From an uncultured delta proteobacterium (GTDB lineage Bacteria > Desulfobacterota > Desulfobacteria > Desulfobacterales > B30-G6): a stretch of DNA of 64,000 nucleotides. The notes below the pieces were generated by a model. That model was not told the DNA's origin and made no database searches. It saw only the letters and a list, made by a program, of their open reading frames with translations. Made by a program: the position numbers and the translations under genes. Shown one piece after another: positions 1 through 64,000 of the stretch (the first letter of the stretch is position 1; each line of letters begins with the position of its first letter). The stretch spans positions 448,001-512,000 of the forward strand of contig CAWGLD010000004.1 in the NCBI GenBank assembly GCA_963823335.1, read 5' to 3'.

Positions 1-498
1 CACAAGGTCATCAAGAAGATCAACCGGATTACCCAAGAGCGTTTTATCAACACATTTAACGCCGTCAATGAAAAACTGGCCGAAGTCTTTCCACGCCTGT
101 TCGAAGGCGGTGCAGCCAAACTGGTCCTGACAGATCCGGACAAACCCCTTGAAACGGGTGTGGAATATATGATTCACCCGCCAGGTAAAAAACTGACGCG
201 CATGAGCCTCCTTTCGGGTGGTGAAAAGGCCATGTCCGCCATCGCTTTTATTTTCTCCATTTTTCTTATCAAGCCGACGTCTTTCTGCCTCATGGACGAA
301 ATCGACGCCCCCCTGGACGATGCCAATGTTTTTCGCTTCAATGACCTGCTGAAGGTAATCGGCCAGAAATCGCAGATCATCATGATCACACACAACAAGC
401 GTTCCATGGAATTTGCAGATACCCTGTTTGGCATCACCATGGGTGAAAAAGGGGTGTCCAAGATTGTCTCGGTCAACTTCGACAGGCAACCCAGCTAG
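1..498 (+). CDS. smc: Chromosome segregation protein SMC, C-terminal part (starts before window)
   Basis: Frame open from base 1; LSGGEK signature, Walker B/D-loop MDEIDAPLD, ITH motif; upstream of ftsY. Confidence 0.95.
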   Translation, partial: HKVIKKINRITQERFINTFNAVNEKLAEVFPRLFEGGAAKLVLTDPDKPLETGVEYMIHPPGKKLTRMSLLSGGEKAMSAIAFIFSIFLIKPTSFCLMDEIDAPLDDANVFRFNDLLKVIGQKSQIIMITHNKRSMEFADTLFGITMGEKGVSKIVSVNFDRQPS

Positions 499-557
499 AT
501 CAGGTGATAGCGTGACAATAGACTGTAGACAATGAACACGAAACGCCTAACAGTCTA

Positions 558-699
558 GAAGCCATCTCAAAAAAAGGGTTTTGGCTCAAGTTCAAGGCGG
601 GCCCGAACTTCAACCCGCAGGCATACTGAAGTATTCCGAGGAATTGAAGCAAGGGACCAACACAGAAATTGGGTCAAAAAACTTTTTTGAGATAGCTTC
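558..699. mobile_element. MITE copy 1 (142 bp), TIR GAAGCYATCTCAAAAAA, flanked by TA on both sides
   Basis: Terminal inverted repeats visible; homologous inverted copy at 54459-54653. Confidence 0.85.
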
Positions 700-730
700 T
701 AAACAACCTAATCGAAATAAATTAATCTTT

Positions 731-1666
731 ATGAACGGTAAGCCCTCAAACAACTCAGAGAAGAAAGGATTTTTCAGCCGTCTCAAACGGGGACTGTCAA
801 AAACGCGGGAAATCCTCACCACAGACATTGACGACCTCTTTTCGGGTAACAGAAAACTCGACGATGACCTGTTGGAAGAACTGGAAGAACTTCTGATCAC
901 ATCCGATATCGGCGTTTCCACCGCTATGGATATTATGGATAAAATCACCAAGAAGTCCTCGGAAATCCAAGATGCCCATGGTCTCAAACAGGTTCTAAAA
1001 AATGAGATCGCCGACATTATGGGTCATGTGACCCCCACCGCACAGACCGCGTCCGAAAAACCCCACGTTGTCATGGTTGTGGGAGTCAACGGTGTGGGCA
1101 AAACCACCACCATAGGCAAACTTGCGGCAAGGCAGACCAGCCAGGGCAGAAAAGTGCTTATATCAGCGGCCGACACCTTTCGCGCGGCTGCCGTCGAACA
1201 GCTCACGATCTGGGCCGAAAGAGCCCAGGCCGATATTGTCAAACACAAGGACAATGCCGACCCCTCGGCCGTCGTATTCGACAGTATCGAAGCCGCACTT
1301 TCACGCAATGTGGATATTGTTTACATCGATACGGCAGGCAGGCTTCACACCAAAATAAATCTGATGGAAGAGATCAAAAAGATCAAACGGACCATTGCCA
1401 AAAAAATACCCCAGGCCCCCCATGAAATCCTGCTGGTGCTGGATGCCACCACCGGGCAAAATGCCATTTCCCAGGCCACCCTGTTCAACGAAGCCCTGGA
1501 TATCACCGGTCTCGTCCTGACCAAGCTGGACGGCACGGCCAAGGGTGGTATCGCCGTGAGTATCTGCAGCACCTTGAATATCCCCCTCAAATACATCGGT
1601 GTGGGGGAACAGATCGACGACCTGCAGGTTTTCGACCCCAAGGCATTTGTGGAGGCGCTTTTTTAA
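731..1666 (+). CDS. ftsY: Signal recognition particle receptor FtsY
   Basis: GVNGVGKTTT, DTFRAAA, DTAGR, TKLDGTAKGG motifs; ATG 731 chosen because the longer ORF runs through the MITE. Confidence 0.95.
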   Translation: MNGKPSNNSEKKGFFSRLKRGLSKTREILTTDIDDLFSGNRKLDDDLLEELEELLITSDIGVSTAMDIMDKITKKSSEIQDAHGLKQVLKNEIADIMGHVTPTAQTASEKPHVVMVVGVNGVGKTTTIGKLAARQTSQGRKVLISAADTFRAAAVEQLTIWAERAQADIVKHKDNADPSAVVFDSIEAALSRNVDIVYIDTAGRLHTKINLMEEIKKIKRTIAKKIPQAPHEILLVLDATTGQNAISQATLFNEALDITGLVLTKLDGTAKGGIAVSICSTLNIPLKYIGVGEQIDDLQVFDPKAFVEALF

Positions 1667-2317
1667 TATCAGGAACCTTTACATGCCAGTTATTGGCTGG
1701 CTATCTCAGAAAATATCAAGTGGAAATTGCATCAATAACTCCGTAAAGATTTACTGGATTATGTAAACCAGATTCTGTCGTTACTGTTTCATACCTTATT
1801 GTTACATAATCTCTTGTTTGTAGGGCACGGTGAAAATGATGTAGTCACCTAGTTTCCAGTGATTCGTAATTTCATAGGCTTATTCAGGAAGTTAAAGCTG
1901 GCTTTCAGGTACAATTTTCATAAACCAAATTTTGAAACGTCGCCACTTGCTTATAAAAGGCCCCTTGGTTTCAACGGCGATGCTGAATTTTAAACTACGT
2001 AAACCGTAATGGTAACATTGTTACAAAAGATGGGAGTAAAAGAGATGGACACCTTCCTATCGCGTATATATTATAATAATCATCTTGACGAGAGAATCAT
2101 GATTACGAACAATAGAGCCATTATACTCAACTTTCAGATTCAATATTTGCTTGCTTATCATCCGATATACCCTTGACATATATTCAGAAATGCTACAGAG
2201 TTATTTTTTATACTTATTAATGGTGATAAAAAGTTCTATCTGGTGTCATTAACTTATTTTTTTCATGTAGCGGGATTGGCTCTACTAAAAGCCACTCTTC
2301 TAAGGGAGAACCAACGC

Positions 2318-3148
2318 ATGATTAAACGTATTCTAGTCGGATTAGGTGGAACACCCTTCACAACCGTGGCCACTAAAATTGCCACGGAGTTGGGGGATCT
2401 GCACCAGGCCCAACTCACCGGCGTGACCGTGGTGGACACCAACAAACTGGACAAGGTAGGACCTGTACCGGCGGGTGGAGCAGCCTACGCCCAGCGTATG
2501 CGCGAAAGAAAAGCCCAAATCACGAAAGAGGGGACACATCAAGCCATTGCCGCCTTCAAATCACATTGCAGTAAGCAGCAGGTGGTTTGCCGCCGCATCG
2601 AGTATGAGAAAAAAGACCCGTTTGCTGCCATGATATCCGAAGCCCGCTACAACGATCTGACAATATTTGGGCTGCGCAGCATATTCGACTACGGTTTTAC
2701 CTCCGACCCGGACAAAGCCATTATTAAATTATTGACTCAGGGGGTGCGGCCGATTCTGGCCGTGGCGGAAACCTACCGGCCCATCGAAAAAGCGCTCATC
2801 GCCTACAGCGGCTCCATGGAGTCAGCCAAAGCACTCCGCCACTTTCTCCATTTGAACCCCTGGCCGGGGGTAAGTCTTCATATCGTGCATTTCAAAGAGG
2901 GGCCCGAGAAAGAACCATTCCTGTTGAAAGATGCTGCTGAATTCTGTGACGCCCACGGTTTCGAAGTGAAAACCGATGCAGTGGAAGGACAGGCTCGAAC
3001 GAGTCTGCTGCCCTTTGCCCGGGAAAATGACGCCGATCTCATCGTCATGGGCAACAGTGTGAACAAGGCCATACTGCGGCGTCTGCTGGGTGATACGCTG
3101 CTGCAAACCATAAAGTCGGCCGACCGGGCGCTTTTCCTATCTCAATAA
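2318..3148 (+). CDS. Universal stress protein (tandem USP domains)
   Basis: IKRILVG start, IAYSGS, ADLIVMG...LLG motifs; SD-like AGGGAG before ATG 2318. Confidence 0.85.
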   Translation: MIKRILVGLGGTPFTTVATKIATELGDLHQAQLTGVTVVDTNKLDKVGPVPAGGAAYAQRMRERKAQITKEGTHQAIAAFKSHCSKQQVVCRRIEYEKKDPFAAMISEARYNDLTIFGLRSIFDYGFTSDPDKAIIKLLTQGVRPILAVAETYRPIEKALIAYSGSMESAKALRHFLHLNPWPGVSLHIVHFKEGPEKEPFLLKDAAEFCDAHGFEVKTDAVEGQARTSLLPFARENDADLIVMGNSVNKAILRRLLGDTLLQTIKSADRALFLSQ

Positions 3149-3149
3149 A

Positions 3150-5444
3150 ATGACCACAGCGAAACTAATTAGCCAGCACCACGACCCTGGCTGCAGCGGT
3201 TTGGGGCTGCTCAGTACAGCGTTGCCGCTGTTGCTCTTCATCGGCCTTTGCTATCTCTGGCCAGAAGTGGTGCGCGGGCACGTTTACCAAATCCAATGGC
3301 CCTGGATACCTAGCCTGGACCTGTACCTGCGATTTCGTCTCGACGGCCTGAGCCTGCTCTTTTGCCTGATCGTCACCGGGGCCGGTTTTTTCGTCAGCCT
3401 TTACTCTTCTTCATATATGGCCGGTCATCCACATGTGGGCCGCTATTTTGCCTTCCTGCACGCCTTCATGCTCTCCATGCTGGGGATCGTTACAGCCGAC
3501 AATCTGCTGCTGCTCTTCGTCTTTTGGGAGGGCACCACGGTCTTTTCCTATCTGCTTATCGGGTTCGACCACGAAGCGGACACCGCTCGTGACAATGCCC
3601 GTCAGGCCATTTTAATCACTAGTGCCGGCGGCTTAGCATTGCTCATCGGTATCCTGCTTTTGAAAATCGCGGGTGTCTCCTTCACCATCAGCCATTGGGT
3701 AGGGGCTGGCGATCAGATCCGTCAGCATGCCTTGTATCCTGCCATTTTTACAGCTGTATTGTTGGGCGCTATCACTAAGTCGGCTCAGTTCCCCTTTCAT
3801 TTCTGGCTACCCAATGCCATGAGCGCCCCCACGCCCGTCAGCGCCTTTTTACATGCGGCCACCATGGTCAAGGCCGGCATCTATCTGTTGATGCGCTTTC
3901 ACCCGCTGCTGGGGGGTACGCAACTGTGGATGACGACCCTGGTCCTTATCGGTGGCATCACGGCCCTGTGGGGCGCTGTGCAGGCCTTGGCCCCATCCGA
4001 CCTGAAACGGGTCCTGGCCTACACCACCATGATGGCATTGGGCATCCTGACCATGTTCCTCGGCGGCGAGACAGCGCCGGCCCTCACGGCAGCCACCACC
4101 TTTCTGCTGGTCCACGCCCTATACAAGGCCGCCCTCTTTCTGGCTGCCGGCAGCATCGACCACCAAACCGGCACCCGCCTTTTGGATCACCTCGGCGGAC
4201 TCTGGCGTGCCATGCCCCTGACCGCTCTGGCCGTGGCCGCCGCAACCATGTCCATGGCTGGATTTCCACTGTTTTTCGGATTCATCGGCAAGGAGATCAT
4301 GTACAAGGGGGCGCTGACCGAAACGGCCTATCCCGTTTTTGCCACCACCATCGCCCTGCTTTCCAACGCGTTGATGACCGGAGTGGCCGGGACCATCCTG
4401 CTCGGCGTGTTTTTCGGCAGACGCCCGACCGCCCTGGCGGCGGTCCGCGAAGTGCCCTGGACCATGCGATTCGGTCCCAGCATCATGGGCGGCCTGACCA
4501 TCCTGTTCGGCATTTTCCCCTGGTGGGTTTCCGCCAATCTGGTTCAGCCCGCCGTGCTGGCCTTTCACCCGACCAGGGAAGAGATCCACCTGAAACTCTT
4601 TCACGGATTCAACACACCGCTACTGCTCAGTCTCATCACCCTGACGCTGGGCGGACTGATCTATTTAACGCGGCAACACATGCGTATATGGGTCGGTACA
4701 CTGAGACAACGGCTGCCGGTCACATCCCAGCGCACCTATCAATTCGGCCTCGACCTGTTCATCCGAACAGCGCAAACGGTAACCAGCGGTCTGCAAAACG
4801 GATCACTGACCGCTTACCTGGCCATCATTGTGCTTTGCATGGCGGCCGCCGTGGGATGGCCCTGGTTCAGCAGCGCCAAAGCTGCCCTGAGCATACCTGT
4901 ACTGGACGGCCCCATGGCCGCCGTGGGTCTGGTATTGATGATTTTAGCCGCTACCACCGTGGTGCTCACCGCTAAAGGGCGTCTGGCCGCCATCTGCGGT
5001 TTAGGTGGTGTGGGGGCGGGAGTGGCCCTGATTTTTCTAGTATTCGGGGCGCCTGACCTTGCTCTGACGCAACTCATGGTAGAAACGCTGACCGTGATTT
5101 TCGTCTCATTGGTATTGCCACGGCTGCCCACTCTGAATCGTGAGAAAAGAAGGCCGCTGATGCGCCGAATTATGACCGCAGGCCTCTGTGCGGCCGTGGG
5201 CCTGCTGGTCACCTCCCTGCTGATGGGCGTCGTGCAGCCCCCCCTGGATCGCAGCCTGACCGCTTTTTACGAGTCTAACAGCTACCTGGCGGCCCACGGC
5301 CGCAACATCGTCAATGTCATCCTGGTCGACTTTAGGGCCCTGGACACGCTGGGCGAAATCACTGTTGTCGTACTGGCAGCCTGGGCGGGCATCGCCCTGA
5401 TCCGCAAACCCAAGGAGCGCCATCCGTGCAATCCGTCATCCTGA
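3150..5444 (+). CDS. mrpA: Mrp/Mnh Na+/H+ antiporter subunit A
   Basis: TKSAQFPFHFWLPNAMSAPTPVSAFLHAATMVKAG; C-terminal HGRNIVNVILVDFRALDTLGE. Confidence 0.93.
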   Translation: MTTAKLISQHHDPGCSGLGLLSTALPLLLFIGLCYLWPEVVRGHVYQIQWPWIPSLDLYLRFRLDGLSLLFCLIVTGAGFFVSLYSSSYMAGHPHVGRYFAFLHAFMLSMLGIVTADNLLLLFVFWEGTTVFSYLLIGFDHEADTARDNARQAILITSAGGLALLIGILLLKIAGVSFTISHWVGAGDQIRQHALYPAIFTAVLLGAITKSAQFPFHFWLPNAMSAPTPVSAFLHAATMVKAGIYLLMRFHPLLGGTQLWMTTLVLIGGITALWGAVQALAPSDLKRVLAYTTMMALGILTMFLGGETAPALTAATTFLLVHALYKAALFLAAGSIDHQTGTRLLDHLGGLWRAMPLTALAVAAATMSMAGFPLFFGFIGKEIMYKGALTETAYPVFATTIALLSNALMTGVAGTILLGVFFGRRPTALAAVREVPWTMRFGPSIMGGLTILFGIFPWWVSANLVQPAVLAFHPTREEIHLKLFHGFNTPLLLSLITLTLGGLIYLTRQHMRIWVGTLRQRLPVTSQRTYQFGLDLFIRTAQTVTSGLQNGSLTAYLAIIVLCMAAAVGWPWFSSAKAALSIPVLDGPMAAVGLVLMILAATTVVLTAKGRLAAICGLGGVGAGVALIFLVFGAPDLALTQLMVETLTVIFVSLVLPRLPTLNREKRRPLMRRIMTAGLCAAVGLLVTSLLMGVVQPPLDRSLTAFYESNSYLAAHGRNIVNVILVDFRALDTLGEITVVVLAAWAGIALIRKPKERHPCNPSS

Positions 5445-5827
5445 AAACCGCTACCCGCTTGATGGTGGGAATGATCCTGGTTTTTGCGGTCTACCTGCTG
5501 CTCCGCGGGCACCACCAGCCCGGCGGCGGCTTTGTCGCAGCATTGGTAGCCGGTACCGGCTTTGCACTGTTCGCCATTGCCGAAGGGCCTGGCAAGGTCC
5601 ACCGTGCGATTCGTGTGCTTCCCGCAACCATTGCCTTCACAGGTCTGAGCCTTGCTATAATCGCTGGACTGCCTGCTGTGTTTGCGTCCCGGCCCTTTCT
5701 AACCGGCATGTGGTGGGACCTGGGACCGAAACTATCTATGGGCACACCGCTGATTTTCGATATCGGCGTCTTTCTGGCTGTGTTGGGCGCCATTCTGGTC
5801 ATTCTGCTGACCCTGGAGGAGAGCTGA
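5426..5827 (+). CDS. mrpB: Mrp antiporter subunit B
   Basis: LLRGHHQPGGGFVAAL, FDIGVFL. Confidence 0.92.
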   Translation: MQSVILKTATRLMVGMILVFAVYLLLRGHHQPGGGFVAALVAGTGFALFAIAEGPGKVHRAIRVLPATIAFTGLSLAIIAGLPAVFASRPFLTGMWWDLGPKLSMGTPLIFDIGVFLAVLGAILVILLTLEES

Positions 5828-5828
5828 C

Positions 5829-6236
5829 ATGGAAGCACTGCTCGCCTGTCTGATTGGCCTGATGTTCGCCGCAGCTCTGTATCTAATACTCTCCGGCTCT
5901 TTGGTCAAGTTCGTCTTCGGATTCACCCTCATCGGCAATGCCGTCAACCTGCTGATCTTTACGGCTGGTCGTTTGCACCATGTACAACCGCCGTTGATTC
6001 CACCAGATCGCACCGGCCTGACCCATGCGGTTTCCAACGCCCTGCCCCAAGCCCTGATTTTGACTGCCATCGTCATCGGTTTTGCCATGGTCACCTTCGT
6101 GTTGGTCCTGTTGCTGCGCACCTATGCGCATACCGGAACATTGGACGTGGACGAGGCGTCCTTCTTGAATGAAGCCGGGGAAGATGAGCCGGAACCGGCC
6201 GGTCAGGATCAAACGGTACAAAGGCGGCCGTCATGA
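5829..6236 (+). CDS. mrpC: Mrp antiporter subunit C
   Basis: GNAVNLLIF, LPQALILTAIVIGF. Confidence 0.92.
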   Translation: MEALLACLIGLMFAAALYLILSGSLVKFVFGFTLIGNAVNLLIFTAGRLHHVQPPLIPPDRTGLTHAVSNALPQALILTAIVIGFAMVTFVLVLLLRTYAHTGTLDVDEASFLNEAGEDEPEPAGQDQTVQRRPS

Positions 6237-7729
6237 GGATCCTTCCGGCACTGCCCATATTGCTGCCCATGGCCATGGCCCTGGTCTTGTCCCTTTTGCG
6301 GAGCCACCAGCGCCGTTCCCATGGGGTTGCCCTGGCAGGGGCTGTGCTGCATCTGGCCTTGGCCATACTGCTTCTGGCCACTGTGTTGAAACAGGAAATA
6401 GCGGTTTTGTGGGTAGGGGGCTGGCCAGCACCCTTTGGCATCTGTCTGGTTGCCGATTACCTGAGCGCGGTCATGGTGTTGATCACCGCCATAATCCATA
6501 CCGCCGTGATGGCATATGCCCGCTATGACATCGACCCCGTTCAGGTGCGTACCGGCTTCTACCCCTTCATGCAGATGCTGACCGCGGCCGTCTGCGGGGC
6601 CTTTCTAACCGGCGACCTGTTCAACCTCTATGTCTGGTTCGAAGTCATGCTGATAGCTTCTTTCGGGCTGCTGGTCATGGGACGTAACCCCGGCCGACTC
6701 ACCGGAGGGGTGAAATATGTTACCGTCAATTTGATCGCCACGCTTTTTTTCATTACCGCCATCGGGTTGATCTACGGATTGACCGGCACCTTAAACATGG
6801 CCGATCTGCATGCCAAAGCCGCCGGAGTGGAGAACACAGCCCTGCTTACCGCTACCGGTATGTTACTGATGGTCGCTTTCGGCATCAAGGCAGCCCTTTT
6901 TCCCCTTTTTTTCTGGTTGCCAGCCGCGTATCACACGCTGCCGGTGTCGGTATCGGCCTTCTTTGCCGGCATGTTGAGCAAGGTGGGCGTCTATGCCCTG
7001 ATTCGCATGTTTACCCTGGTCTTTACGTCCAACATCGGGGTCACCCATGCTACCCTGCTGGTTGTCGCGGCCCTGACCATGGTCTTCGGTGTGGTGGGTG
7101 CCGCATCCCAAATGGAGATGCGCCGCATCCTCTCCTTTCATATCATCAGTCAGGTGGGGTATATGGTACTCGGCCTCGCCCTGTTTACACCCTTGGCCCT
7201 GGCCGGCACTATTGTCTACTTGATCCACCACATCGTCGTCAAAGCGAACCTTTTCCTGGTCAGCGGATTGGTACGGCACACCGGAGGGTCCTTCAACCTT
7301 AAAACAATTGGCGGACTATACAAAACCAACGGACTTCTGGCAGTTGGTTTTATCATTCCGGCCTTTGCCCTGGCCGGCTTTCCCCCCTTGTCCGGATTCT
7401 GGGCCAAGCTGCTTATCATTAAAGCCTGCCTGGAGAGCCAGCAGTACTCACTGGCGGTCCTGTCGGCAGCTGTTGGCCTGCTGACCGTCTTTTCCATGAT
7501 CAAGATCTGGTCCGAAGCTTTCTGGAAGCCGACGCCGGCCGAGGTAAACGGTTCGCCCATCAGGCGTCCCCTGTCCCCATGGATGCTCGTCCCGGTCTTG
7601 TCTCTAGCTTTAGTGACGGTGCTGTTGGGGCTTTGCATGGAGCCGGTGATTCAATTTTCCATGGTAGCGGCCGGACAGTTGATGGAACCACAGGTTTACA
7701 TCCGTGCGGTATTGGGAGGGCAACCATGA
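6233..7729 (+). CDS. mrpD: Mrp antiporter subunit D
   Basis: GDLFNLYVWFEVML, KAALFPLFFWLP, SKVGVYAL. Confidence 0.93.
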   Translation: MRILPALPILLPMAMALVLSLLRSHQRRSHGVALAGAVLHLALAILLLATVLKQEIAVLWVGGWPAPFGICLVADYLSAVMVLITAIIHTAVMAYARYDIDPVQVRTGFYPFMQMLTAAVCGAFLTGDLFNLYVWFEVMLIASFGLLVMGRNPGRLTGGVKYVTVNLIATLFFITAIGLIYGLTGTLNMADLHAKAAGVENTALLTATGMLLMVAFGIKAALFPLFFWLPAAYHTLPVSVSAFFAGMLSKVGVYALIRMFTLVFTSNIGVTHATLLVVAALTMVFGVVGAASQMEMRRILSFHIISQVGYMVLGLALFTPLALAGTIVYLIHHIVVKANLFLVSGLVRHTGGSFNLKTIGGLYKTNGLLAVGFIIPAFALAGFPPLSGFWAKLLIIKACLESQQYSLAVLSAAVGLLTVFSMIKIWSEAFWKPTPAEVNGSPIRRPLSPWMLVPVLSLALVTVLLGLCMEPVIQFSMVAAGQLMEPQVYIRAVLGGQP

Positions 7730-8202
7730 GCCTGCTGATCCTCAACCTTTTGTTTGCCGGTGTGTTTATGATCCTTCTGGGCAGCGGTAGCATTGGCGTT
7801 TTTCTGTCCGGCTTTGCGATAGGGTATACCGCCCTTTGGCTTTCAAAACCCTTGTACCAAAACAAGCGCTATTTCATGACATTGCCCAAAACCATCAATC
7901 TGATGGGCTATTTCCTCAAGGAGCTGATTGTTTCCAATCTTCGCGTCCTTTGGGATGTGATTACTCCCAGACATATAAACCGGCCAGGGATCATCGGCAT
8001 TCCGCTTGCAGCTCAAACAGACCTGGAAATTTTTGTCGTTGCCAGCCTGATTTCACTGACCCCGGGCACATTGAGCGTGGATCTGTCCGAAGACCGTAAA
8101 ACATTATTCGTCCATGTAATGTTTCTGGATGATGTAGAAAAATCCCGCGCCGAAATAAAGAACGGCCTGGAAAGGCGAATCCTGGAGGTTATGCGAAGAT
8201 GA
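7726..8202 (+). CDS. mrpE: Mrp antiporter subunit E
   Basis: ISLTPGTLSVD, LFVHVM; ATGA overlap with mrpD stop. Confidence 0.9.
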   Translation: MSLLILNLLFAGVFMILLGSGSIGVFLSGFAIGYTALWLSKPLYQNKRYFMTLPKTINLMGYFLKELIVSNLRVLWDVITPRHINRPGIIGIPLAAQTDLEIFVVASLISLTPGTLSVDLSEDRKTLFVHVMFLDDVEKSRAEIKNGLERRILEVMRR

Positions 8203-8519
8203 TATATGCAAATAACTTTATCGATCTTGCCGGCCTAGCCGCATTGGCTATGCTCCTGGTCAGCATGATCTTGGTGCTCTGGCGGATGGCCAGGGGGCCC
8301 ACGGCTGCCGACCGCGTGATCGCTCTAGACCTGCTATCCATGCTGGTGGTGGCCTTTCTGGTGACGGTATCCATTCATGCCCGTGAGACCAGCTATCTCG
8401 ATGTGGCCATTGCCTATGCTTGTATCGCGTTTTTGGGAACCGTAGCACTGGCCCGCTACATCTCGCGGACTTCATGGAAACGGCCCGAGAAGAAACAAGG
8501 AGACCAAAGGAATGGTTGA
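8199..8519 (+). CDS. mrpF: Mrp antiporter subunit F
   Basis: RGPTAADRVIALD motif. Confidence 0.9.
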   Translation: MIYANNFIDLAGLAALAMLLVSMILVLWRMARGPTAADRVIALDLLSMLVVAFLVTVSIHARETSYLDVAIAYACIAFLGTVALARYISRTSWKRPEKKQGDQRNG

Positions 8520-8847
8520 CTATGTCACAGGACTACTCATGGTATTAGGAAGTATCTTCTGCCTGGTGGCGGCCGTGGGGATCGTTCGTCTGCCCGACGC
8601 CCTGACACGCATGCACGCAGCCACGAAAGCGGGCACCCTCGGTACCGGACTGCTGATCATCGCCGAAGCACTTTTCTACCGGCAACTGGGCATTTCACTG
8701 CGAGCCGCCACCGTCATAGTGCTGGTGCTGCTGACGGCCCCGGTGGCTGCCCATCTCATCGGACGAGCCTTTTATCACAGTGGTGAGCCCCTATCAGACC
8801 GTACCTGGATCGACGAACTAAGAAGCCAAAAAAGAGAAAAATTTTAG
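8512..8847 (+). CDS. mrpG: Mrp antiporter subunit G
   Basis: RLPDALTRMHAATKAGTLG, TAPVAAH. Confidence 0.92.
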   Translation: MVDYVTGLLMVLGSIFCLVAAVGIVRLPDALTRMHAATKAGTLGTGLLIIAEALFYRQLGISLRAATVIVLVLLTAPVAAHLIGRAFYHSGEPLSDRTWIDELRSQKREKF

Positions 8848-9266
8848 CTGTCCGAAAAAAAAGCGAAACTCTATTATTATCATTCCGCGTCGGCCATTTA
8901 GTAGATGAATTAAGTTTTGCTTTTCCAAAATGATTGCCAGATGCCACTGCGGAATAGTATGCCTGTTACATTCGGGGGTCTAATTTTGATTCATAGCGGC
9001 ATATTACCCCATGGCAAAATAAAAACAAGTGTATAAAATGAGGCAGAAGATTACAAATTCGATTGGCAACTGGATCATCAAGGGTGGATGTAAAGACTTT
9101 ATCAAATTCAGAGATTGCCCTTGGGCGTTGATTATGATTTAACCTATTAAATCAATATGGTATGCTAAATAGTTTCTAATCTTCACCTATGAGGTTACAT
9201 TTCTGGCAATAAGTATGGCCCTTAGAACATCAAGGATAGTTAAGGATTAAATCCCAGTCGATACAA

Positions 9267-9548
9267 TTAGTAGGTAACGTCGAAGGTCTCGAACTCACCG
9301 GTATAGTCCTGCCAGATCACATCCACCTTGCTGACCATGGCACGCGGAGATCCTGTTTGGCACCACGCCAGCGCGGCTTTTACATCGACTTCCTCGCCTT
9401 CGAACACCGCTTCCACCGAACCATCCATTTTGTTCCGGACCCAGCCGGTAACCCCGAAACCCTCTGCTGCTTCCTTGGTTTCCACCCGGAAAAAGACGCC
9501 CTGTACTTTTCCGGTTATAATGGCATGGGCCCTGATCTTGTTTTCCAT
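9267..9548 (-). CDS. acyP: Acylphosphatase
   Basis: GKVQGVFFR, GWVRN..DGSVE. Confidence 0.92.
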   Translation of the reverse strand: MENKIRAHAIITGKVQGVFFRVETKEAAEGFGVTGWVRNKMDGSVEAVFEGEEVDVKAALAWCQTGSPRAMVSKVDVIWQDYTGEFETFDVTY

Positions 9549-9550
9549 GG

Positions 9551-11386
9551 TTAGCCCCTCTCGTTGAGAGCAATGTATTCTTCTTCGGACAGGATCGTGA
9601 CGTTCAGGGTACGCGCTTTCTCAAGCTTGGCCGCCCCCACCTTCTCGCCACACACCAGTATGTCGGTGGAACTGCTCACCGCTGTCTGCACCCTGGCTCC
9701 CAGTCGTCGCGCATCCGCCTGCATGGCCTCACGGGTGCCGTGCAGCATTTTACCGGTGAAGACAATACCCTTGCCGGCAACGGCGCTTTCGACCGTCTGT
9801 GTCTCATGAACAAGGGGCGTGGTTACAAGGTTGAAGCCGAGGGCCAGCATGTGGTCGATGGTCTTTCTGAGATCCTGAATACCTTTGTGGATGGACTGGC
9901 TTGTTATGCCCCCGAAGCCGTTGATACCCTCGATGCGTGTACGATCCGCTTCCAGGAGGTCCTGGAGCGTCATGTGGGAAAGCAGCTTCCTGCTGTCTCC
10001 GGTTCCCAGGTTCGAAATTCCCAGGGCCGCCAGAAACCGCCAGTCTTCCACGGCTTTGTTCCTGCTGATATGCAGGGCCTCTACCAGATTTTTTGACTGC
10101 ACAGGCCCGAACCCCATGTCAGTGAATTCCGCTTCCGTCAAAGCGTAGATCTTCTCCAGACAATCGTATCCACTTTCCACTAGCTTCTGTATGGTTTTGA
10201 TGCCGAACCAATCCGCGTTCCCAAGGGTTTTAAACCAGTGGCTGATACCCTGTTCCATCTGAGCCCGGCACAAACGATTGTCGCATTTCAGAAAATCATT
10301 CTGCCACACTAGCTTCGTCAAGCACACCGGGCACACTGACGGAAGAGCAACGTCCTGGGATGGTTTCAAAACCTTTTCCAACTTGGGAATGACTTCACCG
10401 CTCCTGATGATTTCAATTTCCGAACCCGGCCCTATTTTTTCTTTGAGCACCATACCCGCATGGTGAGCGGTGACCCTCCGAATTGTGGCACCCGAAAGGG
10501 AGATGGGTTCGACCTCCATGACCGGTGTGATATTTCCGGTTCTGCCCACCTGCCAGGTAACTGCATGCACCACCGTGACGGCGGTGTCACCCTTTGTCTT
10601 GATGGCGATCTGCCAGCGGTAGTGGTGGGCGGTGGCGCCCATGGTTTCCCTGATCTCCGGGTTCATCACTTCGGCAACCGCACCGTCCATGGGGTAGTCT
10701 GTCTGATGGGCCAGATCCGCCAGAATCGTATCGATATTGCACAGCATGGTATCCGCATCGCCTTCCCAGGAAGCAAGCTGACTGTATGGCACAAAATGGA
10801 CCGCCTGATCCTCAAGGGCCTTTCGAGCCGATTCATTCAAGGTGTCCGAGGAGACAATACCCACCACCATGTTGCGGGGATGCTCGAACGAACCGGACAG
10901 CTGTTCGTCAAAATAGGCTTTCTTGATAACGATCTCGCCGACACCCAGCCCCCGTCCCCCCACAGGAAAGACGCCTTTTGAAAATGCATTGCTGATATCG
11001 TAACCGACTTCTCCGTTTCCTCTGGAAGCCAGAACCCTGCCATCGTCCCGCCCGGCAAGACCATCCAGCTTCGGGGTAACCCGGTAGACAATATCTTCTA
11101 TGAGCATGTCTTTGGCCACTTTGGACACCCGCGTAACGAATCGCTCCAAGGCCTCTTTGGTATAGGCCTTGTCCGTGGACAGCATAGGTATTGGATGCCG
11201 GATTTCATTTTTGCCAGAAAATGTCTCGGGCTCCACGGCATGCAGAAAAGGATGGCCGGGATCGAGACTGCGCAGCTCCTCCACCAGCCGGTCATAATCA
11301 GCATCGCTGACAAGGGGTGAACCCTTTCGGTAGGCTTCGTTGTAAACCGACAATTTTCGGAGAATTTCGTCGATACTGTCCGTCAT
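9551..11386 (-). CDS. NAD-dependent DNA ligase family protein (divergent, compact)
   Basis: YR.G.P.VSDADYD, KLDG adenylation motif, QVGRTG, IIRSGEVIP, C4 zinc finger, HhH repeats, C-terminal BRCT. Confidence 0.85.
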   Translation of the reverse strand: MTDSIDEILRKLSVYNEAYRKGSPLVSDADYDRLVEELRSLDPGHPFLHAVEPETFSGKNEIRHPIPMLSTDKAYTKEALERFVTRVSKVAKDMLIEDIVYRVTPKLDGLAGRDDGRVLASRGNGEVGYDISNAFSKGVFPVGGRGLGVGEIVIKKAYFDEQLSGSFEHPRNMVVGIVSSDTLNESARKALEDQAVHFVPYSQLASWEGDADTMLCNIDTILADLAHQTDYPMDGAVAEVMNPEIRETMGATAHHYRWQIAIKTKGDTAVTVVHAVTWQVGRTGNITPVMEVEPISLSGATIRRVTAHHAGMVLKEKIGPGSEIEIIRSGEVIPKLEKVLKPSQDVALPSVCPVCLTKLVWQNDFLKCDNRLCRAQMEQGISHWFKTLGNADWFGIKTIQKLVESGYDCLEKIYALTEAEFTDMGFGPVQSKNLVEALHISRNKAVEDWRFLAALGISNLGTGDSRKLLSHMTLQDLLEADRTRIEGINGFGGITSQSIHKGIQDLRKTIDHMLALGFNLVTTPLVHETQTVESAVAGKGIVFTGKMLHGTREAMQADARRLGARVQTAVSSSTDILVCGEKVGAAKLEKARTLNVTILSEEEYIALNERG

Positions 11387-12129
11387 GTCAGTCCCTCACA
11401 CAGTTTTCCGACAATCATCGCCGCATCTTTTCGTGCTTGCCTGAATCGCTCACTTTTAAATCCAGGTTTCCAGGTCAGGCTGGAGAGTTCGTCAGACACC
11501 ACCAGAAGACCGGCCACATCCACGCCGTGAAACATGCCCACGGACAACAGGGCCGACAGTTCCATTTCCACGGCCAGAACACCTCTTTTCTGAAAAGATC
11601 GAACCGCCTCCCGGGTTTCCCGAAAGGCCGCATCCGTGGTCCAAACCAGACCCTCATGAAAGGTTATTCGTTCCGATTTCAGGGTCTGCCGGGTTTTTCC
11701 CAGGATAAGAGTTGACGGTACCACAAGATCCAAAGTCTTTTGCTGATAGTGAAGAGAAGTACCCTCGTCCACCAGGGCACCATTAGGAACAATCATGTCA
11801 CCGATGTGGACCTTTTTTGATATGGCACCACACCATCCCATGAAAACGATTCGTGTAACGCCCCAGGCGATCAGTGTTTCCAGGATCATGGTCCCATAGG
11901 GCGCTCCGATAAAAGGCCCGCACAGGGACATGCCGGCACTCCGGCCGGATCCAACCGCGAGACTGGCCGTGTAGAGATGCCGGTTGCCCAGGTCTTCAAA
12001 CTCCATGAGGCCTTTGAGCAATTGAAAGTCCGGCGTGGTTGCCGCCATCACGGAGACAGGCCCGAGTTCGGGCGTGTTCCGGGTCTTGACGGGTCTGATC
12101 ACAGGTGTGGAATCAGGTGAGGAAGGCAT
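11383..12129 (-). CDS. Nucleoside phosphorylase (PNP/UDP family 1)
   Basis: IGAP, GWCGA, DEGTS.HY, WTTDAAFRET, AVEME; ATG 12129 has SD GGAGAAG. Confidence 0.85.
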   Translation of the reverse strand: MPSSPDSTPVIRPVKTRNTPELGPVSVMAATTPDFQLLKGLMEFEDLGNRHLYTASLAVGSGRSAGMSLCGPFIGAPYGTMILETLIAWGVTRIVFMGWCGAISKKVHIGDMIVPNGALVDEGTSLHYQQKTLDLVVPSTLILGKTRQTLKSERITFHEGLVWTTDAAFRETREAVRSFQKRGVLAVEMELSALLSVGMFHGVDVAGLLVVSDELSSLTWKPGFKSERFRQARKDAAMIVGKLCEGLT

Positions 12130-12256
12130 CTTCTCCCATTGCAAGATTACGTTAGTAAAGAATCCAAGTACAGAGAACAAGGCATTGGTTTGCCCCTACA
12201 AGGGGTTTTTTCTCCAAGAGTGCGATCCAGAGAATTCAGAAATTACAGAAAATAAT

Positions 12257-12417
12257 TTGAACGTCGAACATCGAACACTCAACATGCAATGTCGAATGTA
12301 GACAGCGGTCGTGCAGGGCAGGCGCTTGTGTTGAGTGTTACCTTGTTCCCTTATAGAAAAAGATAGAATAGCATTTAGCTTCGATGTTCGATGTTGGGCG
12401 TTCATCTTTAACGTTCA
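12257..12417. repeat. Inverted pair of heptamer tandem arrays (TCGAACA)n ... (TGTTCGA)n
   Basis: gaacgtcgaacatcgaacactcaac at 12257-12297 and ttcgatgttcgatgttgggcgttca at 12380-12404. Confidence 0.75.
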
Positions 12418-12419
12418 GC

Positions 12420-12674
12420 TTATACCGGTGCAGCCAGCCTCGTTAATGTCTCCTTCACCTCATCGATCACGTCATACAACCATAACACATCTTCCACGGT
12501 CAATCGGCCGGCCTTCATGGGCGCCCTTTCGCCCCCTTCCTTTTTCATCAGAATTCGGGGACCGATCTGCACCTTGGGCTGCCCTTCGTTATATTGATTG
12601 ATGGAGATGATGAGACCGGTTTCCTCACACCGCCATGTTTTCAGTACCTTATCCTTTTCAGGGTCAAACGGCAT
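12420..12674 (-). CDS. Small hypothetical protein (84 aa), possible PC4-like fold
   Basis: Strong SD (GGGAGG) directly after the glyS stop; beta-strand-rich core then helix. Confidence 0.75.
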   Translation of the reverse strand: MPFDPEKDKVLKTWRCEETGLIISINQYNEGQPKVQIGPRILMKKEGGERAPMKAGRLTVEDVLWLYDVIDEVKETLTRLAAPV

Positions 12675-12686
12675 CGCTATCCTCCC

Positions 12687-14768
12687 TTATGAGACCGACA
12701 ATTTTGAAAAATCGGCAAATTTATCGAAAAGTTCGGCAATATTGCCGAGAAGTGCCAGCCGGTTAAGCCTGACATTCTTGTCTTCAGCCATGACCAGCAC
12801 ACCGTCAAAAAAAGCATCCACGCAATCCCGCAGAGACGCAATTTCCAACAGGCCTTCTTCAAAACGGCCCTCTTCCAGGTGCGCCAGTGCCCGCTGCCTG
12901 ACATCCATAAACGCTGCAGACAAATCATGCTCTGATGGATGCTCAAACAACTGTTTGTCCACCACAACACCCTCAAAGCCCTCTGCCTTGCGGATAATGT
13001 TGACCACTCTCTTGAACGAAACCGCCAGGGGTTCAAAATCCGGCGCCCCCTTCAGTCGCTCAAGGGCATTCACCCTGCTCCATACCTCGGGCACAGCCTC
13101 TACCCCGGCACTGACCACCGCAGCGATAACGTCCTTTGAACAGCCTTCCTCCACCAACTGGCGCGACATGCGGTTTTTCAAAAAAGTGAGGACATTTTCA
13201 GCTGTCTCTGCAACATTCTTTGGGCTTTTCTCTGAAAAGAGTGCCAGCGATTTCACGATCATGTCTTTCAGCGGAATCGACAACCCCTGGTCCAGCATGA
13301 TATTGATGATACCAATACCCTGGCGCCGGAGCGCATAGGGATCGGAAGCACCGGTGGGTACCAGACCTACCGAAAAACAGCCGCATATTGAATCGATCTT
13401 ATCGGCTATCGCCAGAACGGCGCCGGTTACTGTTTTCGGAAGCGGTCCCCCCGAATAGGTGGGACGGTAATGTTCCTCTATGGCCGAGGCTACGTCTGCC
13501 GGTTCTCGGGAAAACGTGGCATAAACACGCCCCATGATTCCCTGCAGCTTGGGAAATTCTACCACCACCTGGCTCACCAGATCTGCCTTACAGAGACCGG
13601 CAGCCCGTACCACGCGTTCATGAAAAGCTGAATCAGTGGAGACCAGCCCGGCCACATAGGCACCAATTTTCATGACTCGCTGAATCTTTTCGGCCATGGT
13701 GCCGAGAGCGGCCTGAAAAAGAACGCCCCGCAGACGTTCATTCCAGGGCCCGAAAAGCACCTTCACATCACTCTGATAAAAGAATTGTGCATCCGCAAGC
13801 CGTGCTCGCAGCACCCGTTCATGCCCTCTTGCCACAAGACTGAGATCTTTGGTGCGGGTGTTGTTAACGGCGATAAAATAGGGCATCAGGTTCCCGGCAT
13901 CATCTACCACGGCAAAATATTTCTGGTGCTCCCGCATGGCCGTAATCAGGATTTCACGGGGGATGTCCAGAAAATCTTCATCAAATCTGCCGGCTGTCGC
14001 CACCGGATACTCCACAAGATTGGTGACGATATCGAGCAACTCCTCATCCGGCAGTATGTTGCCACCCACACCTGCGGCGGCGGCTTCTATTTCTCGGACT
14101 GTGTCCTTTTTTCGCACCGCCATATCCACCACCACATGGGCGGCTTGCAGTTTGTCCACATATTCTTCTGGTTCGCTGATTTTGATTTTTGACGGATTCA
14201 TGTAGCTATGGCCGTATGTGGTCCTACCACTCCTGATATTACCCAACTGGAACGGTACTATCTGAGATCCCAGTAAAGCCAGAATAGAATGGATGGGCCG
14301 CGCAAAGGTGATATTCAGTTCACCCCATTTCATGGTTTTTGGAAAGGGTATGGACAGAACAACCTCCGGCAGCATCTGCTTCAAAATGGTTCGGGTCGCC
14401 AGGCCTCGCTCCACAACCTTGGCACACACATAGGATCCCTTTTCCGTCTTTTTCAACTTGAGGGCCCCGACATCCACGCCAACCTTTTCCGCAAATTTCT
14501 GAATCGCCACGGTGGGGTTACCGGCAGCGTCATAGGCCACTTTCTGCGGCGGCCCCAGCACCTCTGTGGTCACCGTCTTCTGTCTGGTGGCAACATTATC
14601 GATCACGACAGCCAGGTGCCTCGGGGTACCGTACGTACTGACCGCTCCATTCGCGATCCGGGCGGCGGTCAGTTTGTTTTTGAGAGTTGTCGAAAGCGCT
14701 TTCAGTGCCGGTGCTATGTAACCGGCCGGTATCTCCTCGGCACCGATTTCAAGCAATAATTTCTTCAT
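12687..14768 (-). CDS. glyS: Glycine-tRNA ligase beta subunit
   Basis: [44 protein letters not shown]. Confidence 0.97.
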
Positions 14769-15660
14769 ATTTTCCCCTTATAAATTCGCATTGCGAATTC
14801 ATTAATGGATACCCCATGGCTTCCCGCTGCTTCAAATAGCCTTCGGCGCAAAGCCGGGCCAGGTTCCGTATGCGCCCGATGTATCCAGTCCTTTCGGTTA
14901 CGCTGATGGCACCCCTCGCGTCCAGGAGGTTGAACGTGTGGGAGCACTTCAGACAGAATTCATAAGCAGGAATGACCAGATCCATGGCAATTGTTTTCTG
15001 CGACTCCGATTCAAACCTGGCAAACAACTCCAGAAGCATATTCACGTCGGCCTTTTCAAAATTATATGTGGATTGCTCCACTTCCTGACGGTGATGCACC
15101 TGGCCATAGGTAATCGTATCGTTCCACATGAGATCGTACACATTGTCGACCCCCTGCAGATACATGGCGATGCGCTCCAGACCATAGGTCAGCTCCACGG
15201 GAATCGGAGACAATTCCACACTCCCGGCCTGTTGAAAATACGTAAACTGCGTAATTTCCATGCCATCCAGCCACACTTCCCATCCCAGACCGGACGCGCC
15301 GAGCGTAGGAGATTCCCAGTCGTCTTCCACGAACCGGATATCATGTTCCAGAGGATCGATACCCAGAACCTTCATGCTCTGCAGGTATTGCCGCTGTACA
15401 TCCGGCGGTGAGGGCTTCAGGAGGACCTGATACTGGTAGTAATGCTGCAGCCGGTTCGGGTTCTCACCGTACCTGCCGTCTGTGGGTCGCCTGGACGGCT
15501 GAACATAGGCTACCTTCCAGGGTTCCGGTCCCAGTGCCTTCAATGTCGTATTGTGATGAAAGGTGCCGGCCCCTACCTCCAGATCGTAAGGCTGCGTAAC
15601 CACACATCCTTTCCGCGCCCAGAACGTGTCCAGCTTTAATATTACGTCTTGGAAATTCAT
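14749..15660 (-). CDS. glyQ: Glycine-tRNA ligase alpha subunit
   Basis: [48 protein letters not shown]. Confidence 0.98.
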
Positions 15661-15683
15661 ACTCTGTCCTCTTACATGTCTGT

Positions 15684-15883
15684 GTTTATTGGGTTCATTG
15701 AGTTTGTTGGGTTTATTGAGTTCATAACGCTGGGGAGCCTGGAGGCTGGGATGCTGCTATCTGCTTTAAGCTGTCAGCCACCCTCCAACCCTTGTATCAC
15801 CCTCGAACCCTGGAACCCTAAATAAATATCCCCGGTTTCACCAACCCAACGAACACAATGAACCCAATAAACTCAAAGAACTC
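15684..15883. repeat. Inverted 9-mer arrays (GTTYATTGR)n/(YCAATRAAC)n enclosing 8-mer arrays
   Basis: About 4.5 units at 15684-15724, complement at 15841-15883; GCTGGGAN and GAACCCTN units in between. Confidence 0.75.
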
Positions 15884-16940
15884 TAGCAACCACTCCCCTG
15901 CCATCAACACCCGAATCGAGTATCTGCGCACCATTCCGCTGACGAAGAATGTTCTCCCATATCCCCCTGAGTCTGTCAATATCTTCCACGGCTCCCAATG
16001 CCCAGACACATCCGCCGCCTCCGGCCCCTGTAAATCGAACCCCACAGGCGTTTTCCACTGCCGATGCCCGCAATTGCTCTCCCATCTCGTCGAAGACTTC
16101 CGGTGTCATCTCCCGCCGAAGTGCCACCTCTCTGTTCATGCAGCGTGCCGCCTCCCTATAATTCTGGCCAATCATGGCATCAATAAATTGTTGGGTAATA
16201 CGGCAGATTTCCTCCCATTTTTGGCGATGCTTCCCGGCGATGAACTGTCTGACCCACTGGTTGTTGACATCTTTGGAAACATGCGGCACCCCGCAATAGG
16301 CCACCAGGATGTGCGACTCGATCTCAGGAAAACGGCGTGGTTCCACAACGGTAACTTTTTGAAATGACCGGCCGACACCCTCCTGAGCCCAATACCAGGC
16401 ATGGATACCTCCATAGGCTGCTGCCAGATGATCCTGAAGACCGCAGGGTACGCCTGCCACGCTGCCCTCCAGAGCATGGGCCAGCAAAGCTGTTTCCTGA
16501 ACCGGGGTCGCTGCTGCCCCCGCGGTGGCGAGAACGGCCTGAAACGCCGCTGCCAGGGCAACCGCCGCTGATGAAGATCCTCCCAGGGCACTCCTGGGAG
16601 GTGAGGCAGAGACAATGGAAATTTCTACTCCGTCTGCACTGAAATAGGTGGCAATGGCAAACATCAAACCCAGGGGAGGATCAAAAGGCGCCTGAGACAG
16701 TGAAAACGTTGTGGGTTCAAACCCTCTGGAGTTGATCTGCGTGACACCTTCTCGACCCGGCGTAACCCTTACCGTTGTCCGCATATCAAGAGCAATGTTA
16801 AAGGTACACGGCCTGAAACGTCTCAGGGGCAGATAAAATGTGCTCAGGTCCAAGGTCCCGCCCATGTCGATGCGACAGGGCGCCGAAGCCTCAACGTATC
16901 GGTCTTTCAAGAGATCTCTGATAGGTATCGTCATGGTCAT
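15873..16940 (-). CDS. GHMP family kinase (HddA/galactokinase-like)
   Basis: APCRIDMGG, PPRSALGGSS, CGLQD, RFTGAGGGG. Confidence 0.88.
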   Translation of the reverse strand: MTMTIPIRDLLKDRYVEASAPCRIDMGGTLDLSTFYLPLRRFRPCTFNIALDMRTTVRVTPGREGVTQINSRGFEPTTFSLSQAPFDPPLGLMFAIATYFSADGVEISIVSASPPRSALGGSSSAAVALAAAFQAVLATAGAAATPVQETALLAHALEGSVAGVPCGLQDHLAAAYGGIHAWYWAQEGVGRSFQKVTVVEPRRFPEIESHILVAYCGVPHVSKDVNNQWVRQFIAGKHRQKWEEICRITQQFIDAMIGQNYREAARCMNREVALRREMTPEVFDEMGEQLRASAVENACGVRFTGAGGGGCVWALGAVEDIDRLRGIWENILRQRNGAQILDSGVDGRGVVARVL

Positions 16941-16950
16941 ATCATTATGT

Positions 16951-17039
16951 TGTTCGTTGCGTTTATTGGGTTCATTGGGTGATAAGCAATATGCGATAAG
17001 CTGTAAGCTATAAGCGGCTTAAAGCTTATGGCTTACAGC
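16951..17039. repeat. 9-mer array plus inverted heptamer arrays (TAAGCTR)n/(YAGCTTA-like)n
   Basis: gtttattgggttcattggg then gataagctgtaagctataagc...gcttatggcttacagc. Confidence 0.7.
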
Positions 17040-17074
17040 GTATTGCTCTCATCGATCACCTGGACCCTTCTTTT

Positions 17075-17848
17075 CTATTCTGTCTGCAAACGAAGCCGGC
17101 GTAAAAATTTCAGGCTTTTCGGTTCCCTTCCCAGATGGTATGGGACAAAGGCTTCCAGAAAGGCGAGGCTCTCCCGCATGGCAGTTGGTGAAAAACGTAT
17201 TCTCCCGGCTTTGTTCAATTCACACGTGTTCAGCCACTGCAACTGTTTGATGGTTCCTTTTGACAGGCATCTTTGACCGGACGAATAAGGTGTGCAGTGT
17301 TCGCAGACAACACCGCCCTTTGCCAGATCGACATTGATTTTATAGTGACTCATGTCTGTCATATCCGAATGGCAGGTGCAACAATAATTCAGATTCGGGC
17401 ACAACCCGGACAAGGTGAGTAGCCGCATCTGAAACAGGATACTCAAGACCTCGTCAGGTATTTCCCCGGCATCGATCTCCTTGAGCACATAATCCAGAAG
17501 TTGGAAAACTGCCACCTGCGGTCTGCCGTCTTCCAAGGTGTCGTTTACGAGTTCAGCCCAGTAGCTGGCAAATGCGGTTTTGGTGATGCTCCCCCTGATG
17601 TTGTTCAAGGGACTCGAAAAAGAGGCTTCTGTGAGAACCGGCAATCCCTTACGATTACTTTTGCTGACGACAATATCCAGCAGGGAGAACAACTCCAGAA
17701 CACCGGAAAATCGTTTGGTACTTCGTTTGGCCGACTTTGCTATGGCGGTCATTTTGCCGTGCCGATAGGTCAAAAAAGTGATGATCAGATCAAAATCGCC
17801 ATAATCCAGGCGGCGGATCAGAATCGCGGGGGATGAAAAGAGCGACAT
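17075..17848 (-). CDS. recO: DNA repair protein RecO
   Basis: DYGDFDLI, AKSAKRS.KRF.G.LELF, CxxC...CxxC zinc site, KSL.FL end. Confidence 0.93.
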   Translation of the reverse strand: MSLFSSPAILIRRLDYGDFDLIITFLTYRHGKMTAIAKSAKRSTKRFSGVLELFSLLDIVVSKSNRKGLPVLTEASFSSPLNNIRGSITKTAFASYWAELVNDTLEDGRPQVAVFQLLDYVLKEIDAGEIPDEVLSILFQMRLLTLSGLCPNLNYCCTCHSDMTDMSHYKINVDLAKGGVVCEHCTPYSSGQRCLSKGTIKQLQWLNTCELNKAGRIRFSPTAMRESLAFLEAFVPYHLGREPKSLKFLRRLRLQTE

Positions 17849-17854
17849 TTCGGG

Positions 17855-19210
17855 TTAAATACCTAACAGCGAGGTGGCAATGGCAAAATAGAAAAATACA
17901 CTGATAATATCGATGGCGGTCGTTACAAAGGGACCTGTTGCTACGGCTGGGTCGACCTCGATTCTGGCAAAGAGCATGGGAACTAGGGAACCCACAAGTG
18001 CCGCCACAGACATGGAACAGATGACCGAAGACCCCACGGCAATGGCAAGCATGACCGTGCTGTATTTCAGCTGTGCAACGACCCCGATCAGAAGACCATA
18101 GACAAGCCCCAGAATCAGTCCGATGGAAAGTTCCTTAATAACCACCGGCCACAATTCACCTGTGTCTATTCGCCCCGTGGCAAGACCCCGGACGACAATG
18201 GTGGAGGATTGGGTGCCGATATTTCCGCCCATACCCATGATCACAGGTATAAAAGCAGCCAGGTAAGTCAGTTTTCTCAGGCTCTCTTCAAAATGACCGA
18301 TTACGAAAAAGGCGACGATGCCCCCAATGCAACTGGCAAAAAGCCAGGGAAGTCGTATACGCGTACTCTTGATAACAGATTTCGTCTCGACGAACTCCTC
18401 GCCCACACCTGCCATTTTCAAGATATCTTCGGTTGCCTCGCGCCTGAAAATATCGATGACATCATCGACGGTTACGATACCAACCAGCTTATTGGTGTCG
18501 TCCACCACGGGCACGGCCAGGATATCGTATCGGGCAACAATTTTTGCTACCTCCTCCTGATCCATATCTGTCTTTACGGAAAAAATATCCGTCACCATGA
18601 AGTCTTTCAGGGGTGTTTCAGGTACCACAACCACAAGTTGCCTAAGGGAACTGACACCTACCAGATTACCGTACTCATTGATGACATAGAGATAAAAGGG
18701 CATCTCCACATCTTGATGCTCTTTCTGCAAGGACTTGATTGCCTCGCCTGCCGTGACATCTTCGCGCAGCGCAATGAAATCAGGTACCATGATACCACCG
18801 GCGGTATCGTCTTCGTAGCGGAGCAGACCTTCGATCTCCTCCGACCCTTCCACCCGCATTTTATGAAGAATAGAATCTGACATCTCTTCAGGCAGTTTGC
18901 CGATTATGTCAGCGACATCATCGGTGGGCATATCCTCAAAAACCGCCACGACGTCTTCTATTTTCAAGGCCTCCACAAAGGATAAAAGGGTATCCTCTTC
19001 CAGTTCACTGAGCAGGATTCCTTTCTGCTCGATATCCTCGATCATGTGGAAAAGCTTGAGTTGTTCCGTCACGGAAAGTGAATTGAAGACCATCGACAGG
19101 TCGGCGGCGTGAGTTTTGGCCACGATCTTGCGCAGGTGCGGAAGGGCGTTGCGCCTCAGCAGTCGTTTGACGCTTTCTATCAGAATGGTATTTCGATCGC
19201 TCATGGCCAT
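17855..19210 (-). CDS. mgtE: Magnesium transporter MgtE
   Basis: TAGGIM, CBS pair, MGGNIGTQSST, DPAVATGPFVTT. Confidence 0.95.
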   Translation of the reverse strand: MAMSDRNTILIESVKRLLRRNALPHLRKIVAKTHAADLSMVFNSLSVTEQLKLFHMIEDIEQKGILLSELEEDTLLSFVEALKIEDVVAVFEDMPTDDVADIIGKLPEEMSDSILHKMRVEGSEEIEGLLRYEDDTAGGIMVPDFIALREDVTAGEAIKSLQKEHQDVEMPFYLYVINEYGNLVGVSSLRQLVVVVPETPLKDFMVTDIFSVKTDMDQEEVAKIVARYDILAVPVVDDTNKLVGIVTVDDVIDIFRREATEDILKMAGVGEEFVETKSVIKSTRIRLPWLFASCIGGIVAFFVIGHFEESLRKLTYLAAFIPVIMGMGGNIGTQSSTIVVRGLATGRIDTGELWPVVIKELSIGLILGLVYGLLIGVVAQLKYSTVMLAIAVGSSVICSMSVAALVGSLVPMLFARIEVDPAVATGPFVTTAIDIISVFFYFAIATSLLGI

Positions 19211-19296
19211 GTTGTCCCTGAAACTACTGTCTTGAAAGAAATCATAGCTTCGTTTAGAACCATGCAATGATTTCCTTAATAAATCAATCTATTAAA

Positions 19297-20298
19297 TTAG
19301 AGAATTATCTTTATATGGGATGATTCCCGCAACTTCTCAAGCCAGTCGATAAACGCTTTTTCGGTAAGCTCTTTAAACAGGGTCTCCTCGATCTGTGAAT
19401 AGACTTCCTCCAGTGACATTTCATTTTCTTTCAGTTTATTTTCAACAAAGAAGATCTGGTACCCCTGATCGGTATCCAGAACTGGGGTGTACTCTCCCTT
19501 CGTAAGGCCACCCAGCACTTCTTTCAGCTGGGGTGAAAAATCCTTGTATGGCAGTATCCCGAGATCACCACCATTTTTAGCCAGTACCGATTCCGAGTAT
19601 TCTCGGGCAAGAGAATCGAAAGATGCTCCTTTTTCCAGCGCTGCATGCACATTTTCCATTCTCTCCAGAACAGCCCGTTTCCCGTTTGCGCCGGCATTTT
19701 CCGAAACCCGCATGATAATGTTGCGAAGATGGTACGTCAGCTCACCCTGATACTTCTCGATGTTGCTTGCATAATATGCAGCAACATCTTCTTTTGTTAT
19801 CACTATGTTAGCCTTTACGGCCATGTTGACGAGCCTTGCCCTCAGTGTCTGTTCTTTCACCTTCTCCCGGTAAAGCTCGACTGTCATACCATCATTTTCA
19901 AGGGCTTTACGAAAATCCTCATCCGTCCACGACTTGTCTTTCTTGATCTGTTCGATATTATTGTCGATGTCTTCGTCGCTTGCGGTAATCCTGTAGCGCT
20001 TGATTTCCTGGTCGGTTATCTTCTGATCCACCAGTTTTTTGACCACATCGCTTCTGACCTCGTAAAGCATTTGCTGTTCTTTTTCAGGGTCATAACCCAC
20101 CGCTTTTATCCGTGCCTCATATGGAGCCATCTCCTTCTGAACTTCGAGATACGTAACGATGTCATCATTGACGATGGCAACAATACGCTCCACGATTTCG
20201 TCACCACCTGCAGGCGCCCCTCCAGTGAAGCCAACAATCCATATGGAAAGCCATATGAATCGACGCATGATCATCTTGAAATTCAAATACCTGGTCAT
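19297..20298 (-). CDS. SurA-like peptidyl-prolyl isomerase
   Basis: ERIVAIVNDDIVT N-domain; parvulin F..LAREYSE...GGDLG; exact start uncertain. Confidence 0.85.
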   Translation of the reverse strand: MTRYLNFKMIMRRFIWLSIWIVGFTGGAPAGGDEIVERIVAIVNDDIVTYLEVQKEMAPYEARIKAVGYDPEKEQQMLYEVRSDVVKKLVDQKITDQEIKRYRITASDEDIDNNIEQIKKDKSWTDEDFRKALENDGMTVELYREKVKEQTLRARLVNMAVKANIVITKEDVAAYYASNIEKYQGELTYHLRNIIMRVSENAGANGKRAVLERMENVHAALEKGASFDSLAREYSESVLAKNGGDLGILPYKDFSPQLKEVLGGLTKGEYTPVLDTDQGYQIFFVENKLKENEMSLEEVYSQIEETLFKELTEKAFIDWLEKLRESSHIKIIL

Positions 20299-20320
20299 CT
20301 GTTATATTAATCCGTGACAG

Positions 20321-21025
20321 CTAAGGCCGCGCCACAATTCTATCCCACGCCATCTGGTTGACATTCAAGGTGTATTTTTTTTCCAATGCCATCATCCACT
20401 CCCGGTACATGACCTCTTTTTTGCTGTTTCGCACCTGCTGGATGATAATGGTGTCAAAATTGGAGACATCCTCATGCTTCTCCGGATCGGATCCAGATAC
20501 ACCGTAATGCTGTTCATAGTAGTCGGATATCTCCTCCGGGGTAATGTGAATCAAGGGTTCAAGTTCATGATCAACGACTTTTACCATCAACAGTCGAATT
20601 CTCAGATCATTTTTCCACTGCTGAAAGGATACCGCCTGCTCAATCAGCACCTGATCGAACTCATCCTTGGGATAATCCGCTTTTATCGATGCAATCATTT
20701 CTTCGAGTTCCGCATCGCTGATCTGTATGTTAAGTTCTCTGGCTCTTTCGATAAGAATCAATCTTTCCGTAAGTTGATTCAGGACACGTAGCTGAATACC
20801 AGCCAATATCCCCGAATCCATGTCTGCACCCGTGGGGAAATCATCCAATGTATCCTCGACCGCCCTGCCAAAATCATCCACCGTGATAACACTGTCATTG
20901 ATCTGAATTAAGACTTCCGGTGGTTTCGGTCTCTTCGAGTCGGAACAGCCAAAAAATCCGGTCCATACAAACAGAAGTGCCCCTACCATACCAAGACATC
21001 GATAGCGCCATTGACGTTGCTGCAC
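20321..21025 (-). CDS. SurA N-terminal-domain lipoprotein
   Basis: Lipobox FFGC; LIQIND..IT; ITPEEI.DYY; lacks parvulin domain. Confidence 0.75.
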   Translation of the reverse strand: MQQRQWRYRCLGMVGALLFVWTGFFGCSDSKRPKPPEVLIQINDSVITVDDFGRAVEDTLDDFPTGADMDSGILAGIQLRVLNQLTERLILIERARELNIQISDAELEEMIASIKADYPKDEFDQVLIEQAVSFQQWKNDLRIRLLMVKVVDHELEPLIHITPEEISDYYEQHYGVSGSDPEKHEDVSNFDTIIIQQVRNSKKEVMYREWMMALEKKYTLNVNQMAWDRIVARP

Positions 21026-21038
21026 GAAACGCCCCCGT

Positions 21039-21144
21039 TGCGATTTACGATCCTACCGCATCTACGGTGCCAGATGCCATACCGCATAGCCCACTATAGC
21101 GGAACGGCATCTTCCTTGTAGCTACGGCAACCTCTCCAATCGCA
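21039..21144. repeat. Long imperfect palindrome (REP/MITE-like hairpin)
   Basis: TGCGATT/AATCGCA outer arms, AGATGCC/GGCATCT and CCGC-ATAG/CTAT-A-GCGG inner arms. Confidence 0.6.
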
Positions 21145-21198
21145 CAATTTAGTTAATAGAGACGATTTTTCACGTCTCAACACGCCTGAATAAGGTGA

Positions 21199-24100
21199 TC
21201 AGGCGTTAACATGATGCGCTATTTCTTTCAAGATGTATTTGGTCTGGGTTAAAAGGCCGGTTTTATGGCCATCGGACAGTGCCACCGTCAATTTATGATC
21301 GGGGGTCAGTCGAAACCGGTCCTTTTCTGAAAGAATCAGGTCGACAATGCCATGAGGATTGGCCTGATGCCGATCGGATATGTGAAGCACCAGCTGGTTT
21401 CCTGCCATATCGAGTTTCTTGATACCCGCTTTTATCGCCAGAACTTTGAACACAATCTTCATTAGAAGATTCGAAACTTCTTCCGGCAGTTTGCCATAAC
21501 GATCCATGAGTTCTTCTCTAATAGCTGAAATTTCATCCATACGGGAGATTCTGGAAAGCCGCCGGTAGGCTGAAAGTCGTTGATCGATATCGGCAATATA
21601 GTGCTCTGGAATAAAAGCGGACATGGGAAGATTGATTTCCGGTTCAATATCATCCACCGGCTGTTCGCCCTTGAGCTCGGAAACCGACTCTTCCATGAGC
21701 TTCAGAAACATGTCATAACCGACAGCCGCAATATGGCCTGATTGCGATGCGCCGAGAATGGTTCCACCTCCCCGGATTTTGAGGTCACTCATGGCGATTT
21801 GAAATCCAGATCCCAGATCACTGTGGTCCATCAATACCTTGAGGCGTTTTAACGCATCGCGGGTAATGTAGCTCTCCGGGGGAATGAACAGGTATGCATA
21901 GGCACGCTCCTCTGCACGGCCCACACGACCGCGCAGCTGATACATCTGCGCCAGACCGAACCGGTCCGCCCGGTTGATGAAAATCGTATTGGCGGAAGGT
22001 ATGTCGAGGCCCGATTCGATAATCGTCGTGCACACGAGCATATCGATCTCCTTTTTGACGAATCGCAGCATGATCTTTTCCAGTTGGCGCTCCGGCATCT
22101 GGCCATGGGCGATGTCCAGCCGGACCTCAGGGACGATGCTTTTCAAGCGGGCAGCCATTCTTTCAATACTGTTGATGCTGTTGTGGACAAAGAAAATCTG
22201 TCCGCCACGCTCAAGCTCCCTGGTAACGGCATCCTTGACGATGCCGTCCGTAAATTCAGATACATACGTCACCACTGCATGCCGGTATTCCGGTGGTGTT
22301 GCAATAAGATCGATATCCCGGATACCTATCAGTGACATGTGTAATGTTCTGGGTATGGGTGTTGCCGTAAGGGCCAGCACATCGACGGTGGTTCGAATTT
22401 TTTTCAGGGCCTCTTTGTGCCGCACACCGAACCGGTGCTCTTCGTCTATGACAAACAGCCCGAGGTCTTTGAAAGCAATATCTTTCTGGAGAATCCGGTG
22501 GGTGCCGATAACAATATCGATTTTTCCTTCTTTGACATCGTTCACAATTTTTCGCTGCTCCTGTTGTGAGCGGAAGCGGCTCAAACAGGCGATATTGACA
22601 GGATAATCCCTGAAGCGATCTGAAAATGTTGCAAAATGCTGTTCAGCCAAAACCGTCGTCGGAACAAGTACGGCTACCTGTTTGCCGTTGTAGACAGATA
22701 CAAATGCCGCCCGAAGCGCCACTTCTGTCTTACCATAGCCCACGTCACCACAGACAAGTCGATCCATGGGTATGGATTCACCCATATCGTGCAGGACCTC
22801 CTCGATAACTTTCAACTGGTCGGCGGTTTCTTCGTAAGGAAATCCGTTTTCGAATTCCTGAAGCTCTCTTTCGACAGACCGGTGGGAAAAGCCTTGATGC
22901 ACTTTTCTGGCTGCATAGATCTTGAGCAGTTCTTTGGCGATTCTGACTGTCGATTTCTTGGCTTTGGTTTTCATGCGGTCCCATGAGCTGCCCCCCATCT
23001 TGTCGACGACCGGTACCACACCATCCACACCCATGTATTTCTGGATCAAATTCATACGCTCCACCGGCAGATACAGCCGGTCGTCGTTCTTGTAGATGAT
23101 CAGCAGATAGTCGTTGGTCACGAATTCCACCGTCAACTTGGTGAGCCCCTTGTACTGGCCGATGCCGTGTTGGTCGTGCACCACTAGATCGTCGATCTTG
23201 AGGTCCTCGAAATTGAGCAACTGCTTTTGGATACGAGATTTTCCGGCGGCCGTTCCTTTTCGGCGCGTCCCGAATATTTCATTGGCCGTTATCAGAGCGA
23301 TAGAGGCCTCCGGCCAGACAAACCCGGAAGATATTTCACCCACGCACAGGTATACTGTTTTGGCTTGTTGCTCTTTCAGCGCATGCCCGGAAGGAAATGT
23401 TTCTCTGGACAGAATCTGAACAGGGTATGGCAATAGCATCGATCTTATTCGCTCGGCCTGTGCTGAAAAGGCACAGGCAATCACCGTGAGATAGCCCCTT
23501 TCCTGGTACTTGTCGATCCAATCCACAAGAGGCGACAGGGGTGCGTCCAGGGATTGGGGATGTCTCAATGTCTCTATAAGTTCCGTGTTGTCATGGACCT
23601 GGAAATGGTATTGGGAAGAGACCGGCGTCGATTCCCCCTGACCTTCGAGCATGGATATAGCTTTAAACATCAGGGTTTTTGAACGTTTCAAACCCGCCTG
23701 GACCGCCTCCCAGCCCAGGTATGCCTTCTCGGGCGAGACTGCAAATCCCCCCTCCTCCAGAACCGTCTCAAATTGTTTGCGGACAAGCTTTTCGCATGCT
23801 TCGGCCGCTGCCGTTACCTGCTCTTGGTCTGCCACAACATAGAGCGTGTTGGCACTTGTATAATCGAACAGGGTCTCGAGATCGGAACCCATGAGCGCCA
23901 TCAAATTTTCCGATCCGGAATTGACACCCTCGGTCTTCAGGCGGTCGATCACTTTCCTGACTGTCGTGACAGGTGTGTTCATCCGTGAAGCTTCCTCCCT
24001 GATGCGACCGATCAGACCGGGAAGGTGATGCCTGTCCAGGATGGCTTCCTTGGCAGGTAGAATAATTGCCTCCTGAACCTGTTTGACGGTTCGCTGGCTC

Positions 24101-24726
24101 ACAGGGGAATAAAATCTGAGGGACTCCACCAGGTCGCCGAACAATTCCATCCGCAGCGGCTGCGGGTACAGGGGAGAAAAAATATCCAGTATACCACCCC
24201 TCACGCAATAATCCCCCGGTTCCTCGACAATGGCGGCGCGTTCGTATCCGCCGGCTTCCAATTTTTCGATGAGTTTTTCGCGATCGAGATCTTCGCCGGA
24301 CATGATCAGCTCTGCATAATCGACCAGCGAAGCCCTGGGAAGTGTCTTTTTCATCAATCCGTCGATTGTGGTAACGATGACGGGTGGGATGCCCTGGTTC
24401 ACCAGATTGTAGAGCACGCGGATACGATTGGCAGCCGTTTCGCTGTCCGAGGTAAGAAATTTATACGGCAGCAGATTATAGGGCGGGAAATACTGCACCA
24501 CAGATGCCTGAGCTCCTAAAAAAAAACGCAATTCATCACATACCCGACGGCCGTCTTTTAATGACGACACGATCACCACCACGGGTTCACGAAAGCGCTG
24601 ATAAAGCTTGGAAATCAGGTATGCCTTATCCGTCTTTTGCAGTCCGATACAATCGATCCCCTTACCACGACTGGGAAGAGAGGCCATAAATTGGGTCAGA
24701 TAAATTTTATCTTGATTTTGAACCAT
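21199..24726 (-). CDS. mfd: Transcription-repair coupling factor Mfd
   Basis: RGGILDIF, VVH..HGIG.Y, DRLVCGDVGYGKTEVA, DEEHRFG, TATPIPRT, QLRGRVGR; ATG 24726 preferred. Confidence 0.97.
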   Translation of the reverse strand: MVQNQDKIYLTQFMASLPSRGKGIDCIGLQKTDKAYLISKLYQRFREPVVVIVSSLKDGRRVCDELRFFLGAQASVVQYFPPYNLLPYKFLTSDSETAANRIRVLYNLVNQGIPPVIVTTIDGLMKKTLPRASLVDYAELIMSGEDLDREKLIEKLEAGGYERAAIVEEPGDYCVRGGILDIFSPLYPQPLRMELFGDLVESLRFYSPVSQRTVKQVQEAIILPAKEAILDRHHLPGLIGRIREEASRMNTPVTTVRKVIDRLKTEGVNSGSENLMALMGSDLETLFDYTSANTLYVVADQEQVTAAAEACEKLVRKQFETVLEEGGFAVSPEKAYLGWEAVQAGLKRSKTLMFKAISMLEGQGESTPVSSQYHFQVHDNTELIETLRHPQSLDAPLSPLVDWIDKYQERGYLTVIACAFSAQAERIRSMLLPYPVQILSRETFPSGHALKEQQAKTVYLCVGEISSGFVWPEASIALITANEIFGTRRKGTAAGKSRIQKQLLNFEDLKIDDLVVHDQHGIGQYKGLTKLTVEFVTNDYLLIIYKNDDRLYLPVERMNLIQKYMGVDGVVPVVDKMGGSSWDRMKTKAKKSTVRIAKELLKIYAARKVHQGFSHRSVERELQEFENGFPYEETADQLKVIEEVLHDMGESIPMDRLVCGDVGYGKTEVALRAAFVSVYNGKQVAVLVPTTVLAEQHFATFSDRFRDYPVNIACLSRFRSQQEQRKIVNDVKEGKIDIVIGTHRILQKDIAFKDLGLFVIDEEHRFGVRHKEALKKIRTTVDVLALTATPIPRTLHMSLIGIRDIDLIATPPEYRHAVVTYVSEFTDGIVKDAVTRELERGGQIFFVHNSINSIERMAARLKSIVPEVRLDIAHGQMPERQLEKIMLRFVKKEIDMLVCTTIIESGLDIPSANTIFINRADRFGLAQMYQLRGRVGRAEERAYAYLFIPPESYITRDALKRLKVLMDHSDLGSGFQIAMSDLKIRGGGTILGASQSGHIAAVGYDMFLKLMEESVSELKGEQPVDDIEPEINLPMSAFIPEHYIADIDQRLSAYRRLSRISRMDEISAIREELMDRYGKLPEEVSNLLMKIVFKVLAIKAGIKKLDMAGNQLVLHISDRHQANPHGIVDLILSEKDRFRLTPDHKLTVALSDGHKTGLLTQTKYILKEIAHHVNA

Positions 24727-24787
24727 AAACAAAGTACTGCAACCTATCTTAATCCTGAACTTGGCGCTCAGGTTTATTTGATCCATA

Positions 24788-24863
24788 GCCGACGTAGCTC
24801 AGCTGGTAGAGCAGCTGATTCGTAATCAGCAGGTCCGCGGTTCGAGTCCGCGCGTCGGCTCCA
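24788..24863 (+). tRNA. tRNA-Thr (CGT)
   Basis: 76-nt cloverleaf; anticodon arm GCTGA-TTCGTAA-TCAGC; GGTTCGAGTCC; encoded CCA. Confidence 0.97.
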
Positions 24864-24878
24864 AAATTTTATTTTATT

Positions 24879-24919
24879 ATTAAGAGGTTATCGAAATTCG
24901 GTAGCCTCTTAATTTTTTT
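24879..24919 (+). terminator. Intrinsic terminator after tRNA-Thr
   Basis: ATTAAGAGGTTATCG/CGGTAGCCTCTTAAT hairpin followed by T-run. Confidence 0.75.
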
Positions 24920-25103
24920 GATTAAAGCCACTGGGTAACAAATGGCTAACAATGGTTTTACCTCGTTTGTGTTGTATCCTTCACAACGGTATCGTGTGTA
25001 TATACGATTGAATTCGATATGTACATAGATAGGATTGACTTGTGGTTCTTTGGTAGGTTATCTACAGGAAAGGCACCAGTCATCAAAGGTCGGAACATGG
25101 AAC

Positions 25104-26132
25104 TTACAGTTTTTCAGCCTCAACAATACAGTAAAACGGTTCGATATCTAGTTTTTCACCGAATTGAGTATATTCTGTCATTTTTAATCCACATTCTTTT
25201 AAGAATGATTCAACTGCTGCTTTAGGATCATTTGACATATCTATTCCAAATTTCGAAGGCTCTCCCATTTTTTCTATTATCCTCATATATCTTTTAGCTG
25301 TTTTTGAAATTTCACCTAACATGAATGCTTTGGAATAAAAGTCTTGAGCGATGATACTTCCGTCTACACATAAATCAGCCATTTTCCTAAGTGTTTCTTT
25401 GACAATATCAGCTTCTAAATACAAAGAAACGCTTTGCCAAAGGAACAAAGTCTTTTTTGTTTTGTCAAAACCAGCTTCTAATAGTTTATCAACCCAAGAT
25501 TCGTTTGAATAATCAACTGGGATATAGGTGATCCAATCATGCTTTATACCTGCTTTTTTCAATGTTTCAACTTTAACATTTAGTGTTTTAACCTGGTCGA
25601 GTTCAAAAACCTTTACTTTTTTTCCTTTTGTAAAGTGCAAAGCTATTAGATCAAAGCCAGCTCCAGGAAGGACAATCTGCTCCATTTCATCAACATATTT
25701 TTCCATTATCTTGTCAAACATGAGCACCCGAATACCCGCTGTGGAATCTAAGGTCTCTTCACCTGGTTCAACAAGTTTTCCAAGCCTGGCGGGGAAACCA
25801 AATAACCGCTGGGAAATGATAAGAGCTCCCATAGTCGACCACAAACCAAAATGTGATTCACATGGAAACTTTTTTGTAAACGCAACAGAAAGGGGATCCG
25901 GTCTGGTGTTAAAATAATGCATGATCCACCTATATTGAAGCGCTTTAATTGCCGAGAAGGAGACACCCAGTTTCTTGCTTTTTCCCATTTCCTTGTAAAT
26001 TCCATCTATTAGTCCAATAATAGCAAAAGGAATGAAGATTATTTGAATCGGTATATAAAGGATGATTTGAAAAAGCTTAATTAAGAAACGCAATATTCCG
26101 GGAAGCTGTTTTTTTGTGTTTTTATCTGTCAT
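25104..26132 (-). CDS. Class I SAM-dependent methyltransferase (LCM/O-methyltransferase-like)
   Basis: QIVLPGAGFD, VFELDQ, IPVD, GFD..K.TLFLW; visibly AT-rich. Confidence 0.8.
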   Translation of the reverse strand: MTDKNTKKQLPGILRFLIKLFQIILYIPIQIIFIPFAIIGLIDGIYKEMGKSKKLGVSFSAIKALQYRWIMHYFNTRPDPLSVAFTKKFPCESHFGLWSTMGALIISQRLFGFPARLGKLVEPGEETLDSTAGIRVLMFDKIMEKYVDEMEQIVLPGAGFDLIALHFTKGKKVKVFELDQVKTLNVKVETLKKAGIKHDWITYIPVDYSNESWVDKLLEAGFDKTKKTLFLWQSVSLYLEADIVKETLRKMADLCVDGSIIAQDFYSKAFMLGEISKTAKRYMRIIEKMGEPSKFGIDMSNDPKAAVESFLKECGLKMTEYTQFGEKLDIEPFYCIVEAEKL

Positions 26133-26160
26133 AAGATCCTCCTACATTCTGACTATTGAA

Positions 26161-26231
26161 GAACCTCGCAGCATGCGTAGCACTGCCGAACGGCAGAACC
26201 TACGAAGAATGCGCTCGCTGTTGCGGTTCAA
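26161..26231 (+). repeat. Dispersed repeat ending GAATGCGCTCGCTGTTGCGGTTCA (possible IS200/IS605-type end), copy A
   Basis: 24-nt core identical to 56493-56516 and near-identical to inverted 26727-26750. Confidence 0.7.
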
Positions 26232-26725
26232 ATCTGCTGCGTAACCGCGAATAAGCTACCGCGGAGCGGTTTCGTACAGATGGAGAACATTACCGTCTGC
26301 TGAAATTACAGATACCATGATTTGAGGGTGTCAGGTCAAGTAACTCTTCCAAGGGAGAAAGGTTTCAAGGAAATAAAAACGAACCTTCTTAAAAAATCAG
26401 CTCCAGGAATGTGGGCATCCGAAAAAGCATCTCCAGTAACGGATGGATGTATCCTCCCTCCCCCTTTTACTGATCTCTGGGCTCGCCCCCTCTTTTGTGA
26501 ACATAGAAACCTGTTTCAGAACAGATACTATGTACAGCTTACCTTATGTAATAATTTACCCATAATATGTATAATTCATTACACATCAAGGTTGCAAAGC
26601 TATCTCATACAAAACCTAACTATCTGCAATTATTATAATCAGATAAATCAGTTCCATCTTGCACGCTTTTTGCATTCTATCTTTTTTCTATTTGGTGCAA
26701 TAATGAATAACGAATATTGATACGG

Positions 26726-26775
26726 TTGAACCGCAACGGCGAGCGTATTCCCTGTGGGTTTTGCCTGCGGCTAAA
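26726..26775 (-). repeat. Same dispersed repeat, copy B (inverted)
   Basis: Reverse complement reads GGGAATACGCTCGCCGTTGCGGTTCAA. Confidence 0.7.
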
Positions 26776-26811
26776 CATTTCTAGAAGCTTGCTGTGAGGT
26801 TCTTCAATTCC

Positions 26812-26896
26812 GTTCCTGAACCCTCAGGCATGCTCCTTTTAGGCACGGGTCTGGTAGGATTGGCAGGACTTGGCAGAAAAGGATTTTTTGAAATAA
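26812..26896 (+). pseudogene. Orphan PEP-CTERM sorting-signal remnant
   Basis: VPEPSGMLLLGTGLVGLAGLGRK without signal peptide or protein body. Confidence 0.75.
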
Positions 26897-26901
26897 TCAC
26901 C

Positions 26902-27048
26902 ATGATAAACAGGACACTACTCCCCGACAATGATGGAAGGCGTTCCAACTGGGAACGACGCCAATTTTCGTATGCCTTGCATATTCCTGAAAGAAGATTG
27001 GCAAAAGACCGCCGAAATAGCGTGGATAGACGCAGCACAGAGAAATAA
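26902..27048 (+). CDS. Small Arg-rich protein (48 aa) with repeated (D/E)RR motifs
   Basis: DNDGRRSNWERRQFSYALHIPERRLAKDRR; followed by a terminator. Confidence 0.6.
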   Translation: MINRTLLPDNDGRRSNWERRQFSYALHIPERRLAKDRRNSVDRRSTEK

Positions 27049-27082
27049 TGCGCTAGGGGCGACATAATCCTTCAAAACATGT

Positions 27083-27115
27083 AAGCAGGGTCAATGACGA
27101 CCCTGCTTTTTTTTT
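27083..27115 (+). terminator. Intrinsic terminator
   Basis: AAGCAGGGTC/GACCCTGCTT hairpin plus T-run. Confidence 0.8.
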
Positions 27116-27275
27116 GATTTATGCGCCCTAACACAACCGCAACACTGCAGTTGGCCCATAGAAAAAACCTTATGCTTGATATTATTGCAAAAAAAGACTA
27201 AGGTAAGACAATTCATAGTCGACAGATCAGCGGTCCAAGTCCGCTTTTCGGCTCTATTACTATTCCTTGGAACAT

Positions 27276-27797
27276 ATGCTAAAAACCATTCGCCTCATCA
27301 CCCTGATATCCAGCATCGGGTGTTACCTTTTTTATGGCTGTGCCCCTTTGCAGCCGCTGAAGGCACCATCCGCTCGTACCCGGCCCGATGCAGCATACCT
27401 AAACCCAGCCGATTCCGGCAGGATTCTCGATTTGTTATACCAGCAGGTTGAAGCATGGGAGGGGGTTCCCTATCGTCTGGGGGGTCTCTCCAAAGAGGGC
27501 ATCGACTGTTCCGGATTCGTCTATATGACCTATCTGAACCAATTCAACAAAAGGCTGCCGCGAAACACATATCGGCAATCTAAAGTCGGTGACCAGGTGT
27601 TTCAAAGAGACCTGGACGCCGGTGACCTCATTTTTTTTCGAATAGGGTATTCAACCAGACATGTCGGCATTTACCTTGAAAACGGATTATTTGCACATGC
27701 CTCCAAGAGCAGCGGTGTGATGGTCTCTAACCTGCAAGATACCTACTGGTCAAAACGATACTGGAAGGCCGTTCGTATTAAAATTGACAGGCTATAG
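27276..27797 (+). CDS. NlpC/P60 lipoprotein peptidoglycan hydrolase
   Basis: Lipobox FYGC; PYRLGG, IDCSG, GDLIFF, HVGIY, FAHAS. Confidence 0.92.
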   Translation: MLKTIRLITLISSIGCYLFYGCAPLQPLKAPSARTRPDAAYLNPADSGRILDLLYQQVEAWEGVPYRLGGLSKEGIDCSGFVYMTYLNQFNKRLPRNTYRQSKVGDQVFQRDLDAGDLIFFRIGYSTRHVGIYLENGLFAHASKSSGVMVSNLQDTYWSKRYWKAVRIKIDRL

Positions 27798-28019
27798 GTT
27801 TTAAGCTACCTTGATTTAAACTCGGTTCAATGCCCAAATTGTAAAAAAAGTTTGTTTTGCAGCAAGAAAATTAGAGCACTTACGAAAACATGCACGAAGT
27901 GTCCGTAAAGAACAAATTTGAGAGACACAAACCTTTCAATGACCTTTTTCGTGGTTTCGTTCTTTCGTGATAATAGCTCTTTTCTTCTGCGGTATGTCCG
28001 GACAAGGTTAAGGCGACTT

Positions 28020-29957
28020 ATGAAAAAGAAGATACTGATTGTTGACGATAACCGGCTTCTGCGAAAATTCCTGTCAACCCATCTGGGAAAAGAGGGCCAC
28101 TACGTCCAGACAGCGGAAGATGGCTTTGCCGCCCTGGAACTCCTTTCCACATTTACACCCGACATCATCTTCATCGACCTTTTCATGCCCAAAATCGACG
28201 GCGAACGCCTGTGCCAGATCATACGCTCCAGAAAGACATTGGCAAACTGCCATGTCGTCATTCTGTCTGCCGGGATCGCGGAAACAGGAAAGGATTACAC
28301 CAAACTTGGTGCCAATGCCTGTATTGCCAAAGGCTCATTCAGCAGCATGGCAAAAAATGTTCTTACCGCGGTTCAGGATTCCGACACTCCCACCAAAGAG
28401 CATACCCAAAAACCAATTATCGGGCTGGATTCCGTATACTCCCGGCAGTTGACCAGGGAGCTCATTTCTAAAAATCGTCATCTGGAAACGATTCTGGAAA
28501 GTATGACTGAAGGGTTTCTGGAGGTGTTTTCCGAACGGGTTGTATTTGCAAACGAAGCTGCCGTCGAAATGCTGAACACAAGCATGGAAGACTTGTTATA
28601 CGCCTTTCCGCCTGACCTCTTCAAAGGCAGGACACGAAAGTATATCGAAACCCTTATTTCTGCTGAAAATCCCCCGGCATCGAATCAGGACGCTACCTTC
28701 GATGTATACGATCGCAAGATTACAATTAAAAGTTTTCCGGTTGAGGGGGAATCGGATACGTCCATTATCATTCTTTCCGATGTCACCGAGCAGAAAAAAC
28801 TCGAAGAAAAACTTCAGCAGGCAAAAAAAATGGAGGCCATCGGAACCCTCGCGGGAGGTGTCGCCCATGACTTTAACAACCTGTTAATGGGCATCCAGGG
28901 CAATATCTCCCTCATGCTTCTGGATATAGAGGAGGGAGTCCGCCATTTTGAAGAGATAAAAAGCATTGAAAGATGTGTTGAAAGCGCGGCCAAACTTACA
29001 ACCCAGCTCCTGGGTTTTGCGAGGGGCGGAAAATATGTCATCAAAGCCACCAGCTTGAACGATCTGATCGAGAAACTGACCGGGATGTTCCAGCGAACCC
29101 ATAAAAATATTATCTTTCACGAAGTTTACCAACCGGGCCTATGGGCCGTGGAGGTTGATCAGGGGCAGATTGAACAGGTGATGCTGAATCTCTACCTCAA
29201 CGCCTGTCAGGCCATCCTCGATAAAGGTGACATCACTGTTAAGACCGAAAACGTGTTCCTCGATAAAAGCATGGCCAAGTCATTCGACCTCAAGTCCAAA
29301 AAATATGTCAAAATATCCGTCATCGATACCGGTGCCGGTATGGATAACCAGGTCCGTCAGAGAATCTTTGAGCCTTTCTTCACCACCAAAGAGGTCGGTA
29401 AAGGCTCTGGAATGGGTCTGGCCTCGGCCTTCGGCATTATCAGGAACCACAACGGCATCATCGACTGTCAGAGCAAAAAAGGTAAAGGAAGTACTTTCAG
29501 CATTTATTTACCCGCCTCATATTTCTCGGCCATGAAGGATAGCGAAGAAGACATCGTCCTTTTAAAAGGCTCAGAAACCATACTACTCGTGGATGATGAA
29601 AGTGTCATACTCAAGGTAGAACGGCAACTGCTGAAAGAACTCGGCTACAAGGTTATGATTGCCAGAAACGGAAAATCGGCCCTGAAGATCTTTTCAGCCT
29701 GTCATGACGATATCGATCTCGTTATACTGGACATTGTCATGCCAGAAATGGATGGGAAAGAGGTCTATGCCAGGATGAAACAAATCAATCCCGATCTTCA
29801 TGTTTTGCTGGCAAGCGGCTACGGCATCGATTGGCAGGCACAAACAATGATCGAGGATGGATGCCATGGTTTCATTCAAAAACCATTTAAATTCAATGAG
29901 GTGTCCCTGCAGATCCGAAAAATCCTGGAAAAATCGCAGAGCACGCCCCCGCATTAA
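28020..29957 (+). CDS. Hybrid sensor histidine kinase (REC-PAS-HisKA-HATPase-REC)
   Basis: ILIVDD, LAGGVAHDFNNLL, DTGAGM, FEPFFTTK, GSGMGL, C-terminal receiver. Confidence 0.93.
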   Translation: MKKKILIVDDNRLLRKFLSTHLGKEGHYVQTAEDGFAALELLSTFTPDIIFIDLFMPKIDGERLCQIIRSRKTLANCHVVILSAGIAETGKDYTKLGANACIAKGSFSSMAKNVLTAVQDSDTPTKEHTQKPIIGLDSVYSRQLTRELISKNRHLETILESMTEGFLEVFSERVVFANEAAVEMLNTSMEDLLYAFPPDLFKGRTRKYIETLISAENPPASNQDATFDVYDRKITIKSFPVEGESDTSIIILSDVTEQKKLEEKLQQAKKMEAIGTLAGGVAHDFNNLLMGIQGNISLMLLDIEEGVRHFEEIKSIERCVESAAKLTTQLLGFARGGKYVIKATSLNDLIEKLTGMFQRTHKNIIFHEVYQPGLWAVEVDQGQIEQVMLNLYLNACQAILDKGDITVKTENVFLDKSMAKSFDLKSKKYVKISVIDTGAGMDNQVRQRIFEPFFTTKEVGKGSGMGLASAFGIIRNHNGIIDCQSKKGKGSTFSIYLPASYFSAMKDSEEDIVLLKGSETILLVDDESVILKVERQLLKELGYKVMIARNGKSALKIFSACHDDIDLVILDIVMPEMDGKEVYARMKQINPDLHVLLASGYGIDWQAQTMIEDGCHGFIQKPFKFNEVSLQIRKILEKSQSTPPH

Positions 29958-29996
29958 CCCGGCTATTTTCAATTTTACCAATAAGATAGGAACGGC

Positions 29997-30025
29997 TTGA
30001 CTTAAATAAAAAAAACGTATATAAT
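29997..30025 (+). promoter_or_regulatory. Sigma70-type promoter
   Basis: TTGACT-17 bp-TATAAT. Confidence 0.75.
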
Positions 30026-30085
30026 ATAGGCATTTATAAAAAAGATCACCTATTTTATCCCAGAAAACCCGGTGGAGCTTGATAG

Positions 30086-30220
30086 ATGAAAGAACCTGAA
30101 GAACTGCAGATCCTGGCCGAAATGGAAGAAATCTCAAAAAACATCGACCACATCCTCCACAAAATCGAGCATCTTGACCCTGGCAAGATGGATAACTCAT
30201 CTCAGCACGAAGACGGATAG
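30086..30220 (+). CDS. Small acidic helical protein (44 aa), not in ORF track
   Basis: MKEPEELQILAEMEEISKNIDHILHKIEHLDPGKMDNSSQHEDG; GGAG SD; downstream of consensus promoter. Confidence 0.55.
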   Translation: MKEPEELQILAEMEEISKNIDHILHKIEHLDPGKMDNSSQHEDG

Positions 30221-30315
30221 CCGTCATGATAACTAGCTGTGTCGCATACGATCCAAAGGCTCATCAATTTTCATGAACTGTTCGGGTCAGGTTTATTTTT
30301 GCAACAGGAGGCTCC

Positions 30316-30594
30316 ATGGTATTAACAAAAAATGATATTGCTGCAAAAGTCCATGAGCTCGGTTTCACCAAAAAAAAAGCCGTTGACACGGTGGAATCTA
30401 TTTTGGAAATTATCAAGCAGGCCCTTGCGAATGGGGATGACGTACTTGTCTCAGGATTTGGAAAGTTCTGTGTCAAGAACAAAAGAGCCAGACGCGGAAG
30501 AAATCCGGCCACGGGTTCGGACTTGACCCTCAGGGAAAGAAAAGTCGTAACTTTCAAATGCTCCGGGAATTTACGAAATCGTATCAACACATAA
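30316..30594 (+). CDS. ihfA: Integration host factor alpha-like protein
   Basis: LTKNDI, VSGFGKF, RGRNPATG, VVTFK.S. Confidence 0.9.
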   Translation: MVLTKNDIAAKVHELGFTKKKAVDTVESILEIIKQALANGDDVLVSGFGKFCVKNKRARRGRNPATGSDLTLRERKVVTFKCSGNLRNRINT

Positions 30595-30615
30595 TAAATC
30601 CGTAAATCGGATTCA

Positions 30616-33354
30616 TTATGTCATCATCTTGCGTAACACATACGGCAATATACCGCCATTTTCAAAATAAGCCACATCCACGGCTGTATCGAGTCTCGAC
30701 GTCACATCAAACACGCTTTCCTTTCCGTCTCTGCCCACGGCCTTCACTTGCAACTGTTTGCGGGGCACCATGTTCTCGACACCTTTTATGGAAAATGTCT
30801 CTGTGCCGTCCAGACCCAGACTTTCCCACGTATCATCCCCATTGAACACCAGCGGCAGCACCCCCATACCCACCAGATTGCTCCTGTGAATCCGCTCAAA
30901 AGATTTCGCCACAACGGCTTTCACATTCAACAGGCTGGTACCCTTTGCCGCCCAGTCCCGAGAAGAACCGGTCCCATATTCTATACCACCCAGGACGACG
31001 AGTGATTTGTCCGCCTCGATGGCTTGCATGGCGGCCTCGTAGACGAACACTTCTTTCTTTTCCGGAAATACCAGGGTGTAGCTCCCCTCTTTCGGCGACA
31101 CCAGTTGATTCTTGATGCGGATATTCCCGAAGGTCCCCCGCATCATGACCTCATGGTTTCCTCTCCTGGAACCATATGAATTGAACTTGTCCGGTGATAC
31201 ACCCTTATCCATCAAATACTGTCCCGCAGGATAGGCTTCCGGTATGGCACCTGCCGGCGAGATATGATCCGTGGTGACGGAGTCCCCCAGCACCAGCAAT
31301 GCATCCGCATCCGCGATATCCGCTGGTTTGGACATCTCCAGTTGAAACCCATCGAAATAAGGCGGTTTTCGAATATAGGTCGAATCCTCATCCCACTCAA
31401 ACGTAGTACTTTCCGTCACCGCCAGCTGCCCCCAGAATTCATCGCCTTGAAAAATTCTGCTATACTGATCAGCATAAAATGATTGCCGAATATGCTTTGT
31501 CACCAGTTCCTGGATTTCGTCATCACCCGGCCAGATATCTTTCATGTAGACAGGTGCCTGGTCTCCATCGAATGCGACGGGCTCCCTGGTGACATCGATA
31601 TCTATCCTGCCTGCAATGGCATAGAGAATCACCAGCATCGGGGAGGCCAGAAAATTGGCCCTGATTTTCTGATGGATCCTGGCCTCGAAATTTCGGTTGC
31701 CGGAAAGCACCGCCGCCACGGTGAGTTGCTGGTCCACAATCTCTTTCTCAATCTCCGGATGGAGCGGTCCACTGTTGCCGATACAGGTCGTGCATCCAAA
31801 CGCAACCAGATGAAAGCCGAGTTCTTCCAGATACGGCATCAACCCGGCATCGTTCAGGTAGTCCACAACAACCCTGGACCCCGGCGCTAATGACGTTTTG
31901 ACATAGGAAGGTACGCGAACACCTTTTTCGACTGCGTTTTTGGCCAGAAGTCCTGCACCCAGCATGGCAAACGGATTGGATGTATTGGTACAGGAGGTGA
32001 TGGCTGCAATCACCACACTGCCGTTGCGGACGGTGCCGGCAGCACTTTGTGCTGACCCATTCCGCCCCAAAATACCACCGGAGGTGTCCCTTTTGTGCGT
32101 ATTCTGGCAACCATTATCTGCCATTTTATTCTTTTCCATACCGCCCTCTGATCTCTCTGAAGCATCCTGGCCGACAATCCGGTTGAATTTGTCTTTGAGA
32201 TCCGCAAGAACGATCCTGTCCTGGGGTCGCGAAGGTCCGGCCACAGATGGTTCCACCTCAGAAATATCGAACTCGATGGTTTTGGAATATTCGGGATCCT
32301 GTGTTCCGTCATAAAAAAGACCGGTTTCCCGAGTATAACACCCGACAATGTCTGCACGATCCTCCCGGTTGGTAATTTTTAGATAGTCGATGGTCTTTTC
32401 ATCAACCGGAAAGAAACCCATGGTCGCACCATATTCAGGCGACATATTGGCAATCGTCGCCCGATCTGTCAATGTGAGCTGTTTCATTCCAGGACCATGG
32501 AACTCGACAAATTTTTCGACAACATTTTCCGCCCGCAACATTTCAGTTATCCGCAGTACCAGATCAGTGGCCGTCACGCCCTGTTTCAATGCTCCGATCA
32601 ATCTGACGCCAACGACTTCCGGTATTGACATGTAATAAGGCTGGCCCAGCATAACCGCTTCAGCCTCGATACCGCCAACGCCCCAGCCCATGACACCCAA
32701 CCCATTGATCATGGTGGTATGTGAATCGGTTCCTACGAGGGTGTCCGGGAATGCAATCATCCCAGATCCGGTTTCTTCTGTAATGACAACCCGTCCCAGA
32801 TATTCCAGATTGACCTGATGGCAGATACCGGAATTGGGCGGTACCACGCTGAAATGATCAAAACTTTTTTGAGCCCATTTCAAGAGTTCATATCGCTCCT
32901 TATTTCTTTCGTATTCCTTGGCAACATTCTGTTTCAACGCATCGGGTGTCCCGAAGCTGTCGACCTGGATGGAATGGTCCACCACGAGCTCCACCGGAAC
33001 AAGCGGATTGATGATGCCAGGGTCACCACCCATGCTCTTGACGGCATCTCGCATGACGGCCAGATCCACCACAGCCGGCACCCCGGTAAAATCCTGCATC
33101 AGTACCCTGGCCGGATGATAGGGTATTTCCGGTGGCTCATCATAGTGCTTCCGCCATCGGGAAATGGCAAGGAGGTCCTGCTCCGTCACGATGGTACCAT
33201 CCAGTTTGCGCAAAAGATTTTCTACCAGTACCCTGATGGAAAACGGAAGCCGTTGAATATCGGCAATACCTTTTGCTTCAAGCTGTTGGATATCGAAAAT
33301 CGACAGAGTGTTTCGATTTGCATCAATGCGACGGACAAAATCTTTATGATTCAT
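30616..33354 (-). CDS. acnA: Aconitate hydratase A
   Basis: [57 protein letters not shown]. Confidence 0.97.
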
Positions 33355-33472
33355 GGTTTTTCCCCCTTAATTTTTTTTGAAGCACCTTGCAACTTGTGGT
33401 GATGTACTTCAATAAAAAATTGATTATCATGGAATTTTAGGCTAAGCAATACACTTTAAACCATTCGCTGTT

Positions 33473-33526
33473 CAGGCTATAGACTGTTAGACATTTAACG
33501 GCTAATAGCCTACAGTCTACAGCCTG
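33473..33526. repeat. Inverted heptamer arrays (TAGRCTG)n/(CAGYCTA)n; related short copy at 518-557
   Basis: caggctatagactgttagac ... gcctacagtctacagcctg. Confidence 0.7.
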
Positions 33527-33545
33527 TACTGGCTTACCACTGAAA

Positions 33546-34430
33546 GTGATTATTTTGCATTGGACCGAACCAAAAAATATTTCTGAATGGGCTCAAAGAC
33601 TCCTTTCCGCAAGAACATTGATGATGAGTATGTTGCTGCTTGTTCTCGTCATTTCAGAACTCCGCTTTGACTGGTTGGAACAGACCCTGGGATCCTTTCT
33701 CGTCTCCACAAATGCCACCCGTCCCGAATCGGGTGCCATCTGGGAAATTGGAAAACAGACCCGAACAGCCCACCAGGCCATTGAAAAAATCGTCACCGAC
33801 CGCCGGACCTCTTATCGGGAAGCGGAGAATGCCACGAGTTTTAAACAGATAGCAGCCACCATCCAGCCGGAGGAATGGCTCCTGGTGCCGCCCGATCTAT
33901 TCCGCAAACTCTACCTGGAGTTGCCGTCTGAAGTAGCCCAGGAGATTATCCCGTCCTTTGAACTCCTCGAACTGATCAACAACCGGGATTGGGAACGAAC
34001 CTATTTTGAAAAAGATGGGGACGGTTTGAACATCTATATGCTCGACAAAGAGAATCGCGTTCTGAAACGTCTGCCGATTTCACCGGATCTCCTCTATATG
34101 ATGGCCGACAGTGATATGGCATTTGGCAAAAAACTCGAAGATTTTTCCATTTTTGAAGGTCGCATATATCCTGCCGATCTCTTTTTCCACGTCCTGAAAG
34201 ACCTGACCCTGGAGGTTAGAGACGGGGTTATTCGTCGTCCAGAGCATCTCCTCCGCATACCCGGAAATATTGTCAGGGTTGGTGTTTCAGACGAGACCGT
34301 ATCCGGATATATCCAGATCGGGTTTGAAATCGAGTCGGGTGCTCAGCAAATGGTGATACTGCTGAGGGGACATGAATGGGCGGTCTGGCGGCTGCATTCC
34401 TTACTGGAAAACAAACACTTGAATCCTTGA
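33546..34430 (+). CDS. Hypothetical membrane-anchored protein
   Basis: 294-aa ORF with an N-terminal hydrophobic helix; upstream of PBP1A. Confidence 0.75.
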   Translation: MIILHWTEPKNISEWAQRLLSARTLMMSMLLLVLVISELRFDWLEQTLGSFLVSTNATRPESGAIWEIGKQTRTAHQAIEKIVTDRRTSYREAENATSFKQIAATIQPEEWLLVPPDLFRKLYLELPSEVAQEIIPSFELLELINNRDWERTYFEKDGDGLNIYMLDKENRVLKRLPISPDLLYMMADSDMAFGKKLEDFSIFEGRIYPADLFFHVLKDLTLEVRDGVIRRPEHLLRIPGNIVRVGVSDETVSGYIQIGFEIESGAQQMVILLRGHEWAVWRLHSLLENKHLNP

Positions 34431-34582
34431 ATCCTGGACTCCTTGAACCCTTTCTCCCAACTGATTGGGAGATGATCCTAAAATTTGTATGTTTTGTGGG
34501 AAAAAAATTAAAAGCAATCACGAAAACACGAAAATTTTATCATGGTCTTTTTCGTGGTTTCGTACTTTCGTGATTTCGTGAT
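34419..34582. repeat. 8-mer arrays (TTGAATCC)n and inverted (CACGAAAA)n/(TTTCGTGN)n; related copy at 27881-27970
   Basis: Direct reading of tandem units. Confidence 0.7.
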
Positions 34583-34652
34583 GAAAAATCTTTATCTTTT
34601 CCGGGTTGGTTTTAGGCGATAAGCCGTTGATGGCCCATTAATAAGGTAACCC

Positions 34653-36671
34653 TTGTCAAAAGAAACTGTTATCAACACATTCAAATATCTAACGGGTTTC
34701 TATTACCTCGCACTGACCCTTGTTGGGCTTGGAGCGAGCTTTACCGTAATTCTGTTTTTTTTCGTTCTCCAGGATCTGCCCAGGGTTCCCGAACCCCTGA
34801 GCCGGATAATTGAAACACCTGCCACGGAAATCATTGCCGGAAGCGGTGAACGGATTCTCATTCTGGGTGGGAAAGAATCCATCCCTTTGGACCGTGTCTC
34901 CCCCTATTTTGTGCGGGCAGTCGTTGCAACCGAAGATCACCGCTTCTGGGAACATCATGGCGTCGATAAGCTTCGAACATTGAAGGCCTTGTGGATAACC
35001 CTGTTCGAACCCGGGAAAATACAGGGGGCCTCGACCATCACCCAGCAACTGGCTAAAAATATGTTCTTCAGCTTCAAGCGCTCCTACAAGCGAAAGTTTC
35101 ATGAGTTGCTGGTTGCTTTGCAGATCGAATCCCGTTACAGCAAAAACGACATCCTTCAGGCTTACATGAATCAAATCCCCTTCGGGGTAGGAGCCCATGG
35201 AATCGAAAACGCCTCCCAGACTTTTTTCGGGAAAAGTGCATCGGATTTGAATCTCGCTGAAGCCGCCCTCCTGGCAGGTCTTCCCAAATCACCCACACGT
35301 TACAATCCCTATCTCTATTTTGAGCGTGCCAAAGCGAGACAGCAAATCGTTCTGGGGAGAATGGTCGCCGTGGGCGCCATTTCAGGGGCAGAAGCCGACG
35401 CCGCTTACCAGAAACCTTTGCCACTTCAGCCCTTCAGTTCCGGCGCCCGTACGGGAAGTTACTTTATAGACGCCGTTATTCAACAGCTCGAAGATACCTA
35501 TGGACCCGAAATCGTCTACCATGGGGGCTTAAAAATCACCACAACCCTCGACCCGCAAATGCAGCGTTGGGCCGTGGAATCTATCAGGGACGGCATGGAA
35601 TCCCTGGACAACATCATGGGGCTGAAAAACAAACGTACTCAGGGCAATGACGATGAAAGGGAGCGCCCCCAGGGCGCACTGGTTGCCGTGGAAACCAATA
35701 CCGGTGCCGTAAAAGCCCTGGTTGGTGGTAGAAACTATGCTGCATCCGAGTACAATCGGGCCATACAAAATCACCGTCTGCCTGGATCAGGATTCAAACC
35801 GTTCCTGTATTATGCGGCATTTGACAAGCTGAACCTGCACCCGGCATCAGTTTTTGAAGATCAGCCCGTTCGTATTTCCATACCGGGCGCCGGAGACTGG
35901 CAACCACAAAATTTTTCTATGAAATTCGAAGGCCCCATGCTCTTGAAACAGGCCTTCATCCACTCCGTCAATACCGTTGCAGCTCAGTTGGTCGAGCTCA
36001 CAGGACCGGAGGCCGTGATTGCAGCGGCCAAAAATTTCGGCATTACCAGTTCTCTGGATCCTGTATATTCCATTGCCCTCGGCACCTCCGGTGTCAGCCC
36101 CCTGGAAATGGCATCTTCGTTTGCCACCTTCGCCACCAATGGTGTCCGCCACGAACCCTTTTTTATCAAGCGTGTGGAAGACGCTGCAGGCAGAATTCTG
36201 GAGGAGCACATTGTCAGGGGCCAGAAACATCTCGACCCGGCATGCGTGTATCAGGTGGTGGATATGATGCGGGGGGTGGTCGATGAGGGAACGGCCAGCA
36301 TGGTAAGGCAGATGGGTTTCAAGTTGACGGCGGCGGGTAAAACCGGCACCACCAATCAATACAAAGATGCATGGTTTACAGGGTTCACACCCACCCTCTG
36401 CACCTCTGTCTGGATCGGTTACGACAGGGAAATGGGTTTGCGGGATGCCAATCGTGTAGGCATCACCGGCAGCCGGGGAGCCTCGCCCATCTGGGTGGAT
36501 TTCATGATGAAAGCCACGGCCGGGGAACCATCCAGAGAGTTCGCCATGCCGCCCAATATCCACTTTGAAAGTGTCGATGCCGCCACAGGCAAAAAAGCCT
36601 CCTTCTTTACGGATGCGCCTGTACAGGTGGTGTTAAAAAATGGCCAGGAGTTAAAAAGATTGTGGCAATAA
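34653..36671 (+). CDS. Class A penicillin-binding protein (PBP1A family)
   Basis: TEDHRF, GASTITQQLAKN, PGSGFKP (SxxK), SVN, KTGT. Confidence 0.93.
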   Translation: MSKETVINTFKYLTGFYYLALTLVGLGASFTVILFFFVLQDLPRVPEPLSRIIETPATEIIAGSGERILILGGKESIPLDRVSPYFVRAVVATEDHRFWEHHGVDKLRTLKALWITLFEPGKIQGASTITQQLAKNMFFSFKRSYKRKFHELLVALQIESRYSKNDILQAYMNQIPFGVGAHGIENASQTFFGKSASDLNLAEAALLAGLPKSPTRYNPYLYFERAKARQQIVLGRMVAVGAISGAEADAAYQKPLPLQPFSSGARTGSYFIDAVIQQLEDTYGPEIVYHGGLKITTTLDPQMQRWAVESIRDGMESLDNIMGLKNKRTQGNDDERERPQGALVAVETNTGAVKALVGGRNYAASEYNRAIQNHRLPGSGFKPFLYYAAFDKLNLHPASVFEDQPVRISIPGAGDWQPQNFSMKFEGPMLLKQAFIHSVNTVAAQLVELTGPEAVIAAAKNFGITSSLDPVYSIALGTSGVSPLEMASSFATFATNGVRHEPFFIKRVEDAAGRILEEHIVRGQKHLDPACVYQVVDMMRGVVDEGTASMVRQMGFKLTAAGKTGTTNQYKDAWFTGFTPTLCTSVWIGYDREMGLRDANRVGITGSRGASPIWVDFMMKATAGEPSREFAMPPNIHFESVDAATGKKASFFTDAPVQVVLKNGQELKRLWQ

Positions 36672-36792
36672 AATCGATGTACGATTTTATTTGAAGCGAC
36701 GTTGTCGCTTTTTACTTCATCATTCGACATTGGATATTCTTGCAATTAGACGCTTACCGGATTGTTAGAGCTTATCTGGAATAGGAAATATT

Positions 36793-38250
36793 GTGATCCA
36801 TGCACTGAAACATATGGCGATCCGATTATGGCTGACTATTCTGATTGGAAGCCTCACAGCACTGGCCGGTTTGCAGGCATTTGGAATGCCATTCGGGCTC
36901 GAATGGGCATTTGCTCTGGCAGCCCCTGTTTTTGTGGCGGTGTTCTATGCCATCGGCTGGCTTTTCAACCGACTTGGGCTGAATCTGGTTCGACGCTTTA
37001 TCAACGAAGCCTCTGTCTGGGAAAGAGCCGGGAAAACACCCCAGACTGAAAAACTCCTCCGAAAAGCTGTAGCCGTATTTGACAGCTTCCTTATATCACC
37101 GTACAACAAAGAAAGGCGTGCGCTCGAACTGACCGGGCACATGGCCCGTTTCTACCTGACACAGACGGATATCAGCCCTGAAGCCGAAGATACCATACTG
37201 GCCTACCTGAAAATGCGACCGGAAGACCATGCGGTAGCCGAAGCATGGCTGCAACGCCTCGAAAACAAGGATCGAAACCCCAAAGAGATGGAAAGCCTGT
37301 TGTCCTTCCTCGGAAAATCCCAGAGCGACAACCCCACAGTTCACACATTGATTGCCCGGCGCTATCTTACGGACAGACGAACCGACTTTCAGGCATTGCA
37401 GAGTTACCGCCGTTTCATCGAAAACAACCAGAATCCGGATGAATCCATGATCATCCAAATGGCTGAACTGTTCTTCGAAAAAAGGCGTATGGATGCATGG
37501 GCCCTGCAAGCCTATATAACAGCATATAAACTGGATAGAAAAAGACGTCATCTCATCCATGGCATTGCCGCCTGTTTGTACGGGACACAAGAGGACATCA
37601 CCGATTCAGCTTTAATAAATGAAGCCAGGGCATTCCTTTCGAAAATCGACGAAACAGTGCTGAAGAAAATGGTTGCAGGATTCAGGCCCGTTGCACCCCC
37701 GGCGGGAAAAGCGGATATATCCCCAAAAACCGGCATGCTGAAAACGCTGGCCACTGCCACGCTAGGAGCGGCCCGGACATTGACCACCGGCATCACGTCT
37801 GGGGTGACATTATCCATTGCAATGCTCACGGCAGCATATCGACATATCCGGGAATACCCAAAATTGAAACCAATCCTCAGGTGGACAGCCGTAGGTCTTG
37901 CCGGAGCCGGTCTCGTGATACTGGGTATCAATACAACAAGCTATCTGATGCAGAGCAGACCATCGGAACCCGAAAAAATTGAAACGTCACCAGCCGTGGT
38001 GATCACAGACCCGTATACCCTCCAGGTTGCCGCCTATCTCAAGATCGAGCATGCAGAAAACTACGTCGCACAATTGAAACAATCCGGTCTGGATGCCTAC
38101 TGGACAAAAGCCCAGGGTACCAAGAGCAAATGGTATCAGGTCAGGCTTTCCCACTTTGCCGACAAGGCCTCTGCACGTGCCTACGGCGACAGCTTGAAAG
38201 CCAAGGGCATTATCGACGATTTCTATGTGGCCAACTATCAGCAGCCGTGA
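36793..38250 (+). CDS. Membrane protein with helical-repeat region and C-terminal SPOR domain
   Basis: YTLQVAAY...WYQVRL; TM segments at N-terminus and before SPOR. Confidence 0.82.
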   Translation: MIHALKHMAIRLWLTILIGSLTALAGLQAFGMPFGLEWAFALAAPVFVAVFYAIGWLFNRLGLNLVRRFINEASVWERAGKTPQTEKLLRKAVAVFDSFLISPYNKERRALELTGHMARFYLTQTDISPEAEDTILAYLKMRPEDHAVAEAWLQRLENKDRNPKEMESLLSFLGKSQSDNPTVHTLIARRYLTDRRTDFQALQSYRRFIENNQNPDESMIIQMAELFFEKRRMDAWALQAYITAYKLDRKRRHLIHGIAACLYGTQEDITDSALINEARAFLSKIDETVLKKMVAGFRPVAPPAGKADISPKTGMLKTLATATLGAARTLTTGITSGVTLSIAMLTAAYRHIREYPKLKPILRWTAVGLAGAGLVILGINTTSYLMQSRPSEPEKIETSPAVVITDPYTLQVAAYLKIEHAENYVAQLKQSGLDAYWTKAQGTKSKWYQVRLSHFADKASARAYGDSLKAKGIIDDFYVANYQQP

Positions 38251-38258
38251 TGTTGTTA

Positions 38259-38325
38259 GAAACCATCTAAGAAACGTCTTTTGGCCAAAATCCTGTGTTG
38301 GGCTCCCGTTTCAAGTCCTCAAAAT
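38259..38325 (+). mobile_element. Truncated, diverged MITE copy 3
   Basis: TA-GAAACCATCTAAG...TTTTGGCC...CTGTGTTGG...TTCAA aligns to the start of 54459-54653. Confidence 0.6.
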
Positions 38326-38347
38326 CGTTTCACGACGTTATTTGTAT

Positions 38348-38396
38348 TTGACACGCGCGCTTCTTTTCGTTAACCTCTCTCCGCTATATGGATAAC
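38348..38396 (+). promoter_or_regulatory. birA promoter with overlapping BirA-type operator
   Basis: TTGACA-17-TAACCT; GTTAAC-N16-GATAAC overlapping the -10. Confidence 0.65.
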
Positions 38397-38416
38397 CAAA
38401 CAAAACTTACAATTAG

Positions 38417-38496
38417 GGGACGATGGTGAAATATCGACATTTGGAGTTGTCTCTTCTTTTTCAGTCTTTTTAATGTCAATATTTCACCATCGTCCC
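38417..38496. repeat. Palindromic element with 25-bp arms GGGACGATGGTGAAATATYGACATT, copy 1
   Basis: Inverted arms with 1 mismatch; second copy at 41856-41942. Confidence 0.85.
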
Positions 38497-38523
38497 GTAG
38501 CTCTTTTTGGAGTACTCTATTAA

Positions 38524-39459
38524 GTGAAGTCCCAACTGCTCAAAATACTGAACGAAAAGACTGATTTTATTTCTGGCGAAGCGCTCAGCAAGCATCTGGG
38601 TGTCTCCCGGGTAGCTGTCTGGAAACATATTCAGAAACTACAGGCCTGTGGATACGACATCCATTCGGGGCCCAGGGGATATCGTCTCATCCGGTCTCCT
38701 GATACGCCCTTTCCCTGGGAATTTCCAGAAAGGGAATCCCGAATGCATTTTTTCGATACAGCAGGCTCGACCATGGACATCGCCAGGGAACTTGCCAGGA
38801 AGGGCTGCCCGGATTTTACCGTCGTGATTGCCGAAACCCAGACCAGCGGCCGTGGTAGGATGGACCGCAACTGGGTGTCACCACAAGGCGGGCTCTATTT
38901 TACCCTGGTGATAAGACCGCACATACCACCGGTGATGAGCCCTCTGGTCAATTTCGGTACTGCAGTTGTTCTGGCCAGAACACTCCAGGAATTCTGTGGT
39001 GTCGATGCCCGTGTCAAATGGCCCAACGATGTCCTGATACACGGCAGAAAAGTGTCTGGAATGCTGTCTGAAATGGAAGCCGCCGGTGACCAGGTCTCGT
39101 TCGTCAATATCGGTATCGGTATCAACATGAACAACGACCTGCCTCCTGACCTGCCATGCGCAACCTCCATCAAGAATACCTCCGGAAAAACCTGTTCCAG
39201 AATCGCGTTTCTATCTGAATTCCTGAATCGCCTGGAAAACAGGATTCACCAGCCGGATCTGACTAGTGTCATTGCGGAATGGAAGACCTGTTCCGCCACC
39301 CTGGGACAGCCGGTCAGAATTGTCTCGCGTCAGGGTGTTACAGAAGGAAAGGCAGTGGATGTGGACCCAAACGGCGCCCTGGTCGTGCGCACGGCAGGTG
39401 GTGTTTTAAAAAAGATGTATTATGGAGACTGCTTTCACAGCAACCCTCAGGAGCTGTGA
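38524..39459 (+). CDS. birA: Bifunctional biotin ligase/repressor BirA
   Basis: N-terminal wHTH (SGE.L...LGVSR.AVWKHI), QTSGRGR, KWPND, KVSG. Confidence 0.95.
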   Translation: MKSQLLKILNEKTDFISGEALSKHLGVSRVAVWKHIQKLQACGYDIHSGPRGYRLIRSPDTPFPWEFPERESRMHFFDTAGSTMDIARELARKGCPDFTVVIAETQTSGRGRMDRNWVSPQGGLYFTLVIRPHIPPVMSPLVNFGTAVVLARTLQEFCGVDARVKWPNDVLIHGRKVSGMLSEMEAAGDQVSFVNIGIGINMNNDLPPDLPCATSIKNTSGKTCSRIAFLSEFLNRLENRIHQPDLTSVIAEWKTCSATLGQPVRIVSRQGVTEGKAVDVDPNGALVVRTAGGVLKKMYYGDCFHSNPQEL

Positions 39460-39462
39460 CAA

Positions 39463-39621
39463 GCTCTAAATTCGAATACCGAAATACGAAACAAATCCAA
39501 ATATCGAATGTTCAAATGACCAAAACAGCCCATGGATTTATACGTTATCCTGTTTGTTTTGATCATTCGAATTTGGGTCGTTGGATATTGTTTAGGATTT
39601 CGATATTCATGCTTGAGATTT
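39463..39621. repeat. Inverted degenerate heptamer arrays between birA and bioY
   Basis: aattcgaataccgaaatacgaaacaaatccaaat... mirrored by ...ttggatattgtttaggatttcgatattc. Confidence 0.7.
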
Positions 39622-39647
39622 AATTTTTCATACCTTGGATTTAAATC

Positions 39648-40169
39648 ATGGATCAGCTTCGAATGACCGCCTATGCCTCTCTTCTAGCCGCTTTGACAGC
39701 AGTTGGCGCCTATATAGCCATACCTGTCGGGCCGGTGCCCATTGTTCTCCAAAATCTGTTTGTCTATCTGACCGGCCTGCTCCTCGGCAGCCGATGGGGG
39801 ATGATGGGGATCGCGGCATACCTGCTGGCCGGTGCTGTAGGTCTTCCGGTCTTTGCCGGTGGAAAAGGCGGTATCGGGCATCTGGTTGGCCCGACCGGTG
39901 GTTATCTCCTGGGATTCCTGCCTGCCGTTGCCATCATCGGCCTCGTCACGGAAAAGACCGGGGGAAAAATCCTGTTTGGGATAGGGGCCCTGATTGCCGG
40001 GACTGCCGTCATCTATGCCTGTGGGGTTACCTGGCTGAGTATCGTCACCGGCATGACAGTCGTCCAGTCGCTGTTCGTGGGAATGGTTCCTTTTCTCCTC
40101 GGGGATGCCGTAAAAATAGCTGCGGCTCTTTTCATTGCCAGATCCCTGCGGCCGATAATACAAAAATAA
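39648..40169 (+). CDS. bioY: Biotin ECF S-component BioY
   Basis: PVPIVLQ, GLPVFAGG, GPTGGYLLGF. Confidence 0.95.
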   Translation: MDQLRMTAYASLLAALTAVGAYIAIPVGPVPIVLQNLFVYLTGLLLGSRWGMMGIAAYLLAGAVGLPVFAGGKGGIGHLVGPTGGYLLGFLPAVAIIGLVTEKTGGKILFGIGALIAGTAVIYACGVTWLSIVTGMTVVQSLFVGMVPFLLGDAVKIAAALFIARSLRPIIQK

Positions 40170-40236
40170 AATCGTTACATGATGCTATATGACGCGACTT
40201 CGTCGCTATTATAAGCTTGGTATGAACGCATACAGT

Positions 40237-41034
40237 ATGATGAACACAGACCCTATAAAAGATAAAGAGCCAGCACCTACCCGAAAGGAGATCATAACCA
40301 TCGAGCACCTGTCCCATCGTTTTTCAGATCAGGGTATAGGTCTTGATGATATCACCCTCACCATCTGTTCGGGGGAATTCGTAATACTTGCTGGACCCAA
40401 TGGGTCGGGCAAATCCACACTCCTGAAACATCTGAACGGCATTCTTTCCCCCTCGGAGGGAACCATCCTTTTGAAGGGTCGTCCTGTTTCGGAAGATCTT
40501 CAGCGGGCGCGTCGACTGGTGGGAATGGTCTTCCAGGATGCCGACAGCCAGATCGTGGGGGAAACCGTCTGGGAGGATACCGCTTTCGGCCCCCAAAATC
40601 TTTCCCTGAAAAAATCGGTCATTCAAGAAAAAGTACAGACAGCCCTGGAGACGGTGGGGATGGCACACCTGGCAGAAAAACCACCCTATCTCCTTTCCGG
40701 CGGTGAAAAAAGGCGGCTTGCCATCGCAGGCGTACTCGCCATGGACCCACAGATAATCGCTTTTGACGAGCCTTTTTCAAATCTGGATTTTCCCGGCACC
40801 TGTCAGGTTCTGGATCAGATGCTCCGACTGCAGCAAAATGGGCACACACTTATCGTGGCCACCCATGAACTTGACAGGGTGTATCGCATGGCCGATAGAC
40901 TGATCATCATGCGTAATGGCCGCTTGGTGAAAGACGGCACACCCAGAGCCGTTCTGACAGATGCCGCTGGTTACGGTCTCAAGCTGCCTTTCATGGATGT
41001 TTCCGCCCCGGAAAAAGACCCATGGCAACCCTGA
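40237..41034 (+). CDS. ECF transporter ATPase (start uncertain, 40189-40240)
   Basis: GPNGSGKST, LSGGEKRR, FDEP. Confidence 0.9.
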   Translation: MMNTDPIKDKEPAPTRKEIITIEHLSHRFSDQGIGLDDITLTICSGEFVILAGPNGSGKSTLLKHLNGILSPSEGTILLKGRPVSEDLQRARRLVGMVFQDADSQIVGETVWEDTAFGPQNLSLKKSVIQEKVQTALETVGMAHLAEKPPYLLSGGEKRRLAIAGVLAMDPQIIAFDEPFSNLDFPGTCQVLDQMLRLQQNGHTLIVATHELDRVYRMADRLIIMRNGRLVKDGTPRAVLTDAAGYGLKLPFMDVSAPEKDPWQP

Positions 41035-41777
41035 CCCCCTTCCATTACCGCCACGGAGACTCGGTCCTGCATGTTCTTGATGCCCGATTCAAAATCGTGC
41101 TGATGGTGATGTTCAGTCTGTCTCTCCTCGATGCATCGCCCCTGGGTCTCTGCGCTTTGGCATTGTTGCTGGTATTTCTGTTTCTGCATACCCGGATACC
41201 CATCACATCCGTGATAGCAGAGTTGCGCTATTTTTTCGTTTTGCTACTGCTTGTGTTTGTTCTCAGGCTCATTTCAACCCAAGGCGATCCCCTTTTCAAG
41301 ACACCATGGATCAGCCTGTCAAAACAGGGCTTTATAGAAGGCGCCATGGTGTGCTGGCGCTTGTTGATGGTCGTTTTGCTGGGTTTCCTCTTTATTTCCA
41401 CGACCCGTATCTCGGCCATAAAAGCCTCTGTACAGCGGCTCCTGGCCCCTGTTCCCCTGATACCCGAAAAACGTATGGCCACCATGATGGGGCTGATCGT
41501 ACGCTTCATACCTGTCATCTTTCAAAAAACTCGCGATATTTCCGAAGCCCAGAAAGCCCGCTGCGTGGAACTTCGAAAAAATCCCCTCTATCGACTCGAA
41601 GCCTTTGCCATGCCGCTCATGCGCGGTGTGTTTCAGGATGCCGACAAACTTGCCATGGCGATGGTCGCAAGATGCTACCATGAGAACCAGCCTGTCGAAA
41701 CCACGGCAGCTCGGAAACGCGACTGGCTGGTGCTGGCATCCGGGGGACTGTTTTGCTTGTTTCTTCTATTTATCTGA
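41022..41777 (+). CDS. ECF transporter T component
   Basis: LDARFK, RFIP, AQKARC and AMVARC motifs. Confidence 0.9.
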   Translation: MATLTPFHYRHGDSVLHVLDARFKIVLMVMFSLSLLDASPLGLCALALLLVFLFLHTRIPITSVIAELRYFFVLLLLVFVLRLISTQGDPLFKTPWISLSKQGFIEGAMVCWRLLMVVLLGFLFISTTRISAIKASVQRLLAPVPLIPEKRMATMMGLIVRFIPVIFQKTRDISEAQKARCVELRKNPLYRLEAFAMPLMRGVFQDADKLAMAMVARCYHENQPVETTAARKRDWLVLASGGLFCLFLLFI

Positions 41778-41855
41778 TGGATGACCACTGCATCGAACTT
41801 GTGGTTTGCTTTTTCGTCTTTGTTTGTGATTTGATATTTTGAGTCATTTTTTAAG

Positions 41856-41942
41856 GGGACGATGGTGAAATATTGATATTTAGTCCTGGGATTTCTAACT
41901 TTTTCTCGAATTATTTAAATATCAATATTTCACCATCGTCCC
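41856..41942. repeat. Palindromic element copy 2 (perfect 27-bp arms)
   Basis: GGGACGATGGTGAAATATTGATATTTA ... exact reverse complement. Confidence 0.85.
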
Positions 41943-42076
41943 TAGTATTCTGACCATTGACACCTTCTCCTCCCTATAATAAAGTCGTTGCTGCAATGAT
42001 GGTTCTTATCATAAACACAATATCATTTTGGATAGTTGTAGGCTTTTTGGATTTATAACAAGGGGAGTGGAGCCCA

Positions 42077-43441
42077 TTGAAAATCATCATCGTCGGGGCT
42101 GGTGAAGTTGGATTTCACATTGCCGGTCGTCTTGCCCTGGAAAATAAAGATGTGGTGCTTATCGACAACGATATGGACTCGATTCGCCGCGTCACCGACC
42201 ACATCGATGTCCAGACCATCCATGGGTCCGGAAGCAGTCCCGCCGTTCTGGATGAAGCTGGTATTCGCGGCGCGGAAATATTGCTGGCCGTCACGGACAG
42301 TGATGAAACAAACCTTGTGGCCTGCCTTGCGGCCCATATCATTTCACCAAACACCAAGAAACTGGCCCGACTTCGCGATGCCGCATACGACTCTTATCAT
42401 CAGATATTCCGGGATAATCCCCCGCATATCGATACCATTATCAACCCGGAGATAGAGGTCGTCAACACCATCCACAGGCTCCTCAGTGTTCCAGGTGCCG
42501 TGGATGTGTACGATTTTGAAAATGGCCGTATCAAATTCGTCGGTGTTACTATGAATGCAAGCTCACGCATGGCCGGAGCGGCACTTTCCGATCTTCCCGG
42601 TATCTTTGGAGATTCCCGACCCCTTATCGCCGCCATCGTTCGCAATGAAGAACTCATTGTTCCCGACGGGAAGGATCGCTTGATGCCCGACGATCTGGTC
42701 TATTTTATCTGTAAACAAGATATTCTCTCCGATACACTCCAGATGTTCGACAAACACGATGCGCCTCTCAACCGGGTTCTCATTGTCGGCGGCGGTAGAA
42801 TTGGTTACCGCCTGGCAGCCCTGCTCGAAAAAAAATCGATCTACACCAAAATTATCGAACGAGGCAACGAGCGATGTGATGCCCTCGCCAAAACCCTGAA
42901 CAAGACCGTGGTTCTGTGCGGTGATGGTTCGGATCAGGAACTCCTCAAAGAAGAAAATATCCAGGACATGGATGCCCTGGTGGCCGTAACAGACAATGAA
43001 GAGACCAACATTCTTGTTTCCCTTCTCGGCAAACGAATGGGGGTGCGAAATTCGATTACCAAGATCAGCCGTTTCAGTTATTTTCCCCTGCTGTCCACCA
43101 TCGGTCTCGATCAGGTGGTCAGCACGCGCCGCTCTGCCATCAGCAGCATTCTGCAGCACATCCGCAAAGGAAAAATCCTGTCCGCCATGACACTGAAGGG
43201 TGAGCAGGCGGAAGTGCTCGAAGCCGTGGCTTTGGAGACATCGGGTATCGTCGGCAAGCCCATCAAGAAGGTTGCATTCCCCAAAGGTGCCCTGCTCGTC
43301 AGTGTCGTCCGCAAGGAAGACATCATTATTCCTACGGGCGACACCGTGGTTGAGCCAGGGGACAAGGTCATTCTTTTCGCCAAGAGACAGGCCGTTCCAA
43401 AGATTGAAAAAATCCTCACCGTCAAACTGGAATTTTTCTAA
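42077..43441 (+). CDS. trkA: Trk potassium uptake protein TrkA
   Basis: Two RCK pairs, GAGEVG and GGGRIG Rossmann motifs. Confidence 0.95.
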   Translation: MKIIIVGAGEVGFHIAGRLALENKDVVLIDNDMDSIRRVTDHIDVQTIHGSGSSPAVLDEAGIRGAEILLAVTDSDETNLVACLAAHIISPNTKKLARLRDAAYDSYHQIFRDNPPHIDTIINPEIEVVNTIHRLLSVPGAVDVYDFENGRIKFVGVTMNASSRMAGAALSDLPGIFGDSRPLIAAIVRNEELIVPDGKDRLMPDDLVYFICKQDILSDTLQMFDKHDAPLNRVLIVGGGRIGYRLAALLEKKSIYTKIIERGNERCDALAKTLNKTVVLCGDGSDQELLKEENIQDMDALVAVTDNEETNILVSLLGKRMGVRNSITKISRFSYFPLLSTIGLDQVVSTRRSAISSILQHIRKGKILSAMTLKGEQAEVLEAVALETSGIVGKPIKKVAFPKGALLVSVVRKEDIIIPTGDTVVEPGDKVILFAKRQAVPKIEKILTVKLEFF

Positions 43442-44889
43442 TGCGCTGGCGCCTCATACTCTATGTGGTGGGACTGCTGACCCTCTTTTTCGGTCTGACC
43501 ATGGCGGCGCCGCTAGCGGTAAGTCTCTATTTCAGGGATGGCAGTGGGTTCCCCATGCTGATTTCACTGGCCATCACGATTCTGTTCGGCGTATCCCTAA
43601 CCCTCGGCTTCCGGGGTGTCCAAATCGCCGACATTCGCCAGCGAGAAGGTATGGCCATCGTCTTTTTCGGCTGGACAGCCATGGGCCTTTTCGGCGCCCT
43701 GCCGTTTTTCTTGGCCGGTGAAGGGGTTTCTTTTACGGATGCCTTCTTCGAGTCGATCTCCGGGTTTACAACCACCGGGGCATCCATATTCACCAACATC
43801 GAGCGGCATGCCGAGGGCTTTCTGTTCTGGCGAAGCTTTATCCAGTGGCTCGGTGGAATGGGGATCATCGTGTTGTCCCTGGCCGTACTCCCCTTTCTAA
43901 AGGTCGGCGGCATGCAGCTTTACAAGGCAGAGGTCCCCACTCCGGTCCCAGACAAACTCAAACCCCGCATCCAGGAAACCGCCGTTACCCTGTGGAAAGT
44001 GTATATCCTGTTTACCTTTCTTCAGATTCTTTTGCTGATGGCCGGCGGCATGAATCTCTATGAAGCGGTCTGCCACACCTTTACCACCATGCCCACCGGC
44101 GGGTTCTCCACCAAAAACGCATCCATTGCCCACTACAACAGTGCTTATTTCGACACTGTTTTTATCCTGTTCATGCTGATGGCCGGAATCAATTTTTCTC
44201 TGCATTATCAGATGCTGAAAGGAAAACCTCTGGCAATCTGGCGCGATGCTGAGGGACGTTTCTTCCTCTTTCTTTCACTGCTGCTGGTGCTGCTGGTCAG
44301 CTGGAACATCTATGGAGAAGTCTACCACACTCTGGGGGATGCCATCCGTTATGGAGCCTTTCAGGTGGTGTCGATTCTGACAACCACAGGATTTGCCACG
44401 GCGGATTATGAGACATGGCCGGCCATGTCCCAGATAATACTGTTTCTGTGCATGTTCATCGGAGCCTCGGCCGGGTCCACCGGCGGCGGCGTCAAATGCC
44501 TCAGAATCATGCTGCTGTTCAAGTACTGCGCCAGAGAGCTCTTTCTGCTGGTACACCCCAGGTCCATAACGCACATCAAAATCAATGGCAAACCTATTCC
44601 GGAAGAGATTGTCCGCAGTGTTATGGGGTTTCTGGCCCTCTATATCGGTCTCTTTGCCCTCTGCACCGTGATCCTATCCGGCCTCGGCGTCGATTTCATG
44701 ACATCACTGACAGCTGTCGCCTCCTGCATCGGCAATATCGGCCCGGGCTTCGGCATGGTGGGCCCTGTGGAAAATTATGCCGCCATCCCGGCCCTGGGCA
44801 AGTGGCTCCTCATCTGGTGCATGCTCCTGGGTCGACTTGAAATTTATACCGTTATCATTCTTTTTGCACCGGCGTTCTGGCGAAAATAA
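43441..44889 (+). CDS. trkH: Trk potassium uptake membrane protein TrkH
   Basis: FESISGFTTTG, WLGGMG, TGGFS, GSTGGG.K, GRLE. Confidence 0.95.
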   Translation: MRWRLILYVVGLLTLFFGLTMAAPLAVSLYFRDGSGFPMLISLAITILFGVSLTLGFRGVQIADIRQREGMAIVFFGWTAMGLFGALPFFLAGEGVSFTDAFFESISGFTTTGASIFTNIERHAEGFLFWRSFIQWLGGMGIIVLSLAVLPFLKVGGMQLYKAEVPTPVPDKLKPRIQETAVTLWKVYILFTFLQILLLMAGGMNLYEAVCHTFTTMPTGGFSTKNASIAHYNSAYFDTVFILFMLMAGINFSLHYQMLKGKPLAIWRDAEGRFFLFLSLLLVLLVSWNIYGEVYHTLGDAIRYGAFQVVSILTTTGFATADYETWPAMSQIILFLCMFIGASAGSTGGGVKCLRIMLLFKYCARELFLLVHPRSITHIKINGKPIPEEIVRSVMGFLALYIGLFALCTVILSGLGVDFMTSLTAVASCIGNIGPGFGMVGPVENYAAIPALGKWLLIWCMLLGRLEIYTVIILFAPAFWRK

Positions 44890-44955
44890 TCGAACAAGCT
44901 GACAATTTTTTATTGACACCTGTGGAAATTACCGTTAAATGGTGTTGTTTTACAC

Positions 44956-45031
44956 GGGCCGTTAACTCAGTCGGTAGAGTATCTGCCTTTTAAGCAGAGA
45001 GTCGCGCGTTCGAGCCGCGCACGGCCCACCA
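44956..45031 (+). tRNA. tRNA-Lys (TTT)
   Basis: 76-nt cloverleaf; TCTGC-CTTTTAA-GCAGA; CCA end; TTGACA at 44913 upstream. Confidence 0.96.
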
Positions 45032-45051
45032 ACACAATAGCAAACCATCAC

Positions 45052-45129
45052 GACCCCATCGTCTAGCCTGGTCCAGGACACCGGCCTTTCACGCCGGCAA
45101 CGGGGGTTCAAATCCCCCTGGGGTCGCCA
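45052..45129 (+). tRNA. tRNA-Glu (TTC)
   Basis: Cloverleaf; CCGGC-CTTTCAC-GCCGG; GGTTCAAATCC; CCA end. Confidence 0.96.
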
Positions 45130-45523
45130 CCCAATTAAAACAGGGACTTAGAAGAAATTCTGAGCCCCTGTTATTTTTTGTGTTTATCCAATACCCAACA
45201 ACAAATCCCTATATCAGGCCATTTGTTGTGTTTCCCGGCGAAATATATAAATACAAACCCGAAACCTGTTTCTGTTCATAATCTTGTGGCATCAACCATT
45301 AATCCTGATTTGCTTTAAAGAGTTCGATACTTTGCTGTTTTTGAATTTAGGGACTGGGATTCTTGATTGACCATCATCTATCACATCTTTTTCCGTCTGA
45401 CCAAATGCGATATAACCCCCAAATATTTGAAAATACTCACTTAATTTATTGATAGCATTTTCAATGTTTCTTGTTTCAGATAACCAAATTTGGGTATTAA
45501 GGTTAAGAATTCAGATAAATACA

Positions 45524-46427
45524 TTAAGTTTGAAATCTACATCCACAGTTATGACAAATGTATGTTGGCTTTACAAGCAAGAGGAGGAGGCCGATGGGAA
45601 AAAGCATAATCATTAATCCTATGAGCCAACACCCCCTTACACCGAATGCTTGTCCACCACATCTGGGGCAAGAAATCCAATTAAGCGACGAGTATAACGT
45701 CTAAGTTTGCGACCATCTTGGGTGCGCCGTTTCTTTCTTCCTTTGCGATGTGGCGAGATCATTTCAATGCCACGTTCTTCGCTAAGCGTCTGATCAAGTT
45801 TGTCACTATCGTAAGCTTTATCCCCGATAATTTTATCAGGGGCATATTTGGTAAAACCACTGTCAATAGTGGCCTCGACCAGTTTCACCTCATGGGGCGA
45901 AGCGCTTTCAATGTGAGCGGCGATAGGAAGACCAGAAGCGTCTGCGATGGCCATGATCTTGGTGCCTTTGCCGCGTTTCGTCTTGCCGACAGCAAGACCC
46001 CTTTTTTTGCCGGCGCGAAGCTGCCGTCTATGAACGCCTCACGAATGTCAATTTTACCGCGTTCATATAGGTCTTCTGCCAGCTCTTGGACAACCCGTTG
46101 GAAAATTCCTTGTCGCACCCATTGCTGGAACCGCCTATGGCATGTCTGGTATGGCGGATACCGTGGGGGCAGATCTTTCCAAGGTGCGCCGGTTCGAAGA
46201 ATCCACATTATTCCATTCAATACTTCCCGTGGATCCCTTGGATGGCGGCCTCTCGGGTCTTTTATAGGGGTTAAGGATGAAATCACAGGCTCTATCCGGT
46301 CCCATTGTTCGTTTGTGAGTTCCATCCTAATTCTATTACATATTCAGTCCCTTATGTCTAGATTTATTTTGAGATAGCTTGTAAGTAAATCTTGACTTTG
46401 ATTCTGATAAATGTTTCGTTTTTTCAT
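45524..46427 (-). pseudogene. IS-disrupted 67-aa zinc-ribbon membrane protein (LITAF/BRI3-like)
   Basis: 5' part 46427-46382 and 3' part 45681-45524 join in frame across the duplicated TA. Confidence 0.8.
45684..46381 (-). mobile_element. IS5-family element, 3'-truncated; orfA 45885-46325 and orfB in the -1 frame
   Basis: ELTNEQW, WILRTGAPWKDLP..Y..YQTCHRRF..W, IDGSF, GDKAYDS; A7G slip site near 46001-46008; one TIR at 46367-46381. Confidence 0.9.
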
Positions 46428-46471
46428 AGGTGAAACTCCTTTTGTTTTGTAGCTGCTTCATTGCAGACTAC

Positions 46472-46486
46472 GCATCAATTATGCCA
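46472..46486 (-). promoter_or_regulatory. Sigma54-type promoter of the disrupted small gene
   Basis: TGGCATAATTGATGC: GG-N10-GC, ~45 bp above ATG 46427. Confidence 0.55.
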
Positions 46487-46856
46487 CAGGCCAAAACCTG
46501 ATGGCTCATTAAACAGGGGAGTTTCACCTTTATTATTTTGGAATTGGATAATTACGGGGGAATTTAAGGCTTGAAAACCCCTATCGATAGAGTTGTGGAG
46601 ACTCCGCGAGCTACACCCTAGCCGGACACTACTGACCAAGTCTGGTACAAAGAACACAAGATATTTAGGCTATCAAGTGATTAAAAAGTTGAGGGCTCAA
46701 CAGAAGAATCTTGCAGATTAATATTTTTGCTATTCAAGGTATAATTGCCCAATTTCGTTTGAGATTCGGGGATTATAATGGAAACTTGTTTTTCAACACC
46801 TCAAATAAACGGCTTGGAATCACTCCGGGCCTTTTCCTTTTTTAAAATGACGGATA

Positions 46857-47276
46857 TCAGCAGGCTGCCTCGCTTTGTTGCGATGTAAAGTCTTCGTCGA
46901 ACATGAAAGCAGGCATATTTCTTCCAACTTGAATATCAAACTGTGTCGCCAATGCTACCGGTTTTTTACGCCGATCCTCCTCAATGAGATCTACGATTTG
47001 ATGTCTTTGAAAAGTTTTCAGTGTTCGAGACAAATTGCTCTTATTTCTTCCGGATATTCTGGATAACTCATCTATCGATGCTGGTTTTTCTTTTTCTATA
47101 AGTTTTAATAGTTCGATATTTCTTGTGCTCAAAACCTGCATACAAGTCTCTACAGACTCAAACCAAATCATGGGGGCATTTTTTTGAGGTTTATATTTCC
47201 CACAGGCTATTGCCTTTGTATATTTTTGAAATACTTTAAATGGCATTATACCAACCTTGACAATCTTCGTTCTCAT
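46857..47276 (-). CDS. HTH antitoxin-like regulator (HVO_A0114-like)
   Basis: WFES, VLS..NIELL..I....PASI.EL...SGR..SNLSRTL. Confidence 0.8.
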   Translation of the reverse strand: MRTKIVKVGIMPFKVFQKYTKAIACGKYKPQKNAPMIWFESVETCMQVLSTRNIELLKLIEKEKPASIDELSRISGRNKSNLSRTLKTFQRHQIVDLIEEDRRKKPVALATQFDIQVGRNMPAFMFDEDFTSQQSEAAC

Positions 47277-47299
47277 TTTTGCCTCCCCTTCAGAACTTC

Positions 47300-47662
47300 C
47301 TATCCATATACTATCTCGTTCACAGCCTTCCAAAAATCGTCCAGAAGTTGGCTGGCTGATGAAAATAAATAGCGCTCAACTTTTTCTTGTTTGTGAACGT
47401 GGTCCCAAGTGATGATACGGCCAGTGTATTTTTTCGGTCGACGCCCTCTTTTTGGTATCGCATGTGCGTTATCGAAACCTAAAACCCGTGTGTTGTTTCG
47501 ATCATGCAACGTTAAAGAGTAGTTGATGCCGTGGGGACGGAATTTATCTTTGTCCACTTTACAAGCTTCAAGTTTAACCCAGTAACCGTTGTCGCACCAA
47601 AACGAACAGCCATTTAAGTCAAGTAAGGTTAGCAGCTCGGCATCTTCTGCTTCGTATTTCAT
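47300..47662 (-). CDS. Putative toxin (DUF6516/TumE-like)
   Basis: RPHGINYSLTLHD...RVLGFDNAH...WDH.H...LL.DFW; paired with the HTH gene. Confidence 0.75.
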   Translation of the reverse strand: MKYEAEDAELLTLLDLNGCSFWCDNGYWVKLEACKVDKDKFRPHGINYSLTLHDRNNTRVLGFDNAHAIPKRGRRPKKYTGRIITWDHVHKQEKVERYLFSSASQLLDDFWKAVNEIVYG

Positions 47663-47674
47663 TTGTATGCCCTT

Positions 47675-47703
47675 AAGTTATCAACGGATCACAACCTTGT
47701 CAA
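47675..47703 (-). promoter_or_regulatory. Promoter of the TA-like operon with an imperfect palindrome
   Basis: TTGACA-17-TAACTT on the minus strand. Confidence 0.55.
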
Positions 47704-48165
47704 CCAAAATATAATATATTTTTAAATAGTAAAGGTTATATTAATAATTTCATAAGCATTTTTTAAACTAACTTCAGTAAAAAAACAAGCATTTTTACAG
47801 TTTAGAATAGCGGACACTTCCCGGACACTGATTGCCATGCTTTTAATGTACTTTCATGACTCTCATGCATTTCGTTAATTAAAATATATCAATATATTAG
47901 ATATTTACAGGGGAGGCGCGGAGGGTCTTTCACGCCGGCAACGGGGGTTCAAATCCCCCTGGGGTCGCCACCCAATTAAAACAGGGACTTAGAAGAAATT
48001 CTGAGCCCCTGTTTTATTTTGGTATTTCTTAGGTCCCCCTATTAGTCCCCCCAAGCACAACAAGAATGAAGGTAACAATCCACACTCGTCACCACTTGAC
48101 CTTATCGGCCATATTTGACATCTTGTTCCACCCTACCCCGTTCGCTACATTCAAAAGGAGCATGA

Positions 48166-48450
48166 ATGACACTAACAAAAGCTGATCTTATCGAACATAT
48201 TCGATCCAACAATGACCTGACACAAAAGCAGAGCACCGACCTTGTTGAGACAACCATCAATATCATCAAGAACACACTTGCCTCTGGTGATGATGTCCTG
48301 ATCAGCGGCTTTGGTAAGCTCTGTGTGAAAGAAAAAGCGGAACGGAAAGGTAGGAACCCCGTTACTGGGGATGATCAGATGTTGCCGGCAAGACGCGTTG
48401 TTACATTCAAGTGCTCAGGTAAGCTACGGGAGAGTGTAAATAGCAAGTGA
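48166..48450 (+). CDS. Second integration host factor alpha-like paralog
   Basis: LTKADL, ISGFGK, KGRNP.TG, RRVVTFK.S; SD AAGGAG. Confidence 0.9.
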   Translation: MTLTKADLIEHIRSNNDLTQKQSTDLVETTINIIKNTLASGDDVLISGFGKLCVKEKAERKGRNPVTGDDQMLPARRVVTFKCSGKLRESVNSK

Positions 48451-48915
48451 TCATCCTGACATATGAGTTTTAAGCCATGCCTCCATGCTCATTTGCACTG
48501 TAGTGTATTGATAAAGAACAACATAAAAACCCGAAATCCGTCTCCGGAAATCGGGTTTTCAGGTTTTGATGACGTTTCTGATGTCTAAAAACACAACTTT
48601 TCAAAAATATGGCCATCAACATGTCAAAGGATGTTATCACAGGTTTGCCTAACCTGTTGATGAGTTGGAGGCAGTGCGCAACTCGCAAAAGTAGAAAAGC
48701 AGGGTCTAATTGGCCCTGCTTTCACAATAATAGTCGGTGTCTCGGTGTCCCACACTAAACCAGTACCGCCAATAACCTAAAGTGTAGTTTTTCCAATGCT
48801 TACGCTTGCCAAGATGAATATCCTGGTTAAATTGTAAGTGAAACTTTTAATTTTCGGATACGGGAATTGAAGCGGTTCCGCTCCCCGATGACATATCCCC
48901 CCAAAAGGAGAAGCC

Positions 48916-49818
48916 ATGGATCGAGTCGATATCCTCATCATCGGCCAGGGGCCGGCGGGCCTGTCCGCCGCCATCTATGCGGGCCGGGCCGGCATGCGAA
49001 CCCTGGTACTGGGTTGCGATCCCAAGGTGGCCGGTGACTACATCATCGATAACTATTTCGGGTTTCCCGAACCGATCACCGGAAAGGAACTCATCGCACG
49101 CGGTGTCAGCCAGGCCGAACGGTTCGGCGTGGGCATGCGCTGCGAACGTGTGTTGGGGATTCATGCCGAAGAAGAGGGTTATGTGGTGCGCACCGAGGCC
49201 GAAGAGATCGCAACGGCGGCCCTGATCCTGGCCACCGGGGTGTCCCGGGTGCGGCCCGGCATCGCAAATATCGCCGACTACGAGGGAAAAGGGGTTTCCT
49301 ATTGCGTGAGCTGTGACGGGTTTTTTCACCGAGACAAGACGGTGGCGGTGCTCGGCGAGGGGATATTTGCCGCCAACCAAGCTCTGGAACTGCTCCAGTA
49401 TACCCCCCATGTGACCATCTACACCCAGGGAAAAGCGTTGGAAATGACCCCAGCCTATACCGACATGCTCGACGAGGCGGGCATTGCCATCTACGAGAAC
49501 AAGATCGTCTCCCTGGAAGGAGAGGGCGAATTAATTGCTGCCGTTTTTTCCGACCAGAAGAAAGTGTCCATAGACGGTCTTTATATCGCCATGGGTCAGG
49601 CCAGTGCATCGGATTTCGCCTACAGCCTTGGCCTGGTGCGAAACGGCGATTTCATAGAAGTGGACGACCGACAGCAGACCAACCTGCCCGGCGTATTCGC
49701 CGCCGGCGACTGTGTGGGCCGGTTTCTACAGATCAGCGTGGCCGTGGGAGAAGGGGCCCTGGCCGCCCGGGCCGCCATTGGCCATGCCAAAAAGGTGCGC
49801 AAAGCCGAAACCAGCTAA
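48916..49818 (+). CDS. Thioredoxin reductase-like FAD/NAD(P) oxidoreductase
   Basis: GQGPAGLSAA, LATG, GVSYCVSCDG, GVFAAGD. Confidence 0.88.
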   Translation: MDRVDILIIGQGPAGLSAAIYAGRAGMRTLVLGCDPKVAGDYIIDNYFGFPEPITGKELIARGVSQAERFGVGMRCERVLGIHAEEEGYVVRTEAEEIATAALILATGVSRVRPGIANIADYEGKGVSYCVSCDGFFHRDKTVAVLGEGIFAANQALELLQYTPHVTIYTQGKALEMTPAYTDMLDEAGIAIYENKIVSLEGEGELIAAVFSDQKKVSIDGLYIAMGQASASDFAYSLGLVRNGDFIEVDDRQQTNLPGVFAAGDCVGRFLQISVAVGEGALAARAAIGHAKKVRKAETS

Positions 49819-49966
49819 CCGGTTTCCCTTTCTTAAAAAACCGGTCTCAAGACCGGCGAAATCCATTATGATTTCATCGGGTATTGTTGATTGTTGCATA
49901 TGGTGCAAAAGTATCGCTTAGGATAATAACCTTGATAGTCTGGTTTATGGAAAAAAACTGATATCA

Positions 49967-50100
49967 CAGGTCCCCACCCTCAAAAAACAAAAGTTATGGG
50001 GTGGTGAATTTTGGAGCGACGGCAAATATATCGGCACTGTTGGAGAAGCTACATCCGAGAAAGTAATAAGAAGATACATTCAAAATCAGAGTCTCGATAA
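49967..50100 (+). pseudogene. IS200/IS605 TnpA (Y1) C-terminal fragment
   Basis: Translates LWGGEFWSDGKYIGTVGEATSEKVIRRYIQNQ (catalytic YxxxQ); N-terminal HUH part missing. Confidence 0.8.
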
Positions 50101-50326
50101 AACAGAAACCATGCTTTTCACCAAAGGTAAGAGCTGGAACACAGGTACCTGCCAACAGCAAAATAACCTGCAGATGCAGCTTTCCATTTTCAACGGGTCA
50201 CATTGGTATCTATTGAAGGATAGGGCTGTGGGGAACTGATATCTGTTTTCTTTAATGAAGGAACTTGATGTCGAGGATAAGCTATCTTCAAAGAAATCAA
50301 GTCGACCTGACCGGGAGAATATATGG

Positions 50327-51478
50327 ATGACTAATCCGGCCAAACGAACCGGCATCGTTCATCACCCTCGCTATACGGACCATTGTGTAGGCCCTGGTCA
50401 TCCCGAATGCCCCGGGCGTTTGGCGGTGCTCTATACTATGTTGGAGGAACCCGGTATGCGGGGATATTTTAAGGACATCACCCCGAGAAATGCAGAAAAA
50501 GAAGAGCTTCTCCAGGTCCATTCTCAAAAATATGTTCGGAGCTTGGAGGCCACACAAGGCATAGCATGCACCTATCTGGATGCTGACACCCAGGCTTCGC
50601 CCCATTCCTATGAAGCATCGCTGTTGGCTGCCGGCGGCCTTTGCCGGGCCATCGAGCAAGTCCATAAAGGAGAACTGGACAACGCCTTTGCTATGGTCCG
50701 GCCCCCCGGACACCATGCCGAAAAATCAAAAGCCAAAGGATTTTGCCTTTACAACAATGTGGCAGTGGGCGTGCGCTATGCCCAGACACGCCTTGGCCTC
50801 AACCGCATCATGGTGGCGGACTGGGATCTTCATTTTGGAAACGGTACCCAGCACTGCTTTGAAGAGGACCCGTCGGTACTTTTTTTTTCAACCCATCAGG
50901 TATTCACCTTTCCCGGAGGCGGAAAATTTCGCGAGATTGGAAAGGGCGACGGCAAAGGGTTTTCCGTCAATATTCCCTTGCGTCCCGGATGCGGAGACGG
51001 GGAATACATTACCCTCTTTGAAAAAATTTTAAAACCTGTTGCCCTTGAGTTCGACCCCGAACTGATTCTGGTCAGCGCCGGTTTCGATCCCCATTTCAAC
51101 GACCCACTCGGGGGCATGCGGGTAACGCCTGAGGGGTTTGCTGGAATGACCCGCTCGATCCTGGATATTGCCGACCGCTGCTGTGGAGGCAAGGTGGTTA
51201 TGACTCTTGAAGGAGGATATGGCCTGGAGGGGCTCCGAGATTCCGTCCGGGCGGTTCTTAGAGAGTTGGCCGGACTGCAGCGAACAGATACTGCCGCGAT
51301 CATGGCTACAGCAGATCAGATAAAACTCAAATACGTGCTCTGGCGGGTAAGGCGAGTCCTTGGCGGGCACTGGAAAAGTCTTCAGACGTCCCCAGACGAC
51401 GACGCGAACCTGAGGCTTTCCCTTTCAGAGCGGTTGGGTGAAACCGTGGCACGCGTTCTGGATTATCTTAAAAGTTGA
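50327..51478 (+). CDS. Zn-dependent deacetylase, histone deacetylase/AcuC superfamily
   Basis: HPE.P.R, RPPGHHA, GFC..NN, DWDLH.GNG, SAGFD, LEGGY. Confidence 0.92.
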   Translation: MTNPAKRTGIVHHPRYTDHCVGPGHPECPGRLAVLYTMLEEPGMRGYFKDITPRNAEKEELLQVHSQKYVRSLEATQGIACTYLDADTQASPHSYEASLLAAGGLCRAIEQVHKGELDNAFAMVRPPGHHAEKSKAKGFCLYNNVAVGVRYAQTRLGLNRIMVADWDLHFGNGTQHCFEEDPSVLFFSTHQVFTFPGGGKFREIGKGDGKGFSVNIPLRPGCGDGEYITLFEKILKPVALEFDPELILVSAGFDPHFNDPLGGMRVTPEGFAGMTRSILDIADRCCGGKVVMTLEGGYGLEGLRDSVRAVLRELAGLQRTDTAAIMATADQIKLKYVLWRVRRVLGGHWKSLQTSPDDDANLRLSLSERLGETVARVLDYLKS

Positions 51479-52086
51479 CAAAGAAGGAACCCGACATGGC
51501 ACCATTCAGGGAATCTATCCGGCGCCTCGCGCAAAACATGCAATCCTGTGAGGAGTGGCTCGAACTTGCCAGGGATCTTAACGAGCCAATTCACATAGGC
51601 AAGGCGCCCGCCGGCCTGCATATGCGGTGGGCCCGCAATGAGGATCTGTTTACCATCAATGCCATGGAAGGGTTTGTAAAAGAAACTGAATTCATGGAAA
51701 AATCCCTTCGAAAAGGAGATCGCTGCCTTCTGTTGGAGGACGACGGAACCATGTGCGCCTTTACCTGGGTAACGTTCCGGGATTTCAAGCTTGCCCCCTG
51801 GTACACCCTCAAACTACCTCCGGGTTGGTGGTACCTAGTCTATATTTTCGTGCACCCGACATACGGCCGCAGAGGCATCGCTTCCTTTCTGTTGGGGTCC
51901 TTGATGGAAGCCCTGCGCGACAAGGGCGGCAGTCGTCTGGTATCCGGCATGTACAGCAACTGGAAGGCTTCCATCGCGCTGCACCGTAAAATGGGCTTTT
52001 TTGTCCATCGGCGCCTAACCCAGTGCAAACTGCTGAACATATTCCCAACACCGCCCAGTATAGAGGAGGGCGAGGGGATAACATAA
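51475..52086 (+). CDS. GNAT family N-acetyltransferase
   Basis: FVHPTYGRRGIA motif A, N.KASI.LH.KMGF; TTG start would overlap the HDAC stop (ATG 51496 alternative). Confidence 0.85.
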   Translation: MTKKEPDMAPFRESIRRLAQNMQSCEEWLELARDLNEPIHIGKAPAGLHMRWARNEDLFTINAMEGFVKETEFMEKSLRKGDRCLLLEDDGTMCAFTWVTFRDFKLAPWYTLKLPPGWWYLVYIFVHPTYGRRGIASFLLGSLMEALRDKGGSRLVSGMYSNWKASIALHRKMGFFVHRRLTQCKLLNIFPTPPSIEEGEGIT

Positions 52087-52371
52087 AATCAGTTGTTCTT
52101 TCCTCCCCCGCCTTTGCAGGGTCGCAGGGAGGCGATCCACTTTTCAGTTAAATTATGTCAATGAGGAAACATACAAGGTATACAAGTATTTGGAGCCTCT
52201 CTAAATGTACAGATACTATTGACATGATACGGCAGAGTATTTCCAGCTGCTTTCGACGGAAAGCTTAAACACCTAAAGAAAATTAGCGACGCTTATGGCG
52301 ATGGTCGATTAGATAGTCTGGCGTCCGGGGGAGATGGGGCCCGGACGCCAGCGATAGTCAGGTTCAATGTA

Positions 52372-53928
52372 TTACTGCCCCAGGTTATTTTGCATCGTCT
52401 TTAGCACCTGTTCGAGATTAAAGCTGGCCGGTTTTTGTCGCGGGGGGAACTCCTTATACGTCGCGAGGTGATTCGCTACATAGGACGCGCCTGGCAGAAG
52501 CAGATAGACGCGCTCGAAGCGCCACATATTATACGCCTCCGCCTCGTGATCGGCGCGTTCGAAAGGATCGGTTCTCAGGCAGAAAAGCTTAGGCACGCGC
52601 AGTGTTACCAGCGGTTCCTGCCACACATCAAATCCATGTGCCCGCTGTTCCATGAATACCAGTTTCCATCGGTCGTAGCGAAGATTGGCCAAGCCACCGT
52701 CATCGGTCCAGTAGAAAAATTCCTTGCGCGGTGACTCTTTAACCTCGCCCTTGAAAAAGGGAAGCATGTTGTAGCCGTCAAGATGGACTTTGAAATTCTT
52801 CCCATTGGCCTGATGACCTTTCAGGAGTTTTTCTTTGATATCCGGCTCACCCGCCGCAGCCAGAAATGTCGGCACAATGTCTTCGTGGGAGAAGATATCA
52901 TTATAAATGGTTCTGGGCTTGATCACACCTGGCCACTTGATCAGAGTGGGAACACGGTAACCTCCGTCCCAGTTAGAGTTTTTCTCGTTACGGAACGGGG
53001 TGGAGCCGCCGTCCGGCCAAGAGAAACACTCCGCACCGTTGTCACTGGAATACATGATGATGGTATTATCGGCAAAACCGAGTTCATCAAGCTTATCAAG
53101 CAGCTGGCCCACATGACCGTCATGTTCGACCATGCCGTCCGGATAAACACCCAGGCCGGTGACGCCTTGTGATTCTTTCTTGAGATGCGTAATCACGTGC
53201 ATCCGGCTGGAGTTCCACCACAAGAAGAACGGTTTGTTTGCCTTTTTGGCCCGATCCAAAAAATCGAGGGCGCCGACGGTGATCTCTTCATCAATGGTTT
53301 CCATTCGTTTTTTGGTCAGCGGGCCGGTATCCTCGATTTTACCGTCTGAAGTGGACTTGATCACGCCCCGGGGGCCAAACTTTTTCTTAAACTCCGGATT
53401 CTTTGGATAATCAGCATGCTCTGGCTCTTCTTCGGCGTTCAGGTGATACAGGTTGCCTAGGAACTCATCGAAACCATGTGCGGTCGGCAGGTGCTCATCA
53501 CGATCGCCCAGATGATTTTTGCCGTATTGAGCGGTCATATAACCATGGTTTTTGAGCAGCTCAGCCAAAGTCGGGTCTTTTTCTGAAAGGCCTTCTTTTG
53601 CTCCAGGCAGGCCGACTTTGAGCAAACCGGTGCGAAACGGGCTCTGGCCGGTAATAAATGCAGATCGCCCCGCAGTGCAGGACTGCTGGCCATACCAGTC
53701 TGTGAACAAGGCACCTTCATCAGCAATACGGTCAATGTTTGGCGTTTTGTAACCCATCATACCGCGATTGTAGCAACTGGGGTTATTCCAGCCGATGTCA
53801 TCACCCCAAATCACGAGAATGTTGGGTTTGTCCACTTTTGCCATTACAGGGGCCGCAAACCAGACTACGGCAATCAGTGCGGCAAATAAAATAATTACTG
53901 TGCTTTGATATGATAATCGGGCATTCAT
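52372..53928 (-). CDS. Secreted arylsulfatase (Cys-type, formylglycine-dependent)
   Basis: Signal peptide, PNILVIWGDD, SCTAGR, GKNHLG, SDNG; hairpin 52318-52352 downstream. Confidence 0.92.
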   Translation of the reverse strand: MNARLSYQSTVIILFAALIAVVWFAAPVMAKVDKPNILVIWGDDIGWNNPSCYNRGMMGYKTPNIDRIADEGALFTDWYGQQSCTAGRSAFITGQSPFRTGLLKVGLPGAKEGLSEKDPTLAELLKNHGYMTAQYGKNHLGDRDEHLPTAHGFDEFLGNLYHLNAEEEPEHADYPKNPEFKKKFGPRGVIKSTSDGKIEDTGPLTKKRMETIDEEITVGALDFLDRAKKANKPFFLWWNSSRMHVITHLKKESQGVTGLGVYPDGMVEHDGHVGQLLDKLDELGFADNTIIMYSSDNGAECFSWPDGGSTPFRNEKNSNWDGGYRVPTLIKWPGVIKPRTIYNDIFSHEDIVPTFLAAAGEPDIKEKLLKGHQANGKNFKVHLDGYNMLPFFKGEVKESPRKEFFYWTDDGGLANLRYDRWKLVFMEQRAHGFDVWQEPLVTLRVPKLFCLRTDPFERADHEAEAYNMWRFERVYLLLPGASYVANHLATYKEFPPRQKPASFNLEQVLKTMQNNLGQ

Positions 53929-54336
53929 TGTTTTTCTCCTTTCTGAAGTAAAATTATTGGTTGTTCTACAAACCGCGTGCTAAATACTCGGTTCCGAACC
54001 AAAACGCTTGGAGACATGCCGTCTCCGGATCTTTTTTCGTTTTGCAGAAAAAGAATTTAAACAGGAGATCAATTGATCGGACATCACAACATTTATTCGA
54101 ATGATGACAATAAGCGGATTGGCCGGCTTGTTCTTCATCGGTTTCCCCCCTCTCAAATGGTTTGCATGATTTAAAGAAGATGATAGGTCTGAAAGGGAAG
54201 AACAGGTCAAGGATCAGTTCAGATACGGCTCAGATATGGAGATTCAGCTTCAGACCAAATGTGGTTTGAATGCTATAAGAGCTGCATACATGAATAGGTT
54301 GAATGTGTCAAGATTCGGCTATTTCTGCAGTACCGA

Positions 54337-54378
54337 GTCGGGTGGCCCAGGGGAATCTCACCCCCAGGCTCCCACAGA
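54337..54378 (-). ncRNA. Group II intron 3' remnant (end of domain V plus domain VI)
   Basis: Minus strand TCTGTGGGAGCCTGGGGGTGAGATTCCCCTGGGCCACCCGAC with AC terminus. Confidence 0.7.
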
Positions 54379-54458
54379 GGGGGGCATTTTTCGGCCTTAA
54401 CTTACCACCGCCGTTATACCTGTATCGTCCTGTTTTATTTGCCACCGGAAACATATTA

Positions 54459-54653
54459 GAAGCTATCTCAAAAAAAAGCTTTTGGCCCAATTTCTGTGTT
54501 GGTCCCTTGCTTCAACTCCTCGGAATACTTCAGTATGCACCCCAAGGGCATTTCCTGCGGGCACCTGCGGGTTGAAGTTCGGGTCCACCTTGAACTTGAC
54601 GAAGATCCCGCTCTTTTTGCGGGGAACCAAAAGCTTTTTTTTGAGATGGTTTC
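54459..54653. mobile_element. MITE copy 2 (195 bp), inverted relative to copy 1, TA-flanked
   Basis: Same TIRs and core as 558-699 plus two 26-nt inserts. Confidence 0.88.
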
Positions 54654-55231
54654 TAATCAGTGGCCAATTTTCCAAGCAACCAAGCCATGTTCTGACCGAG
54701 CGTTGCCATGGTTCCCTTGGCCTCTTCATCCTTTTCCACATCACCGATATTCCGGCCGAAACCCATGTTCCAGTAATTAGATCCAGGCACAATCATCTGA
54801 CTGATAAAGAAAAAGTGGTTCAAGGAATCAAATGTGTGTATAGCCCCACCCCTGCGGGCGGCAACCACTGCGGCTCCCACTTTTCGCTTGAGCATGCCAC
54901 CATTGGCAATAGATGTCATACCAGACCGGTCGATCAATGCCTTGATCTGAGATGTGAGATCGGCAAAATATACCGGAGACGCCAAAATTATACCATCAGC
55001 CGTGAGCATTTTTTCAATGCATTCATTGGCGATATCTTTTTCTACAGCACAGCGCTGATTTTTATTCTCAAAACACTTGTAGCATGCAATGCAGCCGTTG
55101 ATTCTTTTTCCTTTCATCTGGTATAATTCGGTATCGATTCCCTCTTTCTCCAATTCAGCAAAGACCCAGCGAACCATCGTTGCTGTGTTCCCATCCTTAC
55201 GTGCACTTCCATTGAATGCGACAACCTTCAT
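54653..55231 (-). CDS. Iron-sulfur flavoprotein (Isf/WrbA-like flavodoxin family)
   Basis: GSARKDGNT, CIACYKC.....RC, ASPVYF. Confidence 0.9.
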   Translation of the reverse strand: MKVVAFNGSARKDGNTATMVRWVFAELEKEGIDTELYQMKGKRINGCIACYKCFENKNQRCAVEKDIANECIEKMLTADGIILASPVYFADLTSQIKALIDRSGMTSIANGGMLKRKVGAAVVAARRGGAIHTFDSLNHFFFISQMIVPGSNYWNMGFGRNIGDVEKDEEAKGTMATLGQNMAWLLGKLATD

Positions 55232-55281
55232 AGCTGAACTCTCCCTGTTTATCCGTTCCGGATAAAGTTTGTTATTGACTC

Positions 55282-55695
55282 CTATGCCTTCGTATAGACA
55301 CCCCTACCTACACTCTTGATCTTGCCCTGCTTCCTCAACTTAAAAACAATATTTGCCAGTTTCTTTTTATCAAATCCAGTCTTTTCTAAAAGATCTGCGG
55401 AAGTGACGCCACTTTTTGACCCTGTGATAGAATTCAGCACAGTATCGGAGGCAGTGTCAGTTTTCACAGCTTCTTTGATCGGTGCCTTCTTCGCTGGTGC
55501 TTTCTTGGGTGCCGTTTTCTTTGGTTTTGCCTTAGTCTTTGGCACAGGTTTGGCCTTAGTCTTCCTAACAGGTTTAGCTTTAGCCGGTTCCTTAGGTGCT
55601 ACCTTTTCCAGCTTCTCTGCCAACTTCTCCACACCCTGTGCTATAGTTCTCAGGCCTTCCGCTACTGCTTTCAACGCTACATCAAAATCCTTCAT
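55282..55695 (-). CDS. Lys/Ala/Pro-rich (histone H1-like) putative DNA-binding protein
   Basis: SD AGGAGGT; N-terminal heptads, KAKPVxKT/PKKA linker, C-terminal wHTH-like segment. Confidence 0.85.
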   Translation of the reverse strand: MKDFDVALKAVAEGLRTIAQGVEKLAEKLEKVAPKEPAKAKPVRKTKAKPVPKTKAKPKKTAPKKAPAKKAPIKEAVKTDTASDTVLNSITGSKSGVTSADLLEKTGFDKKKLANIVFKLRKQGKIKSVGRGVYTKA

Positions 55696-55872
55696 AAATT
55701 ACCTCCTGTAAAATAAGTTTGGGGTAGTATAGTGCAGGCGTTGAATAACGCAAGTGGAAAAATATAGAGGTTTGTTGGTAGGTGGCCTTTTTATAAAAAT
55801 ACCTCTGTCTATTCACCCCATGCTTTTCTTATTTCATCATCAGTGTTGAAAATATAATCTTGGGCATGTGTT

Positions 55873-56307
55873 TCAAACTGCAACCCGTTCCGGAACAGCC
55901 CCCGTTTCTTTACCAAACACATATGAGAACAGAATCGCAATAAGATCCCCAATAATGTACGATAGGAAGACAACCACATGGAGAATCGCATAAGGCTGAA
56001 ATCTCCCCGTAAACAGGATAGGTGCAACAACCCCTATAAACCAGACAGCCTTGTAACAAAGCTGAAGGAGCAAGACTGGTACAAATTTCAAAGGCGCTTT
56101 CAGTCCCAGTATCGATAGGAGTCCAGATGATAAATACACACTGCCCATTACTCTGTAAACGATTGGATCTTGGGCAGGCCGGTTGAAAATCATACGCATG
56201 TAGGCAGGCATCACGATTATCCCCAGACCGAATCCCCCTGCACCAACAATGGTGTAGATGTACATGGCTTTGAGCCAAGCATATCGAATTTTGTGATCCC
56301 CTGGCAT
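55873..56307 (-). CDS. Hypothetical integral membrane protein (about 4 TM)
   Basis: SD GGAGGTG; hydrophobic helices. Confidence 0.75.
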   Translation of the reverse strand: MPGDHKIRYAWLKAMYIYTIVGAGGFGLGIIVMPAYMRMIFNRPAQDPIVYRVMGSVYLSSGLLSILGLKAPLKFVPVLLLQLCYKAVWFIGVVAPILFTGRFQPYAILHVVVFLSYIIGDLIAILFSYVFGKETGAVPERVAV

Positions 56308-56489
56308 ATCTCACCTCCCCACCTCAGAAAAATAGTAAACAAGACCATCACTGACCCTGCATAGGAAACCTCCTTCCATTCAAAATAGTAGCTGTAAATC
56401 ATGAACGTAATTACCACGCGCCTCCATTAGGGGACCTCCCCTCTGGAGGCACCATAAAAGCAACTTTAAACATCCTTGTGTCAGATAAA

Positions 56490-56516
56490 GGGGAATGCGC
56501 TCGCTGTTGCGGTTCA
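56490..56516 (+). repeat. Dispersed repeat copy C
   Basis: GGGGAATGCGCTCGCTGTTGCGGTTCA. Confidence 0.7.
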
Positions 56517-56805
56517 GATATAGATCTTGAACAGTGGTTTCTGCCATTGTAGAAATGACTGATTAAAAGTAGCGGTATGTGTAGGATGCCGGTCTCGCCG
56601 AAAATAAGATCGGGTAAAAAATACTCGAATTGAAACCTATATTAAGTAGCACGATCACCGCAGGATGACAATCCGTCATTGTTTGAACCAAAAACGGGCA
56701 ACGACCCGCTTAACCAAATATCAATTGACAGTGAACCGTGCATTTCTGTAACGTGGCGAACAATATCACTGAAAAAACATCTTTTTATGGTGTTCGACTA
56801 TTTTT

Positions 56806-59800
56806 ATGAAAACAAGGTCAAAAATAACCCTAATTTCCATCGGTGTGCTCGCCTCATGCCTGCTGGTATTGGCAGTCAGTCTCTCTATCTTTGTCAACAC
56901 CGATCAATTCCGAAATATCCTTTTGAATAAAATCAACCCTTCCATTGCCGGAAATCTGACCGTGGGCGGCCATGATATTTCACTTCTGAAAGGCAAAATC
57001 GCCCTTCAGAACCTTACGCTCGAAAACCCCCCGGGAAACCGCCTTGCAGCCCTGGAGTATCTGATGGCGGATATCGCATTTTTGCCCCTTCTGACCCGAA
57101 CCCTTGTCATTGAAACACTCACCTTAAAAAAACCGGAGATCCGGGTTAAAATCGATAAAGACGGGGTTGTGGATATCGTCGAGGCCTTCAACGCCTCTCC
57201 ACCGGTAAAAAAGGTACAGACCCAGGAGGAGTCGAGCACCCCGTTTAATGTGATCGCAGAGAAAATCTGGATTACAGACGGCGATTGTAACATCACCTCC
57301 ATACCAGACAATCTTCAAATGGACCTGAATCGGATAACTGTTCAGGCCACAGCGGATCTTTTTAAAAAAGCAGGCCAGATCGACATCAGGGTTGAGGACA
57401 CTGCCCTCGCATATGATACACGCCACATGAAAATCAGCCCTGTCACATTATCTGTTCTGCTGACGAAAGATCAGTCCGCGTCCGTGGCATTCAAAGCCAA
57501 AACCGATTTTGCAGAGATCGCATTGACTGGTGAGGTGGGCCAGGTACTTCACAATCCGGATTTGAATCTCGATCTGACCTTTGATGTTTCACTTTCCGAA
57601 TTGAAAAACCTGCTGCCCTTGCCGGCTGTGTTTTCGGGGAAAACAAACGGCGTGTTGACCGTTCGGGGCGACTGGCGTAATCCAGAAGCGGATCTGCGTC
57701 TGCAGTACAGTGGCGGTTCTCTGGCAGGGTATCCTGTGGATGGATTGCATACAGACCTGCGATTGAAGGACAGACAGCTTCTTGTGCAGCAACTTCAGAT
57801 CCTGGCAGGCAACGGTGAAATCAGTCTTGCCGGCAATATAGACCTGCAGGAAGTATTTCCGGAGGGTCTGGTTTCTTCACGGATACAGCCCCATAAAGTC
57901 CGTTATGCCCTGGATGCAGGTCTGAAACATATCGATGTCGCCTTCCTGGATAAAGACACCCTTGGCGTCAAAGGTTTTTTGAATTCCACGACAGCGTTTC
58001 AAGGAGCAGGAATCGACTTCAACACGCTGTCGATAGCCGCCAGCATGGATGCTGTACTGGAAAAATTCTTTCTGGAAGGGATGCAACACCCCATTGATCT
58101 GAAAATGCATGCATCGGGAAAAATGGAAGACGGCGTCATCGATTCAAAACAGGTAACCATCGTTGCCGCAGGCACCCGTTTGAATGCCAGTGGCATGCTT
58201 GATCTGCCATCCGCTCACATCCAGGCGCAATTGACCGCCGACACAGAAAACATCGAAAATCCACTGTCCCTGCTCGGTATGACCGGAAATTCAGGGGTTT
58301 GTGCCATGAAAGCAGATGTGTCCGGTTCCTGGGAGCAGCCGGTCGTCGGGCTTGAAATAAATGCAAAGAAAATGCAGTTCAACGGTCTGCGCCTGGGGGA
58401 TGTCGATCTGGCAGCGAACATGGATCAAAACGGTCTTATTAAGATTCTTTCCTTGAAACTTGACAATCAGGGGACGCAGGCCCAGGGAAACGGAACAATC
58501 CAACTGCTCAAGGATAAATTTCAGCTTCACGAAACCATGCCCCTCAAAGCCGAATTGAAAATCGCCAATGCGCAGGCACGTGATTTTTTAGATGACGTGC
58601 CCGTCAACGGCTCTTTCGAAGGAGAGATGCAGGTTCATGGAAACGTTCGTTCGCTTCAGGCTTCGACAGTTTTGAGCGGAAAAGATGTCGCCTATGAAAA
58701 AATATTTTTGGGGGATGTGGACACGAATCTACGGTTTTTTAACGGGAAAGTCCTTCTGGATCAATTGCGGATCAAAAACCAGACCGCTGCATGCTCTCTG
58801 AATGGCGACATACAGGTTTTCGAGCCCAATTCATGGCATCGGCTGTCAGACCCTGTTTTGAATCTGGATTTGAAAGCGGAGACACCATCCATTGCAGCGT
58901 ACATTCCCGACATCGAGGGAAATCTGTATCTTGACGCGCATCTTGATGGGCCTGTATCCCGCCTGCAGGGAAGAGGATCTGTCAAAGGGGATCAACTTGA
59001 CTTTTCGGGACAGTCTGTGGAAAAGGTGACGCTGGATATTGAACTGAAGGACAATCGTCTGCATGTGCAGCCTTTGAAGGTGGTTTTCGAAGCGGAAAGT
59101 GTCGTGACTGGATCCGGCTGGATCGGTTTCGACGGGGATTTTGCCTTGGATCTTCATTCAACGGACTTGCTGCTCAACAGCATCGGCAAGATAAAAGAGA
59201 CGGGAATGGTCGAGGGTAAAATGGATTTCCATGTTCGGGGGGAAGGCAACGTCAAAAGTCCATCCATTTACGGCGATATCCATGCCAAAGAGGTTCTGGT
59301 CAATAATCAGAAAACGGATGACTTCGATTTTCAAGTCACGCTGGTTGACAACCAGGTATCCATCAAGGGACGTCAAACCTTTGAACTCAACCTTGTTTAC
59401 CATCTGCTGAACAAGAATTATTCCATCAATCTTTTCTTTGCAGATACGAACACCTCACCCTTATTTCTCATAATCGGTAAAAAGGATATTGGTGGGAAGC
59501 TGAGTGGAGAGCTGGTAGCCCAGGGAAACATGGCGTCTCTCGAAAAAAGCGAAGCCTCTCTGGACATTTCAAGCCTGTCTTTGACCTATCTGGGTGTATC
59601 TTTTGTCAAGGCAAACCGCATTCAGGGAAATCTGAAAGATCAACAGCTGACACTTCCTGAATTCCATCTGAACTTCCTGGAATCAGGCGAACTGAAGGTA
59701 AAAGGATCCGGAACGTTAGATGGCTATTTTGATATGGCAGTTGACGGTAATGTCCCGACGGAAGCCGCCGTGTTGTTGTTACAGGATCTCACGGATATGA

Positions 59801-61023
59801 AAGGCCATATAAGCATCCATGCCGAAATTAAAGGAACTGTCTCGGAACCCGATTTGTCAGCAGAAATTGTTTTTCACGATGTGGGGTACACGCTGCCGCA
59901 AATAGATCCCACCTTTAAAGAGATAAATGGAAATCTCAAATTGACGCCTTCCCACCTGTTGCTCGAAGACATAAGCGGAAAGATCGATTCAGGGAGGTTC
60001 CAGTTCAACGGAGAGGTGGCGCTGGAAAATTTTCGCCCCGGTCGCATTCGACTCGACTTGACAATCAATAATATGCCCATCACCGTTCCAGGAACGATGG
60101 ATGTTTTGATCAATACGGATCTGTCAGCTTCGGGAACAATGGAAAACATCCTTTTAGAAGGTGATCTCGTCCTAGGTGAGGGCGTATATTATAAGAAAGT
60201 ACAAACGAGCCTGCTCGAGAGCATGAAAGAACAAACCCGGACCATAGAAGTGCCCGCGAATAAAAGGAAGTCCTTTCTTTTCGACAACATCTCCTACAAT
60301 ATCAGGCTGAAATATCGCGAGCCATTTATCGTGGACAACGATATTGCCTATCTGGAAATTCATCCCGATCTGACCCTCTCCGGAACGTTGAACGACCCTG
60401 TCATCACCGGCGCAGCAAAAGTTCACGAGGGAACCATTACCTTTCAAAACAAATCTTTTGTCGTCGAAAGAGGCATCGTCAATTTTTTGAATCCCTACAA
60501 AATTGCGCCGGAGGTCGATATCGTGGGCAGTATAAATATACGGCAATGGCATATTTCCCTGATGGTGTACGGACCGCCAAACAAACTCGTGGTGGAACTG
60601 TCGTCCACACCATCGGAGGAGGATGCCGACATACTTTCGCTGCTCGTTTTCGGGAAAACCACCTATGAAATGAGAAGCGGCGGTGACGCGGATGCGGACT
60701 CTACCGAAGCACTTCTGGCGCAACTGGTAGCGACATCGTTCGGAGGGGACATCAAAAAAACCACCGGACTGGACTACCTGGAAGTTAATACCGAGGAGGG
60801 TAGAACGGAAAGTGATCCAAATATCATTAACGTGACGGTGGGAAAAGACCTTACCGATCGGATGGCCGTAAAATATACCATCGGGTCGGGAAGTGGCGAA
60901 TATCAACAACGCGCCTCCACAGAATACAAACTTATCGAATACATTATACTGAGCGGATTTCAGAGTATTGAAGGAAGTTACGGTGGTGAAATTATTTTCA
61001 GGATCGAGTTCCGTTTGTTTTAG
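56806..61023 (+). CDS. tamB: TamB/AsmA-like translocation and assembly module protein
   Basis: N-terminal anchor, long beta-rich repeats, C-terminal L.S.P...DILSLLVFG and VGK.L DUF490-like region. Confidence 0.85.
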   Translation: MKTRSKITLISIGVLASCLLVLAVSLSIFVNTDQFRNILLNKINPSIAGNLTVGGHDISLLKGKIALQNLTLENPPGNRLAALEYLMADIAFLPLLTRTLVIETLTLKKPEIRVKIDKDGVVDIVEAFNASPPVKKVQTQEESSTPFNVIAEKIWITDGDCNITSIPDNLQMDLNRITVQATADLFKKAGQIDIRVEDTALAYDTRHMKISPVTLSVLLTKDQSASVAFKAKTDFAEIALTGEVGQVLHNPDLNLDLTFDVSLSELKNLLPLPAVFSGKTNGVLTVRGDWRNPEADLRLQYSGGSLAGYPVDGLHTDLRLKDRQLLVQQLQILAGNGEISLAGNIDLQEVFPEGLVSSRIQPHKVRYALDAGLKHIDVAFLDKDTLGVKGFLNSTTAFQGAGIDFNTLSIAASMDAVLEKFFLEGMQHPIDLKMHASGKMEDGVIDSKQVTIVAAGTRLNASGMLDLPSAHIQAQLTADTENIENPLSLLGMTGNSGVCAMKADVSGSWEQPVVGLEINAKKMQFNGLRLGDVDLAANMDQNGLIKILSLKLDNQGTQAQGNGTIQLLKDKFQLHETMPLKAELKIANAQARDFLDDVPVNGSFEGEMQVHGNVRSLQASTVLSGKDVAYEKIFLGDVDTNLRFFNGKVLLDQLRIKNQTAACSLNGDIQVFEPNSWHRLSDPVLNLDLKAETPSIAAYIPDIEGNLYLDAHLDGPVSRLQGRGSVKGDQLDFSGQSVEKVTLDIELKDNRLHVQPLKVVFEAESVVTGSGWIGFDGDFALDLHSTDLLLNSIGKIKETGMVEGKMDFHVRGEGNVKSPSIYGDIHAKEVLVNNQKTDDFDFQVTLVDNQVSIKGRQTFELNLVYHLLNKNYSINLFFADTNTSPLFLIIGKKDIGGKLSGELVAQGNMASLEKSEASLDISSLSLTYLGVSFVKANRIQGNLKDQQLTLPEFHLNFLESGELKVKGSGTLDGYFDMAVDGNVPTEAAVLLLQDLTDMKGHISIHAEIKGTVSEPDLSAEIVFHDVGYTLPQIDPTFKEINGNLKLTPSHLLLEDISGKIDSGRFQFNGEVALENFRPGRIRLDLTINNMPITVPGTMDVLINTDLSASGTMENILLEGDLVLGEGVYYKKVQTSLLESMKEQTRTIEVPANKRKSFLFDNISYNIRLKYREPFIVDNDIAYLEIHPDLTLSGTLNDPVITGAAKVHEGTITFQNKSFVVERGIVNFLNPYKIAPEVDIVGSINIRQWHISLMVYGPPNKLVVELSSTPSEEDADILSLLVFGKTTYEMRSGGDADADSTEALLAQLVATSFGGDIKKTTGLDYLEVNTEEGRTESDPNIINVTVGKDLTDRMAVKYTIGSGSGEYQQRASTEYKLIEYIILSGFQSIEGSYGGEIIFRIEFRLF

Positions 61024-63778
61024 CGGCATTTTGCTGCTGCTCCTGGTGTCATTCTGTGGACAGGCTTCTGCGGCGACACTTCCGGAATCACACTACGAGA
61101 ATTCTCTGATCTGGGATATCCGGGTTGATGTCAAAGATTCCTACGGGAGTGAACAGCAATGGATCGATATGGTACAGTCTGTTGCCTCAACGTATATCAA
61201 GAAAGGAGACCAGTTTTCAAGTTTCGAAGTGACGCGTCTGGCGGACGCCCTAAAAGCCTGTCGAAGATTTCGATCCATCCACCTGGACACTGAAATGACC
61301 GAAGCCGGCCTTTTACTCCTAATCACCGTGACTCCTTTCAGGCTGATCAAAGATATCCGTATCCGAGGCAAATATCCCCTGTTTGAAAAACAAATACAAA
61401 ATGTCATGACGATCTATCCCGGAGATGCCTTTAATGCGGAAGAAGTTCACAAACAACCTGAGTTGATTGCCGAATTATACCGCAGCTACGGATATATCGC
61501 CCCGAAGATCACGATCGAAAGCACCCGGGACCTTCACAACAGTCATTATTTTCTTGTTGTTTTGATTCAAAAAGGAAAGCCGTATCGACTGCGCCGGTTC
61601 GAAATGACAGGCAACACAGCTTTCCAGACATCCGAATTGAGATGGAAAATGAAATCCGTGAGAAGTACCACCGAAAATTTTTCTGAAAAATTATTTTTAG
61701 AGGACCTGAAGAAATTAACAGCCTTTTACTGGGCTCAGCGGTTTCCGGATATTATGATCAAACATCAACTAGAAAAAAACCCACAGACAGGGGAAGTCGA
61801 AATCCAGATAGCCGTCGATGAAGGGCCTCGTTACGATGTTTCATTTGTCGGTAACACGGCCTTTGGAAACAGAGCCCTTAAAAAAGAACTCGCTCTTTTC
61901 AAATCAGGAAACCGGCGTGGTACTGGGTTGAGAAAAAGCATCCGCAACATAAATGAAAAATACCACAAGGCGGGTTATGCCGATATGACCGTCAAAGTAG
62001 AAACCGACACGGCAGTGGAGGAAACCATCTCTGTCCAGAAACTCCGTTTTATTATCGACGAGGGCATGCGCTCCATTGTCCGGAAAATCGTTATCGACGG
62101 CAACGCCTTCTTCAGCGAGAAGACGCTGAAAAAGCAGATGCTGACCCGTCCTCCCGGCTGGATGCATGACGGCGAATATGTTGCCGAAAGGCTTGACGAA
62201 GATATTCTGGCCATAGAAAACCTGTATCACGGAAACGGGTATCTGGATGTCGACGTGGAAAAAACGGTCGATTTCTCCCCTGAGCAGGAAGGTGGGGTGG
62301 TCGCGCTGAAAATTCATGAGGGGCAGCAGACCCGTGTATCCCGTGTGGCACTGGAAGGATTGACGGCCGTTCCGGAAGCGATGGTCATAAATAATATGCA
62401 GATTCAGCCAGGTCAGCCGTTTAACCACAGCAAGCTGAACAACGATGAAAAACGAATCGCCATGGTGATTTCCGAAAAGGGATATCCCTATGTAAAGGTT
62501 TCAGGCGATGCAACTTTCAATGAAGACCGGACAAAAGCCGAAGTTGTATTCAAGGTACGGCAGAACGCATATGTCAAGAGCGGCAACACCTTCCATACGG
62601 GGAATTTTCATACCAAGGAGAAAGTCCTCGACCGGGAAATGGTCATGAAACCCGGAGATCCGTTTTCATTGAAAAAAATGGCCGAGGGTCAGAAAAACAT
62701 CCGCTCCATGAACATCTTCCGCTCGGTTGCATTTCATCCCGTGGGCTTGAAGGAGGAAGCCGAAACCATCCATCTTTTCACGGAAGTGGAAGAAGAAAAA
62801 CCCTTATACTTCGAGGTGACTGGCGGGTATGACTCGGAAAAGGGCTTAAACACAACCAGCACCATTGGGGATCATAATTTTTTGGGGTCCAACAAGGACT
62901 TTAAAATCGGCGGTGAACTCAGTAAAACAGGTTATAAAGGAGAATCGCGACTTTTTGAACCCAGGTTTTTAGGTACGCGGATATCGTCTGATCTGGGTGT
63001 ATACTTTGAGCGCAGCGAACCCTTTAACCAGAATTTCGGTACAGACAAAATTGGGACCGATCTGCAGTTTTCACGAAAATGGAAAAAAAACATCAAGCTG
63101 GGGCTTGGTTTCAACTACGAGAGACGGGAACAGTACCCCAGGGGTCGTGATGTGGATGAAGACGATGTATTTGACCTCAGAAGTATCCTGTCGGTGACAC
63201 CTTCCATCAGGTTTGACAGCCGGGATAATTTTTTGAATCCAAAAAATGGTGTCTATTGGCTGTTGGAGACCGGTGTGTATAAGGGGATTGAGAACTCTCT
63301 GGATGACTTTTACAAAACGCGTTTCGACCTGAGGGCATATGTAACACCCATTAATCGATTGACGTTTGCCGGTCGTGGCAGTGTCGGTAAAATAAATCCC
63401 TATGGTTCCAAGGGGAGGATACCGGATGACCAGTTGTTTTTTCTGGGCGGTACAACCACTGTCCGGGGGTTCGATGAAAACCAGCTTTTAACAGATTATG
63501 ACAATGACCCTGTGGGGGGGAAATTGATGTTCCTGGGAAATGCAGAGACGAGAATCGATCTTGGTTCGAATTTCGAACTTTCCTTTTTTTACGACATCGG
63601 GAATCTCGGCAAGACCTCCGGTGACGAAAGGTCTGACAAGATCCGTTCTTCAACGGGAGTCGGCCTCCGGTATGTTACACCGGTTGGAGCCGTCGGGTTG
63701 GTCTATGGATACAAAATCAACCCTGAACCGTACGAGAGTTCCGGTAAATTTCATTTCTCCATCGGCTATACCTTTTAG
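60986..63778 (+). CDS. Omp85 family (BamA/TamA-like) protein with multiple POTRA domains
   Basis: Signal peptide after GTG 60986, repeated POTRA motifs (..EG....GN..F), VRGF loop, terminal F. Confidence 0.88.
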   Translation: MKLFSGSSSVCFSGILLLLLVSFCGQASAATLPESHYENSLIWDIRVDVKDSYGSEQQWIDMVQSVASTYIKKGDQFSSFEVTRLADALKACRRFRSIHLDTEMTEAGLLLLITVTPFRLIKDIRIRGKYPLFEKQIQNVMTIYPGDAFNAEEVHKQPELIAELYRSYGYIAPKITIESTRDLHNSHYFLVVLIQKGKPYRLRRFEMTGNTAFQTSELRWKMKSVRSTTENFSEKLFLEDLKKLTAFYWAQRFPDIMIKHQLEKNPQTGEVEIQIAVDEGPRYDVSFVGNTAFGNRALKKELALFKSGNRRGTGLRKSIRNINEKYHKAGYADMTVKVETDTAVEETISVQKLRFIIDEGMRSIVRKIVIDGNAFFSEKTLKKQMLTRPPGWMHDGEYVAERLDEDILAIENLYHGNGYLDVDVEKTVDFSPEQEGGVVALKIHEGQQTRVSRVALEGLTAVPEAMVINNMQIQPGQPFNHSKLNNDEKRIAMVISEKGYPYVKVSGDATFNEDRTKAEVVFKVRQNAYVKSGNTFHTGNFHTKEKVLDREMVMKPGDPFSLKKMAEGQKNIRSMNIFRSVAFHPVGLKEEAETIHLFTEVEEEKPLYFEVTGGYDSEKGLNTTSTIGDHNFLGSNKDFKIGGELSKTGYKGESRLFEPRFLGTRISSDLGVYFERSEPFNQNFGTDKIGTDLQFSRKWKKNIKLGLGFNYERREQYPRGRDVDEDDVFDLRSILSVTPSIRFDSRDNFLNPKNGVYWLLETGVYKGIENSLDDFYKTRFDLRAYVTPINRLTFAGRGSVGKINPYGSKGRIPDDQLFFLGGTTTVRGFDENQLLTDYDNDPVGGKLMFLGNAETRIDLGSNFELSFFYDIGNLGKTSGDERSDKIRSSTGVGLRYVTPVGAVGLVYGYKINPEPYESSGKFHFSIGYTF

Positions 63779-64000
63779 GGTTGATAATCTTTGAGAAATA
63801 ATGCCACGACAATACCGCCGGCAGATATCAACAAACTGCCGATGACGAACACATGCGAAAGACCAAACATATCAAGGATGATCCCCGAAAGGATGGGGGA
63901 CACAATCATACCCAGACTCCAGGCGGCATCGGTTAAACTCATCAGAGATGCCATACCCATGGTGCGCCCGAGTTTTGCGGTAATGACAAGCCCACCAGGC
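63775..64000 (-). CDS. MFS transporter C-terminal part (starts beyond window)
   Basis: Hydrophobic helices, G..VSPILSG..LD.FG. Confidence 0.7.
   Translation of the reverse strand, partial: PGGLVITAKLGRTMGMASLMSLTDAAWSLGMIVSPILSGIILDMFGLSHVFVIGSLLISAGGIVVALFLKDYQP

Follow-up and report, generated by a model that had tools for sequence, protein, structure and literature searches.

An apparent zinc-ribbon gene interrupted by an insertion sequence is very probably a stack of unrelated fragments in the remains of a tRNA-Glu island

The interval described here lies in a 64,000-nt stretch of DNA from an uncultured delta proteobacterium (hereafter, the window), and very probably consists of three unrelated fragments stacked on a decayed tRNA-Glu island: an IS110-family element, an IS5-family element inserted in it, and a BRI3-like gene beheaded by a later deletion (Table 1). 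A first-pass annotation of this DNA had proposed a single hidden gene of 67 codons for a LITAF/BRI3-like zinc-ribbon membrane protein, which removal of a clean IS5 insertion would restore. Judged from its sequence, this 67-aa gene appears to be an accidental in-frame juxtaposition of an IS110 transposase start and a BRI3-like remnant. The main value of the analysis is this correction, in that an attractive "hidden gene" obtained by removing an insertion sequence proved to be an IS110 transposase start joined on paper to an unrelated fragment. In such reconstructions, both termini of the insertion sequence and a second copy of each flank should be checked first. The locus itself is ordinary genomic wreckage, made up of IS debris and a beheaded copy of a small-protein family already covered by Pfam.

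Table 1 Features of the island remnant and the interval (positions in the window).
Feature	Position	Strand	Remarks
tRNA-Glu(UUC), island integration site	45052..45129	+	
98-nt direct repeat, left copy	45083..45180	+	tRNA-Glu 3' half and downstream terminator-like hairpin
5'-truncated small BRI3-like gene remnant	45524..45682	-	52 codons and stop; zinc ribbon and hydrophobic hairpin
IS5-family element, 3'-truncated	45684..46381	-	698 nt of ~837
IS110-family left end	46382..46620	-	193-nt non-coding leader, Shine-Dalgarno site and first 15 transposase codons MKKRNIYQNQSQDLL
Sigma54-like motif TGGCATAATTGATGC	46472..46486	-	inside IS110 leader
HVO_A0114-type winged-helix protein	46857-47333	-	PF25212 4.2e-20
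TumE-family toxin	47300-47662	-	PF20126 1e-08, 35.5 bits vs cut-off 23.4
98-nt direct repeat, right copy	47924..48021	+	97% identity; bounds 2.7-kb island remnant

The region was used as query against the genome to which the window belongs (G000; 11 contigs, 93.9% completeness). Positions 46620-46382 were found to be identical (100% over 239 nt) to a second locus in the same genome (G000:C7:217274-217512), where the same ATG opens a 398-aa frame beginning MKKRNIYQNQSQDLLSLFEAAG. This frame (L003:1524-2717) matched DEDD_Tnp_IS110 (1.2e-18) and Transposase_20 (7.6e-10), which assigns it to the IS110 family; against NCBIfam NF033542, 'IS110 family RNA-guided transposase', it scored 129.4 bits (1.7e-37), just below the cut-off of 140. 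The 239 nt therefore correspond to the left end of the full C7 element, of which the window keeps only this part, the transposase frame being broken by the IS5 sequence at a TA, at codons 15/16. The minus-strand ATG from which the hidden gene was said to start (46427-46425), its Shine-Dalgarno site AAAAGGAG (46443-46436) and the frame MKKRNIYQNQSQDLL, reaching 46383, are all present in the sequence as quoted; from the identity to C7 it follows that this start codon, this Shine-Dalgarno site and the proposed 'sigma54 promoter' are parts of the IS110 left end. The GG-N10-GC motif taken for that promoter does exist, but at chance level: the window has 12 instances of TGGC-N8-TGC where 10.07 would be expected, a count equalled or exceeded in 30 of 100 shuffles.

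The assignment of the intervening element to the IS5 family held, with matches to Pfam DUF4096 (5.7e-28) and DDE_Tnp_1 (3.2e-09) and to NCBIfam NF033580 (transpos_IS5_3), whereas the claim of a clean insertion did not, because the copy is truncated. A full copy on contig C1 (L002; ~837 nt) has inverted-repeat ends CAACC...GGTTG with a TA flanking each. The window copy aligns with positions 2203-1501 of L002 at 95.6% identity over 705 aligned nt; the alignment ends at 45684, and the L002 copy continues to ~1361. Position 45684, proposed as the IS end, is thus 140 nt short of the right end, and the missing part takes in the final 43 transposase codons as well as the right inverted repeat. In the full copy, orfB continues for 43 more residues (RRYTRRWKVERLF), which the window orfB loses after RRYTRR, reaching position 214 of 258 in the NF033580 profile. 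The left terminus is retained, at the TA of the IS110 gene. The window copy shares with two-frame IS5-family elements the DUF4096 and DDE domains and an A-run between the frames, but differs in lacking the right inverted repeat and the 43 codons; both the terminal inverted repeats and the TA flanks are present in the full C1 copy. The truncation also removes the Glu that follows the retained YTRR, which we take to be that of the IS4/IS5 YREK signature. With its right inverted repeat, 43 codons and this Glu lost, the window copy would be immobile on its own.

The elements of the proposed reconstruction are all present in the sequence. CTTA occurs at both boundaries (46385-46382 and 45685-45682), a 52-codon minus-strand frame runs from 45682 to 45527, ending CHNCGCRFQT before a stop at 45526-45524, and taking out 45684-46381 together with one TA does yield a frame of 67 codons. 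The matching CTTA and the in-frame join would be expected of one gene split by a clean insertion that duplicated CTTA (or TA) and whose precise excision restores the gene; the 19 residues that the joined frame places before the first Cys are also a plausible length, since 4 of the 42 homologues described below have 7-30 residues there. The prior probability that two unrelated frames join in frame is itself about 1 in 3, and higher if the junction bases to be removed are freely chosen. We give a split gene of this kind practically no credence. Its N-terminal half is identical over 239 nt, non-coding leader included, to an IS110 transposase locus, and the IS5 copy between the halves lacks its right end. 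Nor do the CTTA tetranucleotides constitute a target duplication: in the right-hand one two of four bases (C45685 and T45684) are internal to IS5, and the left-hand one is native to the IS110 transposase gene, the uninterrupted copy reading gatttactTAgtc at that point, with IS5 sitting at its TA. The N-terminal peptide MKKRNIYQNQSQDLL resembles none of the 42 homologues of the C-terminal half (best ungapped match, 5/15 identities). The two halves match unrelated proteins, a finding that the first-pass annotation had itself named as counting against its gene, and the intact alleles it had suggested looking for in related genomes were not found in the genomes of 60 relatives or in scans of contigs.

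Since the IS5 copy stops 140 nt short of its right end, 45684|45683 is read as a deletion breakpoint inside the insertion sequence. The order of events that we infer would begin with an island holding an IS110-family element. An IS5-family element would then have entered at the TA at codons 15/16 of the IS110 transposase gene, and a later deletion would have taken the last 140 nt of IS5, the remainder of IS110, some island DNA and the 5' end of the BRI3-like gene. For both the IS110 remainder and the IS5 3' end that the window lacks, the genome has a single occurrence, at the intact copy, and no other copy of the IS5 end adjoins IS110 sequence; hence there is no reciprocal rearrangement product in the genome, which makes a simple deletion the most economical reading. 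With the genome in 11 contigs at 93.9% completeness, unassembled sequence could still contain the missing IS parts.

Public sequence data bear on one of the two junctions. A 177-nt contig from public run X5, which may be the source sample, spans 45579-45755 with zero differences, so the breakpoint is not peculiar to this assembly. No piece bridging the IS110|IS5 junction (46382/46381) was present among the contig pieces listed. Nor was there a piece skipping the insertion sequence among them; parts of the stretch have no cover, and this result is neutral either way. No public run holds half of the sampled words.

We then consider the 52-codon frame itself. In its encoded sequence, C5-x2-C8 and C43-x2-C46 flank a 20-residue hydrophobic stretch (residues 18-37) with a central FPIG motif. 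A full HMMER search (1.84 billion representatives) gave 42 matches with E<=1e-3. Ten also reach E<=1e-10, and the best (3.3e-19) has 74% identity over residues 2-51. All four Cys are kept in 41 of these 42 homologues. F28, C43 and C46 are invariant in the alignment, and C5, P6, C8, P29, G31 and L32 are at least 90% conserved. The homologues come from several independent sources and lie in their own open frames, which have plausible starts. In 30 of the 42 the first Cys is preceded by >30 residues, the module being C-terminal to other domains; in 8, with <=6 residues ahead of that Cys, the module stands alone, typically starting M-[AG]-W-[VIL]-S-C-P. The N-terminal partner domains among 43 aligned sequences were Zn_ribbon_3 (16 sequences), DZR (10) and GYF_2 (5).

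The remnant keeps the complete conserved C-terminal module. Its frame opens after a TAG inside the IS5 sequence, and upstream of the first CxxC there is neither a Shine-Dalgarno site nor an in-frame ATG, GTG or TTG; the first in-frame start would yield a product of only 29 aa, without that CxxC. We therefore read it, from these sequence features, as a dead, 5'-truncated pseudogene. A long N-terminal part of its gene was probably lost: in the four best homologues 61-105 residues precede the first Cys, where the sequence is xNW/DKW-LSCP, like the NWISCP of the window. The 5' loss amounts to at least 2 codons, and the closest relative is 71-74% identical.

A chance open frame with no gene behind it would account for the missing start codon, and also for several null results: the frame is unique in its own genome, a six-frame search of 60 relatives' genomes found no convincing match to the 52-aa piece, and word-index protein searches with this piece, at near and longer lengths, returned nothing. 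The best hit of the six-frame search (G043, 2.1e-4) was rejected, as it covers residues 16-51 only, in overlapping GC-rich frames and without the first CxxC. Coincidence is extremely improbable, in our judgment, in the face of the 42 HMMER matches, of a set of conserved columns that coincides exactly with the four Cys plus the FPxGL core, and of a confident model of the module (pLDDT 78.4). The opposite proposal, that the remnant is still translated and working, would call for translation to begin at a non-canonical codon, such as the ATT two codons in, or to shift into this frame from the truncated IS5 orfB. The full conserved module is present and stand-alone relatives are merely 51-54 aa long; moreover, the orfB frame crosses the junction and runs to 45637, overlapping the remnant in another frame. 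This difference of frame tells against a read-through from orfB, as the lack of an ATG, GTG, TTG or Shine-Dalgarno site before the first CxxC tells against an independent start, and no run recorded as RNA holds the stretch. We regard a working remnant as very unlikely, if slightly less so than a chance frame. The pseudogene is real but minor: the bacterial branch to which it belongs is already covered by Pfam, and the window copy is non-functional.

The family placement was evaluated by profile comparison. The remnant scored 15.5 bits (E 0.025) against Pfam BRI3 (PF10164, Brain protein I3 family), below the 25.9-bit cut-off, with residues 5-50 lying on profile positions 60-106. The same profile matched 26 of the 43 aligned sequences at E<=0.01, and the cut-off was passed by three of the 23 that were singly checked: P0037 (34.9 bits), P0006 (28.3) and P0028 (26.1). 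The remnant is related to all three (3.1e-04, 7.9e-13 and 3.2e-06, respectively). The C-terminal half of the BRI3 profile (~58-106) has the same CxxC/hydrophobic/CxxC layout; the remnant differs from the family in being a 5'-truncated pseudogene that scores below the cut-off, and the bacterial members, which stand alone at 51-54 aa or are fused to bacterial zinc-ribbon or GYF_2 domains, lack profile region 1-57. The LITAF profile (PF10601) did not match the remnant at E<=1, and matched 1 of the 43 aligned sequences at E<=0.01 (best, 0.0014). The proposed LITAF/BRI3 membership was thus borne out as regards the CxxC-hairpin-CxxC architecture and the relation to proteins filed under BRI3, but not as regards LITAF. 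The remnant is best stated, on these profile and sequence comparisons, as a putative divergent relative of a bacterial BRI3-type module.

As leads only, the nearest clusters in a protein atlas (score 0.95, 187 shared features) hold 55-aa proteins, 80% of them carrying BRI3, and the next clusters are small and phage-rich, one with a LITAF-like annotation on 11% of its members. The atlas clusters label small prokaryotic BRI3 members 'DUF2367'. A literature search on DUF2367 and PF10164 found no study of bacterial BRI3 members, and one on LITAF, bacteriophage and membrane found, by titles among the matches listed, no phage or bacterial LITAF-like protein.

Genome contigs were searched for related loci as well. 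A single homologue (P0002) used as query found none, and a 7-sequence alignment found 11, of which 8 were examined; two candidates (L032 and L034) were rejected as family members, sharing the hydrophobic core alone. Viral contigs yielded 0 relatives from 62 pattern matches, and of the 28 loci found in metagenome contigs, the closest was 71% identical and none was an intact allele. The neighbourhoods of the relatives differ from one to another, with an IS3-type transposase, serine recombinases, SNase, Band_7 and DUF1579 among them, so gene context gives no function. On a Paraglaciecola sp. contig, positions 3968-4153 (L030) hold an intact stand-alone member of ~53 aa, starting MSVLSCP; judged by eye from the translations, it is flanked by a resolvase-like 185-aa ORF and a serine-recombinase-like 547-aa ORF.

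The module of ~50 residues can be described by the pattern W-[LIV]-S-C-P-x-C ... G-G-R-G-C, followed by a kinked FPxGLL hydrophobic hairpin and K-P-T-Y-x-C-x-x-C-G. An AlphaFold model, built with the 43-row alignment and referred to above for its pLDDT, placed short strands around both knuckles and a helix-kink-helix between them (a two-residue bridge at 3-4, a strand at 11-14, a helix at 16-26, the kink, a helix at 30-36, and strands at 40-43 and 49-51). In fold searches against the PDB and BFVD nothing reached E<=0.001; the matches were generic zinc ribbons only, at E>=0.1, and the BFVD ranking had a LITAF protein in 9th place (E 0.34, probability 0.25).

In a study of its structure and topology, LITAF is described as a eukaryotic protein with a zinc-ribbon fold, in which two Cys pairs lie around a 22-residue hydrophobic region that inserts in the membrane without crossing it; its zinc site has five beta-strands, three N-terminal and two C-terminal (PMC5142333). 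The module model likewise has a kinked helix-helix hairpin between two knuckles. The module differs in having only 9 residues between the first CxxC and the hydrophobic stretch, and for this reason no clear counterpart of the three N-terminal LITAF strands can be seen in it. By analogy and from the model, the two CxxC knuckles of intact relatives would bind one zinc, and their 20-residue FPxG-kinked segment would dip into the membrane as a re-entrant hairpin. Such a hairpin would hold the protein, or whichever N-terminal domains it carries (zinc ribbons or GYF_2), at the cytoplasmic face of the membrane. More tentatively, and at somewhat below even confidence, we suggest that the remnant belongs to an unstudied bacterial family whose module, standing alone or tethering zinc-ribbon/GYF_2 domains and often found near mobile-element genes, may be the prokaryotic equivalent of the monotopic zinc-ribbon anchor of eukaryotic BRI3/LITAF proteins. 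If the two are truly homologous, the origin of this membrane-anchoring device would be pushed back into bacteria; the dead window copy adds only a sequence.

The island-borne position and the toxin-antitoxin neighbour described in the first-pass annotation were both confirmed. The tRNA-Glu gene lies together with a tRNA-Lys gene at 44956-45129, and the two 98-nt tRNA-Glu repeats (Table 1) enclose DNA of low GC content (0.35-0.42, with 0.47-0.52 in the IS5 segment), compared with ~0.49-0.58 in the left flank. No integrase gene was found: the ORFs of at least 100 aa in 45181-47923 are IS5 frames, one antisense frame included, and the TumE/winged-helix pair. An integrase-sized ORF being missing, the island is regarded as a remnant. 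It contains only the BRI3-like remnant, the two IS fragments and the TumE/HVO_A0114 winged-helix pair, which adjoins the BRI3-like interval and looks like a toxin-antitoxin-like pair. The TumE gene overlaps the downstream winged-helix gene by 34 nt. An Rfam search over 44900-48100 returned only the two tRNAs and sub-threshold tRNA-like matches. Between the stop of the remnant and the left repeat (45292-45523, minus strand), the DNA is of low GC content and its reading frames are all short and broken. This part of the island exists elsewhere, since 45316-45556 is present, with few differences, on contigs from three public metagenome runs (X1, X2 and X5).

The IS110 leader was examined in its own right. 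The minus-strand stretch 46428-46620, identical in L003 1331-1523, has a predicted minimum free energy of -57.1 kcal/mol (z = -3.58), and 0 of 200 shuffles were as good; it had no Rfam match. As NCBIfam calls this type of transposase 'RNA-guided', the 193-nt leader may encode the guide (bridge) RNA of the element, and in the window it is an orphan, without its transposase. From 46620 downward, the opening 32-54 nt of the IS110 left end also recur at several other genomic sites (94-100% identity), where the remainder of the element is absent. The recurrences lie at G000:C1:1248160-1248213, C1:117080-117133, C1:1771563-1771594, C4:170875-170906 and C4:534580-534662, one of them having only 77% identity over 82 nt. 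These recurring stretches could be solo ends of the element or members of a short repeat family.
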